Origin: a virus
Taxonomy: Duplodnaviria; Caudoviricetes
Length of the DNA stretch: 64,000 bases
Reading direction: 5' to 3' (one strand)
IMG/VR virus record: IMGVR_UViG_3300007754_000852
The notes below the pieces were generated by a model. It saw only the letters and a list, made by a program, of their open reading frames with translations, made no database searches and had not been told where the DNA came from. Positions 1 through 64,000 of this stretch are shown one piece after another. Made by a program: the position numbers and the translations under genes. Positions within the stretch are counted from its first letter, which is position 1. Each line of letters opens with the position of its first letter.

Positions 1-991
1 CACTTATCTCTTTTGGAATGTCAATTTTAACATGAGCATAATGATCTCCCGGACTCATGTCCCCCCTTATCATTCCCAATCCACATAGTGAAAATACATC
101 TTTTTCCCTTGTTCCTGCAGGTATGTTAAATGTAACATCACCGTGGAGTGTCTCTATTCTAATACTGTCTCCTAAAACTGCCTGACCATAAGATATCAAA
201 ACATTTCCATGAATGTCATTCATCTCTCTTTCAAACTTCTCATGGGGCATGACATCAACTCTCACTATCAAATCTCCAAAAATATTTGAAGCGGGATGGC
301 AATGTCCCATTTTTGAAATCCTTAGCATCTCTCCTGACATTATCCCCTTAGGAATTTTAATATTAATAGACTTACTCTCAGCAGTCCTTCCTGCACCACT
401 GCACATCGAACAATGTTTAATTACCTTTTTTCCACTTCCACCACAAGATGAACATGTCATTGAAATGTTTAAAAATGCAGCTTTATGATGAACCTTTCCA
501 GATCCCTTACAAGAGCCGCACTCTTGTAGATCATTAGAATTTTCAATTCCCTCGCCGAGACATCTACTACACTGAATGCCTCTCTCAAACATGATGTTTC
601 TTTCTGTTCCTGAAAATGCATCTCTTAAAGAGACGTTGATTCCTATGTGTAAATTTTCACCCTGTTGTGGTGGAGGTCGAGTTCCTTGTCTTTGCTGGTT
701 GAAGAAGTTGTTGTCAAACCCTCTGAATCCAGAAAAAAAACTTTCAAATATGTCGTTTGGATTACCAGAAAATGAAAAATTATGAAGACCTCCTGAATCG
801 TATTCGCTTCTTTTCTCTTTGTTCGAGAGAACCTCATATGCCTCAGTCGCTTCCTTGAACTTTTCTTCTGCGTCTTTGTCTTCCCTGTTTCTATCTGGAT
901 GATACTGTAATGCTAGCTTTCTATATGACTTCTTTATATCATCGACGCTTGCGTCTTTTTTTACACCTAGTATTTTATAGTAGTCTTTCAC
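1..991 (-). CDS. dnaJ: Full type I DnaJ chaperone (J-domain, G/F-rich region, Zn-finger repeats, C-terminal domain); 3' end runs off the window
   Basis: Not in the ORF track. Manual translation from GTG at 991: [35 protein letters not shown] (HPD motif), then four CxxCxGxG-type repeats ([32 protein letters not shown]) and GDLIVRV. The GTG overlaps the upstream TGA (GTGA). Confidence 0.95.
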
Positions 992-1161
992 GTCTTTTGT
1001 AGTTTCTTATCAGCTATAGCTATGTGTGCCTTACAATACTCATGATCACTGTTGCATGTGTTTGCTCGACAGGGTTTATCACTATAGTATCCACCGCAGC
1101 ACTTGCTAAAAAATGCTTTATTCCACAGCCTGACTCTTTCTTCCCTATTCAATTGTCCCAT
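988..1161 (-). CDS. Small Cys/His-rich hypothetical protein (57 aa)
   Basis: ATG at 1161 ([22 protein letters not shown]...). The stop overlaps the dnaJ start and the 5' end overlaps the upstream gene's end, giving tight operon packing. Confidence 0.55.
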
Positions 1162-1585
1162 AGTACGGCTCAAAAATGAGCTCTCCTTTTTTGCTACACC
1201 TGAAAAGATAGTCGTCAAGCTCATCAAATGTCGTACAAACCTTGATTCCACTTTGAGATAACATCAGATTGAACGGCGCGCCTTCGGGTAGCCCAGCACA
1301 GAAATACACGATCGGAGTATCTGACTGATATGCTACTCCCGCCTCAAAGATGCTACCCATATCTTTATCTCTGGTGTTGCACAGCACAAAATCATTTCCC
1401 AGTATGTGTTCAACATTACCGTCAAACGTTTCACGTTGTGTATTAAGATCAGCAGTTGGCGGGCAGATGAAAAAATCCTTTGGAGAGAAATACTCAAATG
1501 AATGTTTTGTTAACAATTCCTTTATTGTTTCTACCTCCTCATATGCAGTGGGTGTAAACCATGAGCTAGCAATATACGCCTTCAT
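1145..1585 (-). CDS. Nucleoside 2-deoxyribosyltransferase / nucleotide N-glycosidase family protein
   Basis: KAYIASSWF N-terminus, YFSPKD, and DMGSIFEAGVAY with the family catalytic Glu. Confidence 0.85.
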   Translation of the reverse strand: MKAYIASSWFTPTAYEEVETIKELLTKHSFEYFSPKDFFICPPTADLNTQRETFDGNVEHILGNDFVLCNTRDKDMGSIFEAGVAYQSDTPIVYFCAGLPEGAPFNLMLSQSGIKVCTTFDELDDYLFRCSKKGELIFEPYYGTIE

Positions 1586-2571
1586 TATTCATTCTCCTTT
1601 ATAAGATTATATTCAGCTTCAAGAGCGCTGATCTCACTCAAGATCTCGCGCCATATCTGTCTAAATTTTGTGTTTCCAGCTGACTCCTCATCAGGTGGAT
1701 TCGTTCCATTGAGGTCAGATCTAAGAGCTTGATAGATCGTGTCGTTGGGGTGATACTCAACATGATCGTCGCTATCACTGTCAGGCCAGTACAGATTTGT
1801 TCCAGTTCCTGATCGAACATTCTTTACATAATGCCACGCCGGACTAGTTAGCGTTTTTGTTCCAATGACAGTGCTAGCCTCTGGTAACACCTTGATCACC
1901 TCTAACGCCATCTTCGCTGCGATCAGATTATCTGCAGCCGGCTGGATCTGCTTGTCAGCGCGCTGCTTGACAAAGCCTATGATATCCTTGAGGTTGAACC
2001 TACCATAATAGAATGTTGACAGGCACTTAGGAAGAACTGTTCTAGCGTCCATCATAGAGATCTGCTTCGTGTCAACCATGTCAGCGTAGAGCTGCTTTGC
2101 ATCCTCAACATGACGCTTCCACCGACGATACATCTCTGGACTATTCTCAACAGATGATGGAACCAGGCATGGCTCGTGGTGAAGAAATCTGTCACCTGTA
2201 CATTGAGCTGCGTACGATCCTGCCCTGTGCCTGATAAGATGTGTTACGGTTTGAAGGTCAATTCCTGCAAACTTAAACGTGAAGCTAAAGATCTCCATGG
2301 GCGTTGGTAATGCCCTGAAATTTAGCACATCTTCTAGGTTCTCGCTTAACTCATGTCTTGTAGCGCTGTCTGGATCTGACATCTCTGGGCTATCTGCCCA
2401 CGTCGCCTTGACATATCTCCACGCTGTATCTCTCATCTGCTCAGCGGTCGGGTGGTCAACAAGCTCAATTTGAAGAGCATCGAGATCATTTAAAAATTCT
2501 GTTGTTGGATCCTCATTGAATCTCAGGGACATCGGTAGGGTTACGGGGTCAAGATCTTTATTTTGCGGCAC
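1585..2571 (-). CDS. thyX: Divergent flavin-dependent thymidylate synthase (ThyX-like)
   Basis: FSFTFKFAGIDLQTVTHLIRHRAGSYAAQCTGDR (RHRxxS motif) and MDARTVLP. The downstream conserved Ser is replaced by Cys. Confidence 0.75.
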   Translation of the reverse strand: MPQNKDLDPVTLPMSLRFNEDPTTEFLNDLDALQIELVDHPTAEQMRDTAWRYVKATWADSPEMSDPDSATRHELSENLEDVLNFRALPTPMEIFSFTFKFAGIDLQTVTHLIRHRAGSYAAQCTGDRFLHHEPCLVPSSVENSPEMYRRWKRHVEDAKQLYADMVDTKQISMMDARTVLPKCLSTFYYGRFNLKDIIGFVKQRADKQIQPAADNLIAAKMALEVIKVLPEASTVIGTKTLTSPAWHYVKNVRSGTGTNLYWPDSDSDDHVEYHPNDTIYQALRSDLNGTNPPDEESAGNTKFRQIWREILSEISALEAEYNLIKENE

Positions 2572-2572
2572 T

Positions 2573-3544
2573 TCATCTTTCCTTTTTTGTTAAGCTGTGC
2601 ACTAGATCATATACCGAATTAACATCCGTGTACATGGTGACATCTGAAACTTTTTTAAGCTCCTGATTATATGACATCTCAGGTGATAAAACCTTAACGC
2701 CATGCTTAGCATACTCACTCGCATGCTTGGCTGAGTCATCTATCGCACACACAACACCGTCAGCATCGTAGAAATCCTTCTGAACAAGCCATCTAAACTT
2801 TTCTGGTGAAAAATCAAGGTGATGAAACTTTAATCCTGCGTGCTCAAGCCAGAAATATGTGTCATAGAGACAAAGAAGGTTATCGCTTGGCCTCGCTGTG
2901 ATGATCTGAATCCAGTACCCTTCGTCATGTAACCTGTTCAAGACATCTATCATCTCACGATTTCTTGTGATGTGACGTAGCTTTCTCTCCTCAATGAACT
3001 CCTGAAACACCGCCTCTGGAAGAAGACCCGCTGCCTTTACCTCCTTTGAGGAGTAATATTCTGTTGAGTCATCAGGAACGATCACACCCTTTCTTTCCTT
3101 TAGCCACTTTGTGAAATACCCTCTAAACTCATTTAACACATCGTCCATGTCAACGAGAAGGACAGGTTGACCATCCCACTTATTCTTTTCCATCCTGTGG
3201 CGGGCGTGTAAGTAAAGATCCTTGTCCCAAAATGCGCCAATGAAGTCAGAGGGTTCAAACTCCCACATGTTCATCATTGCAAGAAGATATCGAAATGCGT
3301 CGACTGACTTATAGAGGATCTTGACCTTGTCGATGTCATGCTTGACCAATCGATGATCTTTAAAATTAACAGATGTCGCAAGCCCTGTCGCCTCTGCGTG
3401 AATCGCAAGGGCAAATGACTTGGTCATCTCCTCCTTCTGTCGATCGCTCATCTCATTCTTGTCAAAAAACAGAGATGAAAACTCATCCTGTCGATTAAAC
3501 ATCTTAAGAAATGTCGTGCTATGCTTTGTGTCGTCACTGCTCAT
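2573..3544 (-). CDS. Fusion of a degenerate all-alpha NTP-pyrophosphatase (dUTPase/MazG-like) domain and a HAD 5'(3')-deoxyribonucleotidase domain
   Basis: C-half has LLVDMDDVLNEF (DxD), IITARP and AIDDS, the HAD motifs. N-half parallels the neighbouring dUTPase-like ORF but has KSVDAFRY where EELCDVLHY is expected. Confidence 0.7.
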   Translation of the reverse strand: MSSDDTKHSTTFLKMFNRQDEFSSLFFDKNEMSDRQKEEMTKSFALAIHAEATGLATSVNFKDHRLVKHDIDKVKILYKSVDAFRYLLAMMNMWEFEPSDFIGAFWDKDLYLHARHRMEKNKWDGQPVLLVDMDDVLNEFRGYFTKWLKERKGVIVPDDSTEYYSSKEVKAAGLLPEAVFQEFIEERKLRHITRNREMIDVLNRLHDEGYWIQIITARPSDNLLCLYDTYFWLEHAGLKFHHLDFSPEKFRWLVQKDFYDADGVVCAIDDSAKHASEYAKHGVKVLSPEMSYNQELKKVSDVTMYTDVNSVYDLVHSLTKKER

Positions 3545-3594
3545 AATTTATTGTCCAATTGATATTTTTTCAAACGCAAACATTGATTCAATAA

Positions 3595-3623
3595 ATTCTA
3601 CACAGTTAAGGTAATTTTTACAA
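3595..3623 (-). promoter_or_regulatory. Sigma70-like promoter (TTGTAA-17-TAGAAT, extended -10 TG)
   Basis: Minus strand TTGTAA AAATTACCTTAACTGTG TAGAAT, 50 bp upstream of the 3544 ATG. Confidence 0.55.
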
Positions 3624-3636
3624 CACTCTACGCGCT

Positions 3637-4002
3637 TTAATAGCCGCCGAGAATTCTCTTTACGTTTACCTCACCCTTTGACATGTATGTGTCAAAAAGC
3701 TCATCAGACGAGATACCTGAACAGATCACTATGCCAAAGAAATAGTGAAGCACATCACACAATTCCTCGACATAGGCCTCTCGATCAAACTCTGTCACCT
3801 CAGTCGCTCTGTGATACTTGCTATTTTTAAGAAGAATATTTGACTCAAACAGCTCACCCATACACTCATATGCTAGCATTCTAAGAAACTGCTGTGATTT
3901 CTTTTCTGTGATTTCAAGCGGAACATCTGGGTGAGATCTATGTTCTTGCATGAGAGATATAAACTCTTCTTGCTGTTCATACATCTTTTTTAGTCTATCC
4001 AT
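3637..4002 (-). CDS. All-alpha NTP pyrophosphatase (dimeric dUTPase / MazG-like)
   Basis: ECMGELFES...KYHR...YVEELCDVLHYFF acidic helix motifs. Confidence 0.8.
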   Translation of the reverse strand: MDRLKKMYEQQEEFISLMQEHRSHPDVPLEITEKKSQQFLRMLAYECMGELFESNILLKNSKYHRATEVTEFDREAYVEELCDVLHYFFGIVICSGISSDELFDTYMSKGEVNVKRILGGY

Positions 4003-4004
4003 TT

Positions 4005-4241
4005 TTACGTCATCTCAGATGGGTTATTAAGACTGCTGATGTCAGACATAAGCTTTTCAACATGCTCCTCGCCAAGAGATCTATACTCAGGTGTTAAAGT
4101 TAAAATAGACTCATCATCATCTGACGCTGTAACACGTATCATTCTAAGATTGTCAACGACGTCAGTTCCAGTTATGATTGCTAGCTGTACAAGTCTAGCT
4201 ACCTGTGCAACAACCTCATCAGAAAGTTTAAATTCAGACAT
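4005..4241 (-). CDS. Hypothetical protein
   Basis: 78-aa ORF with ATG and GGAG SD, packed 2 bp from the next gene. Confidence 0.7.
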   Translation of the reverse strand: MSEFKLSDEVVAQVARLVQLAIITGTDVVDNLRMIRVTASDDDESILTLTPEYRSLGEEHVEKLMSDISSLNNPSEMT

Positions 4242-4343
4242 TACTACTCCTAATCCATAAGCTTACATTGATATCATGATATTTTTAAGCTTCTATATAA
4301 AACTATCATCATAATATTGTATGTTATAGTAAAGGCATGTTCA

Positions 4344-5003
4344 ATGAAAAGAGTTATCATTTCAGACACTCACATCGGAAGTAATTTCTATAAATCTGAC
4401 ATCCTCTTAGAATTTCTAAAAAATGAGACATACGATCAGTTAATTCTTGCCGGTGATATCATTGACTTTTTAAAGATTCCCATGTTTACAGAAAGGTGCA
4501 TGGAGATTCTAAAGGTAATCAGTTGCAGCAGAGACATCATCTATATCGTTGGTAATCACGACGAGAGCTTTGTCAAGCTCGCAGGCAAGAATCTTCTTGG
4601 GATTAACTTTGTCAAAAAATACGAATTTTCTGAGGGTGGGAGGAAGTTTAGAATAGAGCATGGCGATGAGTATGACAAAGGTGTCATTCATAATAGGATC
4701 TTTGTCAAGCTTCTCTCTGTCATCCAAAACATACTAGAGATCGCATTTAGCTTTGATTTCACGTCATGGTGGACAGAGAAGCAGATCAAAAAGCACAAGC
4801 TACGAAGCGTGATCCACATTCTTAGGCACAATGACGACATTGACGTTTTTATCATGGGTCACACTCACAATCCTGAGGCGTTGATATGGATAAACGAGGA
4901 TCAAAACATTAAAACATATATCAACGCCGGTGATTGGGTCACACACCAGACATATGTTACAATTTGTGACGGTGTCGCACGATTACAAAAATTCAATAAA
5001 TAG
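4344..5003 (+). CDS. Calcineurin-like metallophosphoesterase, UDP-2,3-diacylglucosamine hydrolase (LpxH/YbbF)-like
   Basis: IISDTHIG, GDIID, VGNHD, EHGDEYD and GHTH motifs. Probable start is ATG 4344. One of only two plus-strand genes. Confidence 0.8.
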   Translation: MKRVIISDTHIGSNFYKSDILLEFLKNETYDQLILAGDIIDFLKIPMFTERCMEILKVISCSRDIIYIVGNHDESFVKLAGKNLLGINFVKKYEFSEGGRKFRIEHGDEYDKGVIHNRIFVKLLSVIQNILEIAFSFDFTSWWTEKQIKKHKLRSVIHILRHNDDIDVFIMGHTHNPEALIWINEDQNIKTYINAGDWVTHQTYVTICDGVARLQKFNK

Positions 5004-5415
5004 ATTTCAAAAAATTGTGATAATTTATCAATGCGCCATCTTTTGGTTTCACATCCTGCCACTCACCTAAGCAGAAGATTCGATATGCATCTACGGCATA
5101 CTTTCCGACTCCGTAGAGAACATCTGGACTATCCTTCCAGCTCTCATTGAGGTAACCAATAGACATCATCACCAAGGCCTTAGAACGTCTCTGGGACAGC
5201 CCTAACGGCTGTATCATCCTCTCTATCTCTACGGGATCTGTCGCTGCAGCTGTCTCAGGATCAGGATATCGCTCGAAAAACTTCCACATGTAAGGTTCAG
5301 AGTCAACTCGTCTAGTTAGGTTGCAGAAGATACAAGCGACAAATATCTTCCACGGGTCATGCCACAGTTGTTCCTGAATTAGATTATACGGTGACTTCGG
5401 CGGGGACCAGTACAT
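4993..5415 (-). CDS. MBD4-like HhH-GPD DNA glycosylase (G:T/G:U mismatch type)
   Basis: PPKSPYNLIQEQLWHDPWK..., and the HhH motif LYGVGKYAVDAYRIFC with catalytic Asp. Strongly recalls the MBD4 catalytic domain. Confidence 0.85.
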   Translation of the reverse strand: MYWSPPKSPYNLIQEQLWHDPWKIFVACIFCNLTRRVDSEPYMWKFFERYPDPETAAATDPVEIERMIQPLGLSQRRSKALVMMSIGYLNESWKDSPDVLYGVGKYAVDAYRIFCLGEWQDVKPKDGALINYHNFLKSIY

Positions 5416-5454
5416 GAGATGATTATAGCATGCAAGATAGGATTTTTACACATT

Positions 5455-6165
5455 CTATTCTTCTTCATCTGGCCTATTATTCCACCCTCTTATGTTCGCA
5501 AATATGTTCATTATGTCTGACTTTACATCATCGTCTGCATGTGTCCATTGCCATATGGCACTGCTCTTTATTTCTAATATCTTTTTCTCGAGAGCTGTTA
5601 TCTCATCCCTAAGAAATAAAATGAACTCATCATCATCAACTGTAAAGTCAACACCAAGATCACCAGCAGACTCTAAGAGATTTATATAGTTATCACTTTT
5701 ATATGACTCAGCAGCTTTTTTATAAATACCAATTAACTTTTCCTTAAGCGTCTTATCTAGCGACTGCGGCACCTTGTCAGGATGTGTCATTAGTGCTATT
5801 TTTCTAAATATTTTTTTTACCCACGGAGGTTTCTCCACGATGTCGTTTTCATAAAATTTATCAGCATCCGTGTGATTTATGTCATCTAGATCACCACTAT
5901 CATCAGACTGTGACACCTCTATGTCTCTATCGTCATTTAAAAACTCATTGCTGACCTCGTCGTCTTCTATACCCAGCTTGTCTTTTTTCTCAACAGCGCT
6001 ATTAAAGAATTCAATCTTTGCCTCATCATATATTTGCTGACACTCGTCAAGCTCAGCCTTGAGATATCGAATCTTAAGAGTTAGCTTATTAACTTTTGAG
6101 CTGTTATTCACCTTTGTCTTATCACAGGTCACGACGTCTAAACGCCGCAACAACATCTCTAACAA
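5455..6165 (-). CDS. J-domain-containing protein (true start may be GTG 6111)
   Basis: KKIFRKIALMTHPDKV J-domain helix II-HPD, flanked by coiled-coil segments. Confidence 0.75.
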   Translation of the reverse strand: MLEMLLRRLDVVTCDKTKVNNSSKVNKLTLKIRYLKAELDECQQIYDEAKIEFFNSAVEKKDKLGIEDDEVSNEFLNDDRDIEVSQSDDSGDLDDINHTDADKFYENDIVEKPPWVKKIFRKIALMTHPDKVPQSLDKTLKEKLIGIYKKAAESYKSDNYINLLESAGDLGVDFTVDDDEFILFLRDEITALEKKILEIKSSAIWQWTHADDDVKSDIMNIFANIRGWNNRPDEEE

Positions 6166-6355
6166 TAAGAAACGGCCATAACGCTGATAGCTTTACTCTA
6201 TCTTTATGGTAATCCTGCATCTTTTTAAAGATCATCTTAAACTCTTTTGATCGTGAAGCCTCACAAGCATGTCTAAATGACAAAAAAGAAGAAAGGTGTA
6301 GCAATAAATAAAATAAGAAAATTTTAAAATACGTTAAAAACATAGGTATCATCAT
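6122..6355 (-). CDS. Small hypothetical, possibly membrane protein
   Basis: Hydrophobic N-terminus. Fills the gap between two genes on the dominant strand. Confidence 0.4.
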   Translation of the reverse strand: MMIPMFLTYFKIFLFYLLLHLSSFLSFRHACEASRSKEFKMIFKKMQDYHKDRVKLSALWPFLIVRDVVAAFRRRDL

Positions 6356-6356
6356 C

Positions 6357-6866
6357 TTATAACTCCTCCTCTAAATAATCCTTAAACATCCTTATGTCTC
6401 TCACTCTTTCAGGTCTTTGATCTGGAGTTCGTCTCTTTTCTATATCCTCAAGAGCCTCCCCGCGCTTAACTCTTCCGTCTATTCTCTTAAGAGTTTCTAA
6501 ATCACCTTTCTTTTCATCTATGTGCTCGTCAATTGTCTGAATGTATATCTTAAAACCCTCTAACATCCCTTCTTTCCTTATGATTTTCATTCGTTCATTT
6601 ATGACATATTCATTAGAAAATTTATTTATCTGTATAAGTGCGGCGATAGCAATAGAGCACTTCTTGTCAATTGACTCCTGAGCATTTATCTCACCTTCAA
6701 GACTCTTTATAAACTCTGATATCTGTGAGCACGGTTTTTCAGCGCCAGGCAACAACTTTTTATCATTTTCTAAGTTTTTTTCTATCTTTTTAGAATTTTC
6801 ATCTAAGCTTGACCTGATGTTGATAAGAGCATCGATCTCTCCGTTAATTTTTAAAAAATCTGGCAT
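6357..6866 (-). CDS. Hypothetical coiled-coil protein
   Basis: 169-aa ORF with GGAG SD and an upstream TATTTATA motif. Confidence 0.75.
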   Translation of the reverse strand: MPDFLKINGEIDALINIRSSLDENSKKIEKNLENDKKLLPGAEKPCSQISEFIKSLEGEINAQESIDKKCSIAIAALIQINKFSNEYVINERMKIIRKEGMLEGFKIYIQTIDEHIDEKKGDLETLKRIDGRVKRGEALEDIEKRRTPDQRPERVRDIRMFKDYLEEEL

Positions 6867-6900
6867 ATGACTCCCGACATGTTAGACAATTATAAATAAA

Positions 6901-6929
6901 TCGACCCTGGGAATAAATCCCAGGGTCGA
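6901..6929 (-). terminator. Rho-independent terminator after the fibre gene
   Basis: Perfect 12-bp stem TCGACCCTGGGA-ATAAA-TCCCAGGGTCGA, followed on the minus strand by TTTATTT. Confidence 0.8.
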
Positions 6930-6962
6930 AGACTTTAGCAAAAAACTAAAATCAATTATATA

Positions 6963-9953
6963 TTACGCTCTATCGTGCTCAAAAGTTGTTACGACATCAC
7001 CGCTCTCAAGTGTAAAGAAGAAAACGATATCAGCTGCACCAAACGAGTCACTAGCAACTGCAAACTCTGGACTAACTGTATAGTCACCATTTGCTGCAGA
7101 TGTACCTGATCTCATATACTGTCCATTAAGATAGACATCTAGAGCATCATAAGGATTATTTTGTGCTGTAGCATTTGTGAATCCAGTCCTTCCTGATTCT
7201 GTGTCTAACGTGAGATTCTGTCCATTTGCATGAGATGCTGTAACAGTGTAGAAGTTTCTAGACCTCTTGATCTCACCAGAAGGTGTTGAGATTGTAAGTT
7301 CACCACTTGACCCTGTTGTGATATCAATACCGCTTCCGGCAATGATGTAATCTGATCCATCGTCTAGCTTTGTTAATGAACCACTGATGTTTGTTGCAAT
7401 AAAAATACTACCTGCATCTACTGTCAGTGTATTAGAACTATGTGTTATAGTCACATCACCATTATCCCAGTTGATAACACCGCCTTCTGCGAGGAAGAGG
7501 TCTGACCACTCACCTCCGTTGCCGATCCCGAGGGATGAACCATTATTAGAGGATGGCATCACAATACCAGCTGTAAACTTTACGTCTCCAGAGCTAACTA
7601 CTGAGAGATCAGTTCCATCACCAGTGATATACTCACCAGCATTACCAAAAGCAAGCCTGTGGTTGGCGGTAGCCATGACACAGTTATTTGCTGCCTGATC
7701 AGTTAGAGTGAACTTGGATGTGCTACCAATGTTAATGATTGCGCTATCAGACAACAGATCCAAGTCATCACCGATAACTGCGCTTTTAGCAACACTCAAA
7801 CCACCATCAGTTTGAAGTGAGCCGTCAGTTGTTGAAGTTGCTTCAGTTGCATCATCAGTTTTGAGAACGCCGCTGAAAGTACCTGCACCCGTTACATCAA
7901 CTAAAGTAGCTGTTATATCAAGATCGCCACTAGAGATGATTTGTAAATCAGTTCCAGTACCAGCAATATAATCATTCGCATCACCAAAGGCTAGACGATG
8001 ATTTGCTGATGCCATCAGGGTGTTGCTTGCGTTTGAATGTGTCAACGTGAACGGTTGGTCACTTCCCACCTTGAAGATAGCTGCGTTGGAAAGTAGATCC
8101 AAGTCATCGCCGATAACAGCGCTCTTAGCAACTGATAGACCACCATCGGTCTGTAAAGAACCGTCAGTTGTTGAAGTTGCTTCAGTCGTGTCATTCTGAT
8201 TGAAAGTACCGCCGTCTACTGCTAATGAGTTTCCAGTTTGGGTAAGAGTTACATCACCACTATCCCAGTTGATGACGCCACCCTCAGCTAAGAAGAGATC
8301 AGACCATGCTGTCCCTGCGACGCCAAGTGCAGATCCATCATTAGCAGAAGGCTTAACATTTCCGCCGCCAGCGTTAATGGCAACATCAGCTGCTGCAACA
8401 ATCTGAAGATCTGTAGAGACATCAAGATAATCACTAGCACCGTCGATCTGGAATTTGCTAGCTCTTATGTCAACAAGTGTCATATCTGCCAGAGTTGTTA
8501 CAGATCCGTTGGTCACATCCTTTCTTCCAGCACCCCACACATCATTGGCCACTCGGCCAAAGACAAGTGATTGATTTGCTACCGATGAACCAGATGCCAG
8601 AGCAAGACCACCATTTGCATTTGATGATGCTGCGCCGCTACCAATGAGAACAATAGGATCCTCAACGAGAAGATTTGTAACATCAGATGTAATAGATGTT
8701 CCTGCAACCTCGAGATTTCCGTTGACTCTTACATTAGCAGAGCCGTCGAATGTGAAAGCAGCGTTACCGCTACTATCAGCTATGTTATTACCATTGACCT
8801 GCAGATTACCATCGAAGTATCCTACTCCAGCGCTGTTAATTGAAAACTGCGTCTGATCAGCATTATCCTTTACAATAAATCCATATGTTCCTGCTGCATC
8901 ACCGAGGTTTGCAGCAATACCACCAGCTGAGGCAGTTAAAGCAATAGCATCTACTGCGGCCTCTGTTGATTTAATGATAATTGCATTTGCCTGTGAAGCA
9001 CCACCAATAGTTAGATCTCCTGAAGATGCGTGCCACGTTGAAGCTGCACCTGCAGTGATATCAACCTTTCCAGATGCTGCAAGCGTTCCACCTGTTCCAT
9101 TGTCATGTGTAATGGTGACATCATCACCAGCACCAAGACTTAGAACTGCTGCATCAGAATCTAGCTTAAGATCATTAGAGATGTTAACTGAAGTAGAGGC
9201 ATTGATATCAACAATTGGTGCTGTTATCTCTAACTCTGCATCTGCGTCGATGTCTAGCTGACCGTCAACTGAAGAGTGAATGACAAGCGCGCTATCTCTA
9301 AACTGAAGCTGTATATTTGCTGATCCACTAAGCAGCAGACCTGTATCTGCTACGTGTGATAGTTGCACATCCTGATCTGAACCGAAATATGAGACACCAC
9401 CGTCTGCAAGGTATAGATCTGACCACTCACCAGAAGTAGAACCAAGAGCACTACCATCAGCTGTTGCCGGATAGATAGATGTTGCATTCATTCGAATTTC
9501 ATCATTTCCATTAACTTCAAATGTTATATCAGTTGCTCCCTGTGATCGAACTGAAACTGTATCACCCGTATCAAGATCAATGCGCCCTGTACCACCAATG
9601 CTAATGCTACCTTGACCATTTAGATCAATTGCATCAACATATAGGTTAGCAAATGCGATTCCAGACGCACCTAGATCTGCACCGCTATCGGCATCAGGTC
9701 TAAACCTTGTGTTAGCTGTAATTGTACCAGCTGTTAACGTTGAAAACGTCGGTGTGGCGCTGCTTGCGGCATCATACCAGTTTGTTGTTCCCTTGATGTC
9801 TTCAACTATCTTTCTCAGGTTGTTCATGTCCTGCTGTAAGTTTGATGCAGACAGCATTGTACTGTCGACAGTAATTGCAGTAACTGTCGCAACTGACATG
9901 TCAGAAGAACCTGTAATTTGCTGTTGTCTAAATTTTGTACTAGAACCAGCCAT
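6963..9953 (-). CDS. Long fibre-like virion protein with internal repeats (996 aa)
   Basis: G/S/T/D-rich beta repeats. WSDL(Y/F)LA(D/E)GG occurs 3x and a 31-aa block occurs 2x. C-terminal LDVYLNGQ...GDYT domain. Confidence 0.75.
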   Translation of the reverse strand: MAGSSTKFRQQQITGSSDMSVATVTAITVDSTMLSASNLQQDMNNLRKIVEDIKGTTNWYDAASSATPTFSTLTAGTITANTRFRPDADSGADLGASGIAFANLYVDAIDLNGQGSISIGGTGRIDLDTGDTVSVRSQGATDITFEVNGNDEIRMNATSIYPATADGSALGSTSGEWSDLYLADGGVSYFGSDQDVQLSHVADTGLLLSGSANIQLQFRDSALVIHSSVDGQLDIDADAELEITAPIVDINASTSVNISNDLKLDSDAAVLSLGAGDDVTITHDNGTGGTLAASGKVDITAGAASTWHASSGDLTIGGASQANAIIIKSTEAAVDAIALTASAGGIAANLGDAAGTYGFIVKDNADQTQFSINSAGVGYFDGNLQVNGNNIADSSGNAAFTFDGSANVRVNGNLEVAGTSITSDVTNLLVEDPIVLIGSGAASSNANGGLALASGSSVANQSLVFGRVANDVWGAGRKDVTNGSVTTLADMTLVDIRASKFQIDGASDYLDVSTDLQIVAAADVAINAGGGNVKPSANDGSALGVAGTAWSDLFLAEGGVINWDSGDVTLTQTGNSLAVDGGTFNQNDTTEATSTTDGSLQTDGGLSVAKSAVIGDDLDLLSNAAIFKVGSDQPFTLTHSNASNTLMASANHRLAFGDANDYIAGTGTDLQIISSGDLDITATLVDVTGAGTFSGVLKTDDATEATSTTDGSLQTDGGLSVAKSAVIGDDLDLLSDSAIINIGSTSKFTLTDQAANNCVMATANHRLAFGNAGEYITGDGTDLSVVSSGDVKFTAGIVMPSSNNGSSLGIGNGGEWSDLFLAEGGVINWDNGDVTITHSSNTLTVDAGSIFIATNISGSLTKLDDGSDYIIAGSGIDITTGSSGELTISTPSGEIKRSRNFYTVTASHANGQNLTLDTESGRTGFTNATAQNNPYDALDVYLNGQYMRSGTSAANGDYTVSPEFAVASDSFGAADIVFFFTLESGDVVTTFEHDRA
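7756..8186. repeat. Intragenic direct repeat, 92 bp x2 (7756-7847 and 8095-8186)
   Basis: Both copies encode TEATSTTDGSLQTDGGLSVAKSAVIGDDLDL, with only synonymous differences. Confidence 0.85.
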
Positions 9954-9965
9954 AATTATTTTTCC

Positions 9966-10023
9966 TTTTGTTTTGTTGTGTTAAATTCCTAACTTACACA
10001 CACACACACAACCAAATACAAAA
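9966..10023 (-). promoter_or_regulatory. Structured 5' leader hairpin with (GU)n microsatellite upstream of the fibre gene
   Basis: mRNA UUUUGU-A-UUUG-G-UUGUGU pairs with ACACAA-CAAA-ACAAAA directly before the AAGGA SD. The (AC) run is at 9996-10010. Confidence 0.5.
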
Positions 10024-10084
10024 ACGAAACTTTTCATCTTTAAATATTACAGCTAGTCAAGATTTTAAAGATAAGGCTGATCTT

Positions 10085-10303
10085 TTATGATCTGTAGAGA
10101 ATTTTCTTTAACGTTCTAACGTGGTTGTCAAATTTTGAAAATTCACTATTGACAAATTCAATTGACAGTTGTATAGCCTTATTATCTGAATCATTAAAGA
10201 TGAATTCAAATTTTCCACTAGTCCTTGTTGCATTGAGCAAAGGAAGTCCCCGCATCACAAGGAATGCTGCTAAGGCTAAATCTGATGTTTTATATTCTGT
10301 CAC
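10085..10303 (-). CDS. DUF5659-like small putative DNA-binding protein
   Basis: YKTSDLALAAFL...KFEFIF...RTLKKILY pattern recalled for this phage family. Confidence 0.6.
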   Translation of the reverse strand: MTEYKTSDLALAAFLVMRGLPLLNATRTSGKFEFIFNDSDNKAIQLSIEFVNSEFSKFDNHVRTLKKILYRS

Positions 10304-10351
10304 TTGCCATCTTCATTATGTAATCATAAATATTTGCTCCGAAAGATCATT

Positions 10352-13300
10352 TTAAGAAATATAGGGATATGTTGCAAATATAATGTCTGATGAAAGGGGT
10401 GCGGCATTAAATGTTACATCCTGACCGCTGACGACAACGTCATTATTTACACCTTGAGTGAGAAGCTGTCCGTTCATGTATATCATTACACTGCTTGTCG
10501 TTGACGGAGTCTTTGATATCGTAAATGCTGTATTAGAGCCATTTTGTGTGCCAGCAGGTGTCTCATTGAACTTAACCGTCGCTGTTCCGCCCGTAACAGC
10601 CTTGCTATATGTTGACCTCATGACATCACCCACAATGGGTACCCATGACGCAGCAAACGTTATCGTGTCATCAACAAGCGTATAGTCTGAAGATGATCCA
10701 GACGTCTGAAGCGAACCATTTAGATATAGCATTAGGCTTGTGTCAGGGTTTGGTGTGTTGGCAAGCGTAAACACCCTGTTGACTCCGTTAATTGATCCAG
10801 ACGGTGTCTCGTTGAATACCATCTGATTTTTTATCTGCTCGCTATCAGCATTGATGGTAATTTGGCCGTTTGATCCTGTTGATATTGTAACATTATCACC
10901 TGCAACAAGATATGGTAATCCGCTTGTTAGACTGATCAAAGAGCCTGATAATCCTGCATCAAACTTAACAGCTCCGTTAAACGTTGTGCCTGAAACTGTT
11001 GCGACAACGCTATCATCGATATTAAGTGTAACAGCTCCAGACGTTCCACCGCCTGTCAATCCGGTTCCTGCAGTAACAGAAGTGATATCGCCAGACCCTG
11101 CACCTCCGTCGCTTGTTATTGTTAGCGCTCCGCTGGAGCCAGTCGAGATAGAAATGCCAGATCCGGCAATGAGATAATCAGACCCATCAGACAATGATGT
11201 AAGTGACCCAGACAATCCAGCTGAGTGGACTGTTACACCTGTAAATGTCGTACCTGAAACTGTCGCAACGACGCTGTCATCTATATTTAACGTCACTGCA
11301 CCAGACGTTCCGCCTCCTGAGAGGCCTGTTCCGGCTGTAACTGATGTTATGTCACCAGTACCTGCGCTTCCGTCCGTTGATATTGTTAAAGCACCGCTTG
11401 ATCCAGTTGAAATTGATATGCCGCCACCTGCAACAAGATATTCTGACCCATCTGTTAGTGTTGTAAGAGAGCCGCTTAATCCTGCGCTAAACCCAACTGA
11501 TCCATTAAACGTTGTTCCTGACACTGTCGCAACAACACTATCATCAACTGAAAACTCTGTACTAGAAAGACTTAGACCTGTACCTGCGGTATATGTTGTA
11601 TTTGTGTCTGTGGATGATATTGATATCTGTCCAGATGACCCTGTAGAAATGGTAACGTTGCTACCTGCAGCGAGGTATGATGTTCCATTAGATAGATTCT
11701 GTAACGAACCAGACAAGCCAGACGATGCAACAACATTTCCTGAGAATGTTGTTCCTGAAACAGTTGCGACGACACTGTCATCAATATTAAGAGTAACAGC
11801 TCCAGATGTTCCTCCCCCTGAGAGACCTGTTCCTGCAGTTACAGCTGTTATATCTCCAGTTCCTGCTGCTGTAGATGAAATTGTAATTGCGCCTGATGAA
11901 CCTGTTGAAATTGTAACATTTGATCCGGCAATTAGATAGTTAGATCCATCTGTTAGTTTTGTTAATGATCCAGACAATCCTTGTGAAAAATTAACAACTC
12001 CGCTAAATGATGTTCCTGAAACTGTTGCAACTATACTGTCGTCTACACTAAATGTCGTGCTTGATAAGCTTAGTCCGGTTCCGGCTGTGTATGTTGTATT
12101 TGTGTCTGTTGAAGCAATTGTTATTTGACCATTTGACGCAGTTGTAATTGCTACATTGCTGCCTGCTGAAAGATATGACAATCCTCCTGAAAGGTTCTGA
12201 AGTGATCCTGATAGACCAGATGATGCAACAATGTTGCCTGTAAATATTGCTCCTGATATTGTTGCAACGATGCTGTCGTCGATCGCTAATTCAGTTGAAT
12301 CAATCTTTAGACCGCCAGAAGATTTGACATCGATACTAAACTCTGTGCTAGAGAGATCTAGGCCGTCACCAGCAGTGTAAGTCGTATTGGTGTCAGTTGA
12401 AGCAATTACTATCTGCCCTGTCGAACCAGTTGAAACTGTAACATTGCTTCCTCCCGCTAAATACGACGTCCCATCTGATAGATGGTGTAAAGATCCTGAC
12501 AATCCTGCGCCAAATGAAACTGCTCCTGTGAAATTACTACCTGATATTGTTGCAACAGTGCTATCATCAATATTTAAGGTTACAACTCCAGATGTTCCGC
12601 CTCCTGTCAGTCCAGTTCCAGCAGTTACGGCAGTTATATCTCCAACTGTTCCATCGTTTGTAATAGTTAAAGCTCCGCTTGATCCTGTTGAAATAGAAAT
12701 TCCAGAACCTGCAATGAGGTATTCTGAACCATCTGCTAGAGCTGTCAAAGAGCCGCTAAGCTTATCTGCAAAAACTTGTCCTGATAGATGTAGATTGCTT
12801 TGAATTGCACCTGAGACATAGATGTCAGGCGAAGCTACGCCAAATGTTGCTGAGCCGCTAAGATCTCCTATTACTATTGATCCTGAATTTAGTCTAAAAT
12901 ATGAGCTACCGCTGTACTGAAAATCTATTCCTGTAGCGCCGTTTAGAGTTAGAGTTCCAGCAGATGTTTCTATCTCTGTCGCAACTGAAGACTTTATTAT
13001 CTTAGAAGAAGAATTCTTTATTGTTCCTGTTAATGAGAAATCAGAGACTGATCCAGAAAGATAAACTCCATTATCAAACTTAACAGCGCCATTAAACACA
13101 GCACCAGAAACTGTTGCAACTATAGAGTCGTCTATGCTGAATGTTGTACTAGATAGATCAAGACCTGTTCCGGCTGTGTATGTTGTATTTGTGTCTGTTG
13201 ATGAGACAGTTATCTGTCCAGAGGAGCCGGTTGAAATGGTGACATTAGAACCTGCAGCGAGGTATGATGTTCCATTAGATAAATTCTGCAATGAGCCAGA

Positions 13301-16300
13301 TAGGCCTGATGATGCAACAACGTTTCCTGAGAATGTTGTTCCTGACACAGTAGCAACAACACTATCATCGATGCTAAACGTCGTGCTAGAAAGATCTAAT
13401 CCTGTTCCAGCTGTATACGTGGTGTTTGTGTCTGTGGATGATATTGATATCTGTCCAGATGACCCTGTAGAAATAGTTACGTTGCTACCTGCAGCGAGGT
13501 ATGATGTTCCATTAGATAGATTCTGTAACGATCCAGACAAGCCAGACGATGCAACAACATTTCCTGAGAATGTTGTTCCTGAAACAGTTGCGACGACACT
13601 GTCGTCTATGCTAAATGTTGTGCTAGAAAGATCTAACCCTGTGCCAGCTGTGTAGGTGGTGTTTGTGTCTGTTGATGCAATTGTGACCTGACCTGTTGAC
13701 CCTGTAGAAATAGTTACGTTGCTACCTGCTGCAAGGTATGAAGTTCCATCTGTCAATCTTGTTAGTGATCCAGAAAGACCCTGTGTGTGCTTTGTCACTC
13801 CTGTAAATGATGATCCCGATATTGTTGCAACTGTACTATCGTTTATGTTGAGTGTTACTGCCCCAGACGTTCCGCCACCGGTCAATCCAGTTCCTGCAGT
13901 AACGGATGATATGTCTCCAACTGTTCCGTCATTTGTGATTGTTAGTGCACCGCTAGAACCCGTTGAGATAGAAATTCCAGATCCAGCAATGAGATATTCA
14001 GTTCCATCAGTCAGAGCTGTAAGTGATCCGCTTAATCCGGATGTAAATCTGGCCGTTCCCGTAACTGACATGTCAGACACAGAACCTGAAAAGTGTACGT
14101 TGTCTGTAAATGTTGTTCCAGATGAAACTTGAGCTACGACATTAGTGTTTATTGCAACGGTTATAGATGATCCCACACCAGCATCAGATATTGTCAGACC
14201 AGAGCCTGCTGCAAGAACTCTTTCATTTTGAAGAGACCCTGTTGATGATAGCACAACATATGACGCTGCATCATCAGCACCTCCAGCTGCTGCTGTAACA
14301 GTAACGTTTCCAGACGATCCTGTTGATAGTGTTATGTTTTTTCCTGCAACTAAGTACGGTGATCCGTCAGCTAGTGTTGTTAATGATCCACTAAGACTAT
14401 CTGCAAAAACAGATCCTGACAGATAAATGCTGTTATCTATCTTTGTTGAATCAGATGAGATGTGAACCTGTGGTCCCTTAATTGATCCCGTTAACGTAAA
14501 ATCTGAAACAGATCCTGACAAATACACATCATTGCTAAATTTAACTCCTCCTGTAAAATTGCTTCCTGAAACTGTCGCAACAACACTATCATCGATATTT
14601 AACGTTACTGCACCAGATGTTCCTCCTCCTGAGAGACCTGTTCCTGCTGTTACAGCTGTTATATCTCCAACTGTTCCATCATTAGTGATTGTCAGAGAGC
14701 CATCTGTGCCTGTTGAAATTGAGATTCCAGAACCGGCTATAAGATATTCTGATCCGTCAGACAATGTCGTTAGTGATCCGCTAAGACCACTATTGAACCT
14801 AGCTGTTCCTGTTGCAACAAACGATGACACAGATCCGTGAAAATAAACTCCGGCAGGATCTATCGAAAACAACTGTGTTCCGGCATTTTGAAGAGAGACA
14901 CCCGTCTGTCCGTCAATCGTTACCTTTCCTGACTTTGTCTCTATCTCTGTTGCAACTGATGACTCAATTATCTTTGAAGCAGAGCTTTTTATTGTCCCTG
15001 TTAGAGTAAAATCTGATACAGATCCTGAGAGATGTATACTTCCAGATCCAACATATACGCTTCCTGTCGTTGCAATGATTACATCTGTTCCGCCCTGCTT
15101 GATCTTTATTCCATCTCGTCCATCTAGAGTTAAAAATCCTCCTGCTGTCTCTATCTCTGTTGCAACTGATGACTCAATTATCTTTGAGACATTACTTTTA
15201 ATTGTTCCTGTTAATGAGAAGTCAGACACTGATCCTGATAGGTGTATATTATCATCAAACTTTGCACCCTTGTCAAACTCTGCCTGATTATCAAATCTCA
15301 CATATCCATCAAATTCGACGTCTGGATCACTTGTCGATCCTCCGGTATTTGCAAACCAAACATCTCCTTGATTTTCAAACTTAACATCTCTGCTATCCTG
15401 AACAGAGATAACAGCAACTCCTCCCTCATGAATCGACACGCCTGTCTTTCCATCAAGAACTAGCTTCCCTGCTGACGTCTCTATCTCTGTTGCAACTGAT
15501 GACTCAATAATCTTTGAAGCTGAACTCTTTATCGTTCCTGTTAGTGCGAAGTCAGACACTGATCCTGAAAGGTGAACACTACCACTATGCTGTACTGGAC
15601 CGTTAAAATATGAATTAGATGATACCTCTAATCCAGAGCTTGCCTTTATTGTTCCGGTTGCTGTGAAATCAGAAACTGTTGCAGAAAGATATAGATTATT
15701 TTCAATCTTAGTTGCATCTGATGTTACATGAAGAGAAGGTCCTCGTATGGCTCCGGTCAAAATAAAACCCGAGACGCTTCCTGACATGTGAACAGCATCA
15801 TTAAAATATGATGATCCGGTTACTTGTATTCCTGAGCTTGCCTTTATTGTTCCGGTTGCTGTGAAATCAGAAACAGATCCTGAGAAGTGTACGTTGTCTG
15901 TGAACGTTGTACCTGATACCAGTTTTGCGACGACATTTTCATTAATTCTTAAAAGGTATGTTCCACCAGCGCCGCCATCCGTCGCCCTAAGGCCGTTATC
16001 TAGTCCTAATAATCTCTCATTTGGCAAAGAGCTCGTCAGGCCTAAAACTACAAACTTTGCATCTTTATCAGCGCCTCCTGCACCCGCTGAGGGAGCTGAA
16101 ATGATTACCTGGCCGGCTGCATCTGAACCAGAATCAATCGTGATATTATCACCTGCGCTAAGATAGCTCCTTCCATCTATTAACCTGTGTAAGGATCCTG
16201 TCATTCCTGTTTGAAATTTTGCTGAACCCGTTGCCTCAAACGCTGATATTGACTGTGAAAAATGAACCCTGCTATCAAACAGCGTCGATGAAGCAGATAC

Positions 16301-16861
16301 ATGAAACTGTGCACCTCTTATCGAACCTGTTAAGTTGAAACCAGATACATTTCCAAACAGGTATGTATTGCTCTCCATAGTCACATCAGACTTAAAGATG
16401 CTTGCTGATGAAACAAACGCTAAGTCATTTGTATTTGCAGCAATCGTTATATTTCCGCCAGCGCCTCCATCATTAAATGTTAGACCTGCGCCGGCTGCAA
16501 GGACCCTCTCGGCATTTAATGACCCTGTTGCCTCAAGAACAACAAATGTTGCGTCTCTATCTCCTTTTCCGCTACCAACATTCGCTTTTATGTGTATTGA
16601 TCCTTTTGATCCAGTCGTAACAATAATATTGTCTCCGCCCTGAATAAAGTCTGATCCGTCAATTAGCTTTGTAATTGATCCAGTTATTCCTCCAGATGCA
16701 ACTAAAACACCCTTTGTAGTTAATTGACTTTTAAATGCGTCTGAGTCTAGTCCAACCTGAAAGCTGTTTGGAGAGATAATTCTATCAACTCTTTCAGAGA
16801 GTTTCTTTTGGAGAACTATAAAGTCACTCTTTTTTATATCACTCTTTCTACTAGACGACAT
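10352..16861 (-). CDS. Giant repeat-rich fibre/adhesin-like virion protein (2169 aa)
   Basis: More than 10 copies of a GLSGSLxxLxDGxxYLxAGxxxxIxTGSxG module with two alternative linkers, SVATEIET repeats x4, and a duplicated C-terminal NETPxGxxNGxN...YxNG domain. Confidence 0.8.
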   Translation of the reverse strand: MSSSRKSDIKKSDFIVLQKKLSERVDRIISPNSFQVGLDSDAFKSQLTTKGVLVASGGITGSITKLIDGSDFIQGGDNIIVTTGSKGSIHIKANVGSGKGDRDATFVVLEATGSLNAERVLAAGAGLTFNDGGAGGNITIAANTNDLAFVSSASIFKSDVTMESNTYLFGNVSGFNLTGSIRGAQFHVSASSTLFDSRVHFSQSISAFEATGSAKFQTGMTGSLHRLIDGRSYLSAGDNITIDSGSDAAGQVIISAPSAGAGGADKDAKFVVLGLTSSLPNERLLGLDNGLRATDGGAGGTYLLRINENVVAKLVSGTTFTDNVHFSGSVSDFTATGTIKASSGIQVTGSSYFNDAVHMSGSVSGFILTGAIRGPSLHVTSDATKIENNLYLSATVSDFTATGTIKASSGLEVSSNSYFNGPVQHSGSVHLSGSVSDFALTGTIKSSASKIIESSVATEIETSAGKLVLDGKTGVSIHEGGVAVISVQDSRDVKFENQGDVWFANTGGSTSDPDVEFDGYVRFDNQAEFDKGAKFDDNIHLSGSVSDFSLTGTIKSNVSKIIESSVATEIETAGGFLTLDGRDGIKIKQGGTDVIIATTGSVYVGSGSIHLSGSVSDFTLTGTIKSSASKIIESSVATEIETKSGKVTIDGQTGVSLQNAGTQLFSIDPAGVYFHGSVSSFVATGTARFNSGLSGSLTTLSDGSEYLIAGSGISISTGTDGSLTITNDGTVGDITAVTAGTGLSGGGTSGAVTLNIDDSVVATVSGSNFTGGVKFSNDVYLSGSVSDFTLTGSIKGPQVHISSDSTKIDNSIYLSGSVFADSLSGSLTTLADGSPYLVAGKNITLSTGSSGNVTVTAAAGGADDAASYVVLSSTGSLQNERVLAAGSGLTISDAGVGSSITVAINTNVVAQVSSGTTFTDNVHFSGSVSDMSVTGTARFTSGLSGSLTALTDGTEYLIAGSGISISTGSSGALTITNDGTVGDISSVTAGTGLTGGGTSGAVTLNINDSTVATISGSSFTGVTKHTQGLSGSLTRLTDGTSYLAAGSNVTISTGSTGQVTIASTDTNTTYTAGTGLDLSSTTFSIDDSVVATVSGTTFSGNVVASSGLSGSLQNLSNGTSYLAAGSNVTISTGSSGQISISSTDTNTTYTAGTGLDLSSTTFSIDDSVVATVSGTTFSGNVVASSGLSGSLQNLSNGTSYLAAGSNVTISTGSSGQITVSSTDTNTTYTAGTGLDLSSTTFSIDDSIVATVSGAVFNGAVKFDNGVYLSGSVSDFSLTGTIKNSSSKIIKSSVATEIETSAGTLTLNGATGIDFQYSGSSYFRLNSGSIVIGDLSGSATFGVASPDIYVSGAIQSNLHLSGQVFADKLSGSLTALADGSEYLIAGSGISISTGSSGALTITNDGTVGDITAVTAGTGLTGGGTSGVVTLNIDDSTVATISGSNFTGAVSFGAGLSGSLHHLSDGTSYLAGGSNVTVSTGSTGQIVIASTDTNTTYTAGDGLDLSSTEFSIDVKSSGGLKIDSTELAIDDSIVATISGAIFTGNIVASSGLSGSLQNLSGGLSYLSAGSNVAITTASNGQITIASTDTNTTYTAGTGLSLSSTTFSVDDSIVATVSGTSFSGVVNFSQGLSGSLTKLTDGSNYLIAGSNVTISTGSSGAITISSTAAGTGDITAVTAGTGLSGGGTSGAVTLNIDDSVVATVSGTTFSGNVVASSGLSGSLQNLSNGTSYLAAGSNVTISTGSSGQISISSTDTNTTYTAGTGLSLSSTEFSVDDSVVATVSGTTFNGSVGFSAGLSGSLTTLTDGSEYLVAGGGISISTGSSGALTISTDGSAGTGDITSVTAGTGLSGGGTSGAVTLNIDDSVVATVSGTTFTGVTVHSAGLSGSLTSLSDGSDYLIAGSGISISTGSSGALTITSDGGAGSGDITSVTAGTGLTGGGTSGAVTLNIDDSVVATVSGTTFNGAVKFDAGLSGSLISLTSGLPYLVAGDNVTISTGSNGQITINADSEQIKNQMVFNETPSGSINGVNRVFTLANTPNPDTSLMLYLNGSLQTSGSSSDYTLVDDTITFAASWVPIVGDVMRSTYSKAVTGGTATVKFNETPAGTQNGSNTAFTISKTPSTTSSVMIYMNGQLLTQGVNNDVVVSGQDVTFNAAPLSSDIIFATYPYIS
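11601..11779. repeat. 179-bp near-identical repeat copy (partner 13425-13603)
   Basis: Manual alignment gives 176/179 identical, and all 3 differences are synonymous. Confidence 0.9.
13130..13660. repeat. Tandem ~234-bp (78-aa) repeats within the giant fibre gene
   Basis: STDTNTTYTAGTGLDLSSTTFSIDDSVVATVSGTTFSGNVVASSGLSGSLQNLSNGTSYLAAGSNVTISTGSSGQI repeated back to back. Confidence 0.85.
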
Positions 16862-17003
16862 CTGTAACTCTTAACATAGATAGTTTCACTTAAAGCACAC
16901 TCATCCAACAATAAATATAGTTGTTATGAAGAGTAAGCCAGTTGATTTTAATCAACAGCGATATTTTATAAGGCGACTTACTGTCATAGATTAATTAAAA
17001 TAG

Positions 17004-17960
17004 CTAGCTTTTTGTAAGTGTTTCGATGTATATCAAATCAGTGCCGTCAAATGTTACACCAGTATTTTCATAGCCGTATGTTGCACCCTCAATTCTTCCA
17101 TTCATGTACACCTCACCAATAACCTCTTTTGCATTAAGTGTAAACGTATGTGTTCCCGATGCGAGGCCTTCAAGATACCATATAATTTCTGATGTGTCTG
17201 CACAGTTGTTCCATATGTACCTTGCGCCATAAAATATTGGGCTTAATGACCCATTGCTACCGCTAAACTGATAAACAGCGCCGCCGGCCGAAGCCTCAGC
17301 TATCTGTGATGGATAAAACATCATTTTAACATCTGACGTTTCTGTTAGTGTTATACTGGCACTAACAATACCTTGCATCGTATTTGTAAGAGAAATTTCT
17401 TTATTGTTTGTGCCACTAGCAAATAATATATTTTTGGACACCATTTCTGTAACAGCAACACCAGATATTTTTCCAACCCTCGTTAGCGCACGATTAACTG
17501 TCTCAGCCCATATAATATCAAAACCTTTTCCATTTGTGTCATTGTTTGCATAGTGATTACATGTAATTTGTCCTGCAAGAGGTTTTCCTTTAAAGTAAAA
17601 CGTATGTGATCCAGTGGGTACATTTTCAAAAACATGCATACATGAAAGACTTTGTGCAACATATTGTGTACTTTTGCTAAAAGTTATATATTCCGGACCT
17701 GTTTCATCATAGCTTGTGCTAAACTGTCCCAATGCCGATCCACCATTTTCTTCATATGCAATGCTGGGACAAAATGTCACTTTAACATCTGAGACTGTGT
17801 CAAGCGTCAACTCAGTACTGACAATTGTCTTGTATGGCTTTCCTGATCCGGGTAGGTCTAGCCACGTAGTTCCCTCGTTAGCCCCGCTTGAAAATAAAAC
17901 ATTTGAACCGTCTGATGATGTGATAAATGTTACACCTGTAATTTTTTTTATATTTGACAT
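17004..17960 (-). CDS. Putative fibre-tip/receptor-binding protein with two tandem beta-sandwich-like domains
   Basis: Two internal copies of L(T/S)xxSDVK...P, GxHTF and D(I/L)IxxET. Confidence 0.6.
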   Translation of the reverse strand: MSNIKKITGVTFITSSDGSNVLFSSGANEGTTWLDLPGSGKPYKTIVSTELTLDTVSDVKVTFCPSIAYEENGGSALGQFSTSYDETGPEYITFSKSTQYVAQSLSCMHVFENVPTGSHTFYFKGKPLAGQITCNHYANNDTNGKGFDIIWAETVNRALTRVGKISGVAVTEMVSKNILFASGTNNKEISLTNTMQGIVSASITLTETSDVKMMFYPSQIAEASAGGAVYQFSGSNGSLSPIFYGARYIWNNCADTSEIIWYLEGLASGTHTFTLNAKEVIGEVYMNGRIEGATYGYENTGVTFDGTDLIYIETLTKS

Positions 17961-18440
17961 TTATCTGTTTATTGTTTCAATATAAAGTACATCTCTTCCT
18001 TCGTTGACGCCGTCGACGCCAGCTACACGATTCATTTTTACCTCACCATTAATTGATTTGACCATCAGCGTAAATGTTTGTGTTCCAGACGGAACATCTG
18101 AAAAAATCCACTGGAAACCTGCAGAGTGTGTTTCCCATGACCACCCACCACGTGTAAAATACCATTCAGGGCTGTTTTCAATTGTTCCGTCACTACAGCT
18201 AATGTATGCAAGCCCACGGCCTTGAGCTACATCTTCACGAATTCGAGAAGGAGACCAATAAGCTTTTACATCGGAAGTAGTTGTAAGAGCCAGACTTGCG
18301 CTAACATGTGACACATAGCTACTTCCAATATCAACATCATCAAATAGCTCATATGTTCCAGATGAAAATAGTTTTGGTAGCTCGTCTACAGGGCTGCTGC
18401 TAGTTGTAAACGTAGCACCGCTAAAGACAATTGCACCCAT
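17961..18440 (-). CDS. Single-domain paralog of the downstream two-domain protein
   Basis: SASLALTTTSDVKAYWSPS, GTQTFTL and RDVLYIETINR match both domains of 17004-17960. Confidence 0.6.
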   Translation of the reverse strand: MGAIVFSGATFTTSSSPVDELPKLFSSGTYELFDDVDIGSSYVSHVSASLALTTTSDVKAYWSPSRIREDVAQGRGLAYISCSDGTIENSPEWYFTRGGWSWETHSAGFQWIFSDVPSGTQTFTLMVKSINGEVKMNRVAGVDGVNEGRDVLYIETINR

Positions 18441-18444
18441 TGTT

Positions 18445-19392
18445 TTATCCTAGCTCAACCCAGTCGCCGCTGGGATTAAAGTAGAATACGTTTGCTGTAT
18501 CTGTGCACCAACCCACAACACGAACGAAATTACCAGCAGTAGAAGGAGCTGTTGTATCAACTTTTCCCGCTGTTGTACTTACAAATATAGCCTCTCCCTT
18601 TATAAAATTATTTAGTTCTGTTGTTCCGTCAAAAAATCCCCTAATCAACAATCCATTTGCAACAGTTGTTCCTAGCGCAATTGCTATCATTTGTGAGCTT
18701 CCTGATGTAATTATATTTGCATCTGCATATTTCCATATGCCGCCTGAGTCTAGGCACATTAACTTTCCTGCAGCAAGTGTATCAGTTACGTCTTCTGTGC
18801 CGAATGTTATAACTTCGCCGCCGCCAGTATCATTTGCCAAACTAGAAGGATCATGATGCACATCTAATCCAACCTTTGGAGATGTTGTTCCAATCCCAAC
18901 AATGTTATTTGTGTCATCATAAAAAATTCCAGATGTGCCACCAAAAGAGCTATTATTGTTATACTGAATTTGACCATCTGATCCACCTGGGCTTCCTCCT
19001 CCTCCTCCGGATCCAGATGTCAAATCTGTTTCTGCAACATCAAAAGATTGCCAGTAAATTTTTCCGTCTGTCTTTGTATAAAGCCAGCCTTCTCCGTCAC
19101 CTGGCGCGGATGGTGTCGAACCTTGCTCAGACGTAATTGCTATTTTCCCAGATACATCTAATAATGATATTGGTGTTGATGAGCCTACTCCCACACGATC
19201 GTTTGCGCCGTCGACAAATAACATGTGTGCGTTACTATCGCTTTCAACCCTAAAATCATGTATAGACCCCTCTTCGTTGAATATTGCTGCTCCAGAAACT
19301 ATCAGCGTTGCATATGTCGTACCTTCAGACCCAGAGACAATAATTCCTTCATTGAACTTAACAGTTCCTGCACCGTAATTCTTAACTGCCAC
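18445..19392 (-). CDS. Tail-fibre-like structural protein
   Basis: DFRVESDSNAHMLFVDGANDRVGVG, Gly-rich linker with GSDGQIQYNNNSSFGG, and VRVVGW...FYFNPSGDWVE C-terminus typical of marine phage fibres. Confidence 0.7.
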   Translation of the reverse strand: MAVKNYGAGTVKFNEGIIVSGSEGTTYATLIVSGAAIFNEEGSIHDFRVESDSNAHMLFVDGANDRVGVGSSTPISLLDVSGKIAITSEQGSTPSAPGDGEGWLYTKTDGKIYWQSFDVAETDLTSGSGGGGGSPGGSDGQIQYNNNSSFGGTSGIFYDDTNNIVGIGTTSPKVGLDVHHDPSSLANDTGGGEVITFGTEDVTDTLAAGKLMCLDSGGIWKYADANIITSGSSQMIAIALGTTVANGLLIRGFFDGTTELNNFIKGEAIFVSTTAGKVDTTAPSTAGNFVRVVGWCTDTANVFYFNPSGDWVELG

Positions 19393-19440
19393 ACTTTCTC
19401 CCGATAGATAACCTATAATCTAACTATCAAAGAAATACTG

Positions 19441-20379
19441 CTATTGTCTCCTGTCAAGACAGTATACAGGTGTTTGTTTAACTTCTTCTAGCAAAGAATC
19501 AAGATCAAGACCAGCACAATCAATTTTATTTTTTGTGAAGTTGTAGTGGTTGCAGAATCCATTGAACCTTCCTTTTGCTACGTCATCATTCATCGTTGTG
19601 TCAAGAACACCTTGGGAATTTTTTGGGAACTCAAGCGGGATACCAAGGCCGACATGGATCGCCTTCCAGAGAGCCTTAAGCGCCTCGATCTGAACTGGGT
19701 AGAAATCTAAAAATGGCTTTTTCTTATTACCGTGCACCCATCCTTCTGTCTGAAGCGGCCGCTCTCCGAAGCCATTCTTGACATACCAGTCCTGATATTT
19801 TGTATAGTACGCATCAGAAATTTCAACTCCGATACCTTTCTTGTTTCCGTGTCGATTTCCTGCATGCCAGGCGCCATGCTGTGTGTCAAGAAGCTGGTAT
19901 ATCGTTCCGTCATTATCGATGCAAAAGTGAATTGATATTCCCCGATTATTTAGAACCTTTGCACAAGACTCTGAGCTGAGACACACGTCCCAGTGGTTGA
20001 CAAAGTGTGTCGGCTGTCTGTCCTCTTTGCTGCTATTATCATAGTATGTTCCTGGATTCATCTTTAACCCGCCTGGCTCATCCCAAAGCACAACCTTGTC
20101 CCACTCAATTGAAATAAAATGACTATTGTGAACTATGTGCTTAGACCCCTGACGGTGAGGAACAGATCTCGGCTTGTAGTCTGAGATGTTAGACTGTCTT
20201 TCCGTCCATATCCTTCTATGCGTCATCGGACCGACAAGCCCGTCAGACTTTAGATCATTCTCTCTCTGCCACTTTCTTACAGCCTTTAGAAGATCATCGT
20301 CAAAATATTCAGCCCCGAACCAGGAGGGATCCCAATCGAGGCTGTCTGCGCTTGACTTATTGTAAAATATTTTATCCAT
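19441..20379 (-). CDS. Endolysin: peptidoglycan-binding domain plus N-acetylmuramoyl-L-alanine amidase
   Basis: AVRKWQRENDLKSDGLVGPMT (PG-binding), VNHWD, SIHFCIDNDGTIYQ, AWHAG and GVEI (Amidase_2). Confidence 0.85.
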   Translation of the reverse strand: MDKIFYNKSSADSLDWDPSWFGAEYFDDDLLKAVRKWQRENDLKSDGLVGPMTHRRIWTERQSNISDYKPRSVPHRQGSKHIVHNSHFISIEWDKVVLWDEPGGLKMNPGTYYDNSSKEDRQPTHFVNHWDVCLSSESCAKVLNNRGISIHFCIDNDGTIYQLLDTQHGAWHAGNRHGNKKGIGVEISDAYYTKYQDWYVKNGFGERPLQTEGWVHGNKKKPFLDFYPVQIEALKALWKAIHVGLGIPLEFPKNSQGVLDTTMNDDVAKGRFNGFCNHYNFTKNKIDCAGLDLDSLLEEVKQTPVYCLDRRQ

Positions 20380-20791
20380 CGCTTTCCTTTATCTCTCCTT
20401 CTAGCTTCTTCCACCTCCCTTTACCAGAGAATCTTGTAATTCCATGCGGACGAGGTTCATCAAATTCATCTAGTGATACAAATATAATCTTATCAACTGA
20501 CAATAGTATCTTTTTTGTTCTTTTATTTCTTACTTCCATCTTTAGTGTTATTGATGTTGTTCCAAATTTAACTATATCAGTTCCAAACTCAACAACGTCT
20601 CCCAGCCTGGCAGGATATCTAAAGTTTATTTCTGACATGTGAACTGTTGCAATATTTCTAGTTCCAAGCTGGCAAAAACAAAATATTGATGCCTCTTCAT
20701 CACACCACTCAAGAAGTCTTCCTCCAAATAGTGTCCCTCTCGCATTGAGATCTTCAGACTTTATAAGCCTTCTAGCTCTATATTCTATCAT
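20372..20791 (-). CDS. Hot-dog-fold acyl-CoA thioesterase (YciA-like)
   Basis: DLNARGTLFGGRLLEWCDE and INFRYPARLGD. Confidence 0.85.
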   Translation of the reverse strand: MIEYRARRLIKSEDLNARGTLFGGRLLEWCDEEASIFCFCQLGTRNIATVHMSEINFRYPARLGDVVEFGTDIVKFGTTSITLKMEVRNKRTKKILLSVDKIIFVSLDEFDEPRPHGITRFSGKGRWKKLEGEIKESDG

Positions 20792-21396
20792 TCAAAATCG
20801 ATATCTGCGGTAATTGTAATATTGAGCTTAGGCACTCTTAACTGATTTGCAAGCCCATGCTTTTTAGCCTCTTCAGAATCTAAAAACCAATCTGCGTGAC
20901 CTTTTTTATGAACTAGCTTCAAAAAATAATCATCCCTTTTTCCGCAGTTTCTTGCCATCATCTTATAAATGATCTGATTTAATCTCTCAGTCTCCTCTGC
21001 AGAAGCCTTAATCTCTTCCACCTTTCCCCGTTCCATTGAAGACACATCATGGATCATCAGCGTGGCATCAGGATCCATGAACCGCAATCCATCCGCTCCA
21101 AATGAAAAAAGAATGGCGCCACATGACATTGCCTTACCTTCAACAATTGTAGCAACAGGTAACTCAGAATGTTTTATAGCTGAAATCATTGACATCAAAC
21201 TGTAAACCTGTCCTCCATATGAGTCTATGGTGATCGGAATAACTTTTTGACCTGTGTTATGAGCTTGTGCAACTGATTCATGAAATTCTTTTGCGGATTT
21301 CTCATCAAACTTATTTACTCTCACTATTACAGGATTCTTTCTCAGCTCAAATTCTTTAAGCAAGGGTGATATTTTTGTCGTCCACTTCATACACAA
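20788..21396 (-). CDS. clpP: ClpP-family protease
   Basis: IDSYGGQVY, AMSCGA (catalytic Ser), LMIHD (His) and DWFLDSEEAKKHGL. Probable start is ATG 21390. Confidence 0.88.
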   Translation of the reverse strand: MCMKWTTKISPLLKEFELRKNPVIVRVNKFDEKSAKEFHESVAQAHNTGQKVIPITIDSYGGQVYSLMSMISAIKHSELPVATIVEGKAMSCGAILFSFGADGLRFMDPDATLMIHDVSSMERGKVEEIKASAEETERLNQIIYKMMARNCGKRDDYFLKLVHKKGHADWFLDSEEAKKHGLANQLRVPKLNITITADIDFE

Positions 21397-21428
21397 TACC
21401 TATAGAAGAAATATTTTTTTTTATTTAA

Positions 21429-23882
21429 CTAACACTTGCTATATCCGCATGATTTACATGCGACACATCCTTCCTGATATGCCAGGCTATTCTCAGACCC
21501 ACAACTAGAACACGACTTATTTCCTCCGGGCTCTAAGCCATCAATAATGTAATTTTTAAGAACTCTTGCAACAACCTTTGAGAATGAAAATAGATCAGCA
21601 TCTCGATCACCCTTCTGAAGCTGCTCACAGATATAGTGAACGGGTGCGCCGTGACGAAGAGCAAGAGATATCGTCCTTGTAAAAGATGTATGATTTGGAT
21701 TATCAAACACCTTCACAATATTCTTAATAACAACCTCATCTCCATTCTCACCAAATCTTAAATCATATATTGAATTCATCGTCTTTCTTAGATGCTTTAC
21801 AATAATGCCTTTTCGATATTTTCTGGGAATTTCAATATACTCAGACAGACCGCCCAGAATTTCGTAAGGCTTGCTATTCATCAGACCTATGAGTATTGTC
21901 CACTTCTCACCCTTAATTGACACATGATGAATGTCACACTCAAGATCATTTGGTCTCTTTGGCGCAGAATGTGTTGTAAACGTTTCGTTGTTATTTTTCT
22001 TATCAACTAGAACGCCTGCACGAGAACCCTCTCTATACACTGTGAAACCCTTGCAACCTGATTCCCACGCCTTCTCGTAGATCTCTCTAACAGCTTCCTT
22101 TGACACGTTAGCAGGAAGGTTGCAGGTGCTTGCTATTGAGTGATCTATCCACTTTTGTGCTGCAGCTTGGATCTCAACCCTCCGCAGCCAGTCAATTTCT
22201 GAAGCCGTTGCTTCCCAATACGGTGATTCCTCAATATTATCGTTTTCTGTTACGTCAACCCATCTCTGGACACCGTGATGATGAACGTCATACTCGACCC
22301 ACTTATCACCCATGTCGTCGACGAAGCTTGCCTCAACATTTTCACCATGAGTTATCTTTCTTCTACGAGTGTATGTTAACATAAAAACCGGCTCAATTCC
22401 TGATGATGTTTGGGTTAAAGTTGAAACTGAACCAGCGGGCGCCGTTGTAGTAAGCGCAATATTTCTCCTACCGTTTCTTTCATATAGATCATAAAGCTCA
22501 TCGCTTGATCGCAAGAGCTTTTCAAGATGTGGGTTACCTGACTCACTCGCATGAGAGAAGACAGGAAATGTACCTCTCTCTCCAGCCATTATACACGATG
22601 AGATGTGAGAATTGACGCCGAGGTTTTTGTAGATCTTTTCAACAACCTTGACAGATTTCTCTGATCCGTATCTGATGCCTAGCATCGCAAGAGTGTCGGC
22701 GACACCTGTAACACCCAAGCCTGTTCGACGGCCTCGTAGTGCCTGTCGCTTGACTCCCTTCCATAGGTCGATCTCAATTCTCTTAATGTTTTCAGGCTCA
22801 GGATCGTTAGCTATCTTATCTATTATCTTATCAACCTGCTCTACCTCAAGATCGATCAGATCATCCATTAGCCTCTGGGACTTCTGAACAACTGTTGCAA
22901 ACTTTGTCCAATTGAACCTAGCATGAGTCTCAAACGGCTTCTGAACAAACTTTGTGAGGTTCACAACCATCAACCGGCAACTGTCGCGCGGGCTCAAAAT
23001 TATCTCTCCGCACGGGTTACTTGACACTGTTTTAAAGCCTACATCTGCATAGCAGTCAGGAATTGAGTTATTGATCACATTATCCCAGAAAAATATTCCA
23101 GGTTCGGCCATTGACCACGCTGAATCTACAATCTGATCCCAGACTTCTGACGCTCTTACAGTTTTTGTGATTGCTGGATTATCAGAATCAACTGGCCATT
23201 GAAGCTGATATTCTTCGTCGTTTTTGGCGGCGATCATAAATTCATCATTCAAACGAATTGAAATATTGGCACCGGTTACCTTCTTGAGATCGCGTTTTAT
23301 ATTGATGAACGTTTCGATCTCAGGATGACGGCAATCGATCGAAATTAATAAGGCTCCGCGTCGTCCGCCCTGGGCTACTTCTCTCGTAGAGTTTGAAAAG
23401 CGCTCCATGAAGATGCCGATGCCGTCAGTTGTTCGAGCAGCATTTGACGTTGCGAGGCCCTTTGGTCTGATATTCGAGATGTCAAAACCCACTCCTCCGC
23501 GGCGTTTCATTATCTGGACCTGCTCCTGATCAGTGTGAAGAATTCCTGCATATGAGTCAGAAGGAGAGTCGATGACAAAACAGTTTGATAATGACTGTAG
23601 CTGGTGATCATTTCCAATTCCAGACATGGGTGAACCTTGCGGAACCACCTGCCACGTCGAGAGAAGGTCATAGATCTCATCCTCAGTCATTGGGTTGGGA
23701 TAATTTGACTCAATCCTTGCAAACTCAGAAGCCAGTCTTCGATGCATATCGTCTGGCGTTAACTCAAGAACATCTCCATTGCTGTCTGTTAGCGCATATT
23801 TTGTGGCAAAAACTGTTGCTGCTAAGTGATCTCCGCTAAAATAATCAACACTAGCATCAATCACTTTATCAACTTTTGCCAT
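21429..23882 (-). CDS. nrdJ: Class II (adenosylcobalamin-dependent) ribonucleotide reductase
   Basis: LSNCFV, GGGVG, RRGA, SNPCGEI, TTAPAGSVS and C-terminal CxxC...CGYSKC. No adjacent small subunit. Confidence 0.9.
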   Translation of the reverse strand: MAKVDKVIDASVDYFSGDHLAATVFATKYALTDSNGDVLELTPDDMHRRLASEFARIESNYPNPMTEDEIYDLLSTWQVVPQGSPMSGIGNDHQLQSLSNCFVIDSPSDSYAGILHTDQEQVQIMKRRGGVGFDISNIRPKGLATSNAARTTDGIGIFMERFSNSTREVAQGGRRGALLISIDCRHPEIETFINIKRDLKKVTGANISIRLNDEFMIAAKNDEEYQLQWPVDSDNPAITKTVRASEVWDQIVDSAWSMAEPGIFFWDNVINNSIPDCYADVGFKTVSSNPCGEIILSPRDSCRLMVVNLTKFVQKPFETHARFNWTKFATVVQKSQRLMDDLIDLEVEQVDKIIDKIANDPEPENIKRIEIDLWKGVKRQALRGRRTGLGVTGVADTLAMLGIRYGSEKSVKVVEKIYKNLGVNSHISSCIMAGERGTFPVFSHASESGNPHLEKLLRSSDELYDLYERNGRRNIALTTTAPAGSVSTLTQTSSGIEPVFMLTYTRRRKITHGENVEASFVDDMGDKWVEYDVHHHGVQRWVDVTENDNIEESPYWEATASEIDWLRRVEIQAAAQKWIDHSIASTCNLPANVSKEAVREIYEKAWESGCKGFTVYREGSRAGVLVDKKNNNETFTTHSAPKRPNDLECDIHHVSIKGEKWTILIGLMNSKPYEILGGLSEYIEIPRKYRKGIIVKHLRKTMNSIYDLRFGENGDEVVIKNIVKVFDNPNHTSFTRTISLALRHGAPVHYICEQLQKGDRDADLFSFSKVVARVLKNYIIDGLEPGGNKSCSSCGSENSLAYQEGCVACKSCGYSKC

Positions 23883-23899
23883 AGTGAGCTCCTGTCGGC

Positions 23900-25303
23900 C
23901 TATTTGTCATTAATTTCCTTCCATTTACTTCTAAGAAGCCCTTTCATAGATGCATTGTCTGACGCCATCACCTCGTCAATAGATAATTCATCGCTACCTT
24001 CTACAATAACAAATTTTGACATAGACGTATCTAGTTTGACAGGAAATAATATTCCATCCTTTCCCGCCCTGTTTTTTGCAACAAACAACCTACCCTCTCC
24101 AGATGCCTTCTCAGATGACTTCCTTGAGAGAGATAAAACAATATCTGACACCATCGCCTTGCCATAGGCTTCAGACATATTTTCAAGACCTATGATTGAT
24201 GAATTCGCCGATTCTCTATGGGCTTGGCTTGCGGTCCAGACAGGTACGTTTAGGTCCATTGCAAAATTTCTTATCTCTTCATAGATTGATTTTAACTCGT
24301 GCCTTAGACTTTCATGCTTTCTTGATGATCTCATGATATCAGCATAGTCAATTATGATGAGACTTGGAATAAATGACCTAAGCAATAATTTTTCTAAGTG
24401 ATTTCTTATAGTCATGATCGTTGCTGAACCTGTTGGGAATGACTTTATGATCAGCCTTCCAAGATCCATCCCCTCATACATAGATAAGATCTCATCCTTT
24501 CTATCTATCACATCATTATTTGGTATATTACAGAGGTTTGAATCATATCTAAGACCCACACATGCTTCAGACAGCTCAAATGTATAGTGAACAACATTTT
24601 TTCCTATTCTTAATGCCTCTGAACCCACATGAACGAGAAAATGTGACTTTCCTCCTCCTGTGCTTGCAATGATGACGCCTATCTCTCCTCTTCCCAGCCC
24701 TCCATTCAGAACGCTCTTTTTATCAAGCTGCTTAATTCCAGTCGGACATGTTGATCTCGCAGTCTTAGAAAATCTAACGTTTGCATCGTCAAAAAAATCA
24801 TGACCGATAGATGATGGTGTTCCGACAGAAAGGGCATCTTTTATTACATCAATAACAGACTCATATCTATCTGTTGATATAAGCTCAACAGCCTTTTCTA
24901 GAGCATCTTTTAAAGCCTGCTTTTTGCAAAAGTCAAGCGTCTTATCCTTGACAAACTGTAGATCTCCCATATCAGGATTTGTCTTAACCCTGTGAAGAAA
25001 CTCAATTATCTGATCTCGCAAAAGAACATCGTGACCTTCACGCAGCTCGTCTCTAATAATTGTTATAAGTAGAGACAATGTTGGAAATGACTTATACGTC
25101 TCATGATAGTCAAAATATTTTCCCGTTAGATACTTTAGATATCTTACATCAAAATAGTCAGGTGTCATCACCTCAGATAGCTGTGATGCCCACTGTTTAT
25201 CTGTCAATAAGCACTGAAATATTTTCTCCTGAAACTGTTTTCCATACTGTTTAAAGCATGCTGTGTCTATCTCAGTGCTCACTTTTTCTCCAGGTTTCTG
25301 CAT
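23900..25303 (-). CDS. DnaB/gp41-like replicative helicase
   Basis: Walker A ASTGGGKS, IIIDYAD, WTASQ and AKNRAG. Confidence 0.92.
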   Translation of the reverse strand: MQKPGEKVSTEIDTACFKQYGKQFQEKIFQCLLTDKQWASQLSEVMTPDYFDVRYLKYLTGKYFDYHETYKSFPTLSLLITIIRDELREGHDVLLRDQIIEFLHRVKTNPDMGDLQFVKDKTLDFCKKQALKDALEKAVELISTDRYESVIDVIKDALSVGTPSSIGHDFFDDANVRFSKTARSTCPTGIKQLDKKSVLNGGLGRGEIGVIIASTGGGKSHFLVHVGSEALRIGKNVVHYTFELSEACVGLRYDSNLCNIPNNDVIDRKDEILSMYEGMDLGRLIIKSFPTGSATIMTIRNHLEKLLLRSFIPSLIIIDYADIMRSSRKHESLRHELKSIYEEIRNFAMDLNVPVWTASQAHRESANSSIIGLENMSEAYGKAMVSDIVLSLSRKSSEKASGEGRLFVAKNRAGKDGILFPVKLDTSMSKFVIVEGSDELSIDEVMASDNASMKGLLRSKWKEINDK

Positions 25304-26250
25304 GCTAAAAACATTCTATCAACATTAAACGTCTGAATTCCCTCTCTAATAAAAATTCTCATCATTTTCATCTTGTTTCTTGTAGGATCAAACATATCAA
25401 TACTGTCATTTATCTTCTTTATCTGACTTGCAGATAAGTTGTTCGTGTCAAGTAGTATTAGTTTCCAATTTCTTCTAATTACACCTTCTAAATTAAGAAT
25501 GTTCAAGTATGCTTTTACTTTACTTCCAGACTCAACCATGTCACGTGAGTGCCTGATGACGTCATCAATCAAAACATCAGACTTTTCACTCATCATTGGA
25601 AACCTATTGGCAAGAGTTTTAAATCCAACACCTTGCACTCCGTCAATATTGTCTGCCGGATCTCCGCAAACTGACTTTGCAAGACAAAAATTTTGTGGAG
25701 ATATTTTAAACTTTTCTCTTACCTCTTTTGACGTCACTAATTTTTTCCAGGTTGGTGAAAATATTATTGTACTTTTATCTAGAAGCTGATAAAAATCTTT
25801 ATCTGATGAAATTATTAGCTTTTTATTATCTGCATATTTGTATTTACAGATATATCCGATTACGTCATCTGCTTCACAGTCTGGAACATATATCTGACAC
25901 ACAGGAGTGTTATTTAACAGCTCTATGATGAGAGAAACCTGACTGTTTCTATTATTAACAGTATCTGGAAGTTCATCACCATAGAATCTATTTAGCTTTG
26001 CCGGTCTTCGCTTCTGTTTATACTCAGAGTAGATTGATCTTTTTCTAGACGACCCACCCGACTCCCAGGCAACAATTACTTTTTTAGGGTTGTATTTTTC
26101 AACCATTCCTATCATTGAATATAGAAATCCTACGACACCACCTACCTGTTCACCTGTCGATGACACAGCAGGATTTGCAACAAAGTGACGAGTAAACAGA
26201 TTTAATCCATCAATAATCAGAATTAAATCACGAGACCCTGAGCCTTGCAA
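25279..26250 (-). CDS. 5'-3' exonuclease / flap endonuclease (T4 RNase H-like)
   Basis: IIDGLNLF, YKQKR, CEADDVIG, SSDKDFYQL and GDPADNIDGVQGVGFKT. Confidence 0.9.
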   Translation of the reverse strand: MQGSGSRDLILIIDGLNLFTRHFVANPAVSSTGEQVGGVVGFLYSMIGMVEKYNPKKVIVAWESGGSSRKRSIYSEYKQKRRPAKLNRFYGDELPDTVNNRNSQVSLIIELLNNTPVCQIYVPDCEADDVIGYICKYKYADNKKLIISSDKDFYQLLDKSTIIFSPTWKKLVTSKEVREKFKISPQNFCLAKSVCGDPADNIDGVQGVGFKTLANRFPMMSEKSDVLIDDVIRHSRDMVESGSKVKAYLNILNLEGVIRRNWKLILLDTNNLSASQIKKINDSIDMFDPTRNKMKMMRIFIREGIQTFNVDRMFLACRNLEKK

Positions 26251-26253
26251 AGC

Positions 26254-26751
26254 TTAATCCTCTGGATCAACAATTAAAACGTCTTCAGATAGAGATTTCA
26301 TCTCTTCATACGACTCTAAGTCAATGCTAGCTTCATCTATGCTGAATTGTTTTACCATCGCTATCTCAAGAATGTCATCGACATACTGGCTATATTCTGT
26401 GTTTCTCATGATATCGCAAAATTCATTTTTTCTAAATTTTTTATCTATGACGATCTCACCTGTCTTTACATCTGTTACACTCATGGTCTTCCATCCACCT
26501 GTGCCTGCTAGCAAGATCTCCTTTCCATTAACAGTCTCAGGCCCGTGCTTTCTCAAAAGATCAAAAATTTGCTCGTGCTCTTTAATTCCCACACCAAAGT
26601 GAATCTCAAAATTTATTTTTCTAAATGGAGGGGCAACCTTATTTTTAATTGTCTTTGCAGACACATGAATTCCGATGACATCATCACCATCCTTTATCTG
26701 CTGTCCAGCTCCTAGCTTTATTCTAGTTGAAGCATGAAAAGGTATTGCTCT
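26254..26751 (-). CDS. recA: RecA C-terminal exon (3' exon of the recA-C cistron)
   Basis: Frame is open from 26751: RAIPFHASTRIKLGAGQQIKDGDDVIGIHVSAKTIKNKVAPPFRK, the RecA ALKFYASVRL...KNKVAPPF region. 498 nt, in frame to the stop. Confidence 0.9.
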   Translation of the reverse strand, partial: RAIPFHASTRIKLGAGQQIKDGDDVIGIHVSAKTIKNKVAPPFRKINFEIHFGVGIKEHEQIFDLLRKHGPETVNGKEILLAGTGGWKTMSVTDVKTGEIVIDKKFRKNEFCDIMRNTEYSQYVDDILEIAMVKQFSIDEASIDLESYEEMKSLSEDVLIVDPED

Positions 26752-36252: not shown

Positions 36253-36549
36253 TCACCTTATCAGCCTAAATACATCGTTTATATTCGTAGGAATTTTTAT
36301 TATTGTTCCAGGAGGAACCTGCAACCCCCATCCTATTCCACTTGCCGCGGCAATAACCCACCACAGATCAGACGACCCATACATTCTTCCTGATATCTGA
36401 TCAAGCCTCTGGCCTTCCTTTAATGTTGTTGTTGTAAACTCAAGGACACCAGACTCAATTGCTTTAAAGATCCTAGATGATGATACGCTGGTTGCATATA
36501 GCTTTCTACCAAGAATCTTCGGTGTAAATGCATATCTTCCTGTTGACAT
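36253..36549 (-). CDS. LysM-domain baseplate protein (gp53/tail-X-like)
   Basis: RLDQISGRMYGSSDLWWVIAAASGI...PGTIIKIP. Confidence 0.8.
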   Translation of the reverse strand: MSTGRYAFTPKILGRKLYATSVSSSRIFKAIESGVLEFTTTTLKEGQRLDQISGRMYGSSDLWWVIAAASGIGWGLQVPPGTIIKIPTNINDVFRLIR

Positions 36550-36556
36550 TTATCTA

Positions 36557-39500
36557 TTAATCCTTTGCTGACTTGATTGCACGTCCCGCTGCCCTAACTA
36601 GTGCTCCCTTTTTTCCTTCACCTGTATATTCAAGTCGAGACGATGCGCCTCCATCATCATACACATCTCCTGCTATGTGCTCCATCGCACCCCCAACATT
36701 GTAAATAGGAGCCCTGTTGAAGCCAGCATGGTCAAGACCGGGAGGTAGATCGTGAATCACATCAAGCGATAATGTAACCTTGCACGCCATGGGAGCCCTG
36801 GCATTCCAGTCAATCTCCCATGGAAACTCCATCCAGTTAAAGTCTAATGATGTAATTGCACCTGCAAGCCCACGGCCCTTGGATGAGTTAAATGACTTAA
36901 CTATCGGATTATTTTTTTCATTCATAAAGCTGGCTGCAGATGTTTGTGAAATGTTAATCATGTCAGCAGGCAATCCAAGGGCTAAAGATGCCTCTTTTAC
37001 AAGAGCATCGGCGGCTGCCTGAGCTGTGAGTGCTCCTAAACCTATAGTCGAAAGAACAGCTGAATTGAATAGGTACGATGGATTTGGCATAATGTCTGCA
37101 TGGGTAACGGCCAGTCTCTTTCCTATCATGTTCAAGTCTACGCCTGAGTCAATTATAACAACACTGTAAATTGTCTTCGTTCGTGTTGTGCTTGACGATG
37201 GACCAGAAAATGTTCTGCTGTCTCCATTTTTTCCTATGGGTATCTGTGAAGATACTGTTCTTGTTCCTGCTAGCTTATTATTTGATTTCGAAGATGGTGA
37301 ACCAGACGTCTGACCATCAATCCACACCTTTATTGGTCTCGTTATTCTAAATCGAATAGCAGAATCATCCTCTACTATGTATCCATCATTATGTGACGCC
37401 TTGAGATAGTGTATCTCAGACTTCCTATATCCCTTTGTTGACCATCCGCGATCAGAAATTCCTATCTTTGATGCTGTTTCAGAAATTTTCTCAGACAACG
37501 TATCTGACCATGTTGAATTCTTTGGATTATCTGGGTCTTTCATCCTATCAAGAATTAGCTCTAACCCAAGAGGATTTGCAAAGCCATTAATTAAAAATTG
37601 AGATGTAAATGTCTTTGCTGCGACACCTGCACCGCCACCAATGTTTGACAAGCTAAGATTTCCTAATGATAATGCTAACGGCGAACCAAATAAAGAGTAA
37701 AACACCTTTATCATTGACTTAGACATGTTTGCAACAGAATCGTTTACACTATTAACTGTCGAACTAATACTTGACAATCCATCGCCTGTAACCTTTGGGC
37801 TTATGCCTGTATCTCCAATTCCAAATATTCTTGCCAGATTAAACTTTGAATAGTTTCCCTTTATAACATCACCAACTCTCATTCGAATAATCGGAGATGC
37901 ACCAAGAACTTGAGAAAACGGCTGAATAAACGTACTATCGTCAACAGACACCTTGTCACCCTGTGTCCACTTTGGATAAACTAATGTTGTTAGCTTATTT
38001 ATTTTCCACCACATCTCATCAAAATCTTCTTTCGATGTTGAGATAACATAGAATGTTGTTGACACAGTTCGTCTAGTTCCACTATATGACTTAACAGCAT
38101 CCATTCTACCATAGCCGCTTGAATCTCCAGAATATCCCGGGCTGTATCGATCTGTCAGCGTCTCGACAAATGCATGAAATGCAACTATTTCATTTGTTCT
38201 TAAATCATGAAAATAAAACGGAACATACTCTGAATCGAGCATGTTCTCCAGCCTCTCAATCACTGCTCCAGGTATTCTAGAATCCCCGCCTACCATATTT
38301 TCATCAATATATGCTTTCGTAGCAATAGATGTCCCTAATATCCCCTTTAGAGGATTTGTACCGTCTGACATTGTTCCCATTTCAAGTGCAGTATTGATTA
38401 TATTAGCTGGAACAAGATATGCAGAAGGAATTGAATTTCCTCTCCATGCTAGTGACATCGATGTGTTTCCATCGTTGCTTCTACTTTTAGATACCCTTGT
38501 TGCAGGACCATCCTCAAGCTCATCAACATTCCATGGGTTAACACTGTCATTAATTGAATCAAATTCTAAATTTCCACCTGTCATCTTAAAGCTAATGTTT
38601 CCAATTGTCGCTGCGACGTTTAAGAAACCAATAATCTTATTGCGACCCAGAGTCATAAATAAGCTTGATGTAACAGATGAATCATCATCTCCAATATCAC
38701 CTATCTCATTTGCTGCCCTTAGAACAGATCTTGCGATAGATAGCCAGAAGCCTGGTGCCTCCTGAATATGCTGATGCTTGACAACTGTTGACTTGTCAGA
38801 TGCTAACACGCCGTCAGATGTCGGACTTTTATCATCTGTAAATAGAACTCTAATTCCTCTATTAACACATTTATCATAAGGATAGTCAGTTGGAACTATT
38901 ACAAGACGCTTAAGTAGCTCAAATCTTGAATTTAACGCAAGGTTTGGACCTTTTCCAGACATATACGGTCCAGGATACATCGCAAGATTGTCTGATATAC
39001 TCTCACCAATAATTGACATTAGCATCTTTGATGCCTCTAGCAATGCAACTATTGCTGCTGCTGCCTGAGCCTTGACTATCTTTCTTGACCCTCGTGAGTC
39101 AAACATAGAGGAATCTGTATATGTTGACCCATATGATCGACTATTACTACTGTCATGTGATATAAAGCTGCCCCTACCGTGTCTATATGAGTAACCTTCA
39201 AGCTCTCCCTCAGAAATTTCCGGTCCGCCTTTTGCATTCATCGATCTAAGCAGAGAAAGGTCAACACCCCTAACACCATCAGAGACATCATCGTTTCTAT
39301 CATTAAGAAAATAATCTTCACCTATGTTACCTGGGCTCTGACTTTCACCCGGTATCGTCGAATCATCCCATCCTGCAGACTTTAACAGGAGAGACAAGCC
39401 GACATTTTTTAGATTATCGTTTATTACCCGTGTAGATTCCTTATCATACTCTCCAAATGATCTTTGTGCTGTTGTTGTTCCGAGGTCATCTGATCCGGCA

Positions 39501-40132
39501 TCAAGATCACTTGTAGCTGTTGGCGGTGGTGAAAAGGCCTTTTGATTTGCATGATTTGAGCTAAATCTATTTCTCTTTCCAACAATCTGACTGACAGAAT
39601 CCTCAATGCCTGATATATCCTGTTGATGTGTTGGAAATGTCAGCCCAGTCTTATCTGCATCCTTTCCAGATATTGATGATAGCATTTCATGTGAATCTGA
39701 CGAGGCACCTGTTTTATCAATTAAGCTAGATAGTGTATTTGATGTCTCGTCAAATTGACCGCTATTTGAATATCTCTCCATCTCTGCACCCAGAGTTGTC
39801 CCGTTTCTAGTAAATGTGTTCTCGACTCCTTGATCATCTGCAGGTACAATTACGTCTCCCCTATTAGATGACACGGCCTCTACATTTCCACCTTTTACCT
39901 TATATGACACAGGCGGTCTTGACAAATCGACTATAAATCTTAGATAATCACCCAGAAGACCGTTTGTCTCATCGACAAGGTCCAGAAGCTCTTTCTGTGT
40001 TCCAGGATCAGCTCCTAAGTCATCCCCGATACCGACTGAACCGTTTCCATCATTATCTGATATGGTATATGATATAGACGTCTCTGCTGAGCCCTGTTGT
40101 GATAGAAAGTCTTTTAAAGTTTTTCTTGACAC
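36557..40132 (-). CDS. Large baseplate/tail-tube-initiator-like protein
   Basis: VPFYFHDLRTNEIVAFHAF...GRMDAVKSY...P(I/I)RMRVGD tube-fold segment. Probable start is GTG 40132. Confidence 0.6.
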   Translation of the reverse strand: MSRKTLKDFLSQQGSAETSISYTISDNDGNGSVGIGDDLGADPGTQKELLDLVDETNGLLGDYLRFIVDLSRPPVSYKVKGGNVEAVSSNRGDVIVPADDQGVENTFTRNGTTLGAEMERYSNSGQFDETSNTLSSLIDKTGASSDSHEMLSSISGKDADKTGLTFPTHQQDISGIEDSVSQIVGKRNRFSSNHANQKAFSPPPTATSDLDAGSDDLGTTTAQRSFGEYDKESTRVINDNLKNVGLSLLLKSAGWDDSTIPGESQSPGNIGEDYFLNDRNDDVSDGVRGVDLSLLRSMNAKGGPEISEGELEGYSYRHGRGSFISHDSSNSRSYGSTYTDSSMFDSRGSRKIVKAQAAAAIVALLEASKMLMSIIGESISDNLAMYPGPYMSGKGPNLALNSRFELLKRLVIVPTDYPYDKCVNRGIRVLFTDDKSPTSDGVLASDKSTVVKHQHIQEAPGFWLSIARSVLRAANEIGDIGDDDSSVTSSLFMTLGRNKIIGFLNVAATIGNISFKMTGGNLEFDSINDSVNPWNVDELEDGPATRVSKSRSNDGNTSMSLAWRGNSIPSAYLVPANIINTALEMGTMSDGTNPLKGILGTSIATKAYIDENMVGGDSRIPGAVIERLENMLDSEYVPFYFHDLRTNEIVAFHAFVETLTDRYSPGYSGDSSGYGRMDAVKSYSGTRRTVSTTFYVISTSKEDFDEMWWKINKLTTLVYPKWTQGDKVSVDDSTFIQPFSQVLGASPIIRMRVGDVIKGNYSKFNLARIFGIGDTGISPKVTGDGLSSISSTVNSVNDSVANMSKSMIKVFYSLFGSPLALSLGNLSLSNIGGGAGVAAKTFTSQFLINGFANPLGLELILDRMKDPDNPKNSTWSDTLSEKISETASKIGISDRGWSTKGYRKSEIHYLKASHNDGYIVEDDSAIRFRITRPIKVWIDGQTSGSPSSKSNNKLAGTRTVSSQIPIGKNGDSRTFSGPSSSTTRTKTIYSVVIIDSGVDLNMIGKRLAVTHADIMPNPSYLFNSAVLSTIGLGALTAQAAADALVKEASLALGLPADMINISQTSAASFMNEKNNPIVKSFNSSKGRGLAGAITSLDFNWMEFPWEIDWNARAPMACKVTLSLDVIHDLPPGLDHAGFNRAPIYNVGGAMEHIAGDVYDDGGASSRLEYTGEGKKGALVRAAGRAIKSAKD

Positions 40133-40133
40133 C

Positions 40134-40349
40134 CTACTTCTCCTTCGAGAGCATTTCATTTAACTCATCAAAAAACTTTTCTCTTTTTTCCTCACTTAAA
40201 AGAACTGATCCGATCTTATCATTTATTTCTTGAAGTTTTGTAGCAAAGTACTCGACATCAGACTCTACTTTTGCCCTCTCCTCTTCAGATAGCTCGCTCA
40301 AGGCATCCTCATAAAACATATTTTTTTTAATCTTGTCTAGTAATGTCAT
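40134..40349 (-). CDS. Hypothetical protein
   Basis: 71-aa ORF, ATGA-coupled to the tape measure stop. Confidence 0.65.
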   Translation of the reverse strand: MTLLDKIKKNMFYEDALSELSEEERAKVESDVEYFATKLQEINDKIGSVLLSEEKREKFFDELNEMLSKEK

Positions 40350-42637
40350 GATATCTGTGATGTAACAATTGTAATATTGTCAGTTCCGACTGGGTTTTGT
40401 ATTATTGCATCGGCCAAAATACGAGAATCTAACTCAACAGTGATATTTATTGGCCTCCCGGACATTGCAGACGTAACTGCCTCAGCTGTTCTAGATATCA
40501 CCTCTGTTGTTCCCTGTGTGGGCATTTCAGACTCACCCACATCCACGGCCTCTTCACCGGCTCCAAGAAGAGCCTGTGTTCTTCTGCCGACAGAGCTTGC
40601 AACAACAGTCTCAGCGCTATCAGGCCCAGCGAGTGCTGATGATATTTCCTCTCTTGTCAACCCAGTCTTCTCCATCATATCATTTATCGCAGACTCATTC
40701 AGCTGGTCAAACCTGACCTGATCACTGATCCAAATGTCAAGCATCTCTGATGCGAAATCTGCCTGACTTCTTATAGCCCTTGCTCTTCTTCCAGCATCAG
40801 AGCTTTCAAGAATTCCTAACTGTTCTTCTGTAAATGATGTAATGTCATCAGACCTAGAGATTAGATCATCAAGTGCGTCTCTACCGTGTGCTGCAAGAGT
40901 TATTGCTGCATCTCTAATTGCAGACCCTTGAACATTTACCCCCTCTCTTGTTCTTTCTTCAATATACCTCAGCGTGTCATCAAATTGAGATCTCTTCTCC
41001 TCATCTAGCTCACCTATCTCACCCTGGAGCCTTTGTAATGCACCTGAGGTGCCCATGATGCTGTCTATCCTGGCTCTTTCAACATCAGCTGCAGCTGCTT
41101 CACCTGCCTCAGCTAGGTTTTTAATATGATCTAAGCTTGTCTCAAGCTCTGCTGCTGTTAGCCCAGCCAATCTTTCCTCTATAAGCTCACCGGTTTCAGA
41201 TACATATTGACCGCCTTGCTTGCTCATATATTCTTCTAGGGCTTCAGAGCCTGCATTCACTAGCTCTCCAGTGCTTACACCTACTATACGAGCTAGCTCA
41301 AGCCTTGTATCTGCAAGACCCTTTGCCATATCTTTCGACGCAATGTTCAAGAGGTTATCATTAAATCTTTCCAAAATTCTCGATGCATTGTCCATCGGTC
41401 TGATGCTTTCAACCATCTCAGAAAGATTGTCCTTTATTAAGCTAGGATCACTTGCTGCCTGGAGATCCTCAAATGACGTTACAACATTGCTTGGATCAAG
41501 GAATCTTTCAACTGCACCGATGTCCTGGAACCCTAGCTGAGTCTTGAGAAGATTCTTCTCAGCTATCGTCATTGACTCCCAGTCTTTTCCTGCTCCAAGA
41601 AGCTGCTCTCTCATCCTGACTAGGAACTGTTCCTGATCAGTGTTTGCCAGCTCCATCATCTCCATGGCATCCATGTGAATTCCAAACACAGACGTGAGGT
41701 TTCCAACAGCAGTTGCAGCATCCTCATAGCTCTGGAACTTGCCAACGGCTCCTGACAGATCCTCATATCTTATTCCGACCTCGATGAGAGCTGCACTGAT
41801 TCTTGATGCCTCAGACGTTGATACATTTCCAAACCTCTCTGTATCACGAATTATAAGCTCAATATTTCCAGCTATTCTCTTAGATGCTATTCCTGTTTCC
41901 TTTCCGACGGCATTAGAAAATGCAACAACCTCACGTAGCATCTGCCCTGTAGCCTCACCAGTTAGATCGACTTCTCTAGCGATAAGAGTCTCAAGCTGTT
42001 GCTGGTTAAAGCCCAATTCTTTCTGAGTCAATGCCATGTCAAGGGCGATATTTTCATTTGAGCTTCGAAGCAGATCATATGCCTCTGTCCCTCTATCAGC
42101 CACGGCCTTATAGAAGCTCTCCATCATCTGTTCTGAATTTTCAAATATTGTGAACAGACTAGACCCTTGAATCTTCACAGCCTCATCAGAAAAGTCATAA
42201 AACTGCGATATGATTCTCTGTGTTGTGTCAACCATCTGTTGTGACTCTAGCGTCGTAGCATTGTTGATAAAGTCTATTCCACCACCGAAGTCATCAAGAA
42301 TCTTAAGAAATTGCTCACTATGATATCGAGTTAACGTATCAACTGCATCTATGGCATCTGATGCGATACCTAGAGGCTTACCAAGGACATCAAATACCTT
42401 TCCAGCAGAACCTGCTAGAGAATCAACTGTTGATCCAATCCTACCCGAAGATCTTTCAGCACGATCTAATGATGCACCCAACCCTCTGGCTTGCTCTCTA
42501 ATATCGTCGACGCTATTTCCAGTCGCCTCAGCAATTAAAAGCTGATACTCTAACTGCGTGCTTAGCTTTTGATTTATCTGGCCAAGAGTTACATTTATCT
42601 CTCTTGTTGTTTTATTTTGATCGCCAAAGTCAGCCAT
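40346..42637 (-). CDS. Tape measure protein
   Basis: 763 aa, alpha-helical and Ala/Glu-rich, located after the tube and chaperone genes. Confidence 0.7.
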   Translation of the reverse strand: MADFGDQNKTTREINVTLGQINQKLSTQLEYQLLIAEATGNSVDDIREQARGLGASLDRAERSSGRIGSTVDSLAGSAGKVFDVLGKPLGIASDAIDAVDTLTRYHSEQFLKILDDFGGGIDFINNATTLESQQMVDTTQRIISQFYDFSDEAVKIQGSSLFTIFENSEQMMESFYKAVADRGTEAYDLLRSSNENIALDMALTQKELGFNQQQLETLIAREVDLTGEATGQMLREVVAFSNAVGKETGIASKRIAGNIELIIRDTERFGNVSTSEASRISAALIEVGIRYEDLSGAVGKFQSYEDAATAVGNLTSVFGIHMDAMEMMELANTDQEQFLVRMREQLLGAGKDWESMTIAEKNLLKTQLGFQDIGAVERFLDPSNVVTSFEDLQAASDPSLIKDNLSEMVESIRPMDNASRILERFNDNLLNIASKDMAKGLADTRLELARIVGVSTGELVNAGSEALEEYMSKQGGQYVSETGELIEERLAGLTAAELETSLDHIKNLAEAGEAAAADVERARIDSIMGTSGALQRLQGEIGELDEEKRSQFDDTLRYIEERTREGVNVQGSAIRDAAITLAAHGRDALDDLISRSDDITSFTEEQLGILESSDAGRRARAIRSQADFASEMLDIWISDQVRFDQLNESAINDMMEKTGLTREEISSALAGPDSAETVVASSVGRRTQALLGAGEEAVDVGESEMPTQGTTEVISRTAEAVTSAMSGRPINITVELDSRILADAIIQNPVGTDNITIVTSQIS

Positions 42638-42679
42638 CTACACGTACTCCACACGTAATAAGTATTCAGAACGCAGATA

Positions 42680-42934
42680 TCAACCGAAACGTTTGGGACC
42701 TATTTCTCCCATTGGAACATCCCTGCTAACACTCCTTGATGTTGATCTATTTTCAGACAACTTCTTCTTCTTCTTGAAATCTTCAACAAGTCGATCTATA
42801 AACCATCGCCTATATGGAATCGGAAGAGATCTCACGTCAGAATAGCTCATTCCGAGATGTCTCTGCAGTAGAAAGGCCTCCTCTAGAAACGCCTCTCTCC
42901 ACTCACTCCGTGGGCCAAAAAAACTCTGACCCAA
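42680..42934 (-). CDS. Tail assembly chaperone (gp51/GT-like); possibly expressed by frameshift
   Basis: EEAFLLQRHLGMSYSDVRSLPIPYRRWFI. No ATG or SD; overlaps the upstream gene across a T7 run. Confidence 0.65.
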   Translation of the reverse strand: MGQSFFGPRSEWREAFLEEAFLLQRHLGMSYSDVRSLPIPYRRWFIDRLVEDFKKKKKLSENRSTSRSVSRDVPMGEIGPKRFG

Positions 42935-43736
42935 GGGGAAGTGACACCCGCGAGTTCGTCCCGCAATGCTGACAGTTCATCTGCACCCTCATATCAATCC
43001 CAGGTTCATTCTGATCAATGTATGTTCTTAGCTTTCTAGAATCCTGTGCAGGCATGCTTTTAACAAACATTCCGATCTTATTTTTATCAGTTATACCATC
43101 GATTGACATTATCTGGTATGCTAAACGTGTTGTTATCATGTTGTCAGTTGAGCTATCAGTCATCTTTTTCATTCTCTCAGACATCACAGATATCTCCGAC
43201 TCATCCTTTCCTGTTAGGAATTTAAAATGAATATCCTTCTTTGTTACAGGTAGTCTAAAGTGGAAAAGATTTTCTCCCGGCGCCACTGGATCAATCTCAA
43301 GACGTCGTATTTCAAGTGATGCTAGATCAAAATCATGATTGCTTCCCTTGCCGCACGATCTACAGCTAACATCAGCACTATATCTTGATCCATAACCTGT
43401 CACCCTTATTGCAACCATTAGAGCATTTTTATCCCCTAATAGCAATTCATCAACATTAACCGACTTATCAATTAAGCACGATTTAATAAGATGCGATATT
43501 ACAGATCCTTGCCTGATTAACGCACGAGACGTAAGGATATCTTCCTCCTGTGCTGTCATTGCCTTTATCTCGAGAATAGACCTTCCATGCAATGCTGAAT
43601 TGACAGAATATACCTTTCCCTCTGACGGGACTGGGACGGCTTCAACCGGAACCTCCCAATTAAAATCTTCCTGCATTACATTTCTTGTCTGAATCTCTGG
43701 ATGTGAATCTTGAAAAAATTCAGAATTGTCTGACAC
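42903..43736 (-). CDS. Baseplate hub assembly protein / tail chaperone (gp26-like)
   Basis: IKAMTAQEEDILT, LLLGDKNALMVAIR, CRSC and CQHC, ending SEFFWPTE. Confidence 0.75.
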   Translation of the reverse strand: MSDNSEFFQDSHPEIQTRNVMQEDFNWEVPVEAVPVPSEGKVYSVNSALHGRSILEIKAMTAQEEDILTSRALIRQGSVISHLIKSCLIDKSVNVDELLLGDKNALMVAIRVTGYGSRYSADVSCRSCGKGSNHDFDLASLEIRRLEIDPVAPGENLFHFRLPVTKKDIHFKFLTGKDESEISVMSERMKKMTDSSTDNMITTRLAYQIMSIDGITDKNKIGMFVKSMPAQDSRKLRTYIDQNEPGIDMRVQMNCQHCGTNSRVSLPLGSEFFWPTE

Positions 43737-43761
43737 TTGCTATCTCCTTGCACACATAAGA

Positions 43762-43790
43762 ATTTTAGACATATAATATGTATGCGTAAA
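43762..43790 (-). promoter_or_regulatory. Sigma70-like promoter (TTTACG-17-TAAAAT)
   Basis: Exact 17-bp spacer, 25 bp upstream of the 43736 start. Confidence 0.5.
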
Positions 43791-43936
43791 TCAAAAGATC
43801 TCGCGAATATCAGAGAACGCTATGGGCGAATTCTACAGAAACTGATGCGTCTTCTCTGTCCATATTTCAAATGAATATCTACTTTAACCACTATGAAGGC
43901 GACTATAAGCTAATGTTGTGCTATCGAATTGTAAAA

Positions 43937-44428
43937 TCAGAATTGAAGTACAGCATTATCAAATCTAAGCGATAGTGAAATCTCTACCGGCTCTGTGTCA
44001 TTTTCATATGTCAGAGTATTAAAGTTTGCATTCGTAATAAATGCACCCTTAACATCCCACAGCTCCACAACTGTTCCAATAGGATCAAGAAGCTTTAACT
44101 GGATATCTCTCTTATAGAAATCAGCATATCCTGCTCGACCAGACACAGACTCATAATGTGTTCTAACCCACTCCATTACCTGCTGAGCCCCTGATGGTGC
44201 AATGGGATCATGAAGTGTAATTGACATTTCGCTAAATGTCATTCTTCCAGCAAGATATCTCTTGGCATTGATAAAAGGAATTTCTTTCATTGCAATAGCC
44301 ATCTGAGGTCTGGCTGACGTCTTCATGAGAAAGGCGTCAACTCCTTCTATGGCAAACAGCCACCTAAATTGTCTTTTGGGTTCGAATTTATTTGGTAACA
44401 TGTCTGTAACAGATAGTGTCTCAGCCAT
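43937..44428 (-). CDS. Tail tube protein (gp19-like)
   Basis: FEPKRQFRW, ITLHDPIAPSGAQQVMEWVR, YKRDIQLKLLDPIGTVVELWDVKGAF. Confidence 0.9.
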   Translation of the reverse strand: MAETLSVTDMLPNKFEPKRQFRWLFAIEGVDAFLMKTSARPQMAIAMKEIPFINAKRYLAGRMTFSEMSITLHDPIAPSGAQQVMEWVRTHYESVSGRAGYADFYKRDIQLKLLDPIGTVVELWDVKGAFITNANFNTLTYENDTEPVEISLSLRFDNAVLQF

Positions 44429-44546
44429 AATATTCTCCTTTATAAAGCTGCTGCTTACTTACTAAATATGTTCGCACTAAGTTTATTCTTTTAAAGAAGT
44501 GATATATAGTTTAAGAGGTAATTTAAGGTTTAGCTGGGTTCTAAGA

Positions 44547-46202
44547 ATGAAAACGTCAAAAAGATATAAATGTCCCATATGCTCATTTACGTGTGGAAGA
44601 AAAAATGACTTTAATACTCATGTTGTAGACTTCCACAATTTTTTGTCAACTCAAGATGCATATAATAAAGTTATATTAAAAACATCAAAAAATTTAACTT
44701 GTGCTTGTGGCTGTGAAGAAGAGTTAAAATTTGAAAGCTGGAATGTAGGATACTCATCTAAGTTTAAGCTAGGTCACAATGGATCAATATACTCAATCTA
44801 CGATGAAAAGCGAGCAAAAGAGATTTCAAATAAACGGTCTTTATCGCTAAAGGGAAAGGAAGGATGGTCAAAAGGACTTACAAAAGAAACAGACGATAGA
44901 ATCTTAAGAAGATCTAAAAAGATAAAATCAACGCTACAGGCAAAAAGCAAAAGAGGTGAAATAGCATCATGGTCAAAAGGTCTTACAAAAGAAACAGATG
45001 ATCGTCTTTTAAAATTATCAAAAAAATTAAGCGACAAGTATAGATCAGGTGAATTGATCCCATGGGCAAAAGGCCTTACAAAAGAAACAGATAACAGAGT
45101 GCTAGAAATGTCCCTTAATGTTGCAGAAACACTAAATAACAAAAAGATAAGAGATGTGCTAGATTCTAAAAAAAGGCTTTCAGAAGATGAAGTTATTAAA
45201 AGACTAAACATTAATGCACCCAAGCTAAAGTTAATATCTAAAATTGACAGCTATAAGCGCGATAAAATAAAAAATCTTATATTTGAATGTCGAAACTGCC
45301 ACAAACAACAAACTAAGAGCCTGATTCAGGCTATGAGCAATAGATGTGAAGACTGTGATCCACACGGGTCAAAGCATCAGATAGAAATAAATGACTTTAT
45401 AAGGAGTTTAGGCAAAGAAACTATTATGTGTGACAGATCGACAATAAGACCATATGAGATAGACATTCTTGTCAAAGAGTGTAGATTAGGAATAGAGTAT
45501 AACGGTCTTTATTTCCACAGTGAAGAGTTTAAGGATAAAAACTATCATAAGAGAAAGTCAGAATTATCACTCGAGCAGAACATCAAGCTAATACATGTCT
45601 TTGAAGATGAGTGGGAAGAAAAAAGAAGCATTGTTAAATCAATGATACGTCACAGGTTAGGAATGACGAAGATAAAGATTCCTGCAAGAAAATGCAAAAT
45701 TATAGATGTTGCCTATAGCGATAGAAAAAAGTTTTTTAATGAAAATCACATAGACGGTGACACAAAATCAAGCTGGGCGCTAGGGCTTGTTTATAATAAA
45801 GAGATTGTTGCATGCATATCTGTTAGAAAACCCTTTCATAAAAAATATAAAGGATACATAGAAATTGCTAGATTTGCAAATAAAATAGACGTTGTTATTC
45901 AGGGCGGCCTAAGCAAGCTGATAAAGCATGTAAAGGCTAGGGCCAAAAAAGACAGATATCAAAAAATTATGACGTATGTGGACCTAAGACATGGTCTTGG
46001 TGAATCATATTTAAAGTCTGGATTTTTAATACGTCAAAAGACAATTAATCGATTTTGGTGGACTGACGGTAAGACACGAATCAATAGGTTTAAAATAAAA
46101 GCAGATCCAACAAGAAACATGTCTGAAAAAGAGGTATCAGAAGAAGTTGGTGTTGTTAAAATATGGGGCTGTCCAAATATTATACTAGAAGTTGATATTT
46201 AA
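44547..46202 (+). mobile_element. Free-standing Hef-like (PD-(D/E)XK) homing-endonuclease-like gene in inverted orientation
   Basis: CPIC..H Zn finger, CACGC, W(S/A)KGLTKETD(D/N)R x3, EIDILV...GIEYNGLYFH and LIHVFEDEW. AT-rich and convergent with the sheath gene. Confidence 0.75.
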
Positions 46203-49200
46203 ACTTCTGCACCAGCATTCGACACCATGAAATCAAGTGCAACAAACTCTGCTGTTCTTGTAGGTTGAACGTATATTTTTCCTCTAAGTGTATTATTTTC
46301 GATGTCAGCCTGTGTCGTCGTTGATGTATCAATTACAACCTTGTACCTGTCAACACCGCTCTTCTCCTGAATGCCTTGAAGAATAGGAGTTACAAGAGCA
46401 TTAAATCTATCAAGCGTTTCACTTCTATTCGGTTCAAACAGAAGTGAATTTGCAACTGCCCTGACAGACCTTCTTATCTCGATCAAAAGACGTCTAACAT
46501 TTACCCTATCAAGCGATGACTGTGATGATAAAAGCGTCTTTTGACCCCATACAACGAGCCCTGTTCCTGGGAATGTTGTGATGGGATTTATATCTGCATC
46601 ATATAATTCATCAAGGTTTGCCCTCTTTAAAGGTAATGCAGATCTTTCTGCGCTAAGAGAGCCTCTCGTAAATCCTGCCGGTGCAAACCACGGATGACCA
46701 ATTCTATCATTCTTAGCAAATGCTCCAAGAACGCTAACTGAAGGTGGCACCTGAACATTTGTCAAAGTTGTTGGATCTCTAACAATCGTATCAGGGAAGT
46801 ATGCTGCAGCAAACGATGTGTCAAGAGCTCGATTCTTAAATGCTGCAACTGTGTATCCCACATTAACATTCTGGAGAGATCCTGTGACTATCTGATCTGT
46901 GTTATCTCTTTCCTCAATGTCCATGATATATAGCGCATCAAATCTATCCTCTACTGCATCAACTGCATAGTCTGTAACTGAACTATGTCTTATTCCTGGA
47001 ATTGCAAGAAGCTTAATGTCGACATCAGATTTTGTTTCCATGATGTCAACTGCCTTTCTATATGCTGCAACAGTTGGACCATCAGTTGCACCTTGATTTG
47101 ATGAGTCATCCATTTCCCACATACATGAGTTGTTTAGCAGATCACTCTTGCTCTTGTTAAAGATATTTACTCCGTCAAAACCACCCTGGAGGAAGAATGT
47201 AAACTTAGCAAAGTTTCTATTGCCGCTATTCTTAAGGTCATCCACCTTGAATGCTCTAGTCTTTGTTGTTTCGTTTGCTGTAATTCCACCCTGTCTGGCA
47301 TATGATGCGCTCACCCACTGCCTGGGATCTGCCAGACCATTCGATCCTGTTCTAACCTTGACTCTTTCAAGAGTAAACATGTTATTGTTAAATCTATCTG
47401 CATCAAGAACGGTTCCATTAGAGTCTGCTGCCCCAGCATTGTCTCCAACTGACACATTTCTTACATCATCTCTAAATGTTGGGAAGTACTTGGCAAAGCT
47501 ATCAAGTGTGTTGTCGTGAAGACCTATCTTGTTTGGTTCTGTGATACTTTCCTTTCTTGTAAATTGAACTCCCCAGTAGAGATATGACTTTGCCCTATCA
47601 TTTGGATACACACCTACACTAACTGATTCTCTTAGCGGAGTAGGAGGCTCAACAATATGATGTAACAAGTCTGTAGATCCGGCCCATAGCTGACCCTGAG
47701 TCGCTGTGCCTACACCGTGCAACGGCTGACTACCAGATGTTACTAGATGATGATGTCCTCTTGATCCGAGAGGTAATGCCTCATCAGGAACAGCACCATC
47801 TTTCAAAATTTTACTTTGTTCAATTCTAATAAGATTTGATTGAACCGGATGATCTCCTTCAACAACAAGTCGCTGTGATCCATCATTTCTATCAAAATCA
47901 TAAAATGTTCTCTGGTCACCTATAACCCTGGCAATAAATCTATCAGACGATGGGTTGAGACTTAATCCTCTATATTGTTCAAGAACGACCTTCTCATCAT
48001 CTGAGTCATAAAAGTCTCTTACAATTAGGTCAAATGATCCAAAAAAGCTTGTATCTGACGTTGATTTCTGTATATTCTCAATTGAAATCTTAAACCTTGT
48101 GCTTACTCCTGCACCATCATCAGTTGCATGAACTCTAAACAAATCATACTTTGTTCCACCAAAATCCTGTGATATTACATAGGGAGACTTTGCTGTCGAA
48201 AATCTTGTTTCAAAGCTTTCATAATCTGGAGTTCCTGCAGTTCCTGCATTTCTTCCGTGTGATCCTGTCGTAATAAACGCGACAGGTTCAAGTGTTGGAC
48301 CTCCTGTACCGCCTAGCTGAGTACCGCTTCCAGGATATACATACCCAGCACCTGTAATTACAGCTAAGGATGGATGAATGTCATAGCTAGAATATAAGTA
48401 GTGACCGCTTTCCTCAATCTTAAAAGGGTCTGTGTTAAGAACATCAGCAAAATAATTAGATGATCTTAGATCAAATGAACAGGTTAGCGTGTTTGGATAG
48501 CTATCAGTATCTTTATGACCGTTTAACAGTAGCACAAATTCCTGATTTGATAGATTAACAGCACCTGTTATGCATCCCTGGAGGCTAGCACCGTGATTAC
48601 CTGCAATTGCAGGAGACGTATTTGATGGCTTGCTATTTGATCCCGTTGCATGCTCTGTAGATGCTGACAGCAGAGGTATTACGCCCGATGCTGCCATCAA
48701 AATACCCCTTAGAATTGGAATACATCCATCTCCATTTAGCTCATATTCTGCGCTTGATGCCGACATCGCCCAGTGAGACAGACCTGCATCACTAAACACT
48801 GTTGAACCGGCTGATTCAGACATGTAGCATCCGAAAAAGTGCGTTCTTCCAAGATCACCGTTTGGAACTGCATATGTGTTAACACCTACATTTCCATTTG
48901 TCTGTGGGAGCTTTTGTCCGACAACAAATCCTGCATTTGTCACCTTGCCCGTCGTAGAATTTTTCTTTTTTCCGTCTCCAACACCTAAGACTCTAATATA
49001 TGTTAATGCCTGTGCAGCCTTTAACCATTCATTTACCGCCAGCGGACCAAATCTTTCACCGTCTGTGTTTCCAAACACGCTTGCAAAATCTTTATAGCTA
49101 GCAACTGTTACAGGAACAAATGCTGGACCATCTTCTGCTGTTCCAACTACACCGGCAGGTATGCCAATAGGTCCTGTAGATGTCTTACGACTAGACACAT

Positions 49201-49249
49201 CGATTTCTCGTGTGCTTACTCCTGCGCTTCTAAAAACTATTTCAGCCAT
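46199..49249 (-). CDS. Tail sheath protein 2
   Basis: SAGVSTREID, PWFAPAGFTRG, INPITTFPG, VWGQKTL, RVNVRRLL and PTRTAEFVALDF. Confidence 0.93.
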   Translation of the reverse strand: MAEIVFRSAGVSTREIDVSSRKTSTGPIGIPAGVVGTAEDGPAFVPVTVASYKDFASVFGNTDGERFGPLAVNEWLKAAQALTYIRVLGVGDGKKKNSTTGKVTNAGFVVGQKLPQTNGNVGVNTYAVPNGDLGRTHFFGCYMSESAGSTVFSDAGLSHWAMSASSAEYELNGDGCIPILRGILMAASGVIPLLSASTEHATGSNSKPSNTSPAIAGNHGASLQGCITGAVNLSNQEFVLLLNGHKDTDSYPNTLTCSFDLRSSNYFADVLNTDPFKIEESGHYLYSSYDIHPSLAVITGAGYVYPGSGTQLGGTGGPTLEPVAFITTGSHGRNAGTAGTPDYESFETRFSTAKSPYVISQDFGGTKYDLFRVHATDDGAGVSTRFKISIENIQKSTSDTSFFGSFDLIVRDFYDSDDEKVVLEQYRGLSLNPSSDRFIARVIGDQRTFYDFDRNDGSQRLVVEGDHPVQSNLIRIEQSKILKDGAVPDEALPLGSRGHHHLVTSGSQPLHGVGTATQGQLWAGSTDLLHHIVEPPTPLRESVSVGVYPNDRAKSYLYWGVQFTRKESITEPNKIGLHDNTLDSFAKYFPTFRDDVRNVSVGDNAGAADSNGTVLDADRFNNNMFTLERVKVRTGSNGLADPRQWVSASYARQGGITANETTKTRAFKVDDLKNSGNRNFAKFTFFLQGGFDGVNIFNKSKSDLLNNSCMWEMDDSSNQGATDGPTVAAYRKAVDIMETKSDVDIKLLAIPGIRHSSVTDYAVDAVEDRFDALYIMDIEERDNTDQIVTGSLQNVNVGYTVAAFKNRALDTSFAAAYFPDTIVRDPTTLTNVQVPPSVSVLGAFAKNDRIGHPWFAPAGFTRGSLSAERSALPLKRANLDELYDADINPITTFPGTGLVVWGQKTLLSSQSSLDRVNVRRLLIEIRRSVRAVANSLLFEPNRSETLDRFNALVTPILQGIQEKSGVDRYKVVIDTSTTTQADIENNTLRGKIYVQPTRTAEFVALDFMVSNAGAEV

Positions 49250-49284
49250 TTAGAGTTTCTCCACAAATCATAGATAAATATTTC

Positions 49285-52200
49285 TTACTCAAAACTTACC
49301 CCAGCTGACGTAATGATAAAGTCTATTGCGATAAATTCAACAGCTCTAGTTGGAACTAGAACAATTCTACCGTTTAGTCGATTTTGTTCCACGTCTTCAA
49401 TTGTATTATTAGAACTATCCATTACAACCTTAAATTGATCAATTCCCTGCTGTGTCTGAATAAGAGATAGCAACGGTGTCACCTGTGAGACAAATCTTGC
49501 CCTTGTCTCTGGCGTGTTTTGCTCAAAGACTATCTTGCTTGCTACGTCAGATATTATTCTCTTTGCCTCTAGGAGCATTCTTCTAACGTTAACCCTGTCA
49601 AGAGACGTCTTTGCCTGCTGCAAGGTTTTTTGACCAAAAATAACAAATCCTGCATTTGGGAATGTTGCGATGGGATTTATCTTAGCCTCATAGAGGTCAT
49701 TCTTATCGCTTGCATTTAATCTAGCCTTTGTATTCACGACAAAGTCAAGAGCTGCCCTATTAAATCCTGCGGGAGCAAACCATGGGTATGCTACATTGTC
49801 ATTAAACCCTAGCGCTCCTAGCGCTGCTATGCTTGCAGGCACCTCAACAGACCTGTTGTTTACAGGATCATTAATTGATACATCTGGGAAATATGTTGCA
49901 ACATAATTACTGTCAAGCGCTCTAGCGCTAAATTTCTCTATTGTCTTTTCAACATCAGGTCTTCCCGTGCTATCATAGAATAGCCTGTTATTATCGCCAT
50001 CGTAAGCAGGAGTATCGATGATATAGATAGCCTTTCCGTAGTCTTCAACTAGGTCTGTGACATAATCTGTAACATGACTATCTCTTATTCCAGGAATGAC
50101 AATAATGTTAACTCGTGATGACATCTCATCTGTCAAAATCTCAGCTGCAGCCCTATATGATCTAACTGTGCTATTGTCCTTACCTGAGCCCACTGTCATA
50201 TTTGTTGACAAGCCAATGTTCAATGGATTTCCATCAGTGCTTGATAGATTAGATTCTGACGCCTTTCCTGTGCTATCTGATGAGCTTGCTCTGTCGTTTA
50301 ATCGTGACATATCTCTATCAAGAATATTGACACCGTCAAACCCACCGTAGAAGAAGTTTGTAAATTTAGCATAGTTGGTAAACTTATTAAAGTGCGTAGA
50401 TCCTGTCAGTGAAATGAGTGACGCAAATGTCAGCCTATCATTTGCTGTTCCATCAGATACAACGTATGTTGTCCCTTTTGGCACGCCGTTTCTAATATAA
50501 CATGCCTCAAGCATGTGATCTTTTGCCGTTCCTGTTATCTGGCTTTCGACCGTCTGATTTAGGCCAGGTCTTCCGCTTCCTGTCAATGCATCAGATATAA
50601 CATTTCCTAATGCTACACGAGCCAGTGTAAATTTATTATTATTAAACTCATCAGCACCTGCACCAGTTACAACAAGATCCATCTTGGAGATTCCAAGAAG
50701 CTTGGCATAATTTTCAATAAGCGGGTTTGGCGTGCTTGACACATTAGCATTGAGAATTGACTCATCAAGCGATGAGCTTCTAGGAACTATCTCAAACTTA
50801 GTTCCCCAGTAGAATCTTGCATCAACTCTCTCACTATTTCCTGGTGATCCAGCAAGACCAGATGTCGCAACATTTCCACGAGTCACCTTGAACCTATATG
50901 GGACAGGAGGTAAAATTGATCCTGACAAGAGAGACTCTGCACCTGCAGCAGCAACACTGCTTCCAGATGATTTTCTAGGAGTGAATGCCAGTCTTGACCC
51001 AGGATTTCCAAGATTCTGACCCAGTGACGATGTCAACCCTGTAACAGAATTATCTGCTAGCGTCTCAGTTGTCTTTAGTGACGGAAACCCTCTAAACCCA
51101 AAGGGCAAAGCATCTACAGGTACATTTCCATTCTCAGCATCTACATGCATCACGATTCGAACTCTAGATGACACGTTTGCATACTTTCCAGACATCAAAA
51201 GTCGACGCTCATCTGATGTCTCTGCATCAAAGTTATACGACACCTTTAGATCACCTATCTTTTTAGCAACATAATTTTCATCACTGGGATCTAGCGTACA
51301 TAGAGGGTACTGTTCTAAGACTGACGGATTTGTATCTGTATCACTAAATGATCTTACCTCTACTGTGAAAGTTCCATTCTTATTTTTAGAGTCTGTAGAT
51401 TTTCTAATATTAGAGATCGATACCTTGAATTTTGTATTTGCAGATGCTCCGTCAGATAAAGTTTCAAAATGAAATAGATCATATTCCTTCTCACCATATG
51501 GCTGTGAGATGAACATTGTTGTTCTTGGAGTTGAATATCTTGTGTCAAATCTTCCAAATGCATCTCTAAAGCCCTGATTTGCGGGATTGTCTGATGAAAC
51601 AGCGGCTGTACCAGATACAACTGCTACAGAGTATCTGTGATCTGAAACAGGTGCAATCTCATCTTCAACAGGAAAGTGAGAGTATAGAAGGTGTTGTTCT
51701 TCCTGGAATCTCTCTGGATCTGTATTTAGGACATTTGAAATATAGCTAGGTAGAGACGGATCTAGCGATGCAGTTAACATCTTTACGCCTGGTGATCCAT
51801 CGTGATTGGCAAACTGTGTTGCTGACGATGATATCGCTATCTTGAACGTCTTAAATCTGCTGTCTCCGGTTCCGCTATATACTGTAGCTGTATCTGCAAA
51901 AGCCTCTGCAGTTGAATATGACGAAGTCGCATGTAGAACCTGGATTCTTGTACCTGTGGCACACATTATCATTCCACGAACTAGATAGACATAGTCATCA
52001 CCGCTACTAATTCCATAGCTATCGTTGTCTGTAAAGACAGGAAAGCCTACTGTTTCTCTTGATGCAGAAACAAAATGTCTTGCAACCAAAAATTGAACAG
52101 CACCTTGATGCCTTGTGTCTCCGGGCGTTCCACCTAGCGCTGAACCCTGTATAACAAATCCGGCGTTCTTAACTACACCCTGCTGCTCTGTCTTGTATAT

Positions 52201-52488
52201 GTCAGTCGTTGAATCGTTAGACCCAGCACCAAGAACTCTAACAAACGTCAATGCGCTTCTATTCTTTAGAAATTCTCTAACAGCATACGGTCCAAACTTT
52301 TTATGATCAAGTGTTCCAAAGCGAGACTTGAAATCACTAAATGAACCAACTGTTACAGGGACAAATGCCGGACCCATCTCTGACGTACCTGCAACACCGG
52401 CAGGAACACCGACTGTCTCCGCTTCCCTCTGGGATAGATCGACTTCGCGTTCAAAGAATCCGGGCGACTTAAAGATCTGCTCAGCCAT
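49285..52488 (-). CDS. Tail sheath protein 1
   Basis: SPGFFEREVD, PWFAPAGFNR, INPIATFP, FGQKTL, RVNVRRML and PTRAVEFIAIDF. Confidence 0.93.
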   Translation of the reverse strand: MAEQIFKSPGFFEREVDLSQREAETVGVPAGVAGTSEMGPAFVPVTVGSFSDFKSRFGTLDHKKFGPYAVREFLKNRSALTFVRVLGAGSNDSTTDIYKTEQQGVVKNAGFVIQGSALGGTPGDTRHQGAVQFLVARHFVSASRETVGFPVFTDNDSYGISSGDDYVYLVRGMIMCATGTRIQVLHATSSYSTAEAFADTATVYSGTGDSRFKTFKIAISSSATQFANHDGSPGVKMLTASLDPSLPSYISNVLNTDPERFQEEQHLLYSHFPVEDEIAPVSDHRYSVAVVSGTAAVSSDNPANQGFRDAFGRFDTRYSTPRTTMFISQPYGEKEYDLFHFETLSDGASANTKFKVSISNIRKSTDSKNKNGTFTVEVRSFSDTDTNPSVLEQYPLCTLDPSDENYVAKKIGDLKVSYNFDAETSDERRLLMSGKYANVSSRVRIVMHVDAENGNVPVDALPFGFRGFPSLKTTETLADNSVTGLTSSLGQNLGNPGSRLAFTPRKSSGSSVAAAGAESLLSGSILPPVPYRFKVTRGNVATSGLAGSPGNSERVDARFYWGTKFEIVPRSSSLDESILNANVSSTPNPLIENYAKLLGISKMDLVVTGAGADEFNNNKFTLARVALGNVISDALTGSGRPGLNQTVESQITGTAKDHMLEACYIRNGVPKGTTYVVSDGTANDRLTFASLISLTGSTHFNKFTNYAKFTNFFYGGFDGVNILDRDMSRLNDRASSSDSTGKASESNLSSTDGNPLNIGLSTNMTVGSGKDNSTVRSYRAAAEILTDEMSSRVNIIVIPGIRDSHVTDYVTDLVEDYGKAIYIIDTPAYDGDNNRLFYDSTGRPDVEKTIEKFSARALDSNYVATYFPDVSINDPVNNRSVEVPASIAALGALGFNDNVAYPWFAPAGFNRAALDFVVNTKARLNASDKNDLYEAKINPIATFPNAGFVIFGQKTLQQAKTSLDRVNVRRMLLEAKRIISDVASKIVFEQNTPETRARFVSQVTPLLSLIQTQQGIDQFKVVMDSSNNTIEDVEQNRLNGRIVLVPTRAVEFIAIDFIITSAGVSFE

Positions 52489-52551
52489 TAATTATTCTCC
52501 CATGCACAAATCACTACAGTTTATAAATATCATTCAAAAACCTAAAAGACC

Positions 52552-53769
52552 TTACTCAAATTCTCTGATTAGCTCAATTATTACCCTCGAATTTGCAACG
52601 GTCTCTCCTTTTCTCTGATTGCGCATAAGAACTGGAACAGTTTTCTGAATTTCCTTACCTGTAAATGGATCATTTATCGTCTCAATTATCTGGACATTTG
52701 ACTGTCCCCTTCTACTCTGCTCATCACCTGACTTATCAAGAAGGCTAGTATCGCTAAGGGTAAATTTATTGATATCTCCATCTGAATTGCCACCTTTAGA
52801 CCTTAAGACTACGGGTGACTTTGACTCATAAATTCCAAAATCTATCTGGGGAGCAGATAGAGTCCTTCTAAACGGACTAGACAGCCCAGGGTGCTGTGGG
52901 GCTAAAATATATGCAGGTACAACCATCTTAAACGTATATCTGACAATTCTCTCATCTGATGAAAAATCTGAAAAGTTGTCTGCTGTCCCTAGAGGTGACT
53001 TCAAGTAAGCAACAAACTGATAACCCGAGTCTGTTTCAATTAGAAAATCATGACCCTGTCCTGTAAATCTTGCCATCATCGACTCAATGATCTGATTCAT
53101 CTGAGTCATATATTGTGTCCAGAATGTTATATCATACTCCAAAGTGACAAACGTAGGATATGGAACAGTTATCACCTCAAAAATATTATCCCCTATTTTC
53201 TCTGCAAGAAGATCACCCTTAGAATTTTTAATTGCACTATTTGATTTACTTCTTCGAGATGCAACCCTTCCTTCAATGCTTCCGCTGTGTGGAAACGATG
53301 AGATATTTTCAAAATTATTTTTTGATGCAACGTTTTTTTGGTTTAGAAGACCTAGCTTATTAATAATATTCTGATAATCTCTATCATTCTTGCTCAACCT
53401 TCTTTTAACAATATAGCTCTGTTGATCCTTATGTGAGATAGGTGTTCCATATCCTGACTGTGATGGATCATGTGATATGCTTGTTCTCTTAATTGATATT
53501 ATTGGTAAAATTATTGCGTTATTCTTGTCTCTTATCGGCTGATTTCTTCTAGTTAATGCAAATCTTTCACCTGTTGAGAATACGACAGGAACGCGCGTTG
53601 CCTGATTGTCAACCTCAATTTCAAATGACAGGCGCTTATCAAACAGATGAAATAGAGCTCTATCAGCATCTTCAATTCCAACAGGAGGAATTAAGAAATC
53701 TTCAGGTACACTCGTACCTTCATATGGGTCAGCAATTCCAGAGCGTGATTTCACATCATTAGACATCAT
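52552..53769 (-). CDS. Tail terminator/completion protein (gp15-like)
   Basis: ILPIISIKRT, YPTFVTLEYDITFWTQYMTQMNQIIE and YILAP; position next to the sheath genes. Confidence 0.7.
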   Translation of the reverse strand: MMSNDVKSRSGIADPYEGTSVPEDFLIPPVGIEDADRALFHLFDKRLSFEIEVDNQATRVPVVFSTGERFALTRRNQPIRDKNNAIILPIISIKRTSISHDPSQSGYGTPISHKDQQSYIVKRRLSKNDRDYQNIINKLGLLNQKNVASKNNFENISSFPHSGSIEGRVASRRSKSNSAIKNSKGDLLAEKIGDNIFEVITVPYPTFVTLEYDITFWTQYMTQMNQIIESMMARFTGQGHDFLIETDSGYQFVAYLKSPLGTADNFSDFSSDERIVRYTFKMVVPAYILAPQHPGLSSPFRRTLSAPQIDFGIYESKSPVVLRSKGGNSDGDINKFTLSDTSLLDKSGDEQSRRGQSNVQIIETINDPFTGKEIQKTVPVLMRNQRKGETVANSRVIIELIREFE

Positions 53770-54434
53770 TAACTCTCATCGTAAAATGACGATCCAGCTC
53801 CAGTGCTGTCTCCCTTAGATGAGACCTCTGACGGACCTGAGATTGGCTTTTCAAGAACACCCTTTTTCTGTAAGTCTCTAGAGTCAGCAGTCTCGCCTAA
53901 TCTATTAGATGGGAGTCCTCGTTGCTGAACAAATGTATTTTGAATGGCATCTGAATCTGAATTCATCTCGTCTGTTGGTCCAAACACCTTTGAAATGAAC
54001 TGTCCCTTTCTTGACTGCTTACCTGTTATCGTGACATATGACTTAAATTCGATCTCTCCATATATTGTGCTAGAGTCTGGCACCTGAACCACTTCAAAAA
54101 ATACTGATCCGTAGCTAAAAAAGTCACCCTCTCGTATCTGAATCCCTTTATCGTTTAGATCCTTCTTTTGAATGTATGCCTCAATGGTATAATATTCCTC
54201 GCTACCAAAAATATTTGATCTAATATCTTGCGGCTGATACTTTACAACAGCCTCTATCTCAATTGGATTGTCAAACACCTTGTTTGGAGACTCCTCATAG
54301 ACGTCATGAACATCAGACTTGATCTTAGAGATTGGAAAAAAGTATATCTTTTGACCGATCACATCCTTGACAATCTCTTTTCCAATGTCATTTATAAAAT
54401 CTATCTCTCTTTTTGTTATGAATAGCCTAGACAT
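53769..54434 (-). CDS. Neck/head-closure protein (gp14-like)
   Basis: VIGQKIYFFP...VYEES...REGDFFSYG; neck-gene synteny. Confidence 0.7.
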   Translation of the reverse strand: MSRLFITKREIDFINDIGKEIVKDVIGQKIYFFPISKIKSDVHDVYEESPNKVFDNPIEIEAVVKYQPQDIRSNIFGSEEYYTIEAYIQKKDLNDKGIQIREGDFFSYGSVFFEVVQVPDSSTIYGEIEFKSYVTITGKQSRKGQFISKVFGPTDEMNSDSDAIQNTFVQQRGLPSNRLGETADSRDLQKKGVLEKPISGPSEVSSKGDSTGAGSSFYDES

Positions 54435-54437
54435 CTA

Positions 54438-55613
54438 TTACCCCATAAAAATTGCTAAACCGTTTGGCATAGGAACATACTTCAACTGTTTCTGAATGGC
54501 CTCTGCACGTGCTGCAGCAACTTCCATTAGCTTATCATACGTCATCGTATCAAGCATCTCTCTTAATTGTGTCTTTAACTTATCCTTATCTTCTCTTCCT
54601 TGTGAAACTAAGCCTTCTCCATTTAATTTTAGATCTGATCCTGGGACTGGGATTGATCCGAACTTTGATCTAATTAGTCCTAATTGTTCTCTGCTTAATG
54701 CAAGAGCAAACTGTCTTATCCACTGTCTTCCTATGCTGTTGATATTGTCATACCTTAAATTTCCAAACGGAATGTCTCCAAGATTAGACACTCCGTCTAT
54801 GGTTTCATCTTTATACGCAGGATTGAGGGGATCAGAAAAGAATCTAACTCGTAGAAATAGCTTCTTAGGATCATCCTTTGTTGGTTTTGGAAAAATTCTT
54901 ATCTTTGTTCCAATCACCTCATATGAGTAATTTGACCTTCTAACCCTGTTAGATAGATCTAGCTGTCCAGCACGAAGAATATCTTCAAAAACAGGAAGAA
55001 CATAAAATATAGTCTCAGGTGTGAACGATTCAAATGAAAACTCATTATTGAGATAGTTTATCGCTGATGTTGTATCAAAAAATCTATATGCTGCCTGGGG
55101 AGATACATGAAACACCTCACTTATCTGGACCTTACTTCTAGGGCTAGAGTTCATGCTAGATGAAAATACTAGGTTTCCGGCATAATCCTTTAGCTCATCA
55201 TAGATGTCATAGTCTTGGCGACCTTTCTCAAGGTCGATAGACCCAGATAGCATATTATATGATCCTCCGACGCCTGCCTCAAACGAGTATGGCTCTGCGA
55301 ATCTTGTCAGATAGTCAAGATTTTCCCTTGGGTATTTTTGCTCAGATCCAGACATAATGCTGCCTGTTGGCATTCCAAGAAATTGAACAAGCTGTGACTT
55401 AGCCTGATACTGATTTAATATTGATCCATACTCTAGCAGAGACTCCTCAAGATTTCCCCATATCTGCTTCTTCGTTAGCTCGACACTAAGAACATCATCA
55501 CCCAGCTTTCTCTTTACAAATGTTACAACACTGTCAGCTTCCGTCTGGAAGTCTGACTCACTATCAAAGAAACCAAAAGGAGTAGGATTTGATGTTTGTG
55601 AAAATGTTGCCAC
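54438..55613 (-). CDS. Neck adaptor protein (gp13-like)
   Basis: KRKLGDDVLSVEL, WIRQFALALSREQLGLIRSKF...PGSDLKLNG. Confidence 0.75.
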   Translation of the reverse strand: MATFSQTSNPTPFGFFDSESDFQTEADSVVTFVKRKLGDDVLSVELTKKQIWGNLEESLLEYGSILNQYQAKSQLVQFLGMPTGSIMSGSEQKYPRENLDYLTRFAEPYSFEAGVGGSYNMLSGSIDLEKGRQDYDIYDELKDYAGNLVFSSSMNSSPRSKVQISEVFHVSPQAAYRFFDTTSAINYLNNEFSFESFTPETIFYVLPVFEDILRAGQLDLSNRVRRSNYSYEVIGTKIRIFPKPTKDDPKKLFLRVRFFSDPLNPAYKDETIDGVSNLGDIPFGNLRYDNINSIGRQWIRQFALALSREQLGLIRSKFGSIPVPGSDLKLNGEGLVSQGREDKDKLKTQLREMLDTMTYDKLMEVAAARAEAIQKQLKYVPMPNGLAIFMG

Positions 55614-55718
55614 TTTTTAGCTCTCTATTGATGAACGCACTTCTATTATTAATTATCTACACGACATGAACGATTCCTAAAACAGCGTGGTCATTTACTA
55701 AAAACTTAACGCAAAGAA

Positions 55719-55743
55719 AGCTCGGACGTTATCATTCCGAGCT
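55719..55743 (-). terminator. Probable terminator hairpin
   Basis: AGCTCGGA-9 nt-TCCGAGCT, followed on the minus strand by TTCTTT. Confidence 0.45.
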
Positions 55744-55835
55744 CTCAGTCAGCTTCTGTTTATCACCACAACTAATATCTGATGTAAACCATTGCTTTGC
55801 TATTAAGGTAGATCTGTGTTAAATCTACATAAATA

Positions 55836-56291
55836 TTAGTTTGCTGCTGTATTGACGAATGTCAGTGTTCCGCTAGATGCTAGAACCTGATACTGACGAC
55901 CGTCACATAGCAGTGTAACTGCTGCACCAACAGTTCCTGTTAGCTTTAACTGACCACCATCTAGACGATGGTCAGGAAGACTTCCGCTACCCTCTCTGGC
56001 TCCAAGCCCTGAGGCGCAGAAAATTGACCTTCCATCGACATCAGAGCCAGTTAAACTGTGAACTGGGCTTGTGAGTGACCTAAACGTCCACAGTGAGCCT
56101 GGTACATCAGCTGCCTTTGGCAGTGTTGCAGTTAGTGGTGATGTTGAGTTAAATGTATAAACACCACCTCTAGATACTGTGGCATTTGCTGTTAGTGACG
56201 TTACGTCATAGACGGGAGCCTCTGCAAATTCTATTCCTGACCCTGGCTCTTGGACCAAACCTTTGCTATTTGTTACTTTAACCTTAGGCAT
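55836..56291 (-). CDS. Putative head decoration/fibre protein
   Basis: MPKVKVTNSKGLVQEPGSG and TLPKAA...AVTLLCDGRQY pattern, near the head genes. Confidence 0.55.
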   Translation of the reverse strand: MPKVKVTNSKGLVQEPGSGIEFAEAPVYDVTSLTANATVSRGGVYTFNSTSPLTATLPKAADVPGSLWTFRSLTSPVHSLTGSDVDGRSIFCASGLGAREGSGSLPDHRLDGGQLKLTGTVGAAVTLLCDGRQYQVLASSGTLTFVNTAAN

Positions 56292-56296
56292 GATAA

Positions 56297-56584
56297 TTAA
56301 TTCCTTTTATTTTTCTTATTTTTTGAGGTGACGCTACCCAACATATCACTAACTGATTTCTTCTTAGGTTTTTCAGCTACAACAGACCTCTTTTGTGAGA
56401 CAGGTTTTGCGGGCGTCGGCTTCGCGACAGGTTTCACAACCTTTACCTCAGGAGCATCTTGCTTCAACTCTTGAACAACAGTTCTTGGCTTTTCATCCGC
56501 AGAGACATCATTCTTTACCGGCATTCCATTCTTGTCAACCTTTGTAACCTTACCAAATACCTTTCTTATGGCCCTAATGCCCAT
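56297..56584 (-). CDS. Basic low-complexity hypothetical protein
   Basis: 95 aa, K/P/V-rich, with GAGGA SD and upstream ATATTTAT motif. Confidence 0.65.
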   Translation of the reverse strand: MGIRAIRKVFGKVTKVDKNGMPVKNDVSADEKPRTVVQELKQDAPEVKVVKPVAKPTPAKPVSQKRSVVAEKPKKKSVSDMLGSVTSKNKKNKRN

Positions 56585-56678
56585 CTTAACATCCTCACTC
56601 TATTGAGATTATTTCATCAAATATAAATATACAGATATTGGCAAACTGATCAGTAGAGGATACCACTTTAATAAAATA

Positions 56679-56993
56679 TTAGTGAATTACGATCTCTCTC
56701 ACCTTGTCTCTCATATTATATCTCTCCATCGACATAACTGCACCGTAGGCACCTGCATTCTCAATCAGGATGACATCTCCGGGCCTTGTCTCAGGCATCA
56801 ATCTATTAAATCCCATCACATCTCCGCTCTCACATATGGGACCAACGATCTGATATCTGCTGGCAGGTTCATCATTGAGCCTTGACAGGTTAAAGATCTC
56901 GTGATGCGCCTCATACATCGCTGGGCGGATGAGCGTGTGCATGCCGGCATCAATTCCAATGAACCTGAGGTTGTTCTTCTTTCTTACCTGAGC
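56679..56993 (-). pseudogene. lysA: C-terminal fragment of diaminopimelate decarboxylase (LysA)
   Basis: RFIGIDAGMHTLIRPAMYEAHH, YQIVGPICESGDVMG and ILIENAGAYGAVMS..YN. About 105 aa only; lacks the PLP-Lys barrel and overlaps the upstream gene's 3' end. Confidence 0.8.
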
Positions 56994-57462
56994 CCACACT
57001 GTGTCCGAGACCAAATGCTGCGTGCGGATCTATGCTTCCCAAATCAGAAATGCTTATTTGACCTGTAGCTTTCCAGCTATCATGAGACTCACGAGGGTGT
57101 GCTTCATCGCATGATTGTCCTTCATGATCGCTGTGAAGTACTTCCATCCCAGTATCATTATCATAATCTTCATATTCTTGCTCACCAGAAAGACTATCAA
57201 CAACACCTTCAAGAGCAGATCTAGTAGCTGGACAAGACGTATCATTTGCTATAGCCATGACAGCCTTAAGCGCCTCTTGTCTAGTAAGTGGTGATCCAGG
57301 TCCATCATCAGGTAGCACATCTGGTGAAACTCTAGACATAAGACTGACCTCACCATGTCCAGGGTCTTCAGCTCCAGCTGCACAAGGTCCGCACATCTCT
57401 ATCAAGATATTATTAACTTCGTTCAGTATTAGATTTTTGAACTGTCTTTTAGTTATTCTCAC
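56950..57462 (-). CDS. Acidic hypothetical protein with MRITKRQFKNLILNE leader (putative internal head protein)
   Basis: GTG start with GGAGAG SD; N-terminal motif shared with two neighbours. Confidence 0.65.
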   Translation of the reverse strand: MRITKRQFKNLILNEVNNILIEMCGPCAAGAEDPGHGEVSLMSRVSPDVLPDDGPGSPLTRQEALKAVMAIANDTSCPATRSALEGVVDSLSGEQEYEDYDNDTGMEVLHSDHEGQSCDEAHPRESHDSWKATGQISISDLGSIDPHAAFGLGHSVGSGKKEEQPQVHWN

Positions 57463-57736
57463 GATCTCTCCAGCTTAATGATCCACCAGGAATTTTTCTT
57501 GATCCTGGAAAAGGCTCTGTTACAAATTCTTCTTTTTCTTCTTCGCTTGGTCTATATGACCCGGGATTAAGTATATCAGCAGCATAAACTATAATCTTAT
57601 ATGCCTCTTCTTTGCTCCACTCAGATGATAACGTTGATGCGAGATTCTCAGATGCCTGAAGGATTTCATATTCTTTATCCGAATCCTCATAAACCTCTTT
57701 AATGATTCTTTGAAGCATTTTTTGTGAGACTTTCAT
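57449..57736 (-). CDS. Acidic hypothetical protein with MKVSQKMLQRIIKE leader
   Basis: Probable ATG 57736; shared N-terminal motif. Confidence 0.65.
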   Translation of the reverse strand: MKVSQKMLQRIIKEVYEDSDKEYEILQASENLASTLSSEWSKEEAYKIIVYAADILNPGSYRPSEEEKEEFVTEPFPGSRKIPGGSLSWRDRENN

Positions 57737-57743
57737 GATATGA

Positions 57744-58151
57744 TTATATTTCTCCCTCATCATACCCTAGTACGGTTCTATGAATCATGCTACTGAGCGC
57801 TGTGTCGAATCCCTCTTGTATCTCTATTTCTCTAGGCCATGATTCTTCACCAGTACTTGATGAGTGAACAATATGTCTGACCTTCATATATGCCCTCGCT
57901 ATTGGATCAATTGAGCTTCTAGCCTCTGACTGAAGAATGTTCATAGTTACATTAAAAGCTTCATCAGATAGCGCTCCCCATTTTTCTCTGGATCGTTTTT
58001 CTTCTTCTCGTCTTTCTAGTGATCGTATCGCTTCAGGTTCTGGTGCATCAAATATACTAGCACTTTCAGACTCACCTGCGACCTCTTCACTCTCTATTTC
58101 TTCAAATGCCTCTAGAATGATTTTCCTAAGTTCATTTTTTGTGACTCTCAC
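57744..58151 (-). CDS. Acidic hypothetical protein with MRVTKNELRKIILE leader
   Basis: GTG 58151 with GGAGAT SD; shared N-terminal motif. Confidence 0.65.
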   Translation of the reverse strand: MRVTKNELRKIILEAFEEIESEEVAGESESASIFDAPEPEAIRSLERREEEKRSREKWGALSDEAFNVTMNILQSEARSSIDPIARAYMKVRHIVHSSSTGEESWPREIEIQEGFDTALSSMIHRTVLGYDEGEI

Positions 58152-58317
58152 AGCTATCTCCAAAAAGTAATTCAGATATAACTATTTACTTCACAATGAA
58201 ATAATATGATGTCAATATGCTTATTGTACCATTATACAGCTAGTGATTGTGACAGCCCACGATATGAAAAGTATTGTACCAAGAACAGCTGCAAATAGAG
58301 ACTCACTATCAACTTTT

Positions 58318-58641
58318 TTATCGTGTGTGTCTGTGATGACTATGTCCCTGCCTGTGGTGGTTGTGTCCCTGTCTGTGATAATGTCGATTAGCTGGCGGAC
58401 CCTGCTTATGTGTTCTATATGATTTACCAAGTGACTTGTGATTCCAATAGCCCCCGTTCCATCTATATTTTCTAACGATAGTGTTTTTTCCTACACCGTA
58501 TTTTAGATATGACCAGTAACCAGGAACCCAGATCCACCCGGATTGAACGCTGACTGAAACTCCACTTCTAGCTGATGTGTGAGCGTGTGCTGAACAGCTA
58601 GTTCCAAAAAAACTAAGGGCAGCTAATAGCATAAACTTCAT
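58318..58641 (-). CDS. Secreted/lipoprotein-like protein with WxxGxW-type repeats and His-rich tail
   Basis: Signal peptide MKFMLLAALSFFGTSC, WVPGYW, WNGGYW and HRQGHNHHRQGHSHH. Confidence 0.6.
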   Translation of the reverse strand: MKFMLLAALSFFGTSCSAHAHTSARSGVSVSVQSGWIWVPGYWSYLKYGVGKNTIVRKYRWNGGYWNHKSLGKSYRTHKQGPPANRHYHRQGHNHHRQGHSHHRHTR

Positions 58642-58681
58642 GTTAAACTCCTATATATGATGCTTACATATATTATAAGCT

Positions 58682-58909
58682 TTAGGGCTGCCTTTCATTC
58701 AATTTTTTATTAAAAAAGTTTATTTTTTCTTCTTCAAGCCTGTCTGCTAGCCTTATAACATTAGTAGAAAATGTTTCTGTAAACAGAAATGGAACTATTG
58801 CGTGAATCACGCTAACAAAAAGCATCATTGCTGACCACACAGCAAATCCAAAAGATCTGTAGAAGTGTCCTAGATATGTCATGTCCGTATCTTTTAAATG
58901 TTTAAACAA
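58682..58909 (-). CDS. DUF6356-like small membrane protein
   Basis: HLKDTDMTYLGHF...IHAIVPFLF...S pattern recalled for this family. Confidence 0.6.
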   Translation of the reverse strand: MFKHLKDTDMTYLGHFYRSFGFAVWSAMMLFVSVIHAIVPFLFTETFSTNVIRLADRLEEEKINFFNKKLNERQP

Positions 58910-58949
58910 AATTTTACCTTTTATTTTATAACTATTTCACTAAGATATA

Positions 58950-59648
58950 AAAAGGGCCGGTCGAAAGACCGGCCCTAGATGGGGGAAAAGCGCAGCATAC
59001 CTCGCTTTTCATTCTCGTGACCCTCAACTCCGCTTGAATTCGAAGCTGTCCCTTTTGGTTAGAGGTGCACACACCGACCTGTAAAGCCGTTCACGAGCTT
59101 TCTCCCTGTTCTTAGGCTGTAATACCTACGGAACAGCACGCCCTACTATCGCCATGACATTCTGCGTTCTCTTGAGTGAGCTGTACACTTCACCTCGTGA
59201 TCGCGCGCCCTGCTTCCAAACCTTGGGAGCATATCCACAGGACCCCTTTCGGGACGGTGGTCTTGTTGCCAATTCCACCAGAGAGACTTCTGTCACCGAC
59301 AGTTAGATTCTGAAGAGAGTTAACCCTTCTTCCCAAGACATCATAGCCTTTCGGCTTCTTGGATTGCCCTTGTCCCGTTTCCACGATGAACCTACAAGTC
59401 CATGGATACCCTCGGTAGCACTTCCCTAGCGGAATAGGGACTCATACCTTAGGCCACTGAACGACTTCGAAAGTTCCACCTTCCTTAACTCGTCCCTCCT
59501 CTTAGTGAAGCGGCATGACGTAAGAACGTCACCTTCTCCATCGGAGTTTTCTCTATCCTAATACCAAAAGATATTAGATCCAGGAGCCAGTAACTCCACC
59601 TGGATTTTTGGACCCGAGAACATGGGTCACATAAATTTTCAAAGAACT
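58950..59648 (-). ncRNA. Large (~700 nt) highly structured non-coding RNA, GOLLD/ROOL-like size class, family unassigned
   Basis: No credible ORF, visibly more GC-rich than its flanks, with many hairpins (GCC-GAAA-GGC, CCC-GAAA-GGG, TCCCTA/TAGGGA, CTGTC/GACAG) and long-range helices. Has its own promoter, boxA-like leader and terminator. Confidence 0.75.
58954..58975 (-). terminator. Rho-independent terminator ending the ncRNA
   Basis: GGGCCGGTC-(TTTC on minus)-GACCGGCCC perfect 9-bp stem, then TTTTT on the minus strand. Confidence 0.9.
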
Positions 59649-59682
59649 ATAGAAGTATATACCTTCTACTTCTGTTGTACAA
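59636..59682 (-). promoter_or_regulatory. Sigma70-like promoter (TTGTAC-17-TATACT) followed by boxA-like GTTCTTTGAAAA
   Basis: -35 at 59677-59682, -10 at 59654-59659 and boxA-like element at 59636-59647, directly ahead of the structured RNA. Confidence 0.7.
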
Positions 59683-59684
59683 AA

Positions 59685-60239
59685 TTATACATCTTGTCTC
59701 TGCGATGTTTTAATGCCCGCGATTCTTTGCTTTTCTCTATATTCTGGTGTTCTAAGTGTGGCACATCTCTCATCATAGTTATCCTTCCATCTCTTTTTTG
59801 CAGCTCGGCTATAGTTTTCTCTATGTGTGGCAGTTCTAACCTTTCCATAGTTTGGAGAATTAATTCCTTTTTTGCCATACATGCCGTTATTTTTACCTAT
59901 TGATGAGTGGCCTGAAACGTATTTCGCGAAACCTCCTTTGTTATATCTTACTTTCTCTCCGCAGCCACACTTGCACACGGGCCATTTGCCATCGTGATTA
60001 AACTTAACAATATAGTCTACAAACTCTACCTGATGTTCTTTTCTTACGTGTCTTGCGAGAACATTGTTTGTATTTGCAACTCGTTTATTGCAGATATTAC
60101 AAGACAATTTAAACTCAACACTCTTGTCATATAGCTTTTCTGCAATATCCTTATGCCAATAACCGATATGCGACCCTATTGATCTTTTTGTATTGCTTAG
60201 CAGTTTATCGCAGTATTCACACTTTACTTTTTCTACCAT
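59685..60239 (-). CDS. Zn-finger/NUMOD3 DNA-binding protein; likely a truncated homing endonuclease with no nuclease domain
   Basis: CEYC..H..H, CNIC..H..H, CKCGCG, and NGMYGKK/NYGKVRTATHRENYS (NUMOD3-like). No HNH, GIY-YIG or PD-(D/E)XK motif before the stop. Confidence 0.65.
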   Translation of the reverse strand: MVEKVKCEYCDKLLSNTKRSIGSHIGYWHKDIAEKLYDKSVEFKLSCNICNKRVANTNNVLARHVRKEHQVEFVDYIVKFNHDGKWPVCKCGCGEKVRYNKGGFAKYVSGHSSIGKNNGMYGKKGINSPNYGKVRTATHRENYSRAAKKRWKDNYDERCATLRTPEYREKQRIAGIKTSQRQDV

Positions 60240-60303
60240 ATTTACCTCTACATAGTAATAATATAGTATGAATAGATTTTTGTAAACTACTTAAAATAAA
60301 AAA

Positions 60304-60325
60304 GGAGGGAGCAAAAGCTCCCTCC
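60304..60325 (-). terminator. Rho-independent terminator after the major capsid gene
   Basis: GGAGGGAGC-4-GCTCCCTCC stem with a T-run on the minus strand. Confidence 0.88.
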
Positions 60326-60347
60326 CCGTTCATTAGATGAACTTTTT

Positions 60348-62279
60348 CTAGATCACATTGAGATCAAGCACCGTCACAGTGCCGTAGAAGTCAGCACGAA
60401 CCATCTTTTTGCCGTATCGAGTCATCACTCCCTTGCGAGGCGTGAAATCCTCTGGAGCAAAGATCGTCGGTGTGACAATTAATGGTACGTACGGAGCGTA
60501 AACGTATCCTGTCTCAAGGTAGCTACCGCCCTTATAACCAACAAGAACCTTGTTGCGTGGGAAGTAGGGGTCCTTATAGACCGTGAAACGGTTGCTCAGC
60601 GTACCGACCGGAGCTGCACCGAGTGTGAACGGATTACCAACCTGACCGTCGCCGTCAAGACTGTAGTTAGGCTTGTAAAGAACTGATGCCTCGAATACCG
60701 TTGACACCTCAGGTGAGCAAACGATGAAGTTTGCAGAACCGCGAAGAGTCTTACGGTGAATCTCATTAGCGACATCGATGATCGTCTCAACTAGCGTCTC
60801 ATACCACTCACGGACCGTACCTGTGAAGCTAGGACCGGAAGCTAGAGTGCTAGAAAGAGTAGCCTCTGTACCGTTTGTCTTGTTAACGAACTTACCTGGC
60901 ATGCGTGACCAGTAGTAGTTAGCACCTGCTGCCTCGACCAGGAGATCGTTTAGGATCTCACGGTCGATCTCAAGAGCTACCTGCTCAGAGAGGATCTGTG
61001 TTAGCTCGACCTCAGCATCCATGCTGTGGTAGGCGTTAAGATCCTGTGCGAGCTCTGGTGACCAGCGAGCACGTAGCTTGCGTGTCTGAGCTGTTACAGC
61101 GATTGACTCGATCTTGATGTCGATCTCAGGGATCGCCGGGGAGGGCGATGACGCGAAATCAGACTCAAACGATGGAATCGTGAGAGCAGAGCCGTCAGAT
61201 GTATCGATGTCAAGTGACGCAGCCAATGCGTATGATGCAGTTAGGTTAGCAACACCAGCCGGATGGGCCTTGTGAGATCCTGTAACAACAACAAGAAGAG
61301 CGGCATTTGCAGACGTTCTTCCAATGAGAGGATCTGACGTGAACTGACCGTTAGCATATGTTCCCACCTGGTTCAGACGTCTGACGTTAACAAGGTTCTT
61401 GCCACCCTGAACTGACTCAGGTACGGCTGAAAGACCGTTTCCGCCTCCGCCTTGATCTGAACCGAGGTCAGCATCTGTGAACAGTGAGACATCCTTAGCC
61501 TGTGTTGTATCCATAGAGTTGAACACTGAGGAGGCTAGATCAAGAATCACGAACTGGAACTCACCAGTTGTGTTCTGTGCTGTGTCATCGTCAATGAGGT
61601 TTGTTAGCTGTGGATCGAACTGTAGAAGTCGACCGTCAGTACCCGTTGATGCACAGACGCGACCATCTTGTAACGTTGAGTTACCCTGGAAGGCACCTGA
61701 TGCCAAGACGTTTGATGTCTGAACAATAGATGAGCTGTGAACCTTGGTATACGATGTTCCAACTAGATCATACTGACCACCGACAGCCAAAGATCCGCTT
61801 TGGACACCCTTGCCTGTGGGGTTGTTGTAGATCGACTGACCCTTACCGTATGTCTGCGCATTTGCTGCACCTGCGGCACCTGTCTGGAGATTTGAATCAC
61901 CGCCGATGCGGGTTCCATATGTGTAATCCAGATAGAAGAGCAGACCAGAGGGAAGGCTCATAGGCTGAATTGATACCAACTCATTAGATACGAGACCACC
62001 GAAGACCCTGCGGACGATCGGGAAGGCGATGTTTGTGAAACCACGAAGATCGCCAGATGTTGTCATGTTTGCTGCGCCTGTTGACAGAGAGTTTTGCTCT
62101 CTTAACAGCTGTGCAGCCTGATTCTCAAGAAGTCGAGACATGATCTCTCTATTGTGATCAGCGAGACCACGAAGAAGACCTGTTCTAGACCACTTTTCAA
62201 TCAGTCGTTGACCTTCAGCACCGACATTTCTCTGCCTGATGCCTTCTGTCAACTGTTCTAGTGTAAATGATTTTGCCAT
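60348..62279 (-). CDS. Major capsid protein (T4 gp23-like)
   Basis: IVRRVFG...LVSIQPMSLPSGLLFYLD, TRKLRARWSPELAQDL, EIDREIL and YAPYVPL...FTPRKGVMTRY. Confidence 0.97.
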   Translation of the reverse strand: MAKSFTLEQLTEGIRQRNVGAEGQRLIEKWSRTGLLRGLADHNREIMSRLLENQAAQLLREQNSLSTGAANMTTSGDLRGFTNIAFPIVRRVFGGLVSNELVSIQPMSLPSGLLFYLDYTYGTRIGGDSNLQTGAAGAANAQTYGKGQSIYNNPTGKGVQSGSLAVGGQYDLVGTSYTKVHSSSIVQTSNVLASGAFQGNSTLQDGRVCASTGTDGRLLQFDPQLTNLIDDDTAQNTTGEFQFVILDLASSVFNSMDTTQAKDVSLFTDADLGSDQGGGGNGLSAVPESVQGGKNLVNVRRLNQVGTYANGQFTSDPLIGRTSANAALLVVVTGSHKAHPAGVANLTASYALAASLDIDTSDGSALTIPSFESDFASSPSPAIPEIDIKIESIAVTAQTRKLRARWSPELAQDLNAYHSMDAEVELTQILSEQVALEIDREILNDLLVEAAGANYYWSRMPGKFVNKTNGTEATLSSTLASGPSFTGTVREWYETLVETIIDVANEIHRKTLRGSANFIVCSPEVSTVFEASVLYKPNYSLDGDGQVGNPFTLGAAPVGTLSNRFTVYKDPYFPRNKVLVGYKGGSYLETGYVYAPYVPLIVTPTIFAPEDFTPRKGVMTRYGKKMVRADFYGTVTVLDLNVI

Positions 62280-62323
62280 TATCTTTCCTTGTTAAGCAGT
62301 TGTTAAGTTATTTACCTGTTATT

Positions 62324-63727
62324 TTACTTTAACCCAGCAAGCTTAGCCCATCGTGAAACCTCTGTTGCCTCTGATAGCTGAGCTGATGCTCGTTTCGTCG
62401 GCCTTGAGGAAGCACCAAGTGTTCTTCTTGCTGTTGATTCTGATAGATTCTCTGACTTGCCTTTTGAAAGTGATTCCGTCAGGCTCTTGTATAGCAGCTT
62501 CACCTCTCTTAAGCTTCTCGCATCATCAAGAGACTCGATGATTGATTTCCTCTGTGTCGATGAGACATTTGGATTTTGAAGAAGCTTATTTACGTAAAGA
62601 AGCTTTGCGTTAAACAAATTCAGATCTGTCAACTGCTCACGAAGTGTTTCAACGGCACTTCTGTATTCGTTGAGCTTATTTTTAAGAGCTCGATTCTGAC
62701 GGCTCTCATTGCTAAGACTGCGCTTTAATTTTCGCATCTCTTTTAGAACGTTAATATCCTTGTCACCTAGCTCGAGTGCATCCTTGCCGGCTTTGCCGCC
62801 GCCGAAGTGATGGGCCATTGCCTTGGCCTCGCCCTCAGAGAGCTGGTCACGTAATTTCTTTAGCTCAGATCGAAGAGCACCTTCATCGATCTCATATAAG
62901 ACATCATCCTCTTCCTCAAGATCAGGTAGGTCAGGTAGGTCAGGTAGATCATCCTCCTCTCCTTCCACATCTTCAGGTTCTTCAACTGATTCAACATCAC
63001 CATCCTCTCCTTCCTCATCCTCAACAACACTTACACTTGCTGTTGATAATGCATCACGAAGATCATCAGACAGCTCAACATCACCAAGGTCTAGCTCAAG
63101 GCTCACCTCGTCTAAGCTGTTTTCTGTTAGGTTAAACTCCTTCTCAAGAGCGTTTAGGTCAATTTCATAAAGGACATCGTCATTTTTAGACATATCTTGA
63201 TTCTCCATTTGTGAATCGTCTTGAATATTTATTACTTCACTGTTAAAAAGGTCAGCATTTTCATTAAATTTATTAGCAATAGCTAATAGCTTCTTTTTCT
63301 CATCATCGCATAAGCAGTCAAATGTCTCATTAACAGCAGATCTCATTGCATCTTCCGTCACATCAGAAGACATTGCCTCTGCGGCCTCATTGCCACCTAA
63401 CAACTCAACTAAGGACATCAAGGCCGTCTCATCAAGAGAAACCTCATCTAGATCATCCTCATACACAGGAAGAGGCCTTGTTATCTCATCAACATCGTCT
63501 CCGCCGCCTGGATTTTCAATAGAGTCGTCATCATCGTCAGATGAGCCTGTAAGAACATGGCTGTCATCATCATCAGAATCACTGTTCTCACTAACAAGCT
63601 GTTCCTCTATGAACTTTCTAATTTTTGGTGTAACAGCCTCGATAATAGCATTTTTTGCATTTTGTTCCGCTGTCTCACGGAGCATTCTTGCCTCAGCTAT
63701 TGCCTCATCGTAAAGTGACTTTGACAT
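62324..63727 (-). CDS. Prohead core scaffolding protein (gp22-like)
   Basis: Very acidic; LNLFNAKLLYVNKLL and LREVKLLYKSLTESL; directly upstream of the capsid gene. Probable ATG 63727. Confidence 0.8.
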   Translation of the reverse strand: MSKSLYDEAIAEARMLRETAEQNAKNAIIEAVTPKIRKFIEEQLVSENSDSDDDDSHVLTGSSDDDDDSIENPGGGDDVDEITRPLPVYEDDLDEVSLDETALMSLVELLGGNEAAEAMSSDVTEDAMRSAVNETFDCLCDDEKKKLLAIANKFNENADLFNSEVINIQDDSQMENQDMSKNDDVLYEIDLNALEKEFNLTENSLDEVSLELDLGDVELSDDLRDALSTASVSVVEDEEGEDGDVESVEEPEDVEGEEDDLPDLPDLPDLEEEDDVLYEIDEGALRSELKKLRDQLSEGEAKAMAHHFGGGKAGKDALELGDKDINVLKEMRKLKRSLSNESRQNRALKNKLNEYRSAVETLREQLTDLNLFNAKLLYVNKLLQNPNVSSTQRKSIIESLDDARSLREVKLLYKSLTESLSKGKSENLSESTARRTLGASSRPTKRASAQLSEATEVSRWAKLAGLK

Positions 63728-63770
63728 TTTTTCCCTCGTCATTACTTAATTATTATGCAAATTAATAAAA

Positions 63771-64000
63771 TTACTCATCTTCATCATCTAGAAGCATCAG
63801 TATTCTAATGTGTTGTTTTATTAATGATCTCTCATCATCACTCAAGATGTCAGATATTTCAAATGCACTTATGTCATCATCAACAGGATCATTCACTGGT
63901 GCTCTTGATGTTCCATATACAGTGCCAGTTCTTTTTGGTGGGCCTGTTGTTCTAAATGCCTGACCTGAACCGCCTGTTCCGATTGGCGGGCCGCTGAAGC
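63771..64000 (-). CDS. C-terminal part of a hypothetical protein (5' end outside the window)
   Basis: Open frame FSGPPIGTGGSGQAFRTTGPPKRTG...LLDDEDE, ending TAA at 63771-63773. Confidence 0.6.
   Translation of the reverse strand, partial: FSGPPIGTGGSGQAFRTTGPPKRTGTVYGTSRAPVNDPVDDDISAFEISDILSDDERSLIKQHIRILMLLDDEDE

Follow-up and report, generated by a model that had tools for sequence, protein, structure and literature searches.

The window, the whole 64,000-nt stretch of phage DNA that was analysed, carries on its minus strand, adjoining the capsid gene, a region bounded by a sigma70-type promoter and an intrinsic terminator (Table 1). A 184-aa ORF with zinc-finger matches (59685-60239) lies directly upstream. 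We conclude that positions 59647-58985 almost certainly constitute a free-standing non-coding RNA gene of ∼660 nt, with an intricate fold and multiple pseudoknots, and is a member of a large family for which Rfam has no entry. The carriers of this family are uncultured marine T4-like (‘Far-T4’) phages and jumbo phages.

The original prediction, made from the letters of the window, had placed here an RNA of about 700 nt, some 650 nt of it lacking a credible ORF, with its own promoter and a perfect terminator, a boxA-like leader and a series of hairpins and helices. All of these minus-strand elements were located at their predicted positions, and the promoter and terminator were confirmed by both the sequence and a consensus scan, the latter reading the promoter as the variant TGTACA-16-TATACT. 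Transcription is predicted to start at ∼59648-59647. Setting aside the homologues fused to a tRNA, most have TTGTACA or TTGAACA together with TATAAT at the same alignment columns, and in many homologues the RNA is followed by a comparable GC-rich hairpin and T-run. Measured from boxA to the 3' hairpin, family members are 643-681 nt long (64 sequences). When the family profile was run against the window using nhmmer it returned a single copy (E = 1e-264).

The longest ORFs in the RNA region are 46-64 aa. None is conserved, and the 64-aa reading frame stays open in no more than 6 of the 64 homologues. The G+C content of the region is 0.49-0.54, compared with 0.29-0.40 in its flanks. The prediction had been made to depend on a fold better than that of dinucleotide-shuffled controls, and the minimum free energy was -260.3 kcal/mol versus -224.9 +/- 7.6 for 20 such shuffles (z = -4.63).

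Table 1. Features of the RNA gene and their positions in the window (paired strands are joined by ‘with’)
Feature	Position	Strand	Description
Promoter, sigma70-type	59682-59654	-	-35 TTGTAC (59682-59677), 17-nt spacer, -10 TATACT (59659-59654)
boxA-like 12-mer, GTTCTTTGAAAA / GUUCUUUGAAAA	59647-59636	-	At RNA 5' end
Structured core	59628-58985	-	About 25 helices plus pseudoknots
Hairpin H1, GACCC/GGGUC	59628-59611	-	Conserved loop UUCUC (59620-59616)
Kissing loops of two covarying hairpins	59479-59474 with 59434-59429	-	6 bp, 97% canonical, 22 compensatory cells
Long-range pseudoknot helix	59394-59388 with 59310-59304	-	7 bp, 99.6% canonical, 23 compensatory cells in 4 pairs
GAAA-capped hairpin, GCC-GAAA-GGC	59356-59345	-	GCC-GAAA-GGC at 59355-59346; peripheral, within a variable insertion
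Long-range helix, TCTTGGGA / UCUUGGGA with TCCCAAGG / UCCCAAGG	59338-59331 with 59228-59221	-	8 bp, 96% canonical
Invariant hairpin, CCC-GAAA-GGG	59253-59244	-	100% canonical, only C/U wobble variation
Hairpin with GUACA loop	59189-59179	-	Palindrome GUAC (59186-59183)
Helix, GCUCGUGA with UCACGAGN	59098-59091 with 59020-59013	-	97% canonical, encloses 3' sub-domain
3' hairpin, GAAAAGCG/CGCTTTTC	59010-58985	-	Loop 59000-58995 pairs with 59072-59067 (pseudoknot: 6 bp, 99% canonical, 71 compensatory cells in 3 pairs)
Intrinsic terminator	58976-58946	-	10-bp stem, 8 G-C pairs, then T-run; scan hit at 58976-58953

Covariation and Fold

The original prediction had proposed that homologues be collected and inspected for covariation, and more than 125 were found among the matches listed, on marine metagenome and IMG/VR phage contigs. 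For the covariation analysis we used an alignment of 64 non-redundant sequences and 953 columns, with scripted pair counts and controls. The 170 base pairs of the model are 94.7% canonical, compared with 84.8% in shuffles (largest value 85.4%) and 41-45% when partners were slid, and 106 of the 170 show compensatory changes. RNAalifold returned 154 pairs, of which 93 are compensated. The alignment supports at least four pseudoknots or kissing loops. The loop UUCUC of hairpin H1 pairs with GAGAA (59553-59549) inside the invariant AUAGAGAAAAC junction; this pairing is 100% canonical, and all four sequences with a G>A change in the junction also have C>U in the loop. The kissing pair reads GUGGAA/UUCCGC in one clade and GUGGUA/UACCAC in another, and the 5' strand of the long-range pseudoknot helix is located in the loop of the helix 59406-59400/59386-59380. 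The fourth is formed by the loop of the 3' hairpin, a hairpin that in some relatives (for example, locus L085) doubles as the terminator.

Several helices of the original prediction could be judged against the alignment. Both predicted GAAA hairpins are present; CCC-GAAA-GGG is invariant, whereas GCC-GAAA-GGC belongs to an insertion found in about 26 of the 64 homologues and deleted in the rest. The long-range helix between 59338-59331 and 59228-59221, which had been proposed to close a domain, is consistent with the alignment as a pairing but is weakly tested by it, both strands being nearly invariant with one compensatory change, in L146. The helix 59303-59297/59151-59145 closes a domain and is crossed by the long-range helix, which is therefore a pseudoknot. 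It had also been suggested that CTCGTGA (59097-59091) could pair with either of two TCACGAG copies and so act as a switch. Pairing with the copy at 59020-59014 forms a conserved, 97% canonical helix, the outer pair of which covaries (GC 22, UA 14, GU 12), and the inner helix of the sub-domain it encloses (59065-59062/59025-59022) has 36 compensatory cells. The second copy (59200-59194) is not conserved among homologues, and its pairing is 69% canonical with no compensatory change, which speaks against the switch.

Two further resemblances in the window were rejected since they are not conserved in the alignment. One is CCUAAG/UAUG, which has the look of a GAAA receptor; the other is AGCUCACU, with its seeming resemblance to a segment of 23S rRNA.

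The GUAC Loop

The GUAC of the hairpin at 59189-59179 is invariant in all 117 unique homologues, most of which have UGUACA, and the stem beneath it covaries from AGU/GCU to GGU/ACC. This is the only palindrome of the family that is conserved in at least 95% of members. OLE, GOLLD and ROOL all form symmetric kissing loops using palindromic or conserved loops, and in ROOL and GOLLD kissing loops that had been detected by covariation and taken as ‘tertiary’ turned out to be intermolecular (PMC12286853). The palindromic tetranucleotide kissing loop through which OLE dimerises sets a precedent for reading the GUAC loop as a self-association site. It could just as well bind a protein or take part in a tertiary contact within one molecule, and covariation cannot prove a symmetric contact here because GUAC never varies.

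The boxA-like Element

A 12-mer fitting the boxA consensus that we used (G-C/U-U-C-U-U-U-A/G-A-C/A-A-A) lies within a few nt of the predicted start of the untranslated transcript. The family consensus is G-W-U-C-U-U-U-N-A-M-A-W, in which six positions (G, U, U, U, A and A) do not vary in any of the 64 sequences. Matches to the motif in 708 kb of homologous loci fall at the RNA 5' end in 75 of 81 cases, and RNA copies fused to tRNAs also keep the element. An AU-rich spacer of variable length separates it from the core in the alignment. The boxA of rRNA operons, GCUCUUUAACAA in E. coli and GUUCUUUGAAAA in Bacillus, is the loading site for NusB-S10, as is that of lambdoid nut sites, and we take the phage 12-mer to fit this consensus. 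From this likeness we infer that NusB/S10 may bind the phage element, and conservation of the leader in all members keeps alive the idea, put forward in the original prediction, of an rRNA-style antitermination.

The setting also resembles that of the rrn boxA, since the element is found at the start of a long structured RNA that is not translated, has a variable spacer after it and sometimes comes just after a tRNA, as in rrn spacers. The differences are that it is present in a single copy and serves a phage non-coding RNA gene instead of an rRNA operon. Unlike in the lambdoid nut sites, the next hairpin belongs to the RNA fold, where it takes part in a pseudoknot, and is not a boxB for an N-type protein.

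RNAalifold, on the other hand, pairs UCUUU of the boxA-like element with an invariant GGAGA (59105-59101). This pairing, in which UCUUU could engage instead, is 98.8% canonical with no covariation, and because both strands are invariant covariation cannot decide on it. Four sequences have a change in it and none is compensated, which argues mildly against the helix, yet such changes would affect a boxA too.

Distribution, Novelty and Genomic Context

Using nhmmer, 119 hits were obtained among the 120 listed metagenome loci; 91 of these cover the full length, and 63 form a non-redundant set with identities of 72-96%. One homologue is in a complete 293-kb phage, and a further nine IMG/VR contigs with the RNA came from a different search pattern. 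A first 17-mer pattern gave nine loci, six of which were chance matches in coding DNA, and among genome contigs there were two Paceibacteria matches without further similarity. A third genome match was to a ‘Methylococcaceae’ MAG, which also encodes a T4-type capsid protein, so that the contig bearing the RNA is probably phage DNA.

Positions 58600-60400 of the window and 20 homologous loci were compared with the 4227 families of Rfam 15 by cmscan, and no match was obtained at the gathering score or at E<=1-10. The only matches were terminator-like sRNA models far below their cut-offs, along with tRNAs and one tmRNA elsewhere in the loci. The models for ROOL, OLE, HEARO and raiA had no match in this set. 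GOLLD (RF02032; gathering score 150 bits) was not detected at E<=10 in this part of the window or at E<=1 in four whole records with the RNA. The original prediction had noted the absence of RNase P, tmRNA and group I or II intron hallmarks; this is in agreement with the cmscan results, which were negative at E<=1-10 (at E<=10 for the introns), and with ARAGORN, which found no tRNA or tmRNA in the window. A blastn search in ‘distant’ mode of 50,697 phage GenBank records also gave no match. We found no published description of the family in the literature; the motifs in a 2023 catalogue of virus csRNAs average 67 nt. The RNA had been predicted to be GOLLD-like or a new large RNA, and the lack of an Rfam match together with the large, covarying set of homologues bears this out. 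Judged by these models, the RNA belongs to neither the GOLLD nor the ROOL family.

The original prediction had placed the RNA next to the capsid operon. We found the RNA in none of 80 IMG/VR loci encoding a capsid protein 63-86% identical to that of the window (blastn, nhmmer and family profile). The interval from the capsid gene to the next conserved gene is hypervariable among these relatives (0.8-4.7 kb). Elsewhere the contexts of the RNA differ strongly, with unlike flanks in every clade, and the tie to the capsid operon is thus unsupported. Clustering of neighbours within +/-2.5 kb across 120 loci revealed no constant partner protein.

Genes for tRNAs occur in 65 of 119 homologous loci. 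A same-strand tRNA lies within 300 nt upstream of the RNA in 13 of 80 loci, five of these being tRNA-Met genes fused within 60 nt, and within 300 nt downstream in 12 of 103; direct fusions involve tRNA-Met, -Asn or -Thr. Most homologues, however, are more than 300 nt from any tRNA, and the window itself has no tRNA gene.

Expression in RNA Libraries

The original prediction had also pointed to metatranscriptomes. Three marine metatranscriptome runs from three studies yielded 134 assembled contigs of 85-100% identity, all within 59048-59616, and 20 RNA runs from 14 studies contain 17-32% of the sampled words of the RNA. Contigs of one DNA run extend into both flanks. As cover was read from assembled contigs, with 58600-59047 and 59617-60400 uncovered, it is no proof of transcript ends, abundance or strand. 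The missing cover of the flanks is weak evidence because flanks vary between strains.

Comparison with Known Large RNAs

As characteristics of the large ornate phage RNAs we took a length >500 nt, the absence of coding capacity, many covariation-backed helices and pseudoknots, carriage by phages and high expression. The RNA has all of these, where expression means presence in RNA libraries, not level. Like GOLLD it is phage-borne, on T4-like and jumbo phage contigs, and often adjacent to tRNAs. The best reading is a new class of large ornate phage RNA which occupies the same niche as GOLLD and ROOL; that niche is shared in the genomic sense and probably also in function.

GOLLD, in common with the new RNA, is a very large (>600 nt), multiply pseudoknotted phage non-coding RNA often found in or beside tRNA islands. 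Marine GOLLD env-38 is downstream of tRNA-Met, and both GOLLD and ROOL occur near phage tRNA islands. GOLLD is abundant during infection, its conserved or palindromic hairpin loops being symmetric intermolecular kissing loops (PMC12286853), and it forms a 14-mer RNA-only nanocage. The new RNA differs in its length (643-681 nt, versus more than 800), in being conserved over its whole length and not in the 3' half only, in its boxA-like 5' element and in having no sequence or structure likeness to the GOLLD covariance model.

The likeness to ROOL is in size (about 580 nt for ROOL versus 660), in the ornate fold, which includes several pseudoknots and an internal linker or insertion that varies, and in being non-coding and located in phages or prophages near tRNAs. 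ROOL is very abundant, and the octameric cage is known for ROOL only. Habitat and carriers also differ, as ROOL is found in rumen and Lactobacillales phages and the new RNA in marine T4-like and jumbo phages. OLE, at about 600 nt, is also ornate, but is a cellular RNA of extremophilic Firmicutes with the protein partners OapA-C, while the new RNA has no match to the OLE model and no partner genes. The tRNA cluster of T4 encodes the stable RNAs ‘species 1 and 2’ (rnaC and rnaD). These too are non-tRNA RNAs among the tRNA genes of a T4-type phage, but are only about 120-140 nt long, and no homology to the new RNA was found in the 50,697 phage records.

Proposed Mechanism and Alternatives

That the locus belongs to a new family of structured RNAs is near certain; how the RNA works is much less so. 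We propose that host sigma70 RNA polymerase would transcribe the RNA from its own promoter, with some relatives co-transcribed with tRNAs that come before or after. The boxA-like dodecamer at the 5' end would then recruit host NusB/S10 as in rRNA operons, protecting the elongation complex from Rho and from pausing and helping the long untranslated RNA to fold while it is made. We consider the chances of this recruitment and folding step to be about even. The folded RNA may then act in trans as an RNA-only architectural particle, self-associating via the invariant GUAC loop and possibly also via the ‘kissing’ contacts backed by covariation, as in OLE, ROOL and GOLLD, and targeting the infected cell's translation apparatus (tRNAs or ribosomes). 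We consider this last step less likely than not. For the explanation as a whole, new RNA family and mechanism together, we estimate a probability of roughly 0.5.

The most serious alternative is a monomeric scaffold or sponge for proteins, either an RNP or a decoy that ties up a host factor (for instance RNA polymerase, a ribosomal protein or a defence nuclease that targets tRNAs), which would resemble 6S RNA or protein-bound OLE and not an RNA-only multimer. Many invariant single-stranded purine-rich blocks (such as AUAGAGAAAAC, CAGAAU and GGGAGAAA) fit protein or ligand contacts, the RNA is plentiful in RNA libraries as judged by contig presence, and it is located in tRNA regions; OLE, moreover, has been proposed to hold RpsU and other proteins. 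Pseudoknots also explain invariant blocks, however, and one of these (UUCUC/GAGAA) is supported, while no protein gene constantly accompanies the RNA across the 120 loci. We regard a scaffold or sponge as possible though doubtful.

A ribozyme, for example one processing tRNA-RNA co-transcripts or host RNA, seems unlikely. The size, multiple pseudoknots and many invariant unpaired nucleotides of the RNA are typical of large ribozymes and several copies are fused directly to tRNAs, yet at E<=1-10 neither RNase P, the group I/II introns nor any self-cleaving class shows a likeness to it, most copies, having a promoter and terminator of their own, require no processing, and the similar-looking GOLLD, ROOL and OLE are without known catalysis. 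Less likely still is a cis-acting device, that is, a long leader or processive-antitermination module for downstream genes. The boxA-like element suits such a role, as does the 3' hairpin of some relatives, which lacks a clean T-run and has genes or tRNAs close behind. A strong terminator nevertheless follows the RNA in the window, downstream genes vary between loci, and 650 nt of conserved pseudoknotted core far exceeds the need of any known leader.

The ORF upstream of the RNA raises the question of whether the latter is the remnant of a mobile intron or homing-endonuclease cassette. Besides its zinc-finger matches, this ORF contains a GKxGxNSPNYGK repeat that we take to be NUMOD3-like, and introns in T4-like phages often carry endonuclease-type genes of this kind. 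However, no gene is interrupted, no group I/II model matches, and the RNA has its own promoter and terminator. Twelve related loci without the RNA have a homologue of the ORF immediately behind the capsid gene, the ORF is present in 0 of the >125 RNA loci among the matches listed, and the near-identical RNA of L090 is without it. As each occurs without the other in relatives, we rejected the idea that the two form one cassette; the ORF is an unrelated insertion, and an intron remnant is highly improbable. The remaining idea, that the region acts as DNA (an origin or a packaging site) or encodes an overlooked protein, would account for an ORF-poor yet conserved region and for nothing further. 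It is contradicted by the covariation, as compensatory changes retain G-U-tolerant pairs on one strand only, RNA libraries contain the RNA without its flanks and no open frame is conserved, leaving this reading with next to no likelihood.

Returning to the self-associating particle, its boldest form would be that phages have a third lineage of self-assembling RNA-only particles, independent in evolution from the other two, in which a GUAC-multimerised cage or scaffold would capture tRNAs or ribosomes in infected marine bacteria. Synthesis of the RNA would follow the pattern of an rRNA operon in miniature, with NusB/S10 loaded at boxA and tRNAs sometimes included in the transcript. We consider this reading as a whole rather doubtful.

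Significance

Very few classes of bacterial and phage RNA exceed 500 nt (rRNAs, RNase P, group I/II introns, OLE, GOLLD and ROOL), and each has revealed new RNA biochemistry, the latest being RNA-only nanocages. The family described here is widespread in the ocean, with >125 phage contigs among the matches listed and occurrence in RNA libraries of at least 14 studies. Because covariation is abundant, a reliable secondary-structure map already exists. The boxA-like leader provides a handle on whether phages borrow rRNA-type antitermination for structural RNAs, and the invariant palindromic loop a handle on self-assembly. The family also offers an independent comparison for the roles of GOLLD and ROOL beside phage tRNA genes. 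If a third lineage of RNA-only particles is indeed represented here, three unrelated giant RNAs would have converged on one solution, which would point to a general phage strategy.

The RNA gene in the window

The original prediction placed a large structured RNA here, and all the elements it listed were found on the minus strand of the region, as collected in the table below. The stretch contains only short ORFs, none of them conserved, and forms a G+C island (0.49-0.54 vs 0.29-0.40 in the flanks). Its folding energy of -260.3 kcal/mol compares with -224.9 +/- 7.6 in dinucleotide shuffles (z = -4.63), so that the RNA stretch folds better than the shuffled controls proposed as a check. The window holds one copy of the RNA, and from the boxA-like dodecamer to the 3' hairpin the length is 643-681 nt across the family (median 656).

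Features of the RNA gene and its long-range contacts (window positions)
Feature	Position	Strand	Remarks
RNA region	between the stop of a 184-aa ORF (59685) and a 75-aa DUF6356 ORF (58909-58682)	minus	sequence
Promoter TTGTAC/TATACT	59682-59677/59659-59654	minus	17-nt spacer; sequence
Dodecamer GTTCTTTGAAAA	59647-59636	minus	begins at about the predicted transcription start
GAAA-capped hairpins	59355-59346; 59253-59244	minus	sequence
Complementary octamers	59338-59331; 59228-59221	minus	sequence
CTCGTGA	59097-59091	minus	two TCACGAG copies also present; sequence
3' hairpin	59010-58985	minus	sequence
Terminator	58976-58953	minus	10-bp stem with 8 G-C pairs, and T-run
3' hairpin loop contact	59000-58995 with 59072-59067	minus	71 compensatory cells
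Inner helix	59065-59062 with 59025-59022	minus	36 compensatory cells; nested inside the CUCGUGA/UCACGAG helix, not crossing
Kissing contact of two hairpin loops, 6 bp	59479-59474 with 59434-59429	minus	22 compensatory cells
Long-range helix	59394-59388 with 59310-59304	minus	23 compensatory cells
First-hairpin loop UUCUC with GAGAA	59620-59616 with 59553-59549	minus	C>U in 4/4 sequences with G>A

A new family of large phage RNAs

Comparison of the whole window with all 4227 Rfam 15 families by cmscan gave no match at gathering score, and at E<=10 the interval 58600-60400 returned terminator-like sRNA models only, all far under their cut-offs. In 20 homologous loci cmscan identified tRNAs and one tmRNA, and nothing else. 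The GOLLD model (RF02032; 416 positions, cut-off 150 bits) had no match at E<=1 in four whole RNA-carrying records. Membership in GOLLD, ROOL or another Rfam family is ruled out by these scans. ARAGORN detected no tRNA or tmRNA in the window, blastn against 50,697 phage records gave no match, and we found no description of the family in the literature.

The first lead to homologues came from marine metatranscriptome assemblies, in which many distinct contigs were 85-100% identical to the RNA and none matched its flanks. Conserved blocks from these contigs then served as exact patterns for searching: three IMG/VR scans revealed loci L085/L088, L087, L090 and L091, and a metagenome scan with one 22-mer gave at least 120 loci; nhmmer confirmed at least 119, at least 91 of them full length. 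At least 63 homologues are non-redundant (<96% identity), with pairwise identities of 72-96%. A pattern from other blocks added nine IMG/VR contigs, all nine with a full-length RNA, including contigs of 185, 204, 293 and 317 kb; the 293-kb record, rated as complete, carries terminal repeats. The sole match in a bacterial 'MAG' is probably phage DNA, since the same MAG encodes a T4-type capsid protein. Of the two possibilities raised originally, a GOLLD-like or a new large RNA, it was thus the second that the lack of an Rfam 15 match and the large covarying family bore out. We conclude that these sequences form a genuine new family of large ornate phage RNAs, for which structure, conservation, distribution and occurrence in RNA libraries are established.

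The complete 293-kb phage (G006, the whole record of locus L218) carries two tandem full-length gp23-type capsid genes (C1, 176269-178164, and 178261-180147), whose products are each 67% identical to the capsid protein of the window.

Conserved structure

RNAalifold applied to A2, an alignment of 64 non-redundant sequences, predicted 154 pairs, 93 with compensatory double changes. Covariation (mutual information, APC-corrected) and stacked, conserved complementarity were also sought over all column pairs, and the assembled structure comprises ∼25 helices plus crossing helices. Over 170 pairs, 94.7% of cells were canonical, compared with 84.8% in 200 column shuffles (largest 85.4%) and 41-45% when the 3' partner was slid by 1-2 columns; compensatory cells numbered 1383, and about 200 with slid partners. 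The covariation expected among homologues was therefore present, with compensatory changes in 106 of the 170 pairs. The five long-range interactions in the table are well supported by the aligned sequences.

The helix UCUUGGGA/UCCCAAGG is consistent with the alignment (96% canonical, one compensation). Both GAAA hairpins exist as predicted, the one at 59355-59346 lying within a peripheral insertion of only ∼26 of 64 members. CUCGUGA had been proposed to pair with either TCACGAG copy: pairing with the 3' copy is retained (97% canonical, outer pair covarying), but the pairing with the 5' copy has not been kept (69% canonical, uncompensated), leaving the suggested switch unsupported.

Only one palindrome, GUAC (59186-59183), reaches 95% conservation among the sequences; it lies in the loop of a short hairpin. 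It is unchanged in 117/117 unique homologues while its stem alternates between AGU/GCU and GGU/ACC. Multimers of OLE, GOLLD and ROOL form partly by symmetric kissing loops, palindromic or invariant, and 'tertiary' kissing loops detected by covariation prove intermolecular in ROOL and GOLLD (Kretsch et al., PMC12286853). Given these precedents self-association is a reasonable reading, though less likely than not, and by analogy the RNA might associate through its palindromic loop.

The 5' boxA-like element

Across the family the dodecamer follows the consensus G-W-U-C-U-U-U-N-A-M-A-W, six positions of which never vary among 64 sequences, and 75 of the 81 matches to the motif in 708 kb of homologous loci lie at the RNA 5' end. 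An AU-rich spacer of variable length separates it from the first hairpin, and it is kept in promoterless RNAs directly behind a tRNA. We take it to be a close fit to the rrn boxA consensus (e.g. GUUCUUUAACAA in L087, a homologous locus, vs GCUCUUUAACAA in E. coli). Unlike in rrn and lambdoid boxA regions, the hairpin that follows is a pseudoknot of the fold and not a boxB-like protein site. RNAalifold alternatively pairs UCUUU of the dodecamer with GGAGA (59105-59101), both strands being invariant; the four sequences that vary in the dodecamer show no compensation in GGAGA. The dodecamer has about an even chance of a NusB/S10-type function, and transcription and folding of the RNA would be mediated by boxA.

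Genomic context

The window derives from an uncultured marine T4-type phage. Its 643-aa ORF (60348-62279) is the Gp23 major capsid protein (Pfam E = 1.5e-76), with closest isolates Flavobacterium phage immuto (46% identity), Microcystis phage Mel-JY01 and Rhodothermus phage RM378. The RNA was absent from the up to 6 kb available on each side of the capsid gene in 80 IMG/VR relatives (capsid protein 63-86% identical). The distance from the capsid gene to the structural gene conserved after it ranges between 0.8 and 4.7 kb. The RNA therefore lies in a hypervariable accessory island: it is near the capsid gene but is not part of the capsid operon proper.

The 184-aa ORF upstream (59685-60239, minus) encodes two C2H2/BED-type zinc fingers and a NUMOD3-like GKxGxNSPNYGK repeat, with no recognisable nuclease domain. 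In 12 related loci that lack the RNA its homologues directly follow the capsid gene (e.g. L067, 54% identity), and no RNA-bearing locus has one; L090 has a near-identical RNA with different neighbours. ORF and RNA are thus independent insertions, and the ORF resembles a mobile or DNA-binding gene of the capsid flank with no relation to the RNA.

No protein gene is a constant neighbour across homologous loci. The only neighbour shared with the window, far from universal, is a secreted-looking 107-aa protein that carries a signal peptide and a C-terminal, His-rich HxxHH repeat (58318-58641, minus; L087 5236-5535; L090 3174-3476); in 11 loci its gene lies downstream of the RNA on that strand. Several small acidic proteins encoded close to the RNA (window 56950-58163, minus; L085 1503-2117; L090 310-723) have a common basic leader, M-R/K-I/V-T/S-K-x-x-L-R/K-x-I-I-L-E, which resembles T4 capsid-targeting sequences, cleaved after Glu. 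A 111-aa ORF (56679-57014, minus) is the C-terminal sheet domain alone of an Orn/DAP/Arg decarboxylase (PF00278, E = 1e-21), a fragment of a gene lying amid accessory genes of the head region.

Just up- or downstream of the RNA in L158, L209, L164, L162, L168, L152, L172, L123 and many other loci we noted a repeated ∼45-nt motif, a hairpin (CCGCAGGGAGGCATGGGATTACAGATGCCTCACAC) followed by a CA-rich tail. It stands ahead of the start codons of two or more unrelated families of small proteins (44 and 36 loci) and has the look of a 5'-UTR or regulatory RNA element common to these phages. It was not found in the window with up to 3 mismatches and had no Rfam match in the loci scanned.

Expression and association with tRNA genes

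Three metatranscriptome runs from three studies contained 3, 27 and 104 contigs on 59048-59616 and none on the flanks; 1, 8 and 23 of these, respectively, match the window at 99% identity or more. Contigs from one DNA run extend on to 59685 and 59003. Across 20 RNA runs (14 studies), 17-32% of sampled 31-mers were present; these data, being assemblies, report presence only and not transcript ends, strand or level. Most homologues keep both promoter hexamers (TTGTACA or TTGAACA, followed by TATAAT), which suggests transcription by a host sigma70-type polymerase.

In L087 the RNA lies behind a four-tRNA array (Thr, Ala, Gly, Asn), itself behind a phage DnaK/Hsp70-like gene (6702-7025 and 7030-8919, minus). 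L199, an RNA-bearing marine contig, encodes a tmRNA (2964-3366, plus; Rfam 117.6 bits; tag ANDNVEYDYALAA).

At least one tRNA gene is present in 65 of 119 loci. A same-strand tRNA occurs within 300 nt upstream of the RNA in 13 of the 80 loci with enough flank, five of these having tRNA-Met fused within 60 nt, and such a tRNA lies within 300 nt downstream in 12/103. GOLLD and ROOL, too, occur close to phage tRNA islands, and marine GOLLD env-38 is downstream of tRNA-Met. Though outside GOLLD and ROOL, the family fills the same niche as both, and we infer that the RNA may act on the translation apparatus.
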